From contig CM059431.1 in NCBI GenBank assembly GCA_030390025.1, positions 134,356,001 through 134,420,000 on the forward strand: a DNA stretch of 64,000 nt. The letters run 5' to 3'. Positions within the stretch are counted from its first letter, which is position 1; each line of letters opens with the position of its first letter. The position numbers and the translations under genes are program-made. Below are positions 1-64,000 of this stretch, in pieces. Under the pieces are notes generated by a model. It saw only the letters and a list, made by a program, of their open reading frames with translations. It was not told the origin of the DNA and did no database searches. The DNA is from Squalus acanthias. Lineage: Eukaryota.

Positions 1-31
1 CCTTCTCTCCCTAGCCCAGGAACAATGAAGC

Positions 32-1655
32 CATAGAATGATACAGCACAGAAAGAGGCCAATGTGCCTGTGTCGGCTCTTTGGTAGAGCTATCCAATTA
101 GTCCCACTCCCTTGCTCTTTCCACATTGCCCTGTTTTTTTCCCTTTCAGGTATTTATCTAATTCCCTTTTGAATGTTATTATTGAATCTGCTTCCACCAC
201 CCTGCATTTTTAAAGAAAAGTTTCCTCACGTTGCCTCTGGTTCATTTGCCAATCATCTTAAATCTGTATCCTCTGGTTACCCATCATTCTGCCACTGAAA
301 ACAGTTTCTCCTTATTTACTTGATCAAAACCATTCATGATTGGGTTTACCACCTCCTATCAAATCTCCTCTTAACCTCCTCTGCTCTAAGGAGAACAACC
401 CCAGCTTCTCCAGTCTCCACATTACTGAATTCCCACATCCCTGGAACCATTCTAGTCAATCTCATCTGCACCCTCTCCAAGGACTTGACATCCTTCCTAA
501 AGTGTGGTGCCCAGAATTGAACACAATACTCCAGCTGAGGCCTAACCAATGTTTTATAAAGGTTTAGTACAAGTTCTTGCTTTTGCATTCTATTCCTCTA
601 TTAATAAAGCCAAGAATCCCATAAGCTTTTTTTAACAGCCTTTTCTACTTGTCTTGCCACCTTCAAAGATTTGTGTACATACACAGCCAGGTCTCTGTTC
701 CTGTACCCCCCTTAAACCTGTACCCCCCCTTTAAAATTGTACCATTTAGTTCATATTGCCTCTCCTCATACTTCTTACCAAAAACTATTACTTCAGACTT
801 CTCTGCATTAAATTCTATTTGCTGTGTATCTGCCCATTTTACCAGTTTGTCTATGTCCTCCTGAAGTCTGTTACTATCCTCCTCATTGTTAGTAAGCTCC
901 TCACCTCTGCACCCTTGCCTCTGAGGCAGAAGATTGTGGGTTCAAGTCCCACTCCAGAGACTTGAGCACAAAAAAGTCTAGGCTGCCACTCCAGTGCAGT
1001 ACTGAAGGAGTGCTGCACTGTCTGAAGTGCTGCCTTGCGGGTGAGACGTTAAACCGAGGCCCCGTCTGCTCTCTCAGGTGGACGTAAAAGATCTTGTGGC
1101 ACTATTTCGAAGAAGAGCAGGGGAGTTATCCCCGGTGTCCTGGTCAATATTAATCCTTCAATCAACATAACAAAAACAGATTATCTGGTCATTATCACAT
1201 TGCTGTTTGTGGGAGCTTGCTGAGCACAAATTGGTTGCCACATTTCCTACATTACAACAGTGACTGCACTTCAAGAAGTACTTCCTTGGCTGTAAAGAGC
1301 TTTGGAATGTCTGGTGGTCGTGAAAGGCGCTATATAAATGCAAGTCTTTTACATTTCTGAGTTTCATGTCCTCTGCAAACTTTGAAATTATGCCCTGTAT
1401 ACCCAAGTCCAGGTCATTAATATATTTCAAAAAGAGCAGTTGTCCTAATGCCAATCCCTGAGGAACACCACCCTCCAATCTGAAAAACAACTGTTCACCA
1501 CTACTCTCTGCTTTCTGTCCATTAGCCAATTTTGTAGCTATGCTGCCACTGTCCCTTTAATCCCAGGGGCTTTAATTTTGCTAACAAGTCTATTATGTGG
1601 TACTTTGTCAAACGCCTTTTGAAAGTCCATATGTACATCAACCTGCTCTGTTACT
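32..1655 (-). mobile_element. CR1 LINE 3' portion, interrupted by a SINE at ~891-1350
   Basis: Minus-strand RT fragments YKTLVRPQLEYCVQFWAPH and GVPQG...YINDLD...SKFAED; CR1-type 3' tail near position 32. Confidence 0.85.
895..1350 (+). mobile_element. tRNA-derived Deu-domain SINE (SacSINE1/AmnSINE1-like)
   Basis: B-box GGTTCAAGTCCC; body gagacgttaaaccgaggcccc...ggacgtaaaagat...; tail aaaggcgctatataaatgcaag; many copies in the window. Confidence 0.8.
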
Positions 1656-1900
1656 TCAATTTGTTCAGTTTCACACTATGTGGTGCATTCAGCTATTGAG
1701 CTACCAGAGGTGTTTATACTTAAAATAATTTTGGTGACCAAATTAAACATGAACTTTGAATAAAATGTAAATAAATTTATATGTAGCAGCAATGTTTAAT
1801 GACCATTTCATCAGGCATAGGATGTCTTTTTATGAGGAGCTTCAGAGTCTTGTTCAAAAAAGATAATCCTTAATTCAACCATGATGGCTTGTGTTTACAG

Positions 1901-2025
1901 ATGGAGACCCAGATAACTATATTGCCTATTATAGACGAGCCACAGTCTATCTGGCTATGGGTAAATCAAAATCTGCTCTCCCAGACCTAAGTAAGGTCAT
2001 TGAGCTGAAACCAGACTTCACATCT
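1901..2025 (+). CDS. DNAJC3: DNAJC3 coding exon (exon 3 equivalent), TPR region
   Basis: tttacag| acceptor and |gtaagt donor; 125 nt; reads (D)GDPDNYIAYYRRATVYLAMGKSKSALPDLSKVIELKPDFTS, recognisable as P58IPK/DNAJC3. Confidence 0.96.
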
Positions 2026-2203
2026 GTAAGTAACATTCTCTTAATGCTGTTTTAATTTGCACTTTTTTGGTTGAAAAACCAGGACAATCTTGCGTAGAAT
2101 TTTGCCGATAGCTGTATTACAAGGTATCCTTTTTAATGAAAAAAAGTTGTATATTTGTCTTTTGGTATACAATAGATTAAAAAAAAATCTTGATTATGTT
2201 TAG

Positions 2204-2278
2204 GCTCGGCTGCAGAGAGGAAACTTGCTGCTAAAGCAAGGAAAGCTGGATGAAGCGGAGGATGACTTTAAGAAAGTG
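2204..2278 (+). CDS. DNAJC3: DNAJC3 coding exon (exon 4 equivalent)
   Basis: tttag| ... |gtaagt; 75 nt; ARLQRGNLLLKQGKLDEAEDDFKKV; phase 0/0, in frame with the previous exon. Confidence 0.96.
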
Positions 2279-2910
2279 GTAAGTTTGTACATATACACAG
2301 TATTGGGGTTCTAATACTTTTTGGTTTTGCCTTTTAACCCACTGTGTCCATTGATGATTTGTTGCATCTATACATAACTTGTGCTACTTTCATGCCAGTT
2401 TAAAACACTCTCAAATGGAGCAGAAATTATCAATTGCCTATACAAAAAATATTCTTTGGCTGTTTCGGTGGATCAGTTAATATGCATGGAGATCTATTCA
2501 GACTATTTTTATTTGTAGTCAGTCCTTCAGAAATGAAAAATAAACAAGACCAAGATCAGTTTCTTCCCCACTGCCTAGAAAGAGAAATTATAGAAGATAT
2601 ATAGAAATCTCTATTAGGGCTCCCATGGTGTTGCTCACCAGTGATTTGGAGAATATGCAGTTCCTTAACAATTGTCATATGGAAGTTTACCAATTTACAG
2701 TCACTGACTAAGGCAGTGATGCCAGAACAAATAATCCTCCTCCCGCCCCCCCCCCCCCCCATGTTGCCAAACTCCTGCATCCCACCCCAGTTTTCAGGTT
2801 ATCCACAACGATTGTCCCTAGTGTCACCAAAGCATCGGACCGCTAATACAGCTGCATGTTTTTTTAATTTAGCAAATTCTTTGTCATTATTTGTGAGTGA
2901 TCAATTTAAG

Positions 2911-3492
2911 GAAAGAAATAATTGCATTTAAAGAGTGCCTTTCACAACCTCTGGACACCTCAAAGTGCTTCATAGGCAATTAAGTACTTTTGAAGTGTCA
3001 CTGTTGTAATTGTATTGAAAGATGGCTGCCAATTTGCACACAGCAAGGAGGCTAGATAAGCATATGAGGGAGAAGGGAATAGAGGGTTATGCTGATAGTT
3101 AGATGAGAAAAGACCGGAGGAGGCTTGAGTGGAGTATAAACGCCGGCATGGACTGGTTGGGCCGAATGGCCTGTTTTTGTGCTGTATATCCTATGTATGT
3201 AAATGATCAGATAATCTGTTTGTGATGTTGGTTGAGGAATAAATGCTGGCCAGGACACTGGAAGAACTCCCCTGCTCTTTGAATGGAACCATGACATCTT
3301 TTAGGGCCATTGAGAGAGCACACGGAGCCTCCGTGTAACGCCTTATCCGAAAGACACCTCAGGCAATGCAGCGCACTCTCAGGACTGCACTGGCGTGCCA
3401 GCCTAGATTATGTGCTTGAGTCTTTGAGTGGGGCTTGAACCTTGATCCTTTGACTGAGGCAGGAGTGCTACCATTAAGCCAAGGCTGACACC
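2911..3492 (-). mobile_element. Deu-domain SINE, with a short + strand CR1 3' end inserted at ~3048-3200
   Basis: Reverse-complement match to the 895-1350 SINE; the insert ends gggccgaatggcctgtttttgtgctgtatatcctatgt. Confidence 0.75.
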
Positions 3493-3847
3493 GTGGCCAA
3501 ATTGGAAGTAGCATTTTAAAAAGTTCCTAGTACATTATTTAGAACACATTTTATCAGGAAAATATTCCTAGTTTGCAAAAAGACTTCCCTTTAAGACGTT
3601 TTGTGATCTCTCAATATTTGGGGTGTCCCCATAACGGCCGTAAAGGTCTTAAACAGTTTATAAGGATCTGATCTGCCCAGGAGTATTCAATTTGTTTTCC
3701 CAACATAGGGTAATTAATAGCTCGTGCACAAATACTTCACCATTGCGCACCAAAGACTTTAACTAAGAAATTTTCTTCTGGTTCTTTTGCCAATTACCTT
3801 AAATCTGTGTCCTCTGGTTACCAACCCTTCTGCTACTGGAAATCACG

Positions 3848-4024
3848 GGCTGCGTTCGCACTATACAGCCCATGCAATTGCATGGGGCCCAAGCGGATCC
3901 AGGGAAAGGACACCTACGCTCACGGGACATTATATATTGCTGATGTGATATCACAAGTTACCGAACACAAGCGGGCCTCCGGCCAGTCGGCGAGCGCCAT
4001 TGGTCTGCTTCTTGGAATGTAGCC
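3848..4024. mobile_element. Small PIF/Harbinger-like MITE
   Basis: Ends GGCTGCGTTC / GAATGTAGCC (8/10 inverted match), flanked by a 3-bp ACG duplication. Confidence 0.5.
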
Positions 4025-5891
4025 ACGGCATTGGAGTCCTGCTGTCCTATGGCATACTGGAGCCCCAGATTTGCAGAGTTACATCAATAGATACATTAAA
4101 AAATTAGACACTGACAATAGAAAGTGAGTCAATTTCATTTGTTTATCTTTGCTTTAGCAATTGGAACATTTTTTTAAAACTAACATTTAGGATGCAATAC
4201 CTTAAATTTCTCTTTCCAGATGCTACTATAATTTCCAGCATCTGTTATTTTAGATTTCCAGCATTGTTTCATTTCTAAACATGTATTTATGCATCACACC
4301 AGTTGTTTTTGTGTTTATGTAAGTCCTGCATCTTTTCTGAAGCTGTAAGTGACCGTGCGCCATACATCATATACTTGTTGCGCTAGAAACCTAGTGAAGT
4401 TGCTTGAAATCTCCTCCGTTAAGATATTATTTCCTATTTAAAAAAAAAAATCTAATGAGTCTGTAAGTCTCAGCACCAATTGCAGGTAATGCATTTGGGG
4501 AGGGCTAACAAGGCAAGGCAATATACAATAAATGGTAGGAAATTGAGAAGTGTAGAGGAACAGGAACCTTGGAGTGCATGGCCACAGATCCCTGAAGGTA
4601 GCAGGACAGGTAGATAAGGTGGTTAAGAAGGCATCGAGGATACATTTCTTTATTAGTTAAAGCGTAGAATATAAGTGCAGGGAGGTTACGCTAGAACTGT
4701 ATAAAACACTAGTTAGGCCACAGCTAGAGTACTGTGTACAGTTCTGGTCACCGTATTACGGGAAAGATGTGATTGCACTAGAGAGGGTACAGAGGAGATT
4801 TAAGAGGATGTTGCCAGGACTGGAGAATTTTAGCCATGAGAAAAGATTGGATAGGCTGGGGTTGGTTTCTTTGGAACAGAGGGGGCTGAGGGGAGACTTA
4901 AGAACATAAGAATTGGGAGCAGGGGTGGGTCATGCGGCCCCTCAAGCTTGCTCCGCCATTCAATAAGATCATGACTGATGTTTGACCTCAACTCCACTTT
5001 CCTGCCCGATCCCCATATCCCTGGATTCCCCATGAGTCCAAAAATCTATTTCTCTCAGCCTTAAATATACGCAATGACTCGGCATCCACAGCCCTTTGGG
5101 GTAGAGAATTCCAAAGATTCACAATCCTCTGAGTGAAGAAATTCTCATCTTCTCATCCTCCTCAGTCTTAAATGGCTGACCCCTTATCCTGAGACTATGC
5201 CCCTGAGTTCCAGACTCTCCAGCCAGGGAAACAACCTCTCAGCGTCTACCCTGTCAATCCCCCTCAGAATTTTGTATGTTTCAATGAGATCACCTCTCAT
5301 TCTTCTAAATGCCAGAGAGTATAAGCCCAGTCTCTCCTCATAAGCCAACCCTCATCCTAGGGATCAATCTAGTGAGCCTTCATTGCACCGCCTCTAAGGC
5401 ATTTATGTCCTTTCTCCGATAAGGAGACCAGAACTGTGCACAGTACTCCAGGTATGGTCTCACCAAAGCCCTGTCCAATTGTAGTAAGACTTCCTTACTC
5501 ATTCCCTTCATCTAAGTCATTAATATTGATTGTAAATAGCTGAGGCCCAAGCAGTGATCCTTGCGGCACCCCACCAGTTACAGCCTGCCAACCGGAAAAT
5601 GACCTGTTTATCCCTACTGTGTTTTCTGTCCGTTAACCAATCCTCTATCCATGCTAATATATTGCCCCCAACCTCCATCTTGCGTAGCAACCTTTTATGT
5701 GGCACCTTATCGAATGCCTTCTGGTAATCCAGATATACTACATCCACTGGTTCCCCTTTATCTACCCTGCTAGTTACATCCTTAAAACTCTAATAAATTT
5801 GTTAACCACGATTTCCCTTTTCATAAAACCATGTTGACTTTGCATAATCATATTCTGATTTTCTAAGTGCCCCATTGCCACTTCCTTAATA

Positions 5892-6252
5892 CAGGAAACT
5901 CTTTACTAACCGGCACCGACGGGACCGGCGTGGTGCCGGTTAATCAAAAAGTCCGGATAATGGAGAGTTATATCTCCCAACGTACGAGAGCCCCGTACAC
6001 ATTGACATGCGCCTGCATTCGGAGCTCCGTCTCCCCGGGGACCGCCAGCTGACCATCTGTCGTGTCCGCTGCCTACCCGGGCTGCACATTCCCCTCCCAA
6101 TCTACACGCTTCGATACAAGGCAAACGCCTCGGGTTTTTTTAAAGTTAATTTTAAACGAGAGATGAAGGAAAACCCCAGGTTACCTACTCAAGAATTTTG
6201 CCGGTTAAGAGAGATTTCCGGATATTTGGGTGCCGGTTAATAGAGTTTCCTG
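5892..6252. mobile_element. Tc1/mariner-superfamily (pogo/Tigger-like) MITE
   Basis: TA-CAGGAAACTCT...AGAGTTTCCTG-TA; ~25-bp imperfect TIRs; TA duplicated within the host CR1. Confidence 0.85.
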
Positions 6253-6317
6253 TAATTGATTCCAGCATTTTCCAGACAGCTGATGTCCGCCTTACTGGCT
6301 TGTAGTTCCGTTTTCTT

Positions 6318-6635
6318 TTGGATGAGACGTAAACCAAGGGCCCCATCTGCGCTCTCAGGTGGACGTAAAAGATCCCATGGCACTATTTTGAAGAAGAGTA
6401 GGGGAGTTATCCCCGGTGTCCTAGCCAATACTTCTCCCTCAACCAACCTAACCAAAACAGATTATCTGGTCATTATCACATTGCTGTTTGTGGGAGCTTG
6501 CTGTGCGTGAATTGGCGGCCTCGTTCCCCACATTACAACAGTGACTCCACTTCAAAAGTACTTCATTGGCTGTAAAGCACTTTGAGATGTCCGGTGGTTG
6601 TGAGGCGCTATATAAATGCAAGTCTTTCCTTTTCC
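6318..6635 (+). mobile_element. 5'-truncated Deu-domain SINE
   Basis: Matches 1040-1350. Confidence 0.8.
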
Positions 6636-7278
6636 TTTCCCACCCACCCACCCTAGGATGGAGGCCATCATGTCCTGGGGATTGGTCAGCTTTTAGTCTC
6701 ATTAGTTTCTCAAGTACTTTTTCTCAACTGAATTCATTACTTTACTTTAAGTTCCTTACACTCATTCGCTCCTTGGTTCCTCACTATTTTTGGTATGCTT
6801 TTTGTGTCTTCTACGGTGAAGACAGATACAAAATATTTAAAGTCTCTGCCATTTCCTTATTCCCTATTACAATTTCACCTGTCTCAGCTTCTAAGGGACC
6901 AACGCTTACTTTTGCTACTCTCTCCTTTTTTGTATACTTGTAGATTCTCTTACAATCTGTTCTTACACAGCTTGCTAGTTTGCTCTCATTCTATTTTCTC
7001 CGTTTATCAATTTTTAGTCATCCTTTGCTGATTTCTAAAGCTCTCCCAATCCTCAGGCTTGCTACTATTCTTCGCAACATTGTAATCCTCTTTTAATCTA
7101 ATTTCTTTAGTTAGCCACGGCTGGATCACTTTTCCTGTGGAGTTTTTATTTCTCAATGGAATGTATATTCGTTGAGAATTTTGGAATTTCTTTAAATGTT
7201 TGCCACTGCTTATCTACAGTCATACCTTTTAATCTAATTTCCCAATCTATTTTGGCTAACTCGCCCCTCATACCTATG

Positions 7279-9421
7279 ACTGGAAAAATAAATTAAAGGG
7301 TAAGACAGTTGAAATGCAGTGGTGGACATTTAAGGAGATATTTCATAACTCTCAACAAAAATATATTCCAGTGAGAAAGGAAGATTTTAAGAGAAGGGAG
7401 CACCATTCGTGGCTAACTAAGGAAGTAAAGGATGGTATCAAATTGAAAATGAAGGCATACAATGTTGCCAAGATTGGTGGGAGACCAGAGGATTGGGAAA
7501 TTTTTAAAAACCAGCAAAGGATGACTAAAAAAATAAGAGAGATGAAGAATTATGAGAGTAAACTGGCAAGAAACATTAAAACAGATAGTAAGAGCTTCTA
7601 CAGGTATATAAAAAGGAAGAGGGTAGCTAAAGTAAATGTTGGTCCCTTAGAGGATGAGACTGGGGAATTAATAATGGGGAACGGGGAAATGGCCGAGACT
7701 CTGAACAAATATTTTGTATCTGTCTTCACGGTAGAAGACACTAACAACATCCCAATAATGGATAATCAAGGGGCCACAGGGAGGGGGGAACTAAAGACTA
7801 TCACTATGGAAATGTACTTGGTAAAATAATGGGATTAAAAGATGACAGTTCCCCTGGACCAGATGGCCTGCATACCAGGGTCTTAAAAGAAGTGGCTGCA
7901 GAGATAGTGGATGCATTGGTTGCAATATACCAAAATTCCCTGGACTCTGGAGAGGTCCCAGCGGATTGGAAAACTGCAAATGTAACACCCCTATTTAAGA
8001 AAGGAGGGAGACAGAAAGCAGGAAACTATAGACCAGTTAGCCTAACATCTGTCGTTGGGAAAATGCTGGAGTCCTTCATTAAGGAAGCAGTAGCAGGGCA
8101 TTTGGAAAATCATAATGCAGTCAAGCAGAGTCGGCATGGTTTTATGAAAGGGAAATCATGTTTAACAAATTTGCTGGAGTTCTTTGAGGAGGTAACGAGC
8201 AAGGTGGGCAAAGGTGAACCAGTGGATGTGGTGTATTTGGATTTCCAGAAGGCATTCGATAAGGTGCCACATAAAAGGTTACTGCACAAGATAAAAGCTC
8301 ACGGACTTGGGGGTAATATATTAGCATGAATAGAGAATTGGCTAACTAACAGAAAGCAGAGAGTCGGGATAAATGGGTCATTTTCCAGTTGGCAAAAGGT
8401 AACTAGTGGGGTGCCACAGGGATCGGTGCTGGGGCCTCAACTATTTACAATCTACATTAATGACTTGGATGAAGGGACTGAGTGTAATGTAGCCAAGTTT
8501 GCGGATGATATAAAGATGGGTGGGAAAGCAAGTTGTGCAGAGGACTCAAAGAACCTGCAAAGGGATATAGACAGGCTAAGTGAGTGGGCAAATATTTGGC
8601 AGATGGAGTATAATGTGGGAAAGTGTGAGGTTATACACTTTGGCAGGAAAAATAAAAAAGCAAATTATTATTTAAATGGAGAGCGATTACAAAATGCTAC
8701 AGTTCAGAGGGACCTGCGAGTCCTTGTGCATGAAACACAAAATGTTAGCATGCAGGTACAGCAAGTAATCAAAAAGGCAAATGGAATGTTGGCCTTTATT
8801 TCAAAGGGGTTGGAGTATAAAAGCAGGGAAGTCCTGCTACAACTGTACAGGGTATTGGTGAGACCACACCTCGAGTACTGCATACAGTTTTGGTCTCCTT
8901 ATTTAAGGAAGGATATACTTGCATTGGAGGCAGTTCAGAGACGATTCACTAGGTTAATTCCAGAGATGAGGGGGTTGACTTATGAGGAAAGGTTGAGCAG
9001 GCTGGGCCTATACTCATTGGAATTTAGAAGAATGAGAGGTGATCTTATTGAAACATATAAGATACTGAGGGGGCTCGACAAGGTAGATGCAGAGAGGATG
9101 TTTCCACTCGTGGGGAAATCTAGATTGCGGGGGCCCAGTTTTAGAATAAAGGGTCGCCTTTTTAGAGCTGAGATCAGGAGGAATTTCTTCTGAGGTTGTA
9201 AATCTGGAATTCTCTGCCCCAGAGAGCTGTGGAGGCTGTGTCATTAAATACATTTAAGGCGGAGATAGACAGATTTTTGCAAGATAAGGGAGTGAAGGGT
9301 TATCAGGGAGCGGGTGGGAAAGTGGCTTTGAGCCCAAGATCAGCCATGATCTTATTGAATGGCAGAGCAGGCTCGAGGGGCCAAGTGGCCTATTCCTGGT
9401 CCTATTTCTTATGTTCCTATG
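7279..9421 (+). mobile_element. CR1 LINE, 5'-truncated ORF2 (RT) and 3' UTR
   Basis: ORFs 7314-9193 with [36 protein letters not shown] motifs; cctatg duplicated at the junctions. Confidence 0.92.
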
Positions 9422-11124
9422 TAATTGGCTTTAAGTTTAATAGTCTCGTTTCCGACTAAAGTACAGTACTTCACTCTCACTCAATGTAAATGTTATCATT
9501 ATGATCACTCTTCCCCAGAGGATCCTTTACTATGAGATTACTAATTAACCCTGTCTCATTACACAATACAAGATCTAAACTAGCCTGTTCCCGGTTGGTT
9601 CCATGACTTATTGTTCTAGGAAATTGTCCCGAATGCATTCCATGAATTTGTCCTCCAGATTACTGTTGCCAATTTGATTTGCCTGATCTATATGAAGATT
9701 AAAGTGCCCCATGATTATTGTATTACCTTTTGTTACAAGCTCCTATTATTTGTTGATTAATGCTCTGTCCAATGGTATAGCTACTGTTTGGGGGCCTATA
9801 AACTACTCCCACCAGTGTTTTCTGCCCCTTGTTATTTCTTCTATCCACCCATATTGATTCTGCTTCCTGATCTTCCGAGCCACGATCCTTTCTCACTACT
9901 GTCCTTATGTCATCCTTTTAATATCAGGGCTACCCACTCACCCCCCCGCCCCCCCCACCACCGCCATTTTCCATTCTGCCTGTCTTTTCGAAACATCAAG
10001 TACCCTGGAATATTTGGTTCCCAATCTTAGTCACTTTGCAACCATGTCTCTCTAATGGCTATTGGATCAAAGCCAATAATCTCTGTTAATTGAGGTGTAT
10101 AAAATTATGCAGGCCTAGATAGAGTGGATCGGAAGGACCAATTTCCCTTAGCAGAGGGGTCAATAACCAGGGGGCATAGATTTAAAGTAATTGGTAGAAG
10201 GATTAGAGGGGAGTTGAGAACATTTTGCAACCAGAGGGTGGTGGGGGTCTGGAACTCACTGCCTGAAAGAGTGGTAGAGGCAGAAACCCTCATCACATTT
10301 GAGAAGTACATGGATATGCACTTCAAGTGCTGTAACCTACAAGGCTATGAACCAAGAGCTGGAAAGTGGGATTAGGCTGATAGCTCTTTCGGCTGGCACA
10401 GACACAATGGGCTGAATGTCTTCCTTCTGTGCCGTAAATTTCTATGATTCCTTAATGTTTATTTTAAACCGTAGGCTGAGCTATCTGCCCTCTTAGAACA
10501 TTAGGATATTTAGAACAAATTGCTTGAGTTGATTGGAAATTGTGTCCTTCAAGCTATAGTTAAACGAGTTCATAGTGAAAAATATTTTACTATGATGTAT
10601 GGACTGCACTCCAGCTGTTAATCACACCAAACAGCTGTCTCTGACTTTGTGTACAGTTACCCTTGCTCTTGGACAGTTTCAGAATCTGATGCCGGATAGG
10701 TCAGTCCTGCGAATAGAAAACACTGGTTCTTTCTGGCCCTATCTCAAGATCTTTCTGTTGGTTTCCTCATTTTGCGTTTGAGCCACTGAGTGACACTTGC
10801 GGCACAGTAATGCAGCTGATGCTCTTTCATACACCAATTCACACCAAGGTAATAAATCCCTGTGGTGTTGCCCATTGATGGGCCCTTTTTGTGCAATTGG
10901 CCACATTAGTGTTTTTACTCAAGGTCTTGGGGCAACACAAGCATGCAGGCTTGAATTGTCTAATTTTGGAGTACAATATTTCTTTGTATTCCTTGGACAA
11001 AATACACATGCTAGCTTCCATTTCCTAAATCTGTCTTGCAGAAGATGAGAGCACAGGAGGGAGAAGTGATTTCTGCCGACTCCTTATTGGCCAAGCAAAC
11101 TGGCTTTCTGACATCCTGTCATTG

Positions 11125-14100
11125 AAGTAAGAGAGGTAATAGCAGAGACTCTGACCATCATTTTCCAATCCTCTCTGGCTACAGTCATCATGGGTGACTT
11201 TAATCTACATATAGATTGGGCTAACCAAATTAGTAATAATACTGTGGAGGAGGAATTCCTGGAGTGTTTACGGGATGGTTTCCTGGACCAATATGTTGAG
11301 GAACCAACCGGAGATCAGGCCATCTTAGACTGGGTATTATGTAATGAGAGAGGATTAATTAGCAATCTTGTTGTACGAGGCCTCTTGGGTCAGAGTGATC
11401 ATAATATGATAGAATTCTTCATTAGGATGGAGAGTGAAGTAGTTGACTCAGAGACTAGGATCCTGAATTTAAATAAAGGAAACTACGATGGTATGAGGCG
11501 CGAGTTGGGTAGGATTGATTGGGGAATGTCACTCAAAGGGTTGACGGTGGATAGGCAATGGCAAATTTTCAAAGACCGCATGGATGAACTACAGAATTTG
11601 TTCATTCCAGTTTGGCATAAGAATAAAACAAAAAAGGTGACTCAACCGTGGCTAACAAGGGAAATTAGGGATAGCATAAGATCCAAGGAGAGGACATATA
11701 AATTGGCCAGAAAAAGCAGTAAACCTGAGGATTGGGAGCAGTTTAGGATTCAACAAAGGAGGACAAAGGGATTAATTAAGAAGGGGAAAATAGAATAGAG
11801 AGGAAGCTTGCGGCAAACATAACAACTGACTATAAGCTTTTATAGATATGTGAAGAGAAAAAGATTGGTGAAGTCAAGCGTTAGGTCCCTTGCAGTCAGA
11901 ATCAGGGGAACTTATAATGGGGAACAAATAAATGGCAGACCAATTAAATACATATTTTGGTTCTGTCTTCACAAAGGAGGACACAAATAACCTCCCAGAG
12001 ATGTCAGGGAACATAGGGTCTGATGAAAGGGAGGAACTGAAAGAAATCAGTATTTGTAGGGAAATGGTGTTAGGGAAATTGACGGTATTGAAGGCCGATA
12101 AATCCCCAGGGCCTGATAATCTACATCCTAGGGTACTTAAGGAAGTGGCCCTAGAAATAGTAGATGCATTGCTGATCATCTTCCAACATTCAATGGAATC
12201 TGGAACAATACCCATGGATTGGAGAGTAGCTAATGTTACCCCACTATTCAAAAAAGGTAGTAGAGAGAAAACATGGAATTACAGACCAGTAAGCCTGACA
12301 TCGGTAGTGGGGAAAATGCTGGAGTCCATTATGAAAGATGTAGTAGCAGAGCACTTGAAAAACAGTGACAGGATCGGACAAAGTCAACATGGATTTACAA
12401 AAGGTAAATCGTGCTTGACTAATCTACTGGAATTTTGAGGATGTAACTGGTAAAATAGATAAGGGAGAACCAGTGGATGTCGTGTATTTGGACTTTCAAA
12501 AGGCTTTCGATAAGGTCCTGCATAAGAGATTAGCGTGTAAAGTTAAGGCACATGGGATTGGGGGCAAGGTATTGACTTGGATAGAAAACTGGTTGGCAGA
12601 CAGAAAGCAAAGAGTTGGAATAAACGGGTCTTTTTCCGAGTGGCAGGCAGTGACTGGTGGGGTACCACAGGGATCGGTCCTTGGACCCCAGCTATTCACA
12701 ATATATATTAATGATCTAGACAAGGGAACTAGATGTAATATCTCTAAGTTTGCAGACAACACAAAGCTGGGTGGGTGTGTGTGCTGTGAGGAGGATGCCG
12801 AGAAACTCCAGGATGATTTGGACAGGTTGGGTGATTGGACAGAAGCATAGCAGATGCAATATAACGTGGATAAATACGAGGTTATCCACTTTGGTGTAAA
12901 AAACAGGAAGGCAGATTATTATCTGAATGGCAATAGATTGGGAGAAGGGGAAGTGCAACGAGACCTGGGTGTCCTTGTGCACCAGTCGCTGAAGGTAAGC
13001 GTGCAGGTGCCGCAGGCGGTTAAGAAGGCAAATGGTATGTTGGCCTTCGTAGCGAGAGGGTTTGAGTACAGGAACAAGGATGTCTTGCTGCAGTTGTACA
13101 GGGCCTTGGTGAGACCACATCTTGAGTATTGTGTGCAGTTTTGGTCGCCTTATCTGAGGAAGGAGGTTCTTGCCATGGAAGGAGTTCAGCGAAGATTCAC
13201 CAGGCTGATACCTGGGATGGCAGGAATGATGTATGAAGAGAGATTGGGTCGATTGGGCTTATACTCGATGGAATTTAGAAGAATGAGAGGGGATCTCATT
13301 GAAACTTATAAAATTCTGACAGGACTGGACAGACTAGATGCAGGAAGGATGTTCCCGATGGTCGGGGAGTCCAGAACCAGGGGTCACAGTCTAAGGATAA
13401 GAGGTAAGCCATTTAGCACAGAAATGAGGAGGAATTTCTTCACCCAGAGAGTGGTGAAACTGTGGAATTCTCTACCACAGAAGGCAGTTGAGGCCAATTC
13501 ATTAAATAGATTCAAGAAGGAGTTGGATATATTTCTTAAGGCTAAAGGGATATCGGGAGAAAGCAGGGACAGGGTTCTGAATTTGGATGATCAGCCATGA
13601 TCGCATTGAATGGCGGAGCAGGCTAGAGGGGCCGAATGGCCTACTCCTGCTCCTATCTATGTTTCTATGTTTACAGGTGTGGTGCCGGAGGACTGCTAAC
13701 GTGGTATCGTTGTCTATATGGATTTTCGCAAGGCTATTGATAAGGTCCCGCATGGCAGACTGGTCACGAAAGTAAAAGCCCATGGGATCCAAAGCAAAGT
13801 GGCAAGTTGGATCCAAAATTGGCTCAGAGGCAGGAAACAAAGGGTAATGGTCAAAGGGTGTTTTTGTGACTGGTAGGCTGTATCCAGTGGGGTTCCGCAG
13901 GGCCCAGTACTGGGTCCTTTGCTTTTTGTGGTATATATCAATGATTTGGACTTGAATGTAGGAAGTATGATTAAGAAGTTTGCAGATGATGCAAAAATTG
14001 GCTGTGTGGTTGACAATGAAGAAGAAAGCTGCAGACTGCAGGAAGATATCAATGGGCTGGTCAGGTGGGCAGAACAGTGGCAAATAGAATTCAATCTGGA

Positions 14101-14895
14101 GGAGTGTGAGGTAATGCATTTGGGGAGGGCTAACAAGGCAAGGGAATACACTATAAATGGTCGGACACTGAGGTGCAGAAGATCAGAGGGACCTTGGAGT
14201 GCATGTCCACAGATCCCTGAAGGTAGCAGGACAAGTAGATAAGGTGGTTAAAAAGGCATACGGGATACTTGCCTTTATTAGCCGAGGCATAGAATATAAG
14301 AGCAGGGAGGTTATGCTCGAACTGTATAAAACACTAGTTAGGCCACAGCTAGAATTCTGTATGCAGTTCTGGTCACCACATTACAGGAAGGATGTGATTG
14401 CACTAGAGGGGGTGCAGAGGAGATTTACGAGGATGTTGCCTGGGCTGGGGAATTTTAGCTATGAGGAAAGATTGGATAGGCTTGGGTTGTTTTCTTTGGA
14501 ACAGAGGAGGCTGAGGGGAGACCTAACTGAGGTGTATAACATGAGGGGGCTAGATAGTGGATAGGAAGGACCTATTTCCCTTGGCAGAAGGATCAATAAC
14601 CAGGGGGCATAGATTTCAAGTAATTGGTTGGAGGTTTAGAGGGGATTTGAGGAGAAATATTTTCACCCAGAGGGCAGTGGGGGTCTGGAACTCACTGCCT
14701 GAAAGGGTGGGAGAGGCAGAAACCCTCATCACATTTAAAAAGTACTTGGATATGCACTTGAAGTGCCGTAACCTACAGCGCTACGGACCAAGTGCAGGAA
14801 AGTGGGATTAGGGTGGATAGCTCTTTGTTGGCTGGCACGGACAAGATGGGCCGAATGGCCTCCTTCTGTGCTGTAAATTTCTATGATTCTATGAA
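11125..14895 (+). mobile_element. Older CR1 (11125-11184 and 13672-14895) split by a younger CR1
   Basis: ggcTACAG ... tTACAGgtgtggtgccggagg rejoins; RT ORFs 13919-14811. Confidence 0.8.
11185..13671 (+). mobile_element. CR1 LINE, young subfamily (partial APE, RT, 3' UTR)
   Basis: MGDFN...SDH endonuclease motifs and RT motifs; tail ctatctatgtttctatgt; TACAG duplication. Confidence 0.92.
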
Positions 14896-15504
14896 CAGTG
14901 GTGGATCTCATTACCCCACGGGGGAGATCTCTTTTCTCCACTGACCAAAAGGCTTCCAATTGCCTGGCTGTTTGGGAGGGATGATTCATGTCTTCCTGAA
15001 AATTATCTATTAATTATGCTTAATTCTTCAAATAGAAAAAAATATTTATAGTGGTGCTGCAAGAGTATTCCTACTTTCCTCATGGGGTTTAAATTTATTC
15101 ATCATATCCTTGAAGTGAAATGTAGCTCTGTCGTGTTCATAGAGCTGCTGTCTCAGCATTCATGATCATCTAAGTTTGTTAGAACATCCTCCACTTGAGG
15201 GTGGTCTGGAAGCTGAATCTCGGTAGAGCTGGTCTGGTAACAGAGTGGGATATTTAATCTAGTATTCATTAATGCCAACTCTCGTGAATTAATCGTGAGA
15301 TATGTGATTTCTAATGAAAATTTACGTCAACTCGCGATTTAACTGTGAAAAGTCATGCTTTTTTTCCTACTTTATTCATCTTTGTTTTGCCTCCTGGTGA
15401 TTGGCTGCTCTGGGACATGTGGATTTGATCAGGCCAATCAGCTGCAAAATTCTTTGACAGCTGTTCAGGGGTCTGGCAGTTAATTAACAGCAGAGGGAAC
15501 CAAT

Positions 15505-17180
15505 CTCAAAGTGAAGTGAAATAACAACTGAAAATGCTGGAAACACTCAGCAGGTCAGGCAGCATCTGTGGCGAGAGAAACCGGGTTAATGTTTCAGGTC
15601 TGTGACCCTTTGTCAGAACTGGAAAAAGTTAGAGAAGTAACAGGTTTTAAGCAGGTGCAGAGGCAGGGAAAGAGTGGGGGGGGGATGGAGAGGAGAGGAA
15701 GGAATTAAAGGGACAGTCTGTGCTAGGATTGAAGGCAGGCGAGATTAAATGTTGCAAATGGGGATGGCAGAATCATCAACAACTGCCGCCTGAGCCTGAA
15801 AAAATGGGTGGGGGTTATAGTCTGAAATTGTTGAACTCAATGTTGAGTCCAGAAGGCTGTAAAGTGCCTACTCGAAAGATGAGGTGCTGTTCCTTGAGCT
15901 TACATTGAGCTTCATTGGAACAGTGTAAGAGGCCAAGGACAGAGGTGTCAGAGTGGGAGTGGAGCGGAGAATTAAAGTCACAAGCGACCGGAAGCTCGGG
16001 CTCACCCTTACGGACTGACGGAGGTGTTCCGCAAAGCGGTCACCCAATCTGCGTTTGGTCTCCCCAATGTAGAAGAGAATTGTGAGCAGCGAATACAGTA
16101 TACTAAATTGCAAGAAGTACAAGTAAATCGCTGTTTCACCTGGAAGAGGTGTTTGGGGCCCTGGACAGTGGGAAGGGAGGAGGTAAAAGGGCAGGTGTTG
16201 CATCTCCTGCGCTTGCACGCGAAGGTGCCTTGGGGAGGGGAGGGGCTGTTGCGGGTGATTGAGGAGTGGACCAGGGTGTTGCAGAGGGAGCAGGTCCCTT
16301 CGGAATGCTGAAACGGGAGGGGGAGATCACGTTGGAGATGGTGGAAACGGCGGAGGATGATCCGTTGAATTTGGAGGCTGGTGGGGTGAAAGGTGAGGAC
16401 AAGGGTCAGTCATGATCGCATTGAATGGCGGAGCAGGCTAGAGGGGCCTGAATGGCCTACTCCTGCTCCTATCTTCTATAAGGGGAACCCTATTGTGGTT
16501 CTGGGAGGGAGAAGGGGTGAGAGCAGAAGTGCGGGAAATGGAACGGACACGGTCGAGGGCCATGCCAACCACGGTGGAGGGGAATCCTCGGTTGAGGAAA
16601 AAGGAAGCCATATCGGAAGCACTAGTATGGAAGGTGGCATCGTCCGAACAGATGCGGCGGAGACGGAGAAACTGGGAGAATGGAATAGAGTCCTTACAGG
16701 AAGCGGGGTGGGAGGAAGTGTAGTCCAGGTAGCTGTGGGAGTCAGTGGGCTTGCAGTGGATGTTTGTCGATAGCCTATCGCCAGAAATGGAGACAGAGAA
16801 TTCAAGGAAGGGAAGAGAAGAGTTGGAGATGGACCATGTGAAGGTGAGGGAAGGGTGGAAATTGGAAGCAAAGTGAATGAAATTTTCTAGTTCAAGGCGA
16901 GAACTAGTTCAGAGCAGGAAACTGCGCCAATACAGTCATCAGTGTACTGGAAAAAGAGGTGAGGGAGGGGACCCGAGTAGGACTGGAACAAAGAATGTTC
17001 CACATATCTCACGAAAAGGCAGGCATAGCTAGGGCCCATGCGGGTTCCCATAGCAACACCTTTAATTTGGAGGAAGTGAGTGGAGTCAAAGGAGAAGTTG
17101 TTCAATGTGAGAACAAGTTCAGCCAAGCGGAGGGTGGTGGTGGATGGGGACTGGTTGGGCCTCTGTTCAAGGAAGAAGCG
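15505..17180 (-). mobile_element. Penelope-like retroelement (RT + GIY-YIG remnants, 3' end with decayed hammerhead)
   Basis: LVLTLNNFSF...QIKGVAMGTRMGPSYACLF...FQYTDD and YIGETKRRLGDRFAEHLR; ~70-bp CR1 tail inserted at ~16408-16478. Confidence 0.88.
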
Positions 17181-17443
17181 GACGAGGGAACTAGATGTAA
17201 TATCTCCAAGTTTGCAGACGACAAAGCTGGGTGGGCGTGTGTGTTGTGAGGAGGATGCAGAGAAACTCCAGTATGATTTGGACAAGTTGGGTGATTGGGC
17301 AGATGCATGGCAGATGCAGTATAATGTGGATAAATGCGAGGTTATCCACTTTGGTGGCAAAAACAGGAAGGCAGATTATTATCTGAACGGCAATAGATTG
17401 GGAAAAGGGAAAGTGCAACGAGACCTGGGAGTCCTTGTGCACC
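17181..17443 (+). mobile_element. Internal fragment of the young CR1 subfamily
   Basis: Close match to 12719-12982. Confidence 0.85.
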
Positions 17444-17444
17444 T

Positions 17445-18600
17445 GTTGGGGGACAGGAAAGAGGAGGGCATTGAAGAGGGTGTTCAAATTTTTAGGCTGC
17501 TCCAGATGGTTTCCTTGAGTCCAGTGACAATCATTCCTGTAGGTAGGTCCACACGCCCAGTTAACAGAAGTGAATTTATATACCAATATCCGGTAATGTA
17601 GCATTGCCAAAGGTCAATCAGAACACTCTTCCTGTTGTAATTTGCTAATTGAATATGACCGCAGCCCTCCCATGTATTTGGATAGTGGAAGAATAATTCA
17701 GTGGTTCTCAAACTGGGGTCTGCACAGACAGGCCGGTAAACAGCAGAGGGGGCGAAAAAACCCTGAAACACTAGTAGGTGGGCGGTGAAGGATTCTTCTT
17801 CCTTCTTCTTAGGCAGTCCCTCGGAACCGAGGATGACTTGCTTCCACATTAAAAATTAGTTCTCAGGTGACTGATGAGTCCAATGCGGGACCTACAGTCT
17901 CTGTCACAGGTGGGGCAGACGGTGGTTGAAGGGGCAGGTGGGTGGGGGGCTTGGGTTGACGTGCGCTCCTTGCGCTACCTGCGCTTGGCTTCCGCTTGCT
18001 CCCGGCAAAGAGACTCGAGGTGTTCGGCGCCTTCCCGGATGCTTCTCCTCCACTTTGTGCGGTCTTGGGCCAGGGATTCCCAGGTGTCAGCGGGGATGTT
18101 ACACTTTTTCAAGGAGGCTTTGAGGGTGTCCTTGAAGCGTTTCCTCTGCCCACCTGGGGCTCTCTTGCCATGCCGGCGCTCTGAGTAGAGCGCTTGTTTT
18201 GGGAGTCTCGTATTGGGCATGCGGACAATGTGACCCGTCCATCGGAGCTGATCGAGCGTCGTCAAAGCTTCGATGCTGGGGATGTTGGCCTGAGCGAGAA
18301 CACTGACGCCTGAAACAGTGCCAGTGATTACATCTGAAACGGTGCCAGTGTTCCCAACAGGAGCCACCAAGCCTAATCCCACTCCAGGAAGAGCAAGGAG
18401 GTGTCGTGCGGTGAAGTGCTCAACAGGCATGTTGCTGAACCTGTAGGGTTACCTTTCAGCTGAAGAAGATAAAAGTTTTCACATCACCAAACACATCAAT
18501 GTTCAGTAGGGGTGATCGTGACTCCTGTCTCCATGGGAAGGTGTTTTTTGATTATTTTCCCCCTCAAAACCTACCTTTGGTTGGCAGCTACAGGGACTGC
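17445..18600 (-). mobile_element. Degraded Tx1/L1-clade ORF2 C-terminal relic, split by an RTE
   Basis: Minus-strand EWD*AWWLLLGTL, then PSAVYRPVC...ELFFHYP and LKETIWSS, resembling the DLxWxLLxG / CCHC / KxxIW order. Confidence 0.4.
17795..18308 (-). mobile_element. RTE-clade LINE 3' fragment
   Basis: QLRWTGHIVRMPNTRLPKQALYSE...GGQRKRFKDTLK; (AAG)n tail. Confidence 0.9.
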
Positions 18601-19212
18601 ATTGCATGGTGGTTGTGTTGGGCACCAGGTGAAGGGTGGTCATAATGGGTAGGATTTTTAAAAGGTTTTTGTAAAACATTTTCAGATGCAGTAATCTAGT
18701 TTTTGTAAAGAGCTGTGACCTGTTCAAGATTAAATAAAGCCACTAATGAGGTTTATAGACCAAAAATAGCAACTCGTGATTTCTTACCAAATCTCATTTT
18801 TAAGAGTTTGTCTCATGATTTATGAGATGGCGGGGTTGGCATTAATGGGTATTGCATAAATATGCCTCTATTTAGATCCCCTTAGATCTAATATATCTCT
18901 CATGGAAGGTCATTCTGTTGGTGGCTCTGATTTCACCATGTAGGGTCAGTAAGGTTGAGACACTAGACTTGTCTGATTTGGCACTTTGATCGTGCATTGC
19001 TTAAAGAATACCTGGGTTTCCTGCCAATGGTTGCACTAGGGTTGCCAACTCTAGTTGGAGGCATTCCTGGAGGTTTAATCAAGGATGTGTGGTCACGTGG
19101 CACCTACAAATGTTATTGCATTTACCGTATAAAGGTTGGGTCTCCTGTAGTTGAGTATCTTTGCTCGTGGTTTCACACCAGCAGCTGTTGAGCGAGGAGT
19201 TCCAAGAACCAG

Positions 19213-20520
19213 TGACCGGATCGGACAAAGTCAACATGGATTTACATAAGGTAAATCATGCTTGACTAATCTACTGGAATTTTTTGAGGATGTAACTGGG
19301 AAAATAGATAAGGGCGAACCAGTGGATGTGGTGTATTTGGACTTCCAAAAGGCTTTTGATAAGGTCCCGCATAAGAGATTAGCGTGTAAAGTTAAGGCAC
19401 ATGGGATTGGGGGCAAGGTATTGACTTGGATAGAAAACTGGTTGGCAAACAGAAAGCAAAGAGTTGCAATAAACGGGTCTTTTTCCGAGTGGCAGGCAGT
19501 GACTAGTGGGGTACCGCAGGGATCGGTCCTTGGACCCCAGCTATTCACAATATATATTAATGATCTAGACAAGGGAACTAGATGTAATATCTCCAAGTTT
19601 GCAGACGACACAAAACTGGGTGGGCGTGTGTGCCGCGAGGAGGATGCCGAGAAACTCCAGGATGATTTGGACAGGTTGGGTGATTGGGCAGAAGTGTGGC
19701 AGATGCAATATAACGTGGATAAATGGGAGGTTATCCACTTTGGTGTCAAAAACAGAAAGGCAGATTATTATCTGAATGGCAATAGATTGGGAGAAGGGGA
19801 AGTGCAACCTGGGTGTCCTTGTGCACCAGTCACTGAAGGTAAGCATGCAGGTGCAGCAGGCGGTTAAGAAGGCAAATGGTATGTTGGCCTTCATAGCGAG
19901 AGGGTTTGCGTACAGGAACGAGGATGTCTTGCTGCAGTTGTACAGGGCCTTGGTGAAACCACACCTTGAGTACTGTGTGCAGTTTTGGTCGCCTTATCTG
20001 AGGAAGGATGTTCTTGCCATGGAAGGAGTTCAGCGAAGATTCACAAGGCTGATACCTGGGATGGCAGGAATGACTTATGAAGAGAGATTGGGTCGATTGG
20101 GCTTATACTCGCTCGAGTTTAGAAGAATGAGAGGGGATCTCATTGAAACTTATAAAATTCTGACAGGACAGGACAAACTAGATGCAGGAAGGATGTTCCC
20201 GATGGTCAGGGAGTCCAGAACCAGGGGTCACAGTCTAAGGATAAGGGGTAAGTCATTTAGGACAGAAATGAGGAGGAATTTCTTCACCCGAGAGTGGTGA
20301 ACCTGTGGCATTCTCTACCACAGAAGGCAGTAAAGGCCAATTCATTAAATAGATTCAAGAAGGAGCTGGATATATTTCTTAAGGCTAAAGGGATCAAGGG
20401 ATATGGGGAGAAAGCAGGGACAGGGTACTGAATTTGGATGATCAGCCATGATCGCATTGAATGGCGGAGCAGGCTAGAGGGGCCGAATGGCCTACTCCTG
20501 CTCCTATCTTCTATGATTCT
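19213..20520 (+). mobile_element. CR1 LINE, young subfamily, 5'-truncated
   Basis: RT ORFs 19262-20300; AACCAG at both flanks (19207-19212, 20521-20526). Confidence 0.92.
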
Positions 20521-20761
20521 AACCAGGTGGCCACCCATGAGTAGGGGAAGAAGGGAAACAGAGGGCAAGGAAGAGAAGAAACCGAGGGGGAGAGAGAGTG
20601 ATTCACAGGGAGGAACCAGAGGTGAGGAACTTTGATTCTACCACTAAATAACTCACTGAAATTGCACTGAAAACTGACAGTAATACAAGTAACACTCACA
20701 TCCCTCATAACCAACAGTAATACAATAACTCACTGATAGTCTACATGTAACTGGTAGTAAT

Positions 20762-21712
20762 TACAGTATGCAGACGACACTTGCGTCTGCGCTCACTCGG
20801 AGGTCGAACTCCAAACCATCGTCAATACCTTCACTGAAGCGTACGAGAGCATGGGCCTTACACTAAACATCCATAAGACAAAGGTCCTCTATCAACCTGC
20901 CCCCGCCACACAGTACTGCCCCCCGATTATCAAAATCCATAACGTGGACCACTTTCCATACTCGGGAGCCTACTGTCAACAAGGGCAGACGTCGACGAAG
21001 TCCAACACCGCCTTCAGTGTGCCAGTGCAGCCTTCGGTCGCCTGAGGAAGAGAGTGTTTGAAGACCAGGACCTCAAACTAAGCTAAGCTCATGGTCTACA
21101 GAGCAGCAGTGATACCCACCCTGCTGTATGCCTCAGAGACATGGACCATGTACAGCAGGCACCTCAAAGCACTGGAGAGGTACCACCAACGCTGCCTCCG
21201 CAAGATCCTGCAAATCCATTGGCAGGATAGGCGCACCAACGTCAGTGTTCTCGCTCAGGCCAACATCCCCAGCATCGAAGCTTTGACCATGCTCAATCAG
21301 CTCCGATGGATGGGTCACATTGTCCGCATGCCCGATACGAGACTCCCAAAACAAGCGCTCTACTCGGAGCTCCGGCACGGCAAGAGAGCCCCAGGTGGGC
21401 AGAGGAAATGCTTCAAGAACACCCTCAAAGCCTCCTTGAAAAAGTGTAACATCCCCACCTGGGAATCCCTGGCCCAAGACCGCATAAAGTGGAGAAGTAT
21501 CCGGGAAGGCGCCGAACACCTCGAGTCTCTTCGCCGGGAGCAAGCGGAAGCCAAGCGCACGGAGCGCATGTCAACCCAAGCACCCCACCCACCGTCTGCC
21601 CCATCTGTGACAGAGTCTGTAGGTCCCGCATTGGACTCATCAGTCACCTGCGAACTCATTTTTAATGTGGAAGCAAGTCATCCTCGGTTCCGAGGGACTG
21701 CCCAAGAAGAAA
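20762..21712 (+). mobile_element. RTE-clade LINE, 5'-truncated at the YADD motif
   Basis: Starts cagtatgcagacgac (QYADD); ORF 21091 has LLYASETW...QLRWMGH; TGGTAGTAAT occurs on both sides. Confidence 0.9.
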
Positions 21713-21813
21713 TTGAGATTGGTAGTAATAGGTGTAATGCCTCGATATCTTACCTGTAACTATTGTGAGAAGTCGCACAACACCAGGTTATAGTCCAACA
21801 GGCTTATTTGAAA

Positions 21814-21850
21814 TCACAAGCTTTCGGAGCGCTGCTCCTTCGTCAGGTGA
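21814..21850 (-). ncRNA. Minimal type I hammerhead ribozyme (Penelope pLTR)
   Basis: Minus strand UCAC-CUGACGA-A-GGAGC-AGC-GCUCC-GAAA-GCUU-GUGA; palindromic AAGCUU stem III. Confidence 0.75.
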
Positions 21851-22183
21851 AGTGAAGAGAAACATATAGGCACAGCATATATAGTCAGAGAACAATGCCA
21901 GATGATTACAGTTAATCTTTCCAACTGCCCTTTATCACACCTTGGCAGAGATAATCACGGCAATCAAAGGTGTGGATGGTGTCCAAACAGGTCTTGCATC
22001 TCTGTAGAAACTTGATGTCTGGTCGATATGCGCGATCTTCTTGGAGATCCTCTCCACTTTGAGCCGGCAGTTTGTGGTGTCGATAGTAGCCATGATGTGG
22101 AGATGTTGGACTGGGGTGGACAAATGTGAGAAGTCGTACAACACCAGGTTATAGTCCAACAGGTTTATTTGTATCTCTTCACT

Positions 22184-22220
22184 TCACCTGACGAAGGAGC
22201 GGCGCTCCGAAAGCTTGTGA
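22184..22220 (+). ncRNA. Minimal type I hammerhead ribozyme (inverted pLTR), sense to the DNAJC3 pre-mRNA
   Basis: UCAC-CUGACGA-A-GGAGC-GGC-GCUCC-GAAA-GCUU-GUGA; AATAAA at 22226-22231. Confidence 0.75.
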
Positions 22221-23224
22221 TTTCAAATAAACCTGTTGGACTATAACCTGGTGTTGTGCGACTTCTTACCTGTAACTAATAGTAATCCTATAACCTGCTC
22301 TTATTTACCTTGAAACCATAGCCAGAAATCACTTACCCCATTACTGCCTGCTCCTCTCTTGGTGCTTCTCCTACTTACCATGTTTCTTCTGCTGCTGTTC
22401 CCAGCTCTGCAGAAAACATTGATCCTCACATCCAACCCATTGCCCAGTCTCTATCTCTCCCACAGACTCCATTCCCCATTTCTTAACCTCCCCCTGCCCC
22501 CAATTCTCCAGTCTCCATCTCTCCATCGGCCCTTGTGGTCTCCCCGATTGGTGATTCCTGAGACCCACCCAGACTCCCAGCCCTCAAGTGTTCACAACAC
22601 CAGATGGCCCTGGCTCTCTGCGGTGGTGGGGTGACGTTACCAGGCCGGAAGTGGAAAATTACACCACACCATGGAGCCCATTGCAACTGGCACCTGATTG
22701 CAAACTGAAGGGGAGGTAGAGCTGTGTCTGAGTTCATTCACCCTGTACAAGGACAGACTGCAGTGCTGACATGTATGGGCGAACTGGCGATTGAAATTGG
22801 GCACTAGCACTCGGGAGAGGTACTGGTGATTTCAGGAGACTCTAGCCGTAACATGAGGACCCTAGGTTGCACCCCAGTTTCATTTAGCCAAAAAATTTGT
22901 TTTCTAATATTTAATCCTCTTGCTTTCACCTCTACTTTCAGAATTAGAAAGTATTGTCACTTTATGGTTGCACTGGAGCTCTCACTGATCATAGATCATA
23001 CCAAATCCTCATGCCAATCTCAGCAGGTATTTGCTTTATATGGTCTGAAGGCAAGCACAGTCACTAAAATGCAGTTGCCATGTGGCTTATTAAAGTATAT
23101 TATGTTACTACTATCTAGCTGGCAGGAAACCAGGGTCAATTAAAGGTTCCTAGGTACCCCTGAATGTGATGTCGTAGAGATTTGTGTCACTCCTAAACCA
23201 AAAGTTCTATATCTTCTGCTGGAA

Positions 23225-23872
23225 GTGTTTTTGGTGTCCATACTTAAGAAAAGACATACTTGCTCTCAAGGCAGTACAAAGAAGGTTCACTCGGTTAATC
23301 CCGGGGATGAGGGGGTGGACATATGAGGAGAGGTTGAGTAGATTGGGACTCTACTTATTGGAGTTCAGAAGAATGAGAGGCGATCTTATTGAAACATATA
23401 AGATTGTGAAGGGGCTTGATCGGGTGGATGCGGTAAGGATGTTCCCAAGGATGGGTGAAACTAGAACTAGGGGGCATAATCTTAGAATAAGGGGCTGCTC
23501 TTTCAAAACTGAGATGAGGAGAAACTTCTTCACTCAGAGGGTAGTAGGTCTGTGGAATTTGCTGCCCCAGGAAGCTGTGGAAGCTACATCATTAAATAAA
23601 TTTAAAACAGAAATAGACAGTTTCCTAGAAGTAAAGGGAATTAGGAGTTACAGGGAGCGGGCAGGAAATTGGACATGAGGCTGAGTTCGGATCGGTCGAG
23701 GCCCTGTGGGTGGCGGAGCGGGCCCAGGGGCTGAGTGGCCGGGTCCTGCTCCTACTTCTTGTGTTCTTTAGATTTGAGGTTGGGATCAGATCAGCCATGA
23801 TCTTATTGAATGGCGGAGCAGGCTCGAGGGGCCGATTGGCCTACTCCTGCTCCTATTTCTTATATTCTTATA
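23225..23872 (+). mobile_element. CR1 3' fragment with a tandemly duplicated 3' UTR
   Basis: RT C-terminal ORF PYLRKDILAL...RRMRGDLIETYKI; two copies of the ~95-nt terminal unit. Confidence 0.88.
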
Positions 23873-24339
23873 TTAAAACTTAATTAAACAATCCAAAATC
23901 CTTAATTTTGAAAGTCATTTGTTGAAGTTTGGAAGTAGTTATGCTTCAACCCTAATCTTAAAACTTGCTAAAATAGCCTGTAGGTGTCAGTGCAGACAGT
24001 GAATTTTCCTGTGCCAAAGCTGTTCAGGCCCCATCTGCTGGTGGAATGAGTTTCTTAATAGCACCATTAAAACTTGAGAAGAATGAAGGGATTTTTAAAA
24101 GGACATTGATTGTAGATCTAAAATGGTTTTACAAGAAAAAATGGAAGTTTATGATGTACAGCAGTAATATGATGTGTGGTTTTCATAAACATATGCTTGA
24201 TGTCACTATCTCTGCATAAATTGTTGGAATGCTTAATTCACTGAATATACTATACAAGATTAATCATTTTGCATTTTGTTTTTCTGATAAAGGTTGTAGA
24301 ATCTAATAATTTAATGTTGGCTTACCACTAAATTGTCAG

Positions 24340-24640
24340 GGTCCAGTAGCCGAGTGGTTATGGTAGTAGACGAGCAGTCCAGAGGTTGAGTTCAAATCTG
24401 ATCATGGCAAATTGTGACATTGAATTCAACAAATCTACTAATTTGTAGTCTAGGACAAGATAAAATTACAAAGAAAGCTGCTGGATTGTTGTAAAAACCC
24501 TCTGGTTTACTCATGTCCTTCAGGGCAGGGACCTAGACTGTGACTGCAGTCCAACACACTGTAGTTAACTTTTAATGACCTCGGGGAAACTAGGGTTGGG
24601 CAATAAATACTTTCTTGCCAGTGTTGCTCATACCTCGAAC
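24340..24640 (+). mobile_element. tRNA-headed SINE whose body and tail match the 5' and 3' ends of the 60537-63610 LINE
   Basis: A-box-like tagccgagtggtta, B-box gagttcaaatc; middle and tail align by eye to 60610-60730 and 63537-63600. Confidence 0.65.
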
Positions 24641-24724
24641 AATTTTTTTTATAGAGGGCATTATAACCTAATTGTCTTGGAAAAATGGAAATTTGCTCTG
24701 ATTGTACCACATCATTTTGTTTTA

Positions 24725-27005
24725 CATAAGAACATAAGAAATAGGAACAGGAGTAGGCCATTTGGTCCCTCGAGCCTGCTCTGCCATTCAATAGGATCAT
24801 GGCTGATCTGGTCTTGGCCTCAACTCCACTTTCCTGCCCGCTCCCCATAACCCTTGACTCCCTTTATCATTCAAAAATCTGTATCTCCACCTTAAATATA
24901 TTCAATGACCCAGCCTCCACAGCTCTCTCGGGAAGAGAATTCCAAAGATTCACGACCCTCGGAGAGAAAATTCCTCCTCATCTCCATTTTAAATGGGTGA
25001 CCCCTTATTCTGAAACTATGCCCCCTCGTTCTAGATTCCCCCACGAGGGGAAACATCCTCTCTGCATCTACCCTGTCAAGCCCCCTCAGAATCTTATACA
25101 TAGAAGATAGGAGCAGGAGTAGGCCATTCGGCCCCTCGAGCCTGCTCCGCCATTCGATGAGATCATGACTGGTCATCTAAACTCAGTACCCTATACCTGC
25201 CTTCTCCCCATATCCCTTGATACCTTTAGCTTTAAGAAATATATCTAACTCATCCTTGAATATATTTAATGACTTCGCCTCAACTACCTTCTGTGGTAGA
25301 GAATTCCACAGGTTCGCCACTCTCTGGGTGAAGAAATTCTTCCTCATTTCTGTCCTAAATGGTTTACCCGTTATCCGTAGTTTATGACCCCTGGTTCTGG
25401 ACTCTCTGACCATCGGGAACATTCTTCCTGCATCTAGTTTGTCCAGACCTGTCAGAATTTTATATGTTTCGATGAGATCCCCTCTCATTCTTCTATACTC
25501 CAGTGAGTATAAGCCCAATCGACCCAATCTCTCCTCATATGTCATTCCTGCCATCCCAGGTATCAGCCTTGTGAATCTTCGCTGAACTCCTTCCATGGCA
25601 AGAACATCCTTCCTCAGATAAGGCGACCAAAACTGCACACAGTACTCAAGGTGTGGTCTCACCAAGGCCCTGTACAACTGCAGCAGGACATCCCTGTTCC
25701 TATACTCAAACCCTTTCGCTATGAAGGCCAACATACCATTTGCCTTCTTCACCGCCTGCTGCACCTGCATGCTTACCTTCAGCGACTGGTGCACAAGGAC
25801 ACCCAGGTCTCGTTGCACTTCCCCTTCTCCCAATCTATTGCCATTCAGATAATAGTCTGCCTTTCTGTTTTGGTAGATTACATCCACTATCTCTGCAGCC
25901 ACTTCTTTTAAGACCCTAGGATGCAGGCCATCTGGTCCAGGGGACTTGTCTACCTTTAGTCCCATAAGTTTGCCGAGTACTTTTTCTCTAGTGATAGTAA
26001 TTGTTTTAAGTTCCCCCCTCCCTATAGCCCCTTGATTATCTATTATTATTGGGATGCTTTTAGTGTCTTCTACTGTGAAGACCGATACAAAATATTTGTT
26101 CAGAGTCTCAGCCGTTTCCCATTATTAATTCCCCAGTCTCATCCTCTAAGGGACCAACATTTACTTTAGTAACACTTTCTTTTTATATACCTGTAGAAGC
26201 TCTTACTGTCTGTTTCTTTATATTTCTTGCAAGTTTACTCTCATAATCTATCTACTCTTTATTATTTTCTTAGTCATCCTTTGCTGGTTTCTAAAAATTC
26301 CCCAATCCTCTGGCCTACCACTAATCTTCACATCATTGTATGCCTTTGTTTTCAATTTGATACCATCCTTAACTTCCTTAGTTAGCCACGAATGGTTCAT
26401 TCTTCTCTTAGTTTTTCTTTCTCACTGGAATATATCTTTGCTGAGAGTTATGAATTATCTCCTTAAATGTCTGCCTCTGCTTATCTACTGTCTTACTCTT
26501 TAACCTATTTTCCCAGTCTACTTTAGCCAACTCTTGTCTTCATACCTTTGTAATTGCCTTTATTTAAGTTCAGGACACTAGTTTGAGACCCAAGTTTCTC
26601 CCCCTCAAACTGAATTTGAAATTCTAACCTATGATCACTCTTCCCTAGAAGATCCTTTACTATGAGATCATTAATTAATCCTATCTCATTACAGATTACC
26701 AGATCTAAATTAGCCTGCTCCCTGGTTGGTTCCACAACGTATTCTAAGAAACCATCCCGAATACACTCTATGAACTCTTCCTCAAGGCTATCTTTGCCAA
26801 TTTGATTTGTCCAATCTATATGAAGATTAAAATTGGCCATGATTATTGTAGTACCTTTCTTACAAGCTTCCATTATTTCTTGATTTATACTCTGTCCTAC
26901 AGTGTAGCTACTGTTAGTGGGCCTATAGACTGCTCCCACCAGTGACTTCTTTCCCTTTATTATTTATTAACTCCACCCAAACTGATTCTACATCTTGATC
27001 TTCTC
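24725..27005 (-). mobile_element. CR1 LINE with a young CR1 3' fragment (25099-25870, minus) replacing part of its RT
   Basis: Chimeric ORF 25183-25965; APE remnant ORF 26523-26939; 3' tail cataagaacataag at 24725. Confidence 0.88.
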
Positions 27006-27589
27006 TTGCTATTGCAAGAATAAAAAGGAACAAGATAAGTCTGACTATTCAATAGGATCAGATGTACCACAAATATTTCTTGTTTTAATTGCACTAAACT
27101 AAATATAATGCAGCTCTTTTAATTACCACAATTACTTATCCCATGTAGTGGGAATGAGCAGCTAGCTTCAGTTTGGTTGTTTGATTAATTGGAGTATGGT
27201 TGCCTGGAGCTTATCCAAAAATTTAAAATTGAAGCTGGGCATAAAATGCACAGATCTCAAACCGCGATGATATATTACGTTTGACTGGAAGTTTCAGTGC
27301 TAGGCGTCTTGTCCAGACCCTCTTCTTTCCTGACACTGGTTTTCATGACTGATCAAAATTTGTCACCGTTTTGAATTAAGAATTTTTTTTTTTACAAAAA
27401 GCTTGCTGAAATTGGGTGTACTTTTGCACTATACAATAGCTTAAATTCATGTAGCTTGGAATATTAACAGTGCATGGTTGTAATTATAGTTAGAAAATGT
27501 TTGGAAACTTTTGATATAAATGGTTAATATTCTGATGAAAAGTATTAATGGGATGAAGAACAAAAACCTTAAATTCCTGCTTTTTTTCG

Positions 27590-28810
27590 ATAAAAAGTGT
27601 TTGACTAACTTGATTGAGTTTTTTGATGAGGTAACAGAGAGTGGATGAAGGCAGTGCACTTGATGTGTATATGGACTTTCAAAATGCATTTGATAAAGTA
27701 CCACATACTAGGCTTGTTAGCAAAATTGAAGCCCGTGGGATAAAAGGGGCAGTAGCAGCATCGATACAAAATTGGCAAAGGGATAGAAAACAGAGTTGTG
27801 GTGAATGGCTGCTTTTTGGACTGGAGGGAGGTATACTGTGGCATTCTCCAAGGTTCAGTACTAGGACCACTGCTGTTTTTGATATACATTAATGACTTGG
27901 ACTTGGGGGTACAGGGCACAATTTCAAAATGTGCAGATGACAGGAAACTTGGAAGTGTAGTAAACAGTGAGCAAAATAGTAATAGACTTCAAGAAGACCT
28001 AGGCTGGTGGAATGGGCAGACGCATGGCAGATTAAATTCAATGCAGAGAAGTGTGAGGTGATACATTTTGGTGGGAAGAATGAGGAGAGACAATACACAC
28101 TAAATGGTACAATTTTAAAGGGGGTGCAAGAAGAGAGACCTGGGGGTGCTTGTGCACAAATCTTTGAAGGTGGCAGGACAGGTTAATAAAGCCTATGGGG
28201 TCCTGGGCTTTATAAATAGAGGCATAGAGTACAAAAGCCAGGAACTTATGCTAAACCTGTATAAAACACTAGTTCGGCCCCAGCTGGAGTATTGTGTCTA
28301 ATTCTGGGCACCACACTTTAGGAAGGACCTGAAGGCTTTGGCGAGGGTACAGAAGAGATTTACTAGAATGGTTCCAGGCATGAGGGAATACAGTTGTGTG
28401 GATACACTAGAGAAGCTGGGGTTGTTCTCCTTGGAGCAGAGAAGGCTAAGAGGAGATTTGTTAGAGGTGTTTAAAATCATGATGGATTTAGATAGAGTAA
28501 ATAAAAAGAAACTATTTTCAATGGCTGAAGGGTCAGTATCGAGAGGGCACAGATTTAAGGTGATTGGCAAAAGAACCAGAGCCAACATGAGGAAAATCTT
28601 TTTTACATAACGAGTGGTTAGGATTTGGAATGCACTACCTGATAGAGTGGTGGATACAGATTCAATAGTAGCCTTCAAAAGGAGAAGGAGAAAAAATTGC
28701 AGGGATATGAGGAAGAGCGTCTGAGTGGGGCTAACAGGATTGCTCTTCGAAAGAGCCGGCGCAGACTTGATGGGCCGAATGGCCTCCTTCTGTGCTGTAT
28801 GATTCTATGA
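27590..28810 (+). mobile_element. Older CR1 RT/3' fragment
   Basis: YMDFQNAFDKVPH, QGSVLGPLLFLIYINDLD, RLRGDLLEVFKI. Confidence 0.85.
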
Positions 28811-29033
28811 CTCACTTCAATAGAATGTTCCCAATTCCTAGGAATTGCCTTGATTAGAGTAGCACCACGTAATCTACTACAGCTCGTCAACTCTCTCCAA
28901 ATAAACCTGGGATGCAAACATACAGATTGTTTTGAAACTAATTTTCAAATGATGCATGGTTGTGATCCTGAGGTGCTAAAGACCGATCTAACTGGGTCCT
29001 GTTTGGCAAAATATTGAGTTTAGCAGCTTAGAT

Positions 29034-31287
29034 TCCAACATTCGATGGAATCTGGAACTGTACCCATGGATTGGAGGGTAGCTAATGTTACCCCACTATT
29101 CAGAAAGGGTGGTAGAGAGAAAGTGGGGAATTACAGACTGGTAAGCCTGACATCGGTAGTGGGGAAAATGCTAGAGTCCATTATAAAGGATGTAATGGCC
29201 CAGAAATTCACTTCTCCGGCTTGCCGTGGGGGTAAGGATCGCGCGCGCACTTACCTACCGCGCCTGCCGTTGTGTTTTGGGCCCACGGGAACTTCGGGTC
29301 CTGGGCCTCTCCCAACTGCCGGCGCGCAGTGCGTGCGTGTCCCAGGGGCGCAGTTAGTGCGATGTGTCCCCTGGGATCACGTGGGCCATGGAGAGCCAAT
29401 GGCAGCAGACCATCTTTCATTCATAGATTTGACCGGAGACCTGTCAAATCTGTGAATTGAAATCGGCCCCAAAAGAACAGCTAAACTTATAATAATTTTT
29501 TTTTTAAACCCATCACATTTATAAAATAACTATAGTTAAATAAATTAACCACTTTAAACAAAAACTTATATTTTTGAAAAAATTTAAATACTTTTTAAAA
29601 GTGATAAAAATAAACTTAACCTTTCTTTAAAGTATCTAAAAAAAGATAAACCTGTTGAGAAAAAATTTAAATTATACTTAATTAACCACTTACCTTGTTG
29701 AAAACGGGTCCTGCGCCTCCTTTTTTTTTATAAGTGTAGGTTCTTCACTACTTACCCTCCCGTAGAAACCTGAAAAAAAATCTAAGTTTGCTGCGTGCAC
29801 GCAGCCTCTACCGCGCACGTGGTTCACCTAGGAACCGCCCCCTTCACCATACCGGAAGTTCCGGTTTCCCGCGCATGCAGGAAACCGGCACTTCGGGACG
29901 CTTTACGGGTGAGTACGGACTGTGTACTCACCCGGGAAGGGCCGAATTTTTGGCCCAAGCTGAGCACTTGAAAAACAGTGACAGGATCGGACAAAGTCAA
30001 CATGGATTTACAAAAGGTAAATCGTGCTTGACTAATCTACTGGAATTTTTTGAGGATGTAACTGGGAAAATAGATAAGGGAGAACCAGTAGATGTGGTGT
30101 ATTTGGACTTTCAAAAGGCTTTCGATAAGGTCCCGCATAAGAGATTAGCGTGTAAAGTTAAGGCACATGGGATTGGGGGCAAGGTATTGACTTGGATAGA
30201 GAACTGGTTGGCGGACAGAAAGCAGAGAGTAGGAATTAATGGGTCTTTTTCCGAGTGGCGGGCAGTGACTAGTGGGGTACCGTAGGGATCGGTCCTTGGA
30301 CCCCAGCTGTTCACAATATACATTAATGATCTAGATAAGGGAACTAAATGTAATATCTCCAAGTTTGCAGATGACACAAAGCTGGGTGGGCGTGTGTGCA
30401 GCGAGGAGGATACCGAGAAATTCCAGTATGATTTGGACAGGTTGGGTGAGTGGGCAGAAGCGTGGCAGATGCAATATAACGTGGATAAATGCGAGGTTTG
30501 GTGTCAAAAACAGAAAGGCAGACTATTATCTGAATGGCAATAGATTGGGAGAAGGGGAAGTGCAACGAGACCTGGGTGTCCTTGTGCACCAGTCACTGAA
30601 GGTAAGCATGCAGGTGCAGCAGGCGGTGAAGAAGGCAAATGGTATGTTGGCCTTCATAGCGAAAGGGTTTGAGTATAGGAACAGGGATGTCCTGCTGCAG
30701 TTGTACAGGGCCTTGGTAAGACCACACCTTGAGTAGTGTGTGCAGTTTTGGTCGCCTTATCTGTGGAAGGATGTTCTTGCCATGGTAGGAGTTCAGTGAA
30801 GATTCACAAGGCTGATACCTGGGATGGCAGGAATGACATATGAGGAGAGATTGGGTCGATTGGGCTTATACTCGCTGGAGTATAGAAGAATGAGAGGGGA
30901 TCTCATCGAAACATATAAAATTCTGACAGGTCTGGACAAAGTAGATGCAGGAAGAATGTTCCCGATGGTCGGAGAGTCCAGAACCAGGGGTCATAATCTA
31001 AGGATAAGGGGTAAGCCATTTAGGACTGAAATGAGGAAGAATTTCTTCACCCAGAGAGTGGTGAACCTGTGGAATTCTCTACCACAGAAGGTAGTTGAGG
31101 CCAAGTCATTAAATATATTCAAGAATGAGTTAGATATATTTCTTAAAGCTAAAGGTATCAAGGGATATGGAGAGAAGGCAGGTACAGGGTACTGAGTTTG
31201 GATGATCAGCCATGATCTCATCGAATGGCGGAGCAGGCTCGAGGGGCCGAATGGCCTACTCCTGCTCCTATCTTCTATGTTTCTATG
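29034..31287 (+). mobile_element. CR1 LINE, young subfamily, interrupted by a Harbinger-like MITE
   Basis: RT motifs; TAGAT on both flanks (29029-29033, 31288-31292). Confidence 0.9.
29197..29956. mobile_element. PIF/Harbinger-like MITE (CpG-rich ends, AT-rich core)
   Basis: TIRs GGCCCAGAAATTC / GAATTTTTGGCCC (11/13); interrupts the CR1 reading IIKDV..AEHLKN; left flank AAT, right flank imperfect. Confidence 0.75.
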
Positions 31288-32284
31288 TAGATGCCCTTGA
31301 ATTGGCACCAAGCTGTTGCTGAGTGCCAGTGTTTTGGATTTCTTTGCAAACACTAATGTATTATTAATATAGCTTTCTAATGTGAGGAGAGACTTGTAAA
31401 GCCTAGCATAAACTGAGGAACAATCATCTGCAACAATGCTCCCATAACTAGACAATCGGTAATATACATGGAGGAGGCCTACAAAAGTGATTTTTTGCTC
31501 ATGATTGTTTTGTTTAATTCTACATTTTGACCATTGCAATTTTTTATTCCAGGCCACAGTTTTTCTCTTTGTTTCAACCATTTCGATAAATGTGTTCCCT
31601 CCACCGTTCTCCCCTCCACTCCTTGCAGGTTTTTGCAGGACCTGCTATAATTCTGGTTCTCCTTGAATAATATGCTGTAGGGAGACATTTGTCCTTGTGT
31701 TGGTAACCTTCAGAATTTTCTCCCTCATCATTTATTCAATGAATTTTTACAGAAGTTTTTTTTAAATTCTCTTGTGATTTTGGGTTTCCCCAGGCAATGA
31801 GAGATGGTGTCTTATTCTGCAAATATTTTTTAGCTGTGTAAATTGGGAATTCTTGTGTCAAAAACATTAGTATCTTTTTAGTAGAACTAGAAAAAAATTA
31901 CCATGAAATGTTCTTTATGAAGAATATCAAGAGATTGTTAATGAATATTAATAGCATTCCAATTATGTACAAGTACTTGTATTGATATTTTGATGAAACC
32001 TGATGGAATTTCAGATTAGTGTATTAACAGTTTTGTAGAAGATTAATTTTAGCTGAGGTGAAGTTAGTGATTTTGTTTTTTACAGAAGCTTACTGATTTT
32101 TATTTTGAGAAGTTTAACAAATATATCTGGGTGACAGTTTGCCTAGCGGTAGTCAGACTTGGTGTAAATCATAAACTGCAAAATGGGCACAAGCGGGGAG
32201 AGAAGTCAGTGTTTCTGATGTGTAAATCCACTGCAGTTCGTATTAGTACCTTTTTTAAAACAAAATCTTAAATGAATAAAACTG

Positions 32285-33648
32285 AACACTGACATCTACT
32301 CAGCAATGTGGAAAATTGGCCAGGTATGTCCTGTCCACAAAAAGCAGGACAAATCCAAATTTCCTGGCCAATTACCACCCCATCTGCCCACCCCATCTGC
32401 CTACACCCAATCAGCAGATGTCAACAGTGCTATCAAGTGGCACTTGCTCACCGATAACCTGCTCACTGAAGCTCAGTTTGGGTTCTGCCAGAACCACTAG
32501 GCTATGGACCTCGTTACAACCTTGGTCCAAACATGAAAACGAACTGAATTCCAGAGGTGAAGTGATTGCCCTGGACGTCAAGGCAGCATTTGACTGAGTG
32601 TGGCACCAAGAAGCTCTAGTCAAAGTGAGGTCAATGGGGATCAGGGGGCAAATTCTTCAGTGGCTGGAGTCATACCTGGCACAAAGGAAGATGACTGTTG
32701 GAGGCCAATCATCTCCGCCCTAGGACATCGCTGCAGGAGTTACTCCGGGCAGCATCCTAGGCCCAACTATCTTTAGATGCTTTATTAATGGGCTTCCCTC
32801 TCTATTGGGGCTGTTCACTGATGATTGCAGTGTTCAGCTCCATTTGCAATTCCTCATGCAGCAAGACCTGGACAACATCCAGGCTTGGGCTGATGAGTAG
32901 CAAGTGACATTTATTCCACAAGTGTTAGGCAATGACCATCTTCAACAAGAGAGGGCATGAGCACCTCCTCGTGACATTTGATGCCATTATCATCGCCGGG
33001 TTTCCCACCATCAACATCCTGGGGGGGGGTCACGATAGACCAGAAACTGAACTAGATAGCCACATAAATGCCGTGGATACTAGAGCTGGTCAGAGGCTAG
33101 TTATTCTGCAGCGAGTGGCTCACCTCCTGACTCCTCAAGGCCTCTGTACCACCTACAAGGCACAAGTCAGGAGTGTGATGGAAAACTCTCCACTTGCCTG
33201 GATGGGTGCACTCAAAGCTAGACACTATCCAGGACAAAGCAGTCTCCTTGATTGGCATCCTATCCACTGATTTTAAACAACCACTCCCTCCACCATCTGC
33301 GTACTGTGGCTGCATTGTGTACTATCTACAGGATGCACTGCATCAATTCACCAAGTCTTCTTCAGCAGTACCTCCCAAGCCCACGACCTCCACCTGCTAG
33401 AAAGACGAGGGCAGCAGGTGCATTGGAATGTCACACACCATCCTGACATATCGCCTGCTGTTCCTTCATGTCACTGGGTCAAAATCTTGGAACTCCTTAC
33501 TTAACAGCAATGTGGGAGCACCTTCGCCATACGGAATGCAGTGGTTCATGGCGGCGGCTAACTACCACCTTCTCGGGGGCTATTAGGGATGTGCAATAAA
33601 TGCTGGCCCTGCCAGCGACACCCACGTCCTGAGTATATAAAAAAAAAC
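32285..33648 (+). mobile_element. Degraded CR1-group LINE, same family as 60537-63610
   Basis: MWKIGQVCPVHKKQD, ALDVKAAFD, YKAQVRSVME; tail tagggatgtgcaataaatgctggcc. Confidence 0.85.
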
Positions 33649-33684
33649 TTTTTGATTACAAGAACTAAAAGCAAGTTTTGATCA

Positions 33685-34268
33685 TGTAGGTAGGTGAACC
33701 CGCACCTCCCGTCTTATAATTCCAGAATCCGACTTGAACCCCTTCCGGGTGGAATAAAATGGTCAAGGCTTACAAACTCAGTACAACTCAGTATGCTTTT
33801 AACTATTTATTGTACCTCGAATAATATAATATACAAACGTCAATGCACTGTTCCCTTATAACTCCAAACAATACTAATGTACACTGTTCCCCTTAACTAT
33901 TTTTTAATTTCAAACACCACTCACCCTGGTGATCAAGTGGAGGAGTCTGTTTCCATATGTACGGGTGATCAAACCGTCCGCAGTTTTCCTTGATAATTGC
34001 CCCGTTCCCTTTCTAAACGCACCTTTTTATAATACAAAAGATCAAAACCCGTGACAATAGATTGACGCAAACCCTTCCCCTTTTGATTGTACCATCTTAA
34101 TCTCGTCTTTCTGTCATTCTGTTCGATTTCAAACCATACAATACAAAAAGAAATGTCTTCATCCTGTTTGATGTTCGACCATTATCACACAAAGAAATGT
34201 CTTGATTAGACACTTCCTTGCTTATCAGCAGTTTGAAAGATTAGTGAATGGGTTTCAATCCAACGACA
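33685..34268 (-). mobile_element. Probable solo LTR
   Basis: TGT...ACA termini with imperfect inverted ends; flanks atca/atcc; minus-strand TATAAAA (~34030) upstream of AATAAA (~33810). Confidence 0.5.
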
Positions 34269-35099
34269 ATCCTGGCATTAACATTTCCAAAAGATGAGGG
34301 AGCCGTTCCAGACTCGGTGGAACCAATTGTAGGTCTGGTTAACAGCTGGACCAAGGAGTTTCGCTGGACAGGATAGTCAGTTGAATTTACACAAACACAT
34401 GCTGTTGTGTGTTTGATTGTTCCAGCCACTTCCTTGGTTAGCATATTCATGAAGTAAAAGAGTCGTGTCTGTGGTTCTTATGCTGTTTAATCCAGAGTGT
34501 GTATTACAAATTCCTTTTAAAAGTTTTGTCTTTCCTCATGTTATGCTGGGATATGAAGTTTGGTCAGTTTCACAAAACTGCCTTTACAGTTCAGCCATTT
34601 GACCCTTTAATGTTAGTATCATTTAAGTTGAATGCGATCTTGCTGCAGGAACTGGCTACAATCCTCCTGATGTGCATTGCTGTTGAATAAATTAGTGTCA
34701 TTTTTAATGGAACTAAAGAAAACTATGAAATATATTTTGATGTCTTTCTAGGGGGTTGAATGTCAACAGTGAAGTGTAACTTGAAGGAGTTTCAGATAAT
34801 TGTATTAGCAATTTTGTAGATTTTGAAATGTTTGAGATTACATCTAACTTGGATCAGTAAAGTCCTTTTTTTGGAAATGCAAAAATAGCTGCTCAAAGAA
34901 TCCTGTGTGTATTATGCCATTCCTGTTTGTCACTGATTTTGTTGCACTATTGCTGTAACGCTTCAACTGTTTACAAGTAGCCTTGATAATCCATTGTATG
35001 TTGCATCTCAGTATCTCAATTTTGAGCAGCATATATCTGCTGACATGCTGAGCAGTGCTACTGGAGATTTGCTAATAAATATTTAGCTTGCATAATAAA

Positions 35100-36250
35100 A
35101 TTACATAGAATTTACAGCACAGAAACAGGCCATTCGGCCCAACTGGTCTTTGCCGGTGTTTATGCTCCACACAAGCCTCCTCCCACTCTACTTCAGCTAA
35201 CCCTACTTTATCTAACCCCATCAGCATATCCTTTTATTCCTTTCTCCCTTGTGTGCTTATCCAGCTTTCCCTTAAATGCATCTATGCTGTTCGCCTCAAC
35301 TACTCCATCTGGTAGCAAGTTCTACACTCTGGGTAAAGAAATTTCTCCTAAATTGCTTATTGGATTAGTGACTTGTATTTATCACCCCTAGTTTTGGACT
35401 AACTGCATTTACCCATGCATCTATTTAAAGACCTCCATTAGGTCATCCCTCAACCTCTTTTTCTCAGAGGCCAAGCCTGTTCAGTTTTTCCTGATAGTTA
35501 TAACCACTCAGTTCTGGTATCATCCTTTTAAATCTTTTTTGCACCTTCTCCACTGCCTCTATCCTTTTTGTAATGAGGACACCAAATACAGCTATAAAAA
35601 GCCCTGGTGAGACCACACCTGGAGTGCTGGACACCACACCTTAGGAAGGATATATTGGCCTTGGAGGGAGTGCAGCGTAGGTTTACCAGAATGATACCTG
35701 GGCTCCAAGGGTTAAATTATGAGGAGAGATTACACAAACTAGGGTTGTATTCCCTGGAATTTAGAAGGTTAAGGGGTGATTTGATCGAAGTTTTCAAGAT
35801 ATTAAGGGGAACAGATAGGGTAGATAGTGAGAAACTATTTCTGTTGGATGGGGAGTCTAGCACTAGGGGGCATAGTCTAAAAATTAGAGCCAGACCTTTC
35901 AGGAGTGAAATTAGGAAACACTTCTACACACAAGGGTGGTAGAAGTTTGGAACTCTCTTCCGCAAACGGCAATTGATGCTAGATCAATTGTTAATTTTAA
36001 ATCTGAGAGAGATTTTTGTTAACCAAAGGTATTAAGGGATATGTGGGAAAGGTGGGTATAAGGAGTTACGTCTCAGATCAGCCATGATCTCATTGAATGG
36101 CGGAACAGACTCGAGGGGCTGAATGGCCTACTCCTGTTCCTAGAACTGTGCACAATATTTTAAATGTGTTCTAACCAAGGTTCTGTACAAGTGTAACACA
36201 ACCCTTTTTGTCAATTCTATCCCTCTAGCAATGAACACCAGTGTTTGCAT
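35100..36250 (-). mobile_element. CR1 3' fragment with an opposite-strand CR1 3' fragment (~35590-36141, +) inserted
   Basis: Tail catagaatttacagcacagaaacaggcc; inner ORF 35607 RPHLE...RLRGDLIEVFKI. Confidence 0.8.
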
Positions 36251-36254
36251 TTTT

Positions 36255-37717
36255 TAGAACATAATAAGTAAGAGCAGGAGTAGGCCATGTGGCCCCTTGA
36301 GCCTGCTCCGCCATTCAATAAGATCATGGCTGATCATCGACCTCAACTCCACTTTCCTGCCCGATCTCCATATCCCTTGATTCCCCTGGAGTCCAAAAAT
36401 CTATCTATCTCAGCCTTGAATATACTCAAAGACTCCACATTCACAGCCCTCTGGGGCAGAGAATTCCAAAGATTCACAACCCTCTGAGTGAAGAAATTCT
36501 TCCTCATCTCAGTCTTAAATGGCCGACACCTTATCCTGAGACTATGCCCCCTAGTTCTAGACACTCCAGCTAGGGGAAACAACCTCTCTGCATCTACTGT
36601 CAATCCCCTTCAGAATCTTGTATGTTTCAATGAGATCACCTCTCATTCTTCTAAACTCCAGAGAGTATAGGCCCATTCTACACAATCTCTCATCATAGGA
36701 CAGCCCTCTCATCCCAAGAATCAGTCCAGTGAACCTTCATTGCACTTCCTATCAGACAAGTATATCCTTCCTTAGATAAGGATCTCAAAACTGTACATGG
36801 CACTCCAGGTGTGGTCTCACCAAGGCCCTATATAATTGTAGTAAGATTTCTTTACTCTTATACTCCAATCCCTTTGTAATAAAGGCTAATACAGGAAACT
36901 TTCGTTTATCCGGCATCGACGGGACCGGCGTGGTGCCGGTTTATCGAAAGTACCGGATAACGGAGAGTTATATCTACCGAGGCTATTTTTAACAGAGACT
37001 CCAGGCAGCGCGGGAGAATCAACTCCTGCTACTGCAGTGTTTCGGACTTCCGACAGCGCCAGGAGGCAGAGTAGTGGGACTTTTGAAAAGTACCCCTACT
37101 GACTAAATCGGCGTTCTCGGACTCGGGATCGGCAACATTGCCGGTTATTTGAGAGGAGTTTTCGGAGCACTCGGCGTTCGCGGAGACTCGACTGCGACTC
37201 GGCAACATTGCCGGTTATTTGAGAGGAGTTTTCGGAGGATGATTTTTGCCGGTTAAGCGAGAATTCCGGATATTTGGGTGCCGGATAAACGAGTTTCCTG
37301 TATACCATTTGTTTTCCTAATTGCTTGCTGTACCTGTATGTTAACTTTCTGTGATTCATGTACAAGGACACCCAGGCCTCGCTGAATACCAACATTTCCC
37401 AGTCTCACCATTTAATAAATTTTCTACCTTTCTATTTTTCCTAACAAAATGGATAACTTCACACTTATCCACATTATATTCCATCTGCCATGTTCTTGCC
37501 GACTCACCTTAACCTGTCTATATCCCTTTGCAGCCTCTTTGCGTCCTCCTCACTGCTTACTTTCCCACCTAACTTTGTATATTCAGCAAACTTGGATACA
37601 TTACACTTGGTCCCCTCATTTAAGTCATTGATACATAGCTGAGGCCCAAGCACTGATCCTTGTGGTACCCCACTAGTTACAGCCTGCCAACCTGAAAATG
37701 ACCCGTTTATCCCTGCT
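36255..37717 (-). mobile_element. CR1 3' portion hosting a pogo-like MITE
   Basis: Minus ORF SRTRGHSLRIR...NFFTQRVVNLWNSLP; CR1 tail at 36255. Confidence 0.87.
36892..37300. mobile_element. pogo/Tigger-like MITE, relative of 5892-6252
   Basis: TA-CAGGAAACT...GAGTTTCCTG-TA; internal ~38-bp direct repeat at 37129 and 37199. Confidence 0.85.
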
Positions 37718-37793
37718 TAAGTGCAGCAAATGAGATAGATGATGTGGAGGGAAGTATTTGCGTTTAACTCTGAATCTATCCTTTGTTTTTCAG

Positions 37794-37946
37794 CTAAAAT
37801 CTAACCCCAATGAGAAAGAAGAAAATGAAGCAAAGTCCCAATTAACTAAAGCAGATGAATTGCAACGGATGATTACGCAGGCACGAGCTGCATTTGAACA
37901 ACAGGATTACACAGCTGCAATTGAATTCCTAGACATTCTGATTGAG
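37794..37946 (+). CDS. DNAJC3: DNAJC3 coding exon (exon 5 equivalent), GC donor
   Basis: ttttcag| acceptor; 153 nt; LKSNPNEKEENEAKSQLTKADELQRMITQARAAFEQQDYTAAIEFLDILIE; donor GAG|gcaagt. Confidence 0.93.
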
Positions 37947-38727
37947 GCAAGTTTTAGCTATACTTATTCATAGGAAATAGAGCATAGAATGATATAGCTG
38001 ATGGGGAAGAACTCTCTTCCACTATTTTATCATTACTCTATAGGAAATAACAATTGCACAGCTGTGCATTCCTGTAATTTAATTAGCTGGTTGTTGATTA
38101 CAGATGGAAAAGAAGCCATTTTTTTTTTGTAATTGGAATTTCAGACCCATGTTCTCCGATTTGACCCTTTATCAACCTCTGTAACCATGGAACAGTGCAA
38201 TTTACCTATTTGCATAGAACCTTTCTCCCCTTCTCAACCCCCTGCCTCCCCCATCTTTTTTTAATCATTCTATTACCCATTTCTTTTGTGTTGATCTGTT
38301 TCATTGCTGTAAATCTATTTAATATTTCTACTCTTGGAAGTCCCATTATCAATTTTTCATTTTATAACTCCTGACCTTCCAAGAATCCTCATTTTACCCA
38401 TTGTACAAATACACCTTGCTAATGTTGCATTCTGATATTGCATCAGTACACCTGTCCTTTATTTTGCTTAGCTTTTTCTGTAAATGGACATCTGTAACCT
38501 TGTACTATGCAGACCAATGTTAATGCTCTGTGTATAGACATTTGAAGGTTCTTGTATGTTTTTACATAGGTATTGGCGACACAATTTTGAAAACTAAATA
38601 CTTATTAATTTTAATAATCTTATGGAAGCCGAAATAAATCATCATATGGCCTGTATTAAATGGGGCGGGGGGGGGGGGGGGGAAATCTCTGGAAAATTCC
38701 TCCTGGTTGACTGGGATTTATTATCGG

Positions 38728-39047
38728 CTCCCACAAACAGCAATGTGATAATGACCAGATAATCTGATTTTTGTTATGATGGTTGAGGGATAAATATTGG
38801 CCAGGACACCAGGGATAACTCTCCTGTTCTTTGAAATAGTACCGCGGGATCTTTTACGTTCACTTGAGAGCAGGTGGGTCCTCGATTTAACATCTCATCC
38901 GAAAGACGGCACCTCCGACAGTGCAGCACTCCCTTAACTCTGCACTGGAGTGTCAACCTACATTTTTGTGCTCCAGTCTCTAGAGTGGGACCTGAACCCA
39001 CGACCGTCTAAATCAGAGGCGCGAGTGCTACCCAATGAGCCACAGCT
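38728..39047 (-). mobile_element. Deu-domain SINE (tail missing)
   Basis: Reverse complement of the 895-1220 region. Confidence 0.8.
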
Positions 39048-39717
39048 CAGAAAAAATTCTGTAAACAGACGAGCGCTTATATTTCCCTCTCTAAATACTC
39101 TAAATAAACTTTTCATCTTAAACTGCTATAGATCAGTGCAACATTTAAGTTGTAGCTCTGGCTTTGGATGGTCAGAGGCAACACATTCTAGCCATTTTAT
39201 TGAGCCGATTGTAACTTGTATTGCAGTAACTGCCTCAAAATGGGGTCGGTAACCTTATCCCCCGCGATAATCTCGACGATGCGGCTGGTGCCAATTTGAA
39301 ATGAGCCTACCGCTGGGTGTCCGACGTGCCTGCCTGTTACAGGCGGTAGGCACACTTCAATACGCATATAGGGGGTCCAAGGACCCCGCTTGCCACTTTA
39401 TGTTGGAAATGATCGGAGCTTGTGCCGTGTACTGCACACTCTGAACATTGACAGGCAACAGAAGAGAAGAGGCCCAGCCGAGCTAAGTTCGATATTATTT
39501 CTGTGGGGCCAAGAGGAGCAGGAATCCTTGTCCAGACCCCAAAAAAATAACTTGGGCTGTTACCACCTGGTACCCTCCCATCCCTCAAAGAGCTATTTCA
39601 TGCTCTTACATTTCTACCGGCCTGGAAGGCCCAATATTGTTGGGCCTTAGGCGAGCTGCATAGCGATGCCAGTTTGGTAATTCGCAGCTTGCCAGTCTGA
39701 TGTTAATGCTCAAAATC

Positions 39718-42435
39718 AACAACAACAATCACTTGCATTTATATAGCGCCTTTTAACGTAGTAAGGTGCTTCACAGGAATGTTATCAAACAAAATTTGAC
39801 ACCCAGCCACATGAGATATTAGGATAGGTAAGAGTTAGGTACTAAGGAGCATCTTAAAGGAGGAGAGAGAGAGAGCAATGTTCCCTCTAAATTTTTTTTG
39901 TACTGACTGGACCACAAACTCCTTTTGAGTGCGACCTTTTTTGTCCATGGGCAAATTTTACATCGACAGCAACCACTTAAAAGCATATATATAGTAATGC
40001 CATATTGCCATCCACCATCTCAAATCATGAGACAATCAGACCAACTCTTAAAAATTATAATCATAGAATCAGAGAATGGTTACAGCACAGAAGGAGGCCA
40101 TTCGGCCAGTCAAGCCCGTCCCGGCTCTCTGCAAGAGCACTTCAGCTAGTCCCACTCCCCCGCCCTTTCCCCATAGCCCTGCAAATTTTTTTCCTTCAGG
40201 TACTTATCCAATTCCCTTTTGAAAGCTACGATTAAGTCTGCCTCCATCACCCTTTCAGGCATTGCATTCCAGATCCTAACAACTCGCTGCGTAAAAAGTT
40301 TTTCCTCATGTCGCCTTTGGTTCTTTTGCCTTTTCACCTTAAATCTGTGTCCTCTGGTTCTCGACCATTCTGCCAATGGGAACAGTTTCTCTCTATCTAC
40401 TCTGTCCAGACACCTCATGATTTTGAACACCTCTATCAAATCACCTCACAACCTTCTCTGCTGTAAGGAGAACAACCTCAACTTCTCCAGTCTATCCACG
40501 TAACTGAATTCCTTCATCCCTGGAATCATTCTTGTAAATCTTTTCATAGAATCATAGAAATTTACAGCACAGAAGGAGGCCATTCGGCCCATCTTGTCCG
40601 TGCTGGCCGACAAAGCTATCCACCCTAATCCCACTTTCCAGCACTTGGTCCGTAGCCTTGTAGGTTAGGGCACTCCAGTGCATATCCAAGTACTTTTTAA
40701 ATGTGATGAGGGTCTCTGCCTCTACCACCCTTTCAGGCAGTGAGTTCCAGACCCCCACCACCCTCTGGGTAAAAACATTTCTGTAGCCATGTTTGATTTA
40801 AACCGTTGATTTCTCTGACTGCCACTTTTGGTTTTTCTCCTTCCGATCTTTTGCTTTTATCCTTGTTTCCCTTTCCTCTGTTTCCCTGCTCAGGTTCCCA
40901 ACCCCCTGCCATTTTAGTTTAAACCCTCCCCCAGAGCACTAGCAAACACTCCCCCTAGGACATCGGTCCCGGCCCTGCCCAGGTGCAGACCGTCTGGTTT
41001 GTACTGGTCCCACCTCCCCCAGAACCGGTTCCAATGTCCCAGGAATTTGAATCCCTCCCCCTTGCACCATTCCTCTAGCCACGTATTCATCTGAAATATC
41101 CTTCTATTTCTACTCTGACTAGCACGTGGCACTGGTAGCAATCCTGAGATTACTACCTTTTGAGGTCCTATTTTTTAATTTACTTCCTAACTTCCTATAT
41201 TCAGCTTTTAGGACCTCATCCCCTTTTTTACCTATATCATTGGTACATATATGCACCACGACAACTGGCTGTTCACCCTCCCCTTCCAAAATGTTCTGCA
41301 GCCACTCTGAGACATCCTTGACCCTTGCACCAGGGAGACAACACACCATCCTGGAGTCTCATTTGCGGCCGCAGAAATGCCTATCTATTCCCCTTACAAT
41401 AGAATCCCCTATCACTATAGCTCTACCCCTCTTTTTCCTCCCATCCTGTGCAGCAGAGCCACCCCTGGTGCCAGGAAGTTGGCTGCTGCTGCCTTCCTCT
41501 GATGAGCCATCCCCCCCAACAGTATTCAAAGTGGTATATCTGTTTGAGAGGGGGATGTCCACAGGGGACTCCTGCACTACCTGCCTGCGCCTACTACTCT
41601 GTCTGTTGGTCACCCATTCCCTTTCTGCCTGTGCATCCTTTGCCTGCGGTGTGACCAACTGCTCAAATGTGATATCCACGACGTCCTCAGCATCGCGAAT
41701 GGTCCAGTACGTATCCAATCGCAGCTCCAGCGCCGTAATGCGGTCTGCCAGTAGCTGGATAAACTTCCTGCACACATGGTTGTCGGGCACAGGAAGTGTC
41801 CCTGAGTTCCCACATAGCGCAGGAGGAGCATACCACGGGGCCGAGCTCTCCTGCCATGACTTACCCTTTAATTAATTCAAATTAAATTAAATCAATCCCA
41901 CCAATTACACTACAGTTAAATGATATACTTAAGGGCCCTGGTTTACCAACAGTCCCCGCTGCACCACAGAGAGCTTAGAAACTATAAACCACAGAGTTTA
42001 AGTTTAAAAAGAGAGAAATACTCACCCTCAGCTCAAGCTCAGGTTTAGGGGAGGGAATTCCATAGCTTGGGGCCAATTAGCTGAAGGCACGGCCGCCACT
42101 GATGGAGTGATTAAAATAGGGGATGCACGAGAGACCAGAATTGGAGGAGGGCAGAGATCTCTGACGGTTGTAGGGCTGGAGAAGGTTACAGAGATAGTGA
42201 GGGGCGAGGCCATGGAGGGATTTGAAAACAAGGGTGAGAATGTTTATATTGCGGTATTTCCGGTCCGGGAGCCAATGTACGTCAGCGACCACGGGTGAGG
42301 GGTGAACGGGACTTGGTGTGAGTTAGAATATGAGCAGCAGAGTTTTGGATGAGCTCAAGTTTATGGAGGGTGGAAAGTGGGAGGCCGGCCAGGAGAGCAT
42401 TGGAATAGTCAAGTCTAGAGGTAATAAAGGCATCA
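39718..42435 (-). mobile_element. L2-like LINE 3' end (39718-39875 and ~42040-42435) split by DNA-element ends and CR1 pieces
   Basis: (aac)n-ttgcatttatatagcgcc tail; minus ORF HWLP...KSLHGLAPHYL...GGRAFS. Confidence 0.7.
40060..42030 (-). mobile_element. CR1 pieces: two 3' ends (40060-40545, 40545-40780) and a 5' part with ORF1 (zinc-finger/coiled-coil + SGNH esterase)
   Basis: HVCRKFIQL..LELRL, VIGDSIVRG, VVVHICTNDIG, YKPDGLHL. Confidence 0.85.
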
Positions 42436-42849
42436 CTGCCAGTTCATCGCTTCAATTGTGGGCGACCAGCCAGTTGGACTCCCAAAACTCAAAATAGATT
42501 CCATTGATGGCAAACACAGTTTGACCTGCATAGACATTCTTTTGAGTACAAGAAGTTTAACAAAACACCATGAAACCTTTATATAATATATAATCAATAT
42601 CCTGTGACGTTTCACATGGGGAGTTAATACCAAGTGCGCTTTAGAGTGGATAATTGCGGGGTGTTTGCTGAGAGGAGATGCAGGAGCTGAGCAGGTAACT
42701 CAAAGGAAAAGAGGTATGGACATAATTAATTGAACCCTTTTTCTTTTTTCTCTTTGAATGCTCTCATACTGTCTCTCACTTGTTCTCCACACTTTCCATG
42801 CGTACTGTTGCTCTTGCTCTGTGTGCACGTTCTTTTCCCTCCCGTGTTC

Positions 42850-43275
42850 TAATTCTCTCTTTCCAAGGATTGCCTGGCCTGCTAACCATCCGCCACCCTC
42901 CACAAACTTCAGCTGATCCAAAACTCTGATGCCCATGTCCTGTCCTCATCCATCATCCCTATCCTCAGTCACTTAATTTGGCTCTCGGTGCCCGCAAAAT
43001 TTAAAATGTTCATCCTCGTGTTTAAATCTCTTCATGGCCTTTCCCCTTCCTATCTCTGATCTCCTTCAGCCCTTTACCCCCCCAACCCCCACCCCCAACT
43101 CTTTGTTCCCATGATTCTTGCCTCTTGTGCATCCCCCCCCCCCCTTGCCTCACCATTGGAAAGCCCTCCTAATATCTCCTTTGGCTCGACACTCATTGTT
43201 TGATTATTCCTCCGTGGTGCGCATTGGGACATTTTTCTATTTTAAAGGCGCTATATAAATGCAAGTTGTTGTCGT
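42850..43275 (+). mobile_element. L2-like LINE 3' end
   Basis: cagctgatccaaaactctgatgccc ... tail aaaggcgctatataaatgcaagttgttgt. Confidence 0.7.
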
Positions 43276-43339
43276 AAGTTTTTTAAAATATACTATGCAA
43301 TTTAGTACTGAAGGCCTCTTTGTCTTTCTTCTGCATCAG

Positions 43340-43521
43340 ACCTGTGTTTGGGATTCTGAGTTAAGAGAACTCCGGGCGGAATGCTACATACAGATTGATG
43401 AAAGTGGAAAAGCAATAAATGACTTGAAAGCAGCATCAAAGCTTAAATATGACAACACTAAAGCATTCTACAAAATCAGTATAATCTATTACCAGCTTGG
43501 AGACCATGAAATGTCTCTTGG
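43340..43521 (+). CDS. DNAJC3: DNAJC3 coding exon (exon 6 equivalent)
   Basis: catcag| ... GG|gtaagt; 182 nt; TCVWDSELRELRAECYIQIDESGKAINDLKAASKLKYDNTKAFYKISIIYYQLGDHEMSL(G). Confidence 0.96.
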
Positions 43522-43772
43522 GTAAGTATCCTACTCTTTGGTTTTTCTTCCATTAATTTTCTGAGATTTTTAAACTGCAAATGTCTTTGTCAGTTTGTTC
43601 AGTTCAGTTTATTCTGTTCGCCATTCCATCAATTTTGGTTGGAGGTGTTTGATGTAAAATATTTTGTAGGATGAATTCTTATCTAGGAGAAATCTAGAAT
43701 TTCAGTTGCTACCTTTTTGAAGTATCAAACAAGTAATTGTGTTGTAGTCCTTTAACATTCTTGGCACATTTA

Positions 43773-44200
43773 AAGAAAGACTTGCATTTATATAGCGCTT
43801 TACAGCCAATTAAGTACTTTTTTCTTTGAAGTGGAGTCGCTGTTGCAATGTGGGAAACGCGGCAGCCATTTGCGCACAGCAAGCTCCCACAAACAGCAAT
43901 GTGATAATGACCAGATAATTTTTTTTTTGTTTTGTTGGCTGAGGGATAAATATTGGCCAGGACACCAGGGATAACTCCCCTTCGAAATAGTGCCATGGGA
44001 TCTTTTACATCCAGCTGAGAGCAGATGGGGCCTCGGTTTAACATCTCATCCGAAAGACGGCACCTCCGACAGTGCAACACTCCCTCAGCACTGTACTGGA
44101 GTGTCTGCCTAGCTTTATGTGCTCAAGCCCCTGGAGTGGGACTTGAACCCACAACCTTCTGACTGAGGCGAGTGTGCTAACAACTGAGCCACAGCTGACA
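43773..44200 (-). mobile_element. Near full-length Deu-domain SINE
   Basis: Reverse complement of 895-1350, including B-box gggacttgaacc. Confidence 0.85.
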
Positions 44201-44984
44201 CTTATCTCTTGAGATATAAAGGGTAGTTTTGCACTCATTGGGATCATGGGTTGGAGATAGGGCTATAACAGCGTAGCCACAATTCTCTTGACCTAGCCAG
44301 GGACACTCATCCTCAACAATTTATTTTTGTTTCAATAGTGAGAAAAAACAGCAGGGAGATGAGGACAAATTTTTTTACTCAGCAAGTTATGATTGGGAAT
44401 GCATTGCCTGAAAGGGTGGTGGAAGCAGATTCAATAGTAACATTCAAAATGTAATTGGATAAATACTTAATGGGGAAAAATGTGCAGGGATATTGGGAAA
44501 GAGTAGGGAAGTGGAACTAATTGGACAGCTCTTTCAGAGAGCTGGCACAGGCATGATGGTCCGAATGGCTTCCTTCTGTGCTGTATGATTCTATGATTCC
44601 AAGAGTTGCTGATGAGGCCTTGGTCAGTCATGTGTGTTTATTGCACCATGAATTATTTTATAATGGAACGAATGTTACATCCCCGTTTTGGCTTTTTTTT
44701 AAAAAATGCTACATAACAGGTACTATAATCTCATTTATGCAGCATCCGTATACAAATAGAAATGATCATTATTCATGGGGGGGGCGAAGATTACCTAGGC
44801 ATATTTTCCTTTAACAATTTCATGTAATACTCTTGGTCGCGAGATCTTTCCCGCGTGTAGGTGTGTTTTTAAAAAAAAAATACATACTAGTAGATCAGTG
44901 GCGTTGGTCGCGAAGTTGTCGGATACGCTGTCTTATGACAATAGGACTGTTAACAACAACTTGCATTTATATAGCATCTTTAAT

Positions 44985-46585
44985 GGCCGCGATTTCGCCA
45001 TCTGAGGCGGGATTGCGGCGGGAGAGGTATTTGGTGAGTCACGGTCCCGCTCCGACTCCAGCCGCTCTGAAAAGGATTTTACATTAATTGGACTTGTTAA
45101 GCCTGCCATGCGCGTTTCCCAGCTAATTAAAAGGAAGCGGGTTTGATGACGCGTCATCAGCCGGTTTCCTTAAAGGGACCATGCCCACATTCATTTTGAC
45201 AGTTGTGCTGTCAGTGTTCTGCAGCATTGAGGTGCTGCAAACACTGACAAGCACTGCACAAAGGTGGACGGCTGCACCCAGGCTCTCCCATGACTCCCTC
45301 CATATGCTTATGGAGGGAGTCACAGCATGCAGGGAGGTTCTCTTCCCTTCCAAGGGCGGAAGAGACCTCCCCAGGACACCAACGCAGCCTGATTGCATAG
45401 GAGTGCAAAAGCAGGGATGTCGTCAGGAGTATCTGGGTGCAGTGGCACAAACCTTTCAATGATCACGGTAGATCACGAAGCGTTACTGCAAAGCCACACT
45501 CAACCTCATCCTGTTGTGCCACTCATCACATCCCCATAACTCTGCCTTCCCTACCCTACTCCTGCACATCTTTACTCACACCAACTTACCTTGCACCTCC
45601 ACCCATCCCTCTCTATTTACATAATCACTGCCCCATCTCACTAGCCGCCCCTCGCACTCGCCCTCATCCTAGTGCAATCATACCAACTAACAACACACAA
45701 AGGTGTTTTATGCAATGTTCATGTAAATTTTCTGTTAATGTGTTGTCAAACATTGAAACCTTTATTTTCAACATTTTGCCTCATTGAACAGATCTGTGCT
45801 CACCTTTGGAAGTGTCTTAGTGAGTTCCAGTGAATGTTGGGACATGACTTTCCCCTGCCCCCTGCCCCAATTGTGACGTGTGAAAGGAATGGCTTGGACA
45901 TTGTAGGGATGCTTTATGGTGCTGGTGTGGGATGGTGTCAACCTGGTGCATCATGTGGCAGCCAGGGTGTACAGCGTCAAGTGAAGTAAATCTGGCCATG
46001 GTGATGCCATCGCCGGCCTGCCAGGTGCTGGTGTCCTGTGCAGCATCAGGTGATTGCGGAGAAAGTTGCTGGTGTTGTTGGTATGCCTGGTGCTGCTGGT
46101 GTTGGGTCTGATCGTGGAGGGATTCAGAGGACCAAGTTGAGATCTTTTCAAGGGCACACTTCCAAACTGCGTACAGCTCAAAATTGTTTTTCAAGTCCTG
46201 AAGGCTCAAGCTTCTGACCAGCTGTGAAATAGTAGCTTTTATACCACTTTTGCAGCTGTCACCTATTCACAGCAATGGGAAGACATAGAGAACCCGACCT
46301 ACTTAACTGACGAGATCTCCAAACGACGTGAATCTCGCTAAAAAAGTGGTAAAATATAAAAAGGCTGGCAAAATAGTAGTTAACGAGCATTGAACAAGCA
46401 TTTAACTATCTTAAATGCGTCCCCTGCCACTTGGTATCGGGTCTGTTCTGAAATGGCAGACCCGACACTTTGGAAACTTACATGGAGGCGGGTTCGGAGC
46501 GGGCTCCCAACCCGCTGTCAATCATTTCGATTTTGACTGGTCCCGCCTCCAAACCTGCACTCTGAGCGCCGGCAAAATTCAGCCC
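44985..46585. mobile_element. Internally deleted Harbinger transposon with a Myb/SANT-like gene remnant
   Basis: Perfect AAT TSD inside an L2-type tail; TIRs GGCCGCGATTTCGCC / GGCAAAATTCAGCCC; + strand AAPRLSHDSLHMLMEGV..REVLFP...VQWHKPFND. Confidence 0.8.
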
Positions 46586-46899
46586 AATGTAGTAAAACGT
46601 CCCTCGGCTATTCAGAAGTGTTGTCAGACAAAATTTGACACCGAGCCGCATTATCAGCAAAGAGTGACGGGGAAAAAGTTACAGAATGCGTGACACTTCT
46701 CGGCAGTGCACAATATAATAATTATAGATAGAAACGTGTCCTTAGTTCCTACATTCTGTCTGTGGCACCTTCACTGTAGTCTACCTACAACAAAGTCATC
46801 ACTTTGCAACACTATTATTCATAGTAAATTACAAGGAAATTGTGCTGCAGTGTGTAGCACAGGAAATGTTGGCTTGGTTTGATCTGAGGCAACCCAATA

Positions 46900-47280
46900 T
46901 GGTTTTTTTCTCTCTCCCACATGGCAGCTGTCTTTCATTCTGCCAGTGCCATTTACACTTCATCTAGAGCCATCTTTTGTTAACTTGTCCTGTTACCATC
47001 TCCTTTTGCCTTGCACCATCTCTTAATGTCTCTTAATCTCTCCTGCCTTCCATCCTATCACAGACCTTCCCTTTTGTTCTTTCCTCCCCTCCCCCCTCTC
47101 CCTGCCCTTACACTTGCTTAAAAACCTGTTCCATCTCCAGCTTTTTCCAGTTCTGACGAAGGGTCATCGACCTGAAACGTTAACTCTGTTTCTGTTTCCA
47201 CAGATGCTGCCTGACCTGAGTATTTCCAGCATTTTCTGTTTTTATTGCAGATTTCCAGCATCCGCAGTATTTTGCTTTCG
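46900..47280 (+). mobile_element. Penelope-like element 3' end
   Basis: Reverse-complement match to 15505-15800; contains a hammerhead motif. Confidence 0.8.
47149..47185 (+). ncRNA. Minimal type I hammerhead ribozyme
   Basis: AGUU-CUGACGA-A-GGGUC-AUC-GACCU-GAAA-CGUU-AACU; palindromic AACGUU. Confidence 0.72.
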
Positions 47281-47356
47281 TAAAAAGATTTTCTCTTTCA
47301 GTTCAGTGTTTTTCTTTTTGTTTTGGCGGGGATAAGAGCAGAGGGGAAGAGGTTAA

Positions 47357-48048
47357 AATCCTAGAATGGTTACAGCACAGAAGGAGGCCATTCGGCCCAT
47401 CAAGCCCGTGCTGGCTCTTTGCAAAGAGCACTTCAGTTAGTCCCACTCCCTCACCCTTTCCTCGTAGCCCTGCAATTTTTTTTTCCTTCAGGTATTTATC
47501 CAATTCCCTTTTGAAAGCCATGATTGAGTCTGCCTCCACCACCCTTTCAGGCAGTGCCTTCCAGATCCTAACCACTCACTGCATAAAGTTTTTCCTCAAT
47601 GTCGCCTTTGGTTCTTTTGCCAATCACCTTAAATCTGTGTCTTCTGGTTCTCGCCCCTTCCGCAATGGGAACAGTTTCTCTCTCTACTCTGTCTAGACCC
47701 CTCATGATTTTGAACACCTCTTTTAAATCTCCTCTCAACCTTCTCTGCTCCAAGGAGAACAACCCCAGGTTCTCTAGTCTATCCACGTAACTGTTGTCCC
47801 TCATCCCTGGAATCATTCTCGTAAATCTTTTCTGCACCCTCTCTAAGCCTTCGCAACCTTCCTAAAGTGCGGTGCCTAGAATTGGACACAATACTCCAGT
47901 TGAGGCCGAACCAGTGTTTTATAAAGGTTCATCAAAACTTCCTTGCTTTTGTACTCTATGCCTCTCTTTATGAAGCCCAGGATCCCATATGCTTTTTTTA
48001 ACCGCTTTCTCAACCTGCCCTGCCACCTTCAACGATTTGTGCACATAT
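47357..48048 (-). mobile_element. CR1 3' fragment
   Basis: Minus ORFs QKRFTRMIPG...RLRGDLKEVFKI. Confidence 0.87.
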
Positions 48049-48224
48049 AGGGAAAAACAAGTTCATAGGGTTGGGAAAAAAACAAACTATAAAGTTTTTT
48101 GGACCTGAGCTCAACCCCACCTTACCCCATCATTTTTTTTGACTTTTGTGAATTAGAGTTTAGTCCTATGATCTTTTGCCAGCATTGCCTTAAATGATGT
48201 AACATTTTGTTTTGTTTTACACAG

Positions 48225-48344
48225 TGAAATTCGGGAATGCCTTAAATTGGACCCGGATCACAAACTGTGTTTTGCCCACTATAAGCAAGTGAAAAAACTC
48301 AACAAGCAGTTGGCAACTGGAGAAGACCTCATAAGACAAGAAAA
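48225..48344 (+). CDS. DNAJC3: DNAJC3 coding exon (exon 7 equivalent)
   Basis: acacag| ... AA|gtaaga; 120 nt; EIRECLKLDPDHKLCFAHYKQVKKLNKQLATGEDLIRQE(K). Confidence 0.96.
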
Positions 48345-48558
48345 GTAAGAGCATCTTAAAATTATTCCAGATTTGATCATTCAACTTGGAAGGCATTCTG
48401 TGGATACTAGAGTTTATGGGCATTGTTCAGCATAGCCTTATCGTGACACTGTCTAATCACAGTAATTGGAAATCACTGTGCTTATTACAACAAAGAATAC
48501 AGAAAATATTGCTTTTAATTCTTATAGTAGTGTAAATATTTTCTTTTCTGATATATAG

Positions 48559-48664
48559 ATACTCTGATGCTGTCAGTAAATATGAATCTGCTATGAAAAC
48601 TGAGCCAAATGTTCTTCAGTATACTTTATATGCAAAGGAAAGAATTTGTCATTGTTTATCAAAG
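48559..48664 (+). CDS. DNAJC3: DNAJC3 coding exon (exon 8 equivalent)
   Basis: atatag| ... AAG|gtaaga; 106 nt; YSDAVSKYESAMKTEPNVLQYTLYAKERICHCLSK. Confidence 0.95.
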
Positions 48665-48869
48665 GTAAGAAGTTTTGTAATTGGGCTATTTGAGGTTTTT
48701 CTAATATGATGGCAGCATGTACTAAAGGATATTATAACTATAGTTCCAAGCATTGTTCTCAAAATTATCTTGAAAGCACAACTTTAACGTTCAGTTCTCT
48801 GTGGTGATGTAATTTAAAATTGATGTTTTTTAGGCCTAGATTTTGTAAGTTCCCTGAGTTGATGGGACA

Positions 48870-49210
48870 CTCTTGAGTCAGAAGGTAGTGGGTTAAAGCC
48901 CTCCTCCAGATAATCTGGAATTTACACTTCAGTACAGTACTGAAGGAGTGCTGCATTTTCATAGGTGCTATCCTTCAGATGAGGCATTAAACCAAGGCCG
49001 CGTCTGCCTGCTCCAATGGATTTAAGGGTTGTTAAAGGTACCATGGCATTATTCAAAGTGTGGGAAATTTTGGCTCGTGCATCAGCCAATGTTCAGCATC
49101 TGCCAACACCGCCATCATTAACTGATTATTTGTCTCTTGGCAGGACTTGTGTGCAAAATGGCTGCCATGTTTACCTGCATAATGATAAATTCACAATATG
49201 AAGTGCTTTA
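48870..49210 (+). mobile_element. Degenerate Deu-domain SINE
   Basis: gagtcagaaggtagtgggttaaagccc...cagtacagtactgaaggagtgctgca. Confidence 0.65.
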
Positions 49211-50116
49211 TTGCTAGTACACTGGAGTTTAAGCACATTTTAGAGCTATTAAGTTGTAGGAGATGGATCAGTTGCTGCTTTTCACTGAGTTGCCAATCTC
49301 TGACACATTGACAACTAGCCATGGCAGGGGGAGAAGAAATTTAAGGAGGAGTAATTTTTTAACAGCTCCTGTACCTTCTCGTGGCTAAGTCAGACTAGGA
49401 CTGGTTGAGACCTTCGGATCATTATTTCCTGCCTTCTGCCATAATTTATTTAAGGCCCAAAGAGATAAATACTGGGAGAAAATGGGATTTGTACCTTTTT
49501 TTAAGAAAAAAGTTTGTCTTGACAGCTATCCAAAAGAAAGCAGCTCAAGTCCCTGATAATAAATTGAACCCAGGTTTGAGAAAGAATATCTGTATAAACT
49601 GATGTTGCCTATTTAATCTCTGTACTATTGCATTGCTCAAATCCTGTTGATACATCCACTGTAGTAACCAAATACGGATTGTTTGCTTTTTATTTGCAAT
49701 GTAGCTGCCCTTCTAAGCATTATCACTATCTAGAATTCATTAAATATAAACTGAAGTGGACGATTGACACACCAGGCTGACATTCTTGAACACAGTTTGC
49801 CACAGGTTAATTGACTTCTGCACCTCCTCTGCCTCAAGTCATAATTTAGAATTAATAAACATTTATAATTGTGTCTTAGCCATTCATCTTTTTATCGATT
49901 GCAATTGAGTTTTGCTGAATGGATCTTGTAAAAATATTGAACACTTCCCCTCCCCCATTTGCAGGTAACGTAGATCTGATTAAAACATATTGCATCATGT
50001 ATGCAGAATAAAAAGTAATGAAAAGCTCTTTTTCCTTCCAAAGAAGATTGATAAGTAATTCATGAAGCTCGTGTTCCTTTAAATAGTACTCTATCAATAT
50101 CATCTCTCTCATTTAG

Positions 50117-50237
50117 AACCAACAAGCAAAGGAAGCCATCAAAACCTGCACGCAAGTATTGGAGCAGGATGCAAGCAATATAAATGCATTGAAAGACCGA
50201 GCAGAAGCTTATATTTTAGAGGAACAATATGAAGACG
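50117..50237 (+). CDS. DNAJC3: DNAJC3 coding exon (exon 9 equivalent)
   Basis: atttag| ... G|gtacca (weak donor); 121 nt; NQQAKEAIKTCTQVLEQDASNINALKDRAEAYILEEQYED. Confidence 0.94.
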
Positions 50238-50834
50238 GTACCATCTACTTGTTTTATGTATATGCCTATTGCGCGTTAAAAGCGAAAATCTCATTCATTC
50301 CTTTTGAACTGGTTTTCTAAACCGTAACTAAGGGAAACTTAATACACTTATATAGTTATGTATTTTGTATCTATAGCTGGGATATATACAGTTCTTGGTA
50401 TAACAGTCTTATTCTCAACTTTGTGAATGTTTATTTAGATGGGTCACTTTAGCTGCAGAGTCTAACCAGTCTAAACATCTGAAGTTTAGGTTACGTTAAG
50501 CAGTCTTACTAAAAGTTGACAGCCTAGCATCAAGCAGAGGAGACAGTGTAAGGGGCATAGTTAGAGGCAACAAAGAAAACCATCCTTTCTACCCTCTCTT
50601 CTTCCCTTTGCTTTCTTGCTGCAGTACCTCTGTTGCATCAGCCAGCTTTGATTTATAGTTAACAAGGCCTTCATCTGTAAAATCTATCACTTTTATTTTG
50701 TCACTTTCTCTCAAATTGCATACATGTGCATGAGTGATCTGGTAAGGATATATAATAGCAACCCAGTGTCATCACTAAATTTTTCTTTCTTTGAATTTTT
50801 TTGTCTTCCTCTGCAGATGTTAAGTACTTCATCA

Positions 50835-51085
50835 TAGTGGCCATTCTTCATGTGTGGGCAAGGTTACAACTGATGGGGTAATTGCAACTTAGCCCAATCC
50901 TGTCTTTTACCCAATGTCCACACGTGTGCTCAGGAGCAGGAACTGTCAATTTTTTCTTCCCTTTCCTCTGCTGCTCCCTTCATATTTGAGTGCTGAGGCC
51001 AATAGTAGCAGCCATACTGCTATCTTGATTGAGATCAGACTGGGACTCCAGCCTGGTGCTCAACTGCATTTACCAACTGAGCCAT
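50835..51085 (-). mobile_element. Old degenerate SINE-like repeat
   Basis: gtggccattcttcatgtgtg...tgctgaggccaat...gagatcag...catttaccaactgagcc; the tgaggcca segment resembles positions 1-33; family assignment is from recall. Confidence 0.45.
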
Positions 51086-51524
51086 TGTGGGGGAGCTGTG
51101 AAAACATTTAAAATAAACATTACAGGCTAGAAATGGTATTCCTGTCCTATTTTAATGGAGGTGTTAATCAATTTAAAATGGAATGTGATATGGACATGTT
51201 AAATATTTGTTCATTAATATTCCCAGTAGCAGTTTCTAATCTTCGAATTCTAGCTTTTTCACTTCCTCCAACTTGTCTGTCTGATTTAGTTGTGAGGTAT
51301 GGAGGATGATGATGAGCAGACTTTAATAAGCTAGTTCACTTTTACCCTATAGACAGCCACCCATTATAAAACATTAATTCATGAGTTTCTTTAAGTTGGC
51401 AAAATACAGACTGCATGATGCCTACTTAACGACTGAACTGAATGAGTGAGAGGCTTAATGTGCAGAGTCATGACCATGACTGACTGAAGAGTAAACTCAT
51501 AGCGTTGTCTGATGTTTTGTACAG

Positions 51525-51657
51525 CGATCAAAGACTATGAAGTTGCAAGAGAACACAGTGACAATGATCAAGGAATAAAAGAAGGGCTGGAAAGGGCACA
51601 GAAACTTCTAAAACAGTCACAGAAGAAAGATTACTACAAAATATTAGGAGTGAAAAG
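51525..51657 (+). CDS. DNAJC3: DNAJC3 coding exon (exon 10 equivalent), start of J domain
   Basis: gtacag| ... AG|gtattt; 133 nt; (A)IKDYEVAREHSDNDQGIKEGLERAQKLLKQSQKKDYYKILGVK(R). Confidence 0.96.
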
Positions 51658-52136
51658 GTATTTACTGAATCTCTGGCAAATATTACTAGTATCTAAAGAT
51701 CCTAGATCTGTGGTGAGGCAATAGAAAAACACAGAAAATCCTTTAGGTGCTTAATTTACTTGTTATAAAATATATTTTAGCTTCAATTCAACAGTCTGTT
51801 TATAATAACTATACATGGGTTTCTTCATTTGCAAATAGTAGTGAGATTACAGGATGACACTTGCATTGAACACATTTTTAAATTAAGAGATGTTACAAGG
51901 GAAGTAATGTTTGTATTTGCGATTGTAAGCATAACTAATATATAACATATATATTTAACTGTACTAAGCAAATTTTATTATCCCAGTTTTTACTTTTAAT
52001 TATATTTACAATAGGCTAAAATGTGGAGCAACAAAGTCTCTCAAATCTTTCAAAGACATACTCAATATTAATGTGTGTAGATGTTGTGCAGTTTAATCTA
52101 CTATAACCAGTTTCTTTTATACTTTTGACATTTCAG

Positions 52137-52285
52137 AAGTGCCAAAAAACGAGAGATTATAAAAGCATACAGAAAGCTAGCAATGCAGTGGCATCCTGAT
52201 AACTTCCAGGAAGAAAATGAAAAGAAGCAAGCAGAAAAAAAATTCATAGACATAGCAGCTGCTAAAGAAGTACTCACTGATCCAG
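52137..52285 (+). CDS. DNAJC3: DNAJC3 coding exon (exon 11 equivalent), J domain with HPD motif
   Basis: tttcag| ... G|gtatgg; 149 nt; SAKKREIIKAYRKLAMQWHPDNFQEENEKKQAEKKFIDIAAAKEVLTDP. Confidence 0.96.
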
Positions 52286-52499
52286 GTATGGAGTGGCCTC
52301 TTCTCCTTTTGTCTAGATATTTCAGACATCCATTGTATATTAAAATTGCTGAGTGGGTCATTGACATTCCATTTCAAAATGCATTGAAATCTTCCTTCTG
52401 GTTCTACCTATGGCAAAATCCATGTTAAAAGTGGAAACATTTATCTGCAGCATCTGCTGAGCCTGAGTGGTGCTTTATTGGGCCATTTCCATGTTAAGC

Positions 52500-53021
52500 A
52501 TATGAGGAAGGATGTTCTTGCCATGGAAGGAGTTCAGCAAAGATTCACAAGGCTGATACCTGGGATGGCAGGAATGACATATGAGGAGAGATTGGGTCGA
52601 TTGGGCTTATACTCGCTGGAGTATAGAAGAATGAGCGGGGATCTCATCGAAACATATAAAATTCTGACAGGTCTGGACAAAGTAGATGCAGGAAGAATGT
52701 TCCCGATGGTCGGAGAGTCCAGAACCAGGGGTCATAATCTAAGGATAAGGGGTAAGCCATTTAGGACTGAAATGAGGAAGAATTTCTTCACCCAGAGAGT
52801 GGTGAACCTGTGGAATTCTCTACCACAGAAGGTAGTTGAGGCCAAGTCATTAAATATATTCAAGAATGAGTTAGATATATTTCTTAAAGCTAAAGGTATC
52901 AAGGGATATGGAGAGAAGGCAGGTACAGGGTACTGAGTTTGGATGATCAGCCATGATCTCATCGAATGGCGGAGCAGGCTCGAGGGGCTGAATGGCCTAC
53001 TCCTGCTCCTATCTTCTATGT
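52500..53021 (+). mobile_element. CR1 3' end, young subfamily, near-identical to 30760-31280
   Basis: ORF 52478 is almost identical to ORF 30824 over the shared region. Confidence 0.92.
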
Positions 53022-53785
53022 TGAGAAACAAGAGCTGACTGTGTAATCTGGTAGTTGAGTCTTCATGTAGGTCTGCACCCTGGCCGCCAGATGGCCTTGC
53101 ACCAGTATTTCAGTCCCAATGGCAACTCTCAAGTATTATTTCTAAGTGAAATGTCGAGATCAAAATTTCAGCATACTATTTATGCTGGACCAGCTTCCAA
53201 TCTGCTTTTTTTACTCCTTTCCCACAAACGTTTGAAAACTGCCTCTGATGACCCTCTCATTCCTGTCCCAAGTCCTCCTGTGCCCTATTTATAAATTTGG
53301 CTTGTTGATCTTACAATTTAGTAATCCACAGGTCCACCGCTACAAAGAGCATAACATCTGGAAGCTGTTGATCTAAGAGCCTGAAAATCCCCAGCAGTTC
53401 TCTTGAATACAACCCAGGCCACAACTCGTGTCAATCAGCCTACCCCTGCCCCATCTACCTTTTGCACACATCTACTCCGGAACCTTGCTGTCTTTAATTA
53501 GGCATGTGCCTGTTTCTATGTCAAATATCCTAGTATCTGAAAAACATAACCACTCTCTATATTCTCTTCCCCCCCACCACCACATTGAGATGATATTTTG
53601 GCCCAATCTTACTGGACTCCATCCCTATCAACGAGGTAGTAGGTAGTTTCTCTGCTTTTTTGCATTCTTCTCCCTTTTCTTTCTCTTCTCCCTTTTCTTC
53701 CTCCTACCCATCCCTTTTCACGCTGGTCTGATTATATTAACTCTGCTTAAGCTAAATGTTTAGTTTTTTTGCCTCTTCCAGGAGA

Positions 53786-54500
53786 GTCGTCGTCTTAGGC
53801 AGTCCCTCGGAACCGAGGATGACTTACTTCCACATTAAAAATGAGTTTTCAGGTGACTGATGAGTCCAATACGGGACCTACAGTCTCTGTCACAGGTGGG
53901 GCAGACAGTGGTTGAAGGGGCGGGTGGGTGGGGTGCTTGGGTTGACGTGCGCTGTTTGCGCTTGGCTTCCGCTTGCTCCCGGCGAAGAGACTCGAGGTGT
54001 TCGGCGCCTTCCTGGATGCTTCTCCTCCACTTTGTGTGGTCTTGGGCCAGGGATTCCTAGCTGTCAGTGGGGATGTTGCACTTTTTCAAGGAGGCTTTGA
54101 ATGTGTCCTTGAAGCGTTTCCTCTGCCGGAGCTCCGAGTAGAGCGCTTGTTTTGGGAGTCTCGTATCGGGCATGCGGACGATGTGACCCGTCCATCGGAG
54201 CTGATCGAGCGTGGTCAAAGCTTCGATGCTGGGGATGTTGGCCTGAGCAAGAACACTGACGTTGGTGCGCCTATCCTGCCAATGGATTAGCAGGATCTTG
54301 CGGAGGCAGCGTTGGTGGCACCTCTCCAGTGCTTTGAGGTGCCTGCTGTACATGGTCCAAGTCTCTGAGGCATACAACAGGGCGGGTATCACTGCTGCTC
54401 TGTAGACCATGAGCTTAGTGCTGAGTTTGAAGTCCTGGTCTTCAAACACTCTCTTCCTCAGGCGACCGAAGGCTGCACTGGCACACTGAAGGCGGTGTCT
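53786..54500 (-). mobile_element. RTE-clade LINE 3' fragment
   Basis: ASAAFGRLRKRVF...LLYASETW...QLRWTGH. Confidence 0.9.
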
Positions 54501-54659
54501 CCTTCCAGGAGAGTACATGGCTACTGATGGTGAGGGAGCATTGATGGTCATGTTGCCTAGTTACAACAGGACAGGACAGACTCAGCTAGTCTTTTTCTAT
54601 CTGTCCTTTTCATATAACCATATTACTACACATAATCTTGACTCCCCATGTGCAACGAG

Positions 54660-55785
54660 CATAAGAATTAGGAGCAGGAGTAGGCCATACGGCTCCTCGA
54701 GCCTGCTCCGCCATTCAGTAAGATTATGGCTGCCCTTTGACCTGAACTCCACTTTCCTGTCCGATCTCCATATCCCTTGATTTCCCCATGAGTCCAAAAA
54801 ACTATCTATCTCAGCCTTGAATATACTCAATGGTTCAGCATCCACAGCCCTTTTGGGTAGAGAATTCCAAAGATTCACAGCCCTCTTGTGAAGAAATTCC
54901 TCCTCATCTCAGTCTTAAATGGCCGACCCCTTATCCTGAGCCTATGCTCCTAGTTCTAGACTCTCCAGCCAGGGGAAACAACCTCTCAGCATCTACCCTG
55001 TCCGTCCCCTTCAGAATCTTATGTTTCAATGAGATCACCTCTCATTCTTCTAAACTCCAGAGAGTATAGGCTCTATCTATCCTCATAGGACGACCCTCTC
55101 ATCCCAGGAATTAATCTAGTGAGCCTTAGTTGCACTGCCTCTAAGGCAAGTATATCCTTCCTCAGGTAAGGAGACCAAAACTGTGCACAGTACTCCAGGT
55201 GTCATCTCACCAAAACCCTGTACAATTTTAGCGAGACCTCCTTACTGTTGTACTCCAACCCACTTGCAATAAAGGCCAATATGCCATTTGCCTTCCTAAT
55301 TGCTTGCTGTACCTGCATGCTAACTTGTACTAGGACACCTAAATCTCTCTGAAGACCACCATTTAAAAAATATTCTGTTTTTTTTATTCTTCCTACCAAA
55401 GTGGATAACCTCACATTTCCCCACATTATACTCCATTTGCCACCTTGTTGCCCACTCACTCAACTTGTCTATATCCCTTTGCAGGCTCTGTGTCCTCCTC
55501 ACAGCTGACTTTCCCACCTAACTTTGTATCATCAGCAAACTTGGCTACGTTACACTAGGTCCCTTCATCTAAGTCATTAATATAGATTGTAAATAGCTGA
55601 GGCCCAAGCACTGATCCTTGCGGCACCCCACCTGCCAACCGGAAAATGACTCATTTATGTCCGTTAACCAATCCTCTATCCATTCTAATATATTACCCCC
55701 AACCCCATGAGCCCATATCTTGCGTAGCAACCTTTTATGTGACGCCTTATCAAATGCCTTTTGGAAATCCAAATATACTACGGAT
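54660..55785 (-). mobile_element. CR1 RT/3' fragment
   Basis: VVYLDFQKAFDK; CR1 tail at 54660. Confidence 0.87.
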
Positions 55786-56771
55786 GATTGACAAGACTCC
55801 AATTTAAAGCAATCCAATTTAATATTGCTATTTTGCTGACTTTGTTTGTAGTAATTCCTTTTTAAAGGGAAACTCTATGAATTAGAATGTTATGGCTAAA
55901 AGTTGATTTGCCTATTGACAGATTTTTAAATTTATGTGCAATGGAGTAATGCTGCTGTACTGAAAATTGTGCAATTTGTTCAGGGTTTTTGAAAAAACGC
56001 TTTTGGTATGGTGTAGATGAGGAAAGGGCTATACTCCGACTGTACCAGTCACATTTCTGCATAGTTTATGTAGAATGTGTTGAATGTTATAGAAAAGGTT
56101 TTGATGAAGTGGCAATTAAATGATTGTTGGTTTCTGGCTTCCATAAAAATGAAGACCTACCCTTGGAGGTACTTATTAAACCAAAGTTCACTGCAATTGA
56201 CTGGTAAGTTCTGCTACACATTCCATCTGTTAAGAGGTGATGTGGGCAGAATTCTGTTATCAGTATTTATCAACACTAATGGTGATCCTGTACACAACAT
56301 GCAGTCTGTTGGCAGTATAACATGTAATTCTCCACTTGCATGTCATCCTTCACCTATTTCAGCACTGCCATTAGTTTTTTGTTTGAGCACTCAGTTGACT
56401 ATAAAGAATTTGATAAAGCATAATGGTGGACATTGCCATTTGGCACATGAAATTTTATTTATTTTTTGTTTTTATTTCTCTTTATCTGGCCCACTGTGTA
56501 GGTTGAGAGTCAATTCACACGAATTGTGACTGAAACTGCTGCATTTATCAAGTATGTTTCATGTCCTCAGGGTGCCCTAATTTGCTTCACATCCAAAATG
56601 ACTTACTTTTGAAGTTTAGTCACTGTTAATGTAAGCAAGGATGGCAGTCCATTTACCCACTAAGGTTCCACAAACAGCAAATGAGATAAATGGTCAGCTA
56701 AGAGAAAGAAGTCTTACATTTATATAGCACCTTTCATGACCTCAGGATGCCCTAAAGTGCTTTACAGCCAA

Positions 56772-59700
56772 TCATAGAACCATAGAAATTTACAGCACAG
56801 AAGGAGGCCATTCGACCCATCGTGTCTGTGCTGGCCGAAAAAGAGTTATCCAGCTTTATCCCATTTTCCAGCTCTTGGTTCGTAGCCTTGTAGGTTTCAG
56901 CACTTCAAGTGCATATCCAAGTACTTTTTAAATGTGATGAGGGTCTCTGCCTTGCCCACCCTTTCAGGCAGTGAGTTCCAGACCCCCACCAGCCTCTGGG
57001 TGAAAAAAGTTCTCCTCAACTCCCCTCTAATCCTTCTACCAATTACTTTAAATCTATGCTCCCTGGCTGCTGACCTCTCTGCAAAGGGAAGTCGGTCCTT
57101 CCTAGCCACCCTATCTAGGCCCCTCATAATTTTATACACCTCAATCAAGTCTCCCCTCAGCCTCCCCTGTTCCAAACAACAACAACTTGTATTTATATAG
57201 CGCCTTTAATGTAGTAAAACGTCCCAAGGTGCTGCACAGGAGTATTTTAAGACAAAAAATTTGACACCGATCCACATAAGGATAAATTAGGGCAGGTGAC
57301 CAAAAGCTTGGTCAAAGAGGTAGGTTTTAAGGAGCGTATTAAAGGAGGAAAGAGAGGTAGCGAGGCGGACAGGTTTAGGCAGGGATTTCCAGAGCTTAGG
57401 GCCTAGGCAACAGAAGGCACGGCCACCAAAGGTTGAGCGATTATAATCGGGGATGCGCAAGAGGACAGAATTAGAGGAGCGCAGATATCTCTGGGTGGGG
57501 TGGGGGGCGTTGTGGGGCTGAAGGAGATTAGAGATAGCAAGGGGCAAAGAAAACAACCCCAGCCTGTTCAATCTCATAGCTAAAATTCTCCAGTCCTGGC
57601 AACATCCTTGTAAATCTCCTCTGTACCCTCTCTAGTGCAATCACATTGCTGTTTGTGGGAGCTTGCTTGTGTGCAAATTGGCTGTCGCGTTTCCTACATT
57701 ATAACAGTAACTACACTCCAAAAGTACTTCATTGGCTGTAAAGCACTTTGAGACGTCCAGTGGTCATGAAAGGCACTATATAAATCCAAGTCTATCTTTC
57801 TTTCTTAATGTGGTTAATAGAACTGTACGCAGCTCTAGCTGTGGCCTAACTAGTGTTTTATACAGTTCAAGCATGACCCCCCGCTCTTATTTTCTATGCC
57901 TCGGCTATTAAAGGAAAGTATCCCGTTTGCCTCCTTAACCACCTTATCTACCTGTCCTACTTTCAGGGATCTGTGGACATGCACTCCAAGGTTCCTGTTC
58001 CTCTACACTTCTCGGCATCCTACCATTTATTGGGTATTCCCTTGCCATGTTAGCCCTCCCCAAATGCATTACCTCACACTCCTCCGGATTGAATTCCATT
58101 TGCCACTTTTCTGCCCAGCTGGCCAGTCCATTGATATCTTCCTGCAGTTTACAGCTTTCTTCCTCACTATCAACCACACGGCCAATTTTTGTATCATCTG
58201 CAAACTTCTTAATCATGCCCCCTACATTGAAGTCGAAATCATTGATGTATACCACAAAAAGTAAGGGACCTAGTACTGAGTCCTGCGGAACCCCATTGGA
58301 AACTGCCTTCCAGTCACAAAAACACCTGTCGACCATTACCCTTTGCTTCCTGTCACTGAGCCAATATAGGATCCATCTTGCCACTTTCCCTTGGACCCCA
58401 TGGGCTTTTACTTTTCTGACCAGTCTGCCATGTGGGACCTTGTCGAAGCCTTGCTAAAATCCATGTAGACTACATCAAACACACTACCCTCATCGACCCT
58501 CCTTGTTAACTCCTCAAAAAATTCAATCAAGTTAGTCAGACACGACCTTCCCTTGACAAATCCATGCTGACTGTCCTTGATTAATCCGTGCTTTCTAAAT
58601 GACGATTAATACTGTCCCTCAGAATTTTTTCCAAAATTTGCCCACCACCAAGGTTAGGCTGACTGGCCTGTAATTACTCGGTCTATCCCTTTCTCCCTTT
58701 TTAAACAATGATACAACGTTGGCAGTCCTCCGGCACCACACCTTTAGCCAGAGAGGATTGGAAGATGATGGTCAGAGCCTCTGCTATTTCCTCCCTTGCT
58801 TCTCTTAACTGCTTGGGCTACATTTCATCCGGGCCTGGCGATTTGTCTACTTTCAAAGATGCTAAACCTCTTCATACTTCCTCTCTCACTGTTTATCTCA
58901 TCTACTATTTCACACTCCTCCTCCTTAACTACAATGTCTGCATCATCCCTCTTTTGTGAAGACAGATGCAAAGTATTCATTAAGAACCATACCCACGTCT
59001 TCTGCCTCCACACACAGGTTACCTTTTTGGTCTCTAATGGGCACTACTCTTTCTTTAGTTATCTGCTTGCTCTTTATATCTTATTATAAAATAAATATCT
59101 TTGGGTTTTTCTTGATGTTACTTGCCAATATTTTTTCATGCCCTCTCTTTGCTTTCCTTATTTCCTCTTCAACTTCACCCTTGCACTTTCTATACTTCTA
59201 GCTTTCTGAAGTATTTAACTTTAGGTATCTGCCATAAGCTTGCCATTTTTGCCTTATCCTACCCTGTATGCTCCTTGACATCCAGGGGGCTCTAGATTTG
59301 GGAGTCCCACCATTTTTCTTTGTGGGAACATAGTTGCTCTGAACCCTCACTATCGGCTCCTTGAATGCATCCCACTACTCTGACACTGATTTACCTTCAA
59401 GCTAAATCATATCTCAGCTTATCAAAATTGGCCTTTCCCCAATTGAGAACTTTTACTCCTGGTTTATTTTTGTCCTTTTCCATAACTATGCTAAATCTAA
59501 CTGAATTATGATCGCTACCACCAAAATGGTCTAATTTACTGCCTTCCATCTCCAGCTTGCATTCTCTCCCTTCTGAATCTATGCTCAGGTTCCCATCCCC
59601 CTGCCAAGCTAGTTTAAACCCTCCCCAACGCCACTAACAAACCTCCCCACGAGGATATTGGTCCTGGCTCTGTTGAGGTGCAACCCGTCCGGCTTGTACA

Positions 59701-60535
59701 GATCCTAGAATCGACCTCAATATTTCAGGAATCTAAATCCCTCCCTCCTGCACCATCTCTCCAGCCGCGCATTCATCTGCTCTATCCTCTATTTCTGTAC
59801 TCACTAGTGCGTGGCACTGGGAGTAATCAGGAGATTGCTACCTTTTGAGGTCCTGCTTATTAATCCCTTTCCTAGCTTCCTAAAATCTGCCTGCAAGACC
59901 TCATCCTTCTTTCTACCTATGTCATTGCTACCAATATGGACCATGACCTCTGGCTGCTCACCCTCCCCCCTCAATGTCCTGCAGCTGCTCAGTGACATCC
60001 TTGACCCTGGCACCAGGGAGACAACATACCATCCTGGAGTCACGGCTGGGGCCGCAGAAATGCCTGTCTGTTCCTCTAACTATTGAATCTCCTATCACTA
60101 TTGCTTTTCTGACCTTCCTCCTTTCCCCCCCCCCCCCCCCAGCCCTGTACAGCTTGAGCCACCCATGGTGCCTTGGCTCTAGCTGTACTCTCCAGAGGAA
60201 CCATTGCCCTCACCAGTATTCAGAACTGAGTAGCAGTTAGAGAGCAAGATGTACTCTGGGGACTGCTGCACTACTTGCCTGGTCCTCCTTGTCTATCTGG
60301 CGGTCACCCATTCCCTCTCTGCCTGCACACTCTTAAGCTGCGGGGTGACCACCTCCTGAAACATGCTATCCATGTAGCTCTCAACCTTGTAGATGCACTG
60401 CTGTGTTGCCAGCTGCTGCTGAAGCTCTGAAACCCAGAGCTCGTGATCCTCCAGCTGATGACACTTCCTGCACATGTGGTTGTCCAGAACATGAGAAGCA
60501 TCCTGGACTTTCCACATGGCACAGGATGTGCATTT
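56772..60535 (-). mobile_element. Long CR1 (ORF1 esterase, RT, 3' UTR; most of APE deleted) with L2 (57175-57545) and SINE (57640-57805) inserts; its 5' UTR may resume at ~63610-63890
   Basis: ORF1 HMCRKCHQLE, VMVHIGSNDIG; RT GVPQDSVLGP...FADD. Confidence 0.87.
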
Positions 60536-60536
60536 G

Positions 60537-63500
60537 AGGAATTTAAATTCAGTTAATTAAATAAATCTGGAATAAAAAGCTAGTATCAGTAATGGTAACC
60601 ATGAAACTATCGGATTGTCGTAAAAAGCCATCTGGTTCACTAATGTCCTTTTTAGGGAAGGAAACCTGCTATCCTTACCTGGTCTGGCCTACATGTGACA
60701 GCAATGTGGTTGACTCTTAACTGCCCTCTGAAATGGCCTAGCAAGCAACTCAGTTGTAACAAACTGCTACGAAACACAATAATAAGAAAGAAACCGGACA
60801 GACCACCGGCTACAGAAACTGCAATGGCACACCCAGCTCAACATCTGGGGACTTGTGCCAAAATTGGAAGAGATGTCCCACAGACTAGTCAAGCAACATC
60901 CTGACAGTCATACTCACAGAATCATACCTTTCAGCCAATGTCCCAAACTCCTCCATCACCATCCCACCGGCAGGACAGACCTGTGGCGGCACAGTGGTAT
61001 ACAGTCGGGAAGGAGTAGCCCTGGGAGTCTTCAACATTGACTCATGGCTTCAGGTCAAGCATGGGCAAGGAAACCTGCTGATTACCACCTACTGCCCTCC
61101 CTCAGCTGATGAATCACCATGTTGAACACCACTTGGAAGAAGCACTGAGAGTAGCAAGGGCACAGAATGTACTCTGGGTGGGGGACTTCAATGTAGCACC
61201 ACTACTGACCGAGCGGGCCGAGTCCTGAAGGACATAGCTGCCAGTCTGGGCCTGTGACAGGTGGTGAGAGAACCAACACGAGGGAAAAACCTACCTGACC
61301 TCGTCCTCACCGATCTACCTGTCGCAGATGCATCTGTCCATGACAGTATTGGTAACAGTGACCACCGCACAGTCATTGTGAAGACGAAGTCCTGTCTTCA
61401 CACTGAGGACACCCTCCATCGTGTTGTGTGGCACTACCACCGTGCTAAATGGGATAGATTCAGAACAGATCTAGCAGCTCAAAACTGGGCATCCATGAGG
61501 TGCTGTGGGTCAGCAGCAGCAACAGAATTGTATTCCACCACAATCTGTAACCTCATGGCCCGGCATATCCCTCACTCTACCATTACCATCAAGCCAGGGG
61601 ATCGACCCTGGTTCAATAAGGAGTGTAGAAGAGCATGCCAGGAGCAGCACCAGGCATACCTAAAAATAAGGTGCCAACCTGGGGAAGCTGCAACACAGGA
61701 CTACATGCATGCTAAAAAGCACAAGCAGCATGCTATAGACAGGGCTAAGTGATCCCACAATCAACAGATCAGATCAAAGCTCTGCAGTCCTCCCACATCC
61801 AGTCGTGAATGGTGGTGGACCATTCAACAACTAACGGGAGGAGGATGCTCCATGAATATCCCCATCCTCAATGATGGTGGAGCCCAGCACGTGAGTGCAA
61901 AAGGAAAGGCTGAAGCGTTTGCAACCATCTTTAGCCAGAAGAGCCGAGTGGATGATCCACATCGGCCTACTCCTGAGGTCCCCACCATCACAGAAGTCTG
62001 TCTTCAGCCCATTCAATTCACTCCACGTGATATCAAGAAACGGCTGAGCGCACTGGATACAGCAAAGGCTATGGGCTCCGACAACATCCCGGCTATCGTG
62101 CTGAAGACCTGTGCTCCAGAACTAGCTGCGCCTCTAGCCAAGCTGTTCCAGTACAGCTACAACACTGGCATCTATCCGACAATGTGGAAAACTGCCCAGG
62201 TATGTCCTGTCCGCAAAAAGCAGGACGAATCCAATCCGGCCAATTACCGCCCCATCAGTCTACTCTCAATCATCAGCAAAGTGATGGAAGGTGTCATCGA
62301 CAGTGCGATCAAGCAGTACTTACTCACCAATAACCTGCTCACTAATGCCCAGTTTGGGTTCCGCCAAGATCACTTGGCTCCCAACCTCATTACAGCCTTG
62401 GTCCAAACATGGACAAAGGAGCTGAATTCCAGAGGTGAGGTGAAAGTGACTGCCCTGGACATCAAGGCAGCATTTGACCAAGTGTGGCATCAAGGAGCCC
62501 TAGTAAAACTGAAGTAAATGGGAATTGGGGGGAAAACTCTCCACTGTTTGGAGTCATACCAAGCACAAAGGAAGATGGTTGTGGTGGTTGAAGGTCAATC
62601 ATCACAGCCCCAGGACATTGCTGCAGGAGTTCCTCAGGACAGTGTCCTAGGCCCAATCATCTTCAGCTGCTTCATCAATAATCTTCCCTCCAACATAAAG
62701 TCAGAAATGGGGATGTTCGCTGATGACTGCACAGTGTTCAGTGCCATTCACAACTTTTCAGATAATGAAGCAGTCCGTGCCCGCATGCAACAAGACCTGG
62801 ATGACATTCAGGCTTGGGCTGTTAAGTGGCAGGTAACATTCGTGCCAGGCAATGACTATCTCCAACAAGCGAGAGTCTAACCACTGCCCCTTGACATTCA
62901 ATGGCATTACCATCACTGAATCCCCCACCATCAACATCCTGGGGGTCACCATTGACCAGAAACTTAACTGGACCAGCCACATAAATACTGTGGCAACAAG
63001 AGCAGGTCAGAGGCTAGGTATTCTGCGGCGAGTGTCTCACCTCCTGACTCACCAAAGCCTTTCCACCATCTACAAGGCACAAGTAAAGAGTGTGATGGAA
63101 TACTCTCCACTTGCCTGGATGAGTGCAGCTCCAACAACACTCAAGAAGCTTGACACCATCCAGGACAAAGCAGCCCGCTTGATTGGCACTCCATCCACCA
63201 CCTTAAACATTCACTCCCCCCACCACCGGCATACCGTGGCTACAGTGTGTACCATCTACAAGATGCACTGCAGCAACTCGCCAAGGCTTCTTCGGCAGCA
63301 CTTCCCAAACCCGTGACCTCTTCCGCCTAGAAGGACAAGGGCAGCAGCCGCATGGGAACACCACCACCTCCAAGTTCCCCTCCAAGTCTCTCACCATCCT
63401 GACTTAGAAGTATATCGCCGATCCTTCATCGTCGCTGGGTCGAAATCCTGGAACTCCCTACCTAACAGCACTGTGGGAGTATCTTCACCACACGGACTGC

Positions 63501-63610
63501 TGTGGTTCAAGAAGGCAGCTCACCACCACCTTCTCGAGGGCAATTAGGGATGGGCAATAAATGCTGGCCTTGCCAACGATGCCCACATCCTATAAATGAA
63601 TTAAAAAAAC
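60537..63610 (+). mobile_element. CR1-group LINE, APE+RT only, with no ORF1 after a SINE-like 5' segment
   Basis: WVGDFN, PTRGKNLPDLVLT, SDH, NYRPISLLS, ALDIKAAFD, GVPQDSVLGP, FADD; tail gggcaattagggatgggcaataaatgctggcc. Confidence 0.88.
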
Positions 63611-63723
63611 TAAACTTCTTCGTTTAACCCACTCCCCTAACTTAGAGAGAAAAGAGACAAAATTATTTACTCAACTTTAACAAGAACATATGAGATACTA
63701 AAAACAAAGAACCTAAATATTTT

Positions 63724-63743
63724 ATATATATATATATATATAT
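63724..63743. repeat. (TA)n microsatellite
   Basis: About 10 TA units. Confidence 0.9.
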
Positions 63744-63899
63744 AAAAACTTAGAGTCCTTCTTCTGAGTTGGACGTGAGAAACCGCCTTCCTCCTCTGCA
63801 CCAAATTTCTACTATCACCAAATTCTTTCACTCTGCTTGCGATTAACTCCAAATTCGCTTCACCCAGCTTTGTCTTCAAGCTCTGTGCTTAATCAAAAC

Positions 63900-64000
63900 T
63901 CTTTGCAAGTACTTTTTGAAGTGCATTCACTGTTGTAGTGTAGGAAACACAGCAACCAATTTGCACACAGCAAGGTCCCACAAACACCAATGTGATAATG
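63900..64000 (-). mobile_element. Deu-domain SINE tail running off the window
   Basis: aagtactttttgaagtg...cacagcaaggtcccacaaac..aatgtgataatg. Confidence 0.75.

Follow-up and report, generated by a model that had tools for sequence, protein, structure and literature searches.

The insert and its host intron

The 64,000-nucleotide stretch of Squalus acanthias DNA analysed here (the window) carries a 501-bp insert at positions 21763–22263, in an intron of DNAJC3. The intron lies between plus-strand exons at 2204–2278 and 37794–37946, and the exon that follows the second of these matches DNAJC3 structures in the PDB (E 1.6e-27). We take the flanking exons to be exons 4 and 5, and the intron to be intron 4, numbering by analogy with the human gene, since exons 1 and 2 could not be located. 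The downstream exon has an apparent GC splice donor (37946–37948).

Perfect 15-bp direct repeats, which cannot be extended, bound the insert on the left (21748–21762) and on the right (22264–22278). The target of insertion is part of another repeat family (24 matches with at most 2 mismatches). Paralogous empty sites in this family carry the 15-mer once (4 of 4 copies examined, with a 1-nt difference in two) and then run into sequence resembling the right flank (21–27 of 30 nt identical), so the 15-bp duplication arose at insertion. This older dispersed repeat occupies 21712–22360 and directly follows the tail of a high-copy LINE-like repeat that ends near 21711. Among the joints listed from public-run contigs, we found neither an insert junction nor an empty-site joint. 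Repeats swamp the insert in these contigs, and the run presumed to be RNA does not cover the right flank.

The pieces of the insert were mapped on a real full-length copy of the parent element, L067 (ATG = +1, core C3 = 3013, cut after 3041, pLTR end 3095, tail end 3131). Read on the minus strand, they correspond to reference positions 3049–3131, 1–103 and 2864–3095, preceded head to head by an inverted segment, 2991–3094. The first piece comprises a pLTR 3' half (22125–22171), which begins roughly 8 nt past the hammerhead cut and has neither promoter motifs nor a ribozyme, and the pLTR tail or leader (22094–22124), with a 6-nt deletion relative to the close copy L044. It is followed by the first 34 codons of the parent ORF (+1 to +103; 21992–22093), with a 1-nt deletion relative to L044. 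At 21992–21993 the sequence passes from ORF +103 to the 3'UTR, 149 nt upstream of the hammerhead core, through a 2-nt microhomology; this junction is private to the insert. The third piece (21763–21993) consists of parent 3'UTR and 3' pLTR and stops at the first of the family's 3'-end sites. It aligns to L044 with 226 identities, 4 mismatches and 2 gap nucleotides, and contains a TATA-like motif (21876–21883), an Inr-like motif (21849–21855) and a minimal type-I hammerhead antisense to DNAJC3, identified by its core and predicted fold (21814–21850), all on the minus strand. On the plus strand, the inverted, 5'-truncated pLTR arm (22170–22266, its final 3 nt overlapping the target-site duplication) is identical to L044 at 96 of 97 positions. 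It includes a second minimal type-I hammerhead, sense to DNAJC3, with a predicted cut after 22216 (22184–22220), and an AATAAA (22226–22231) that is a standard part of the family pLTR. Across all pieces the insert differs from L044 by 6 substitutions and 3 small deletions, a sequence divergence that is as expected for a young copy decaying neutrally.

Both hammerheads have an intact core, a stem I of 4 bp, an extra A before a stem II of 5 bp, and the palindrome AAGCUU in the helix III region, the combination that defines the minimal hammerheads of Penelope-like elements (PLEs). An Rfam scan of the insert gave no match to a hammerhead model, and its miRNA matches were below the gathering score and reflect the hairpin.

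The original prediction had described a 501-bp insert with a perfect 15-bp duplication in DNAJC3 intron 4, the minus-strand order of pLTR tail, about 34 ORF codons, a jump at about 21991, 3'UTR, hammerhead and pLTR, an inverted pLTR copy with a second hammerhead, and two intact cores with the extra A and AAGCUU. Each of these features stands at the coordinates given above.

A young Penelope-like parent

Genome searches with the insert and its ORF piece returned many matches at 93–98% identity. Six long copies were fetched, five with an open ORF of 888–896 amino acids and one frameshifted (817 amino acids). Judged from these sequences, the parent belongs to the Penelope-like elements, is young and has intact ORFs, in line with the Penelope origin proposed beforehand. 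Patterns built on the hammerhead core (30 nt) and on the ORF start (25 nt) matched the genome 17,065 and 101 times, respectively.

The family protein has a reverse transcriptase (RT) domain (Pfam RVT_1, E 1e-8), and its nearest named homologues are shark proteins (80–94%). Two further features, a CX4CxxC linker and a core resembling GIY-YIG that has two Cys residues, were read from the protein sequences; Pfam did not detect GIY-YIG in the family protein itself and did so in the homologue P0024. The Neptune and Nematis clades are defined by a CX2-5CxxC linker between RT and endonuclease in the accessible text of PMC8557442, and the parent would be of Neptune/Nematis type by this motif alone. 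A Poseidon-type label was dropped, as the linker motif is against it. The features of endonuclease-bearing (EN+) Penelope elements are present: one ORF with an RT followed at the C terminus by a GIY-YIG endonuclease, the latter as read from sequence; a pLTR with an optional 30–40-nt tail, visible as two 3'-end clusters; and, in the insert, an inverted 5'-truncated copy with a target-site duplication.

Sister Penelope subfamilies (L233–L244) account for 8,594 matches to a variant pattern. They share the core and show compensatory changes in stem I, with U or C at position 17 and a loop II of 3–5 nt, and TATA and TCACT are kept around divergent spacers.

Layout and ends across the family

We examined the layout of the family on contig C1, where the first 100 matches to the core gave 83 loci after neighbours were merged. 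An inverted arrangement occurs in 66 of these 83 position-ordered loci, two opposed hammerheads in 47 and a 12–15-nt target-site duplication in 53. Two opposed hammerheads are the family's commonest product and no special trait of the insert. Genome-wide, 2,676 core junctions lie head to head within 30 nt. A head-to-tail junction from the tail to the promoter start was matched only once in the genome, and simple head-to-tail re-initiation of this kind was rejected. The commonest family product is a MITE-like palindrome in which a short and a tailed pLTR end are joined head to head and flanked by a 12–14-bp target-site duplication; there are at least 2,676 exact junctions, with examples of about 200–230 bp each at L073, L075, L142 and L145.

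After removal of one more duplicate, 82 loci with 150 arms remained for end statistics. The 3' ends of the arms form two clusters about 40 nt apart, at ATG−55 to −31 (78/150) and ATG−3 to +16 (66/150). At the 5' side, 89 of the 150 arms end 0–11 nt upstream of the core, with a mode of 22 arms at −7. This position is the A of the Inr-like motif, the commonest stop of family cDNAs and a putative RNA 5' end, and the TATA-like motif lies 30 nt upstream of it, with comparable spacing in the sister subfamilies. These motifs suggest a promoter. As a possible trace of a cap, a G precedes 15 of 26 untemplated stops at this putative start, but neighbouring positions are G-biased too. The hammerhead cut site had been suspected as the 5' end of templates, the internal piece of the insert beginning about 8 nt past it. 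Since only 3 of the 150 arms start at the cut site, this idea is unsupported and templates appear to be mostly uncleaved. Reading the list of 5' starts by eye also gave no clear peak there, a reading confounded by microhomology in stem I. Family cDNAs thus stop at a promoter-like site and not at the ribozyme cut.

In each of the 56 simple head-to-head pairs, one outer end is short and the other tailed, indicating two fixed start sites, one per target end. For 24 of the 56, neither arm lies wholly within its partner, which speaks for two cDNAs and against fold-back copying. The insert departs from this end rule, as both its outer ends are short; a few other jump-bearing loci are likewise. Its right arm is contained in the first segment of the left arm, and with this nesting fold-back copying may have occurred at this locus. 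As a whole, the family preserves an extensive fossil record of an integration mechanism that is poorly understood.

Recurrent jumps from the ORF start

A count of genome copies of the insert's junction had been set as a check beforehand, and a junction unique to this locus had been named as a refuting outcome; that outcome was obtained. The junction pattern with a free gap of 0–25 nt has three genome matches, two of which have different junctions, and the exact junction occurs once, at this locus. The class of jump is common. The 101 ORF-start matches represent 99 distinct records, of which 57 run on through the ORF and 34 jump to the 3'UTR; another 3 jump to a different place in the ORF, and the remaining 5 stop in flanking sequence. 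The ORF-to-3'UTR jumps show 0–5 nt of microhomology or a few extra bases. Their recurrence supports the earlier suggestion that the insert could be a record of template jumps.

A more upstream anchor, for which 30 of 135 matches were examined, gave further junctions. We collapsed the 46 pooled junction records by hand into 40 insertions with 38 different junctions, removing repeats inside one insertion and a locus assembled twice (L223/L229). Two junctions are common to unlinked loci (L062/L231 and L246/L252), and given this sharing some mini-templates may propagate. Jump donors lie mostly at +72 to +82 and +98 to +129, a clustering that is partly an artefact of the anchors (+74 to +98 and +31 to +55).

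In each of four insertions one private junction is present twice: as a tandem in L112 (1362–1992) and L223 (726–1242), and in both opposed arms in L222 (861–1369) and L062 (1214–1800). Arms that belong to a single insertion also agree at a variable site in 38 of 44 pairs, where 57% would be expected (0 of 10,000 permutations). The doubled junctions and the sharing between arms suggest that templates were end-joined or reused, or circular, away from the ribozyme cut site. In appearance, L112 and L223 resemble nascent retrozyme dimers of about 300 nt. Searches for earlier descriptions in the openly accessible literature found no title or abstract on the ORF-to-3'UTR jump class or on end-joined templates.

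A subclass of six loci (L246, L250, L251, L252, L268 and L272) joins ORF +72 to +82 to the putative transcription start; in three of them the joint contains an untemplated G that may derive from a cap. At G000:C13:76289782-76327650, three inverted pairs of ORF-start anchors occur within 38 kb, perhaps by local duplication of one rearranged insertion.

Origin of the insert

We think it probable that the insert is one decayed copy of an abundant Penelope-like element with an endonuclease, produced in a single event in which each nicked target strand primed a cDNA and one cDNA likely jumped template. The parent family, the piece map, the target-site duplication, the unique junction and the family-wide layout statistics were observed directly, and from them we infer the following steps. 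First, the GIY-YIG endonuclease would nick the target strands with a stagger of 15 nt. Second, the left end would prime a cDNA at the pLTR end, copying 231 nt into the 3'UTR. Third, the left cDNA would jump by the 2-nt microhomology to ORF +103, where such jumps cluster, and copy back through the ATG and the tail, stopping just short of the hammerhead. Fourth, the right end would prime a second cDNA of about 100 nt. Fifth, the two cDNA ends would be joined head to head. Sixth, the copy would have decayed neutrally since. A jump during reverse transcription and a deletion already present in the source DNA or RNA are indistinguishable by sequence alone.

The third step, and only this step, would differ if the junction had already existed in the template, either as a one-off end-joined (circular) RNA or through repeated end-to-end jumping on a short linear RNA that begins in the 3'UTR, crosses the hammerhead and ends at ORF +103. 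We regard this as a possibility of secondary weight. It would account for the four independent insertions with the same private junction twice (L229 being L223 on another contig) and for the variable site shared between arms; the insert itself amounts to about 1.1 turns of a unit of about 371 nt, and the clustered donors fit as well. However, this locus has the junction only once, and the donor clustering is in part the anchor effect noted above. A circle made by the ribozyme is not indicated, because no jump among the 34 has its landing point at the hammerhead cut.

It is rather unlikely that the insertion was originally full length, with an inverted pLTR, and that about 2.76 kb was lost afterwards through a microhomology-mediated chromosomal deletion. 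The layout is that of a full copy minus its middle, with a 2-nt microhomology at the joint, the copy has three other small deletions, and such deletions are invoked for copies in Adineta in the available sections of PMC3846280. Against this, the breakpoints of about 40 insertions are concentrated around the ORF start and in the last 300 nt of the 3'UTR, only 3 of the 99 ORF-start records have their jump inside the ORF, and independent DNA deletions would not double one junction in each of four insertions.

The original prediction also offered a family of mini-Penelope or retrozyme elements, non-autonomous and mobilised in trans, with the insert as one member. We consider this very improbable. 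The insert does keep a pLTR, a hammerhead, a tail and the ORF start, which are possible cis signals according to the accessible part of PMC11167929, and non-LTR retrozymes have been proposed to derive from pLTRs (bioRxiv 10.64898/2026.07.22.740005, as far as available). But the junction has a copy number of one in the assembly, and the two hammerheads are opposed instead of forming a direct tandem. Moreover, the piece upstream of the junction has neither TATA and Inr motifs nor a ribozyme, and since these motifs are missing the locus would have no promoter of its own for a junction-spanning RNA. The hammerhead is also of the minimal class and not of the canonical type of described retrozymes.

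The insert may be one instance of something broader. Tentatively, we propose that the Penelope RT routinely joins both ends of short pLTR-spanning RNAs, by circularisation or by end-to-end jumping, and without ribozyme cleavage. The 5' ends of these RNAs would fall within the 3'UTR or coincide with the promoter start, their 3' ends would lie at ORF +70 to +130, and the approximately 40 private junctions would map the ends of protein-bound RNA. The insert would then be one fossil of the birth of retrozymes from Penelope elements, a possible route between the two. The fold of the pLTR-ORF RNA was nothing special (z = +1.23). With intact young ORFs available, the two start sites, the cDNA stops at a promoter-like site and the recurrent jumps lead to direct predictions that a Penelope assay in vitro could address. 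The locus itself is ordinary, a one-off stub among many thousands of dead copies; its layout is already published and it matters little, and the recurrence of jumps to the ORF start is a property of the family.

Ribozyme folding and the host transcript

The inverted repeat of the insert is 104 nt long and 95% complementary, and the pLTR hairpin that had been suggested for the pre-mRNA is predicted as a duplex of about 100 bp enclosing the sense ribozyme and the AAUAAA. In the predicted equilibrium fold of the whole insert, stems I and II have a probability of 0.0 and most of the AAUAAA is paired. If only a local hairpin of 46 bp forms, the ribozyme stems are predicted in its loop, with probabilities of about 0.98 for stem II and about 0.84 for stem I, and the AAUAAA is fully paired. 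The left arm is transcribed first in the host pre-mRNA. Each strand of the locus has one sense ribozyme and no cis dimer partner; when two hammerheads are co-folded, the predicted minimum pairs stem II between the molecules.

Stem I covaries among the sister subfamilies (C-G to U-G to U-A), so the element selects for the hammerhead fold. The intact cores at this locus need no selection, given the 17,065 matches and a divergence of about 2–3%. In the accessible text of PMC4209133 a single minimal hammerhead shows no in vitro cleavage, and in that of PMC11167929 the anole ribozyme required the element's protein. As modelled, the hammerheads are passengers of the pLTR and at this locus most likely do nothing.

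An intronic ribozyme or polyadenylation site used by the host, truncating or regulating DNAJC3 pre-mRNA, is therefore hardly credible: it could draw on a hammerhead and an AATAAA with a GU-rich tract in sense orientation, on the stems predicted in the local fold and on a motif under selection in the element, but the predicted whole-insert hairpin would bury both ribozyme and AAUAAA, the local fold would still pair the AAUAAA, the ribozyme is single on its strand, a lone minimal hammerhead did not cleave in vitro (PMC4209133) and the anole ribozyme depended on its protein (PMC11167929) in the parts of these sources available, and the intact cores are explicable without selection. The cleavage or polyadenylation site envisaged in the original prediction is accordingly not upheld by the modelled folds.

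Comparison with described elements

The closest published layout is that of Adineta Pen2/Pen2a, for which the available sections of PMC3846280 describe an insertion with inverted pLTRs, a 10-bp target-site duplication and an internal microhomology deletion (general scheme in the accessible part of PMC8557442). Common to both are direct pLTR pieces around ORF sequence, an adjoining inverted 5'-truncated pLTR with a target-site duplication, TATA and TCACT motifs within the pLTR, and a derived copy that is deleted internally at microhomology. Unlike Pen2/Pen2a as described there, the family here is of shark type with a CX2-5CxxC linker (Neptune/Nematis by motif alone), the insert has no outer tail at either end, and the deletion class occurs about 40 times with clustered breakpoints. 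A TATA-less internal promoter is described for Drosophila Penelope in the portion of PMC2377424 available, in contrast to the TATA-like motif here.

Metazoan PLEs carry opposed minimal type-I hammerheads 100–700 bp apart (Cervera and de la Pena 2014, PMC4209133, in its accessible sections). The shark motifs agree with these in the extra base between positions 9 and 10.1, the G10.1–C11.1 pair, the short helix I, the palindromic helix III region and the opposed pairs. They differ in a stem II of 5 bp, against 7–8 bp in the Schistosoma motifs, and in U at position 17.

In vitro, the Anolis Poseidon element PAc cleaves and extends both target strands, has two internal start sites and uses uncleaved RNA (Frangieh et al. 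2024, PMC11167929, as far as its accessible text goes). The two 3'-end clusters about 40 nt apart correspond to two start sites bounding the tail, and most arms here cross the cut site. By analogy, the shark insert may have arisen as in the anole system, with one template jump added on the left cDNA. PAc belongs to a different clade, however; the shark hammerhead sits 119 nt upstream of the ATG, with no overlap between the two, and the jumps to the ORF start found here are not reported in the available sections on PAc.

Metazoan non-LTR retrozymes consist of direct tandem units with canonical type-I hammerheads, are multicopy and are expressed as circles, according to the accessible parts of PMC7229834 and bioRxiv 10.64898/2026.07.22.740005. 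The insert resembles them as a short, non-coding, hammerhead-bearing and pLTR-derived sequence with a long target-site duplication. It is distinguished from them by one sense ribozyme per strand instead of a direct tandem of at least two hammerhead units, by a unique junction instead of a dispersed multicopy family of the same unit, and by a minimal hammerhead instead of a canonical type-I one with loop 1–loop 2 contacts.

The same DNAJC3 intron also contains two LINE-like pieces (25098–25871 and 30507–31280) in inverted orientation, 97% identical over 774 nt and 4.6 kb apart. This pair could give a far longer duplex than the Penelope stub.
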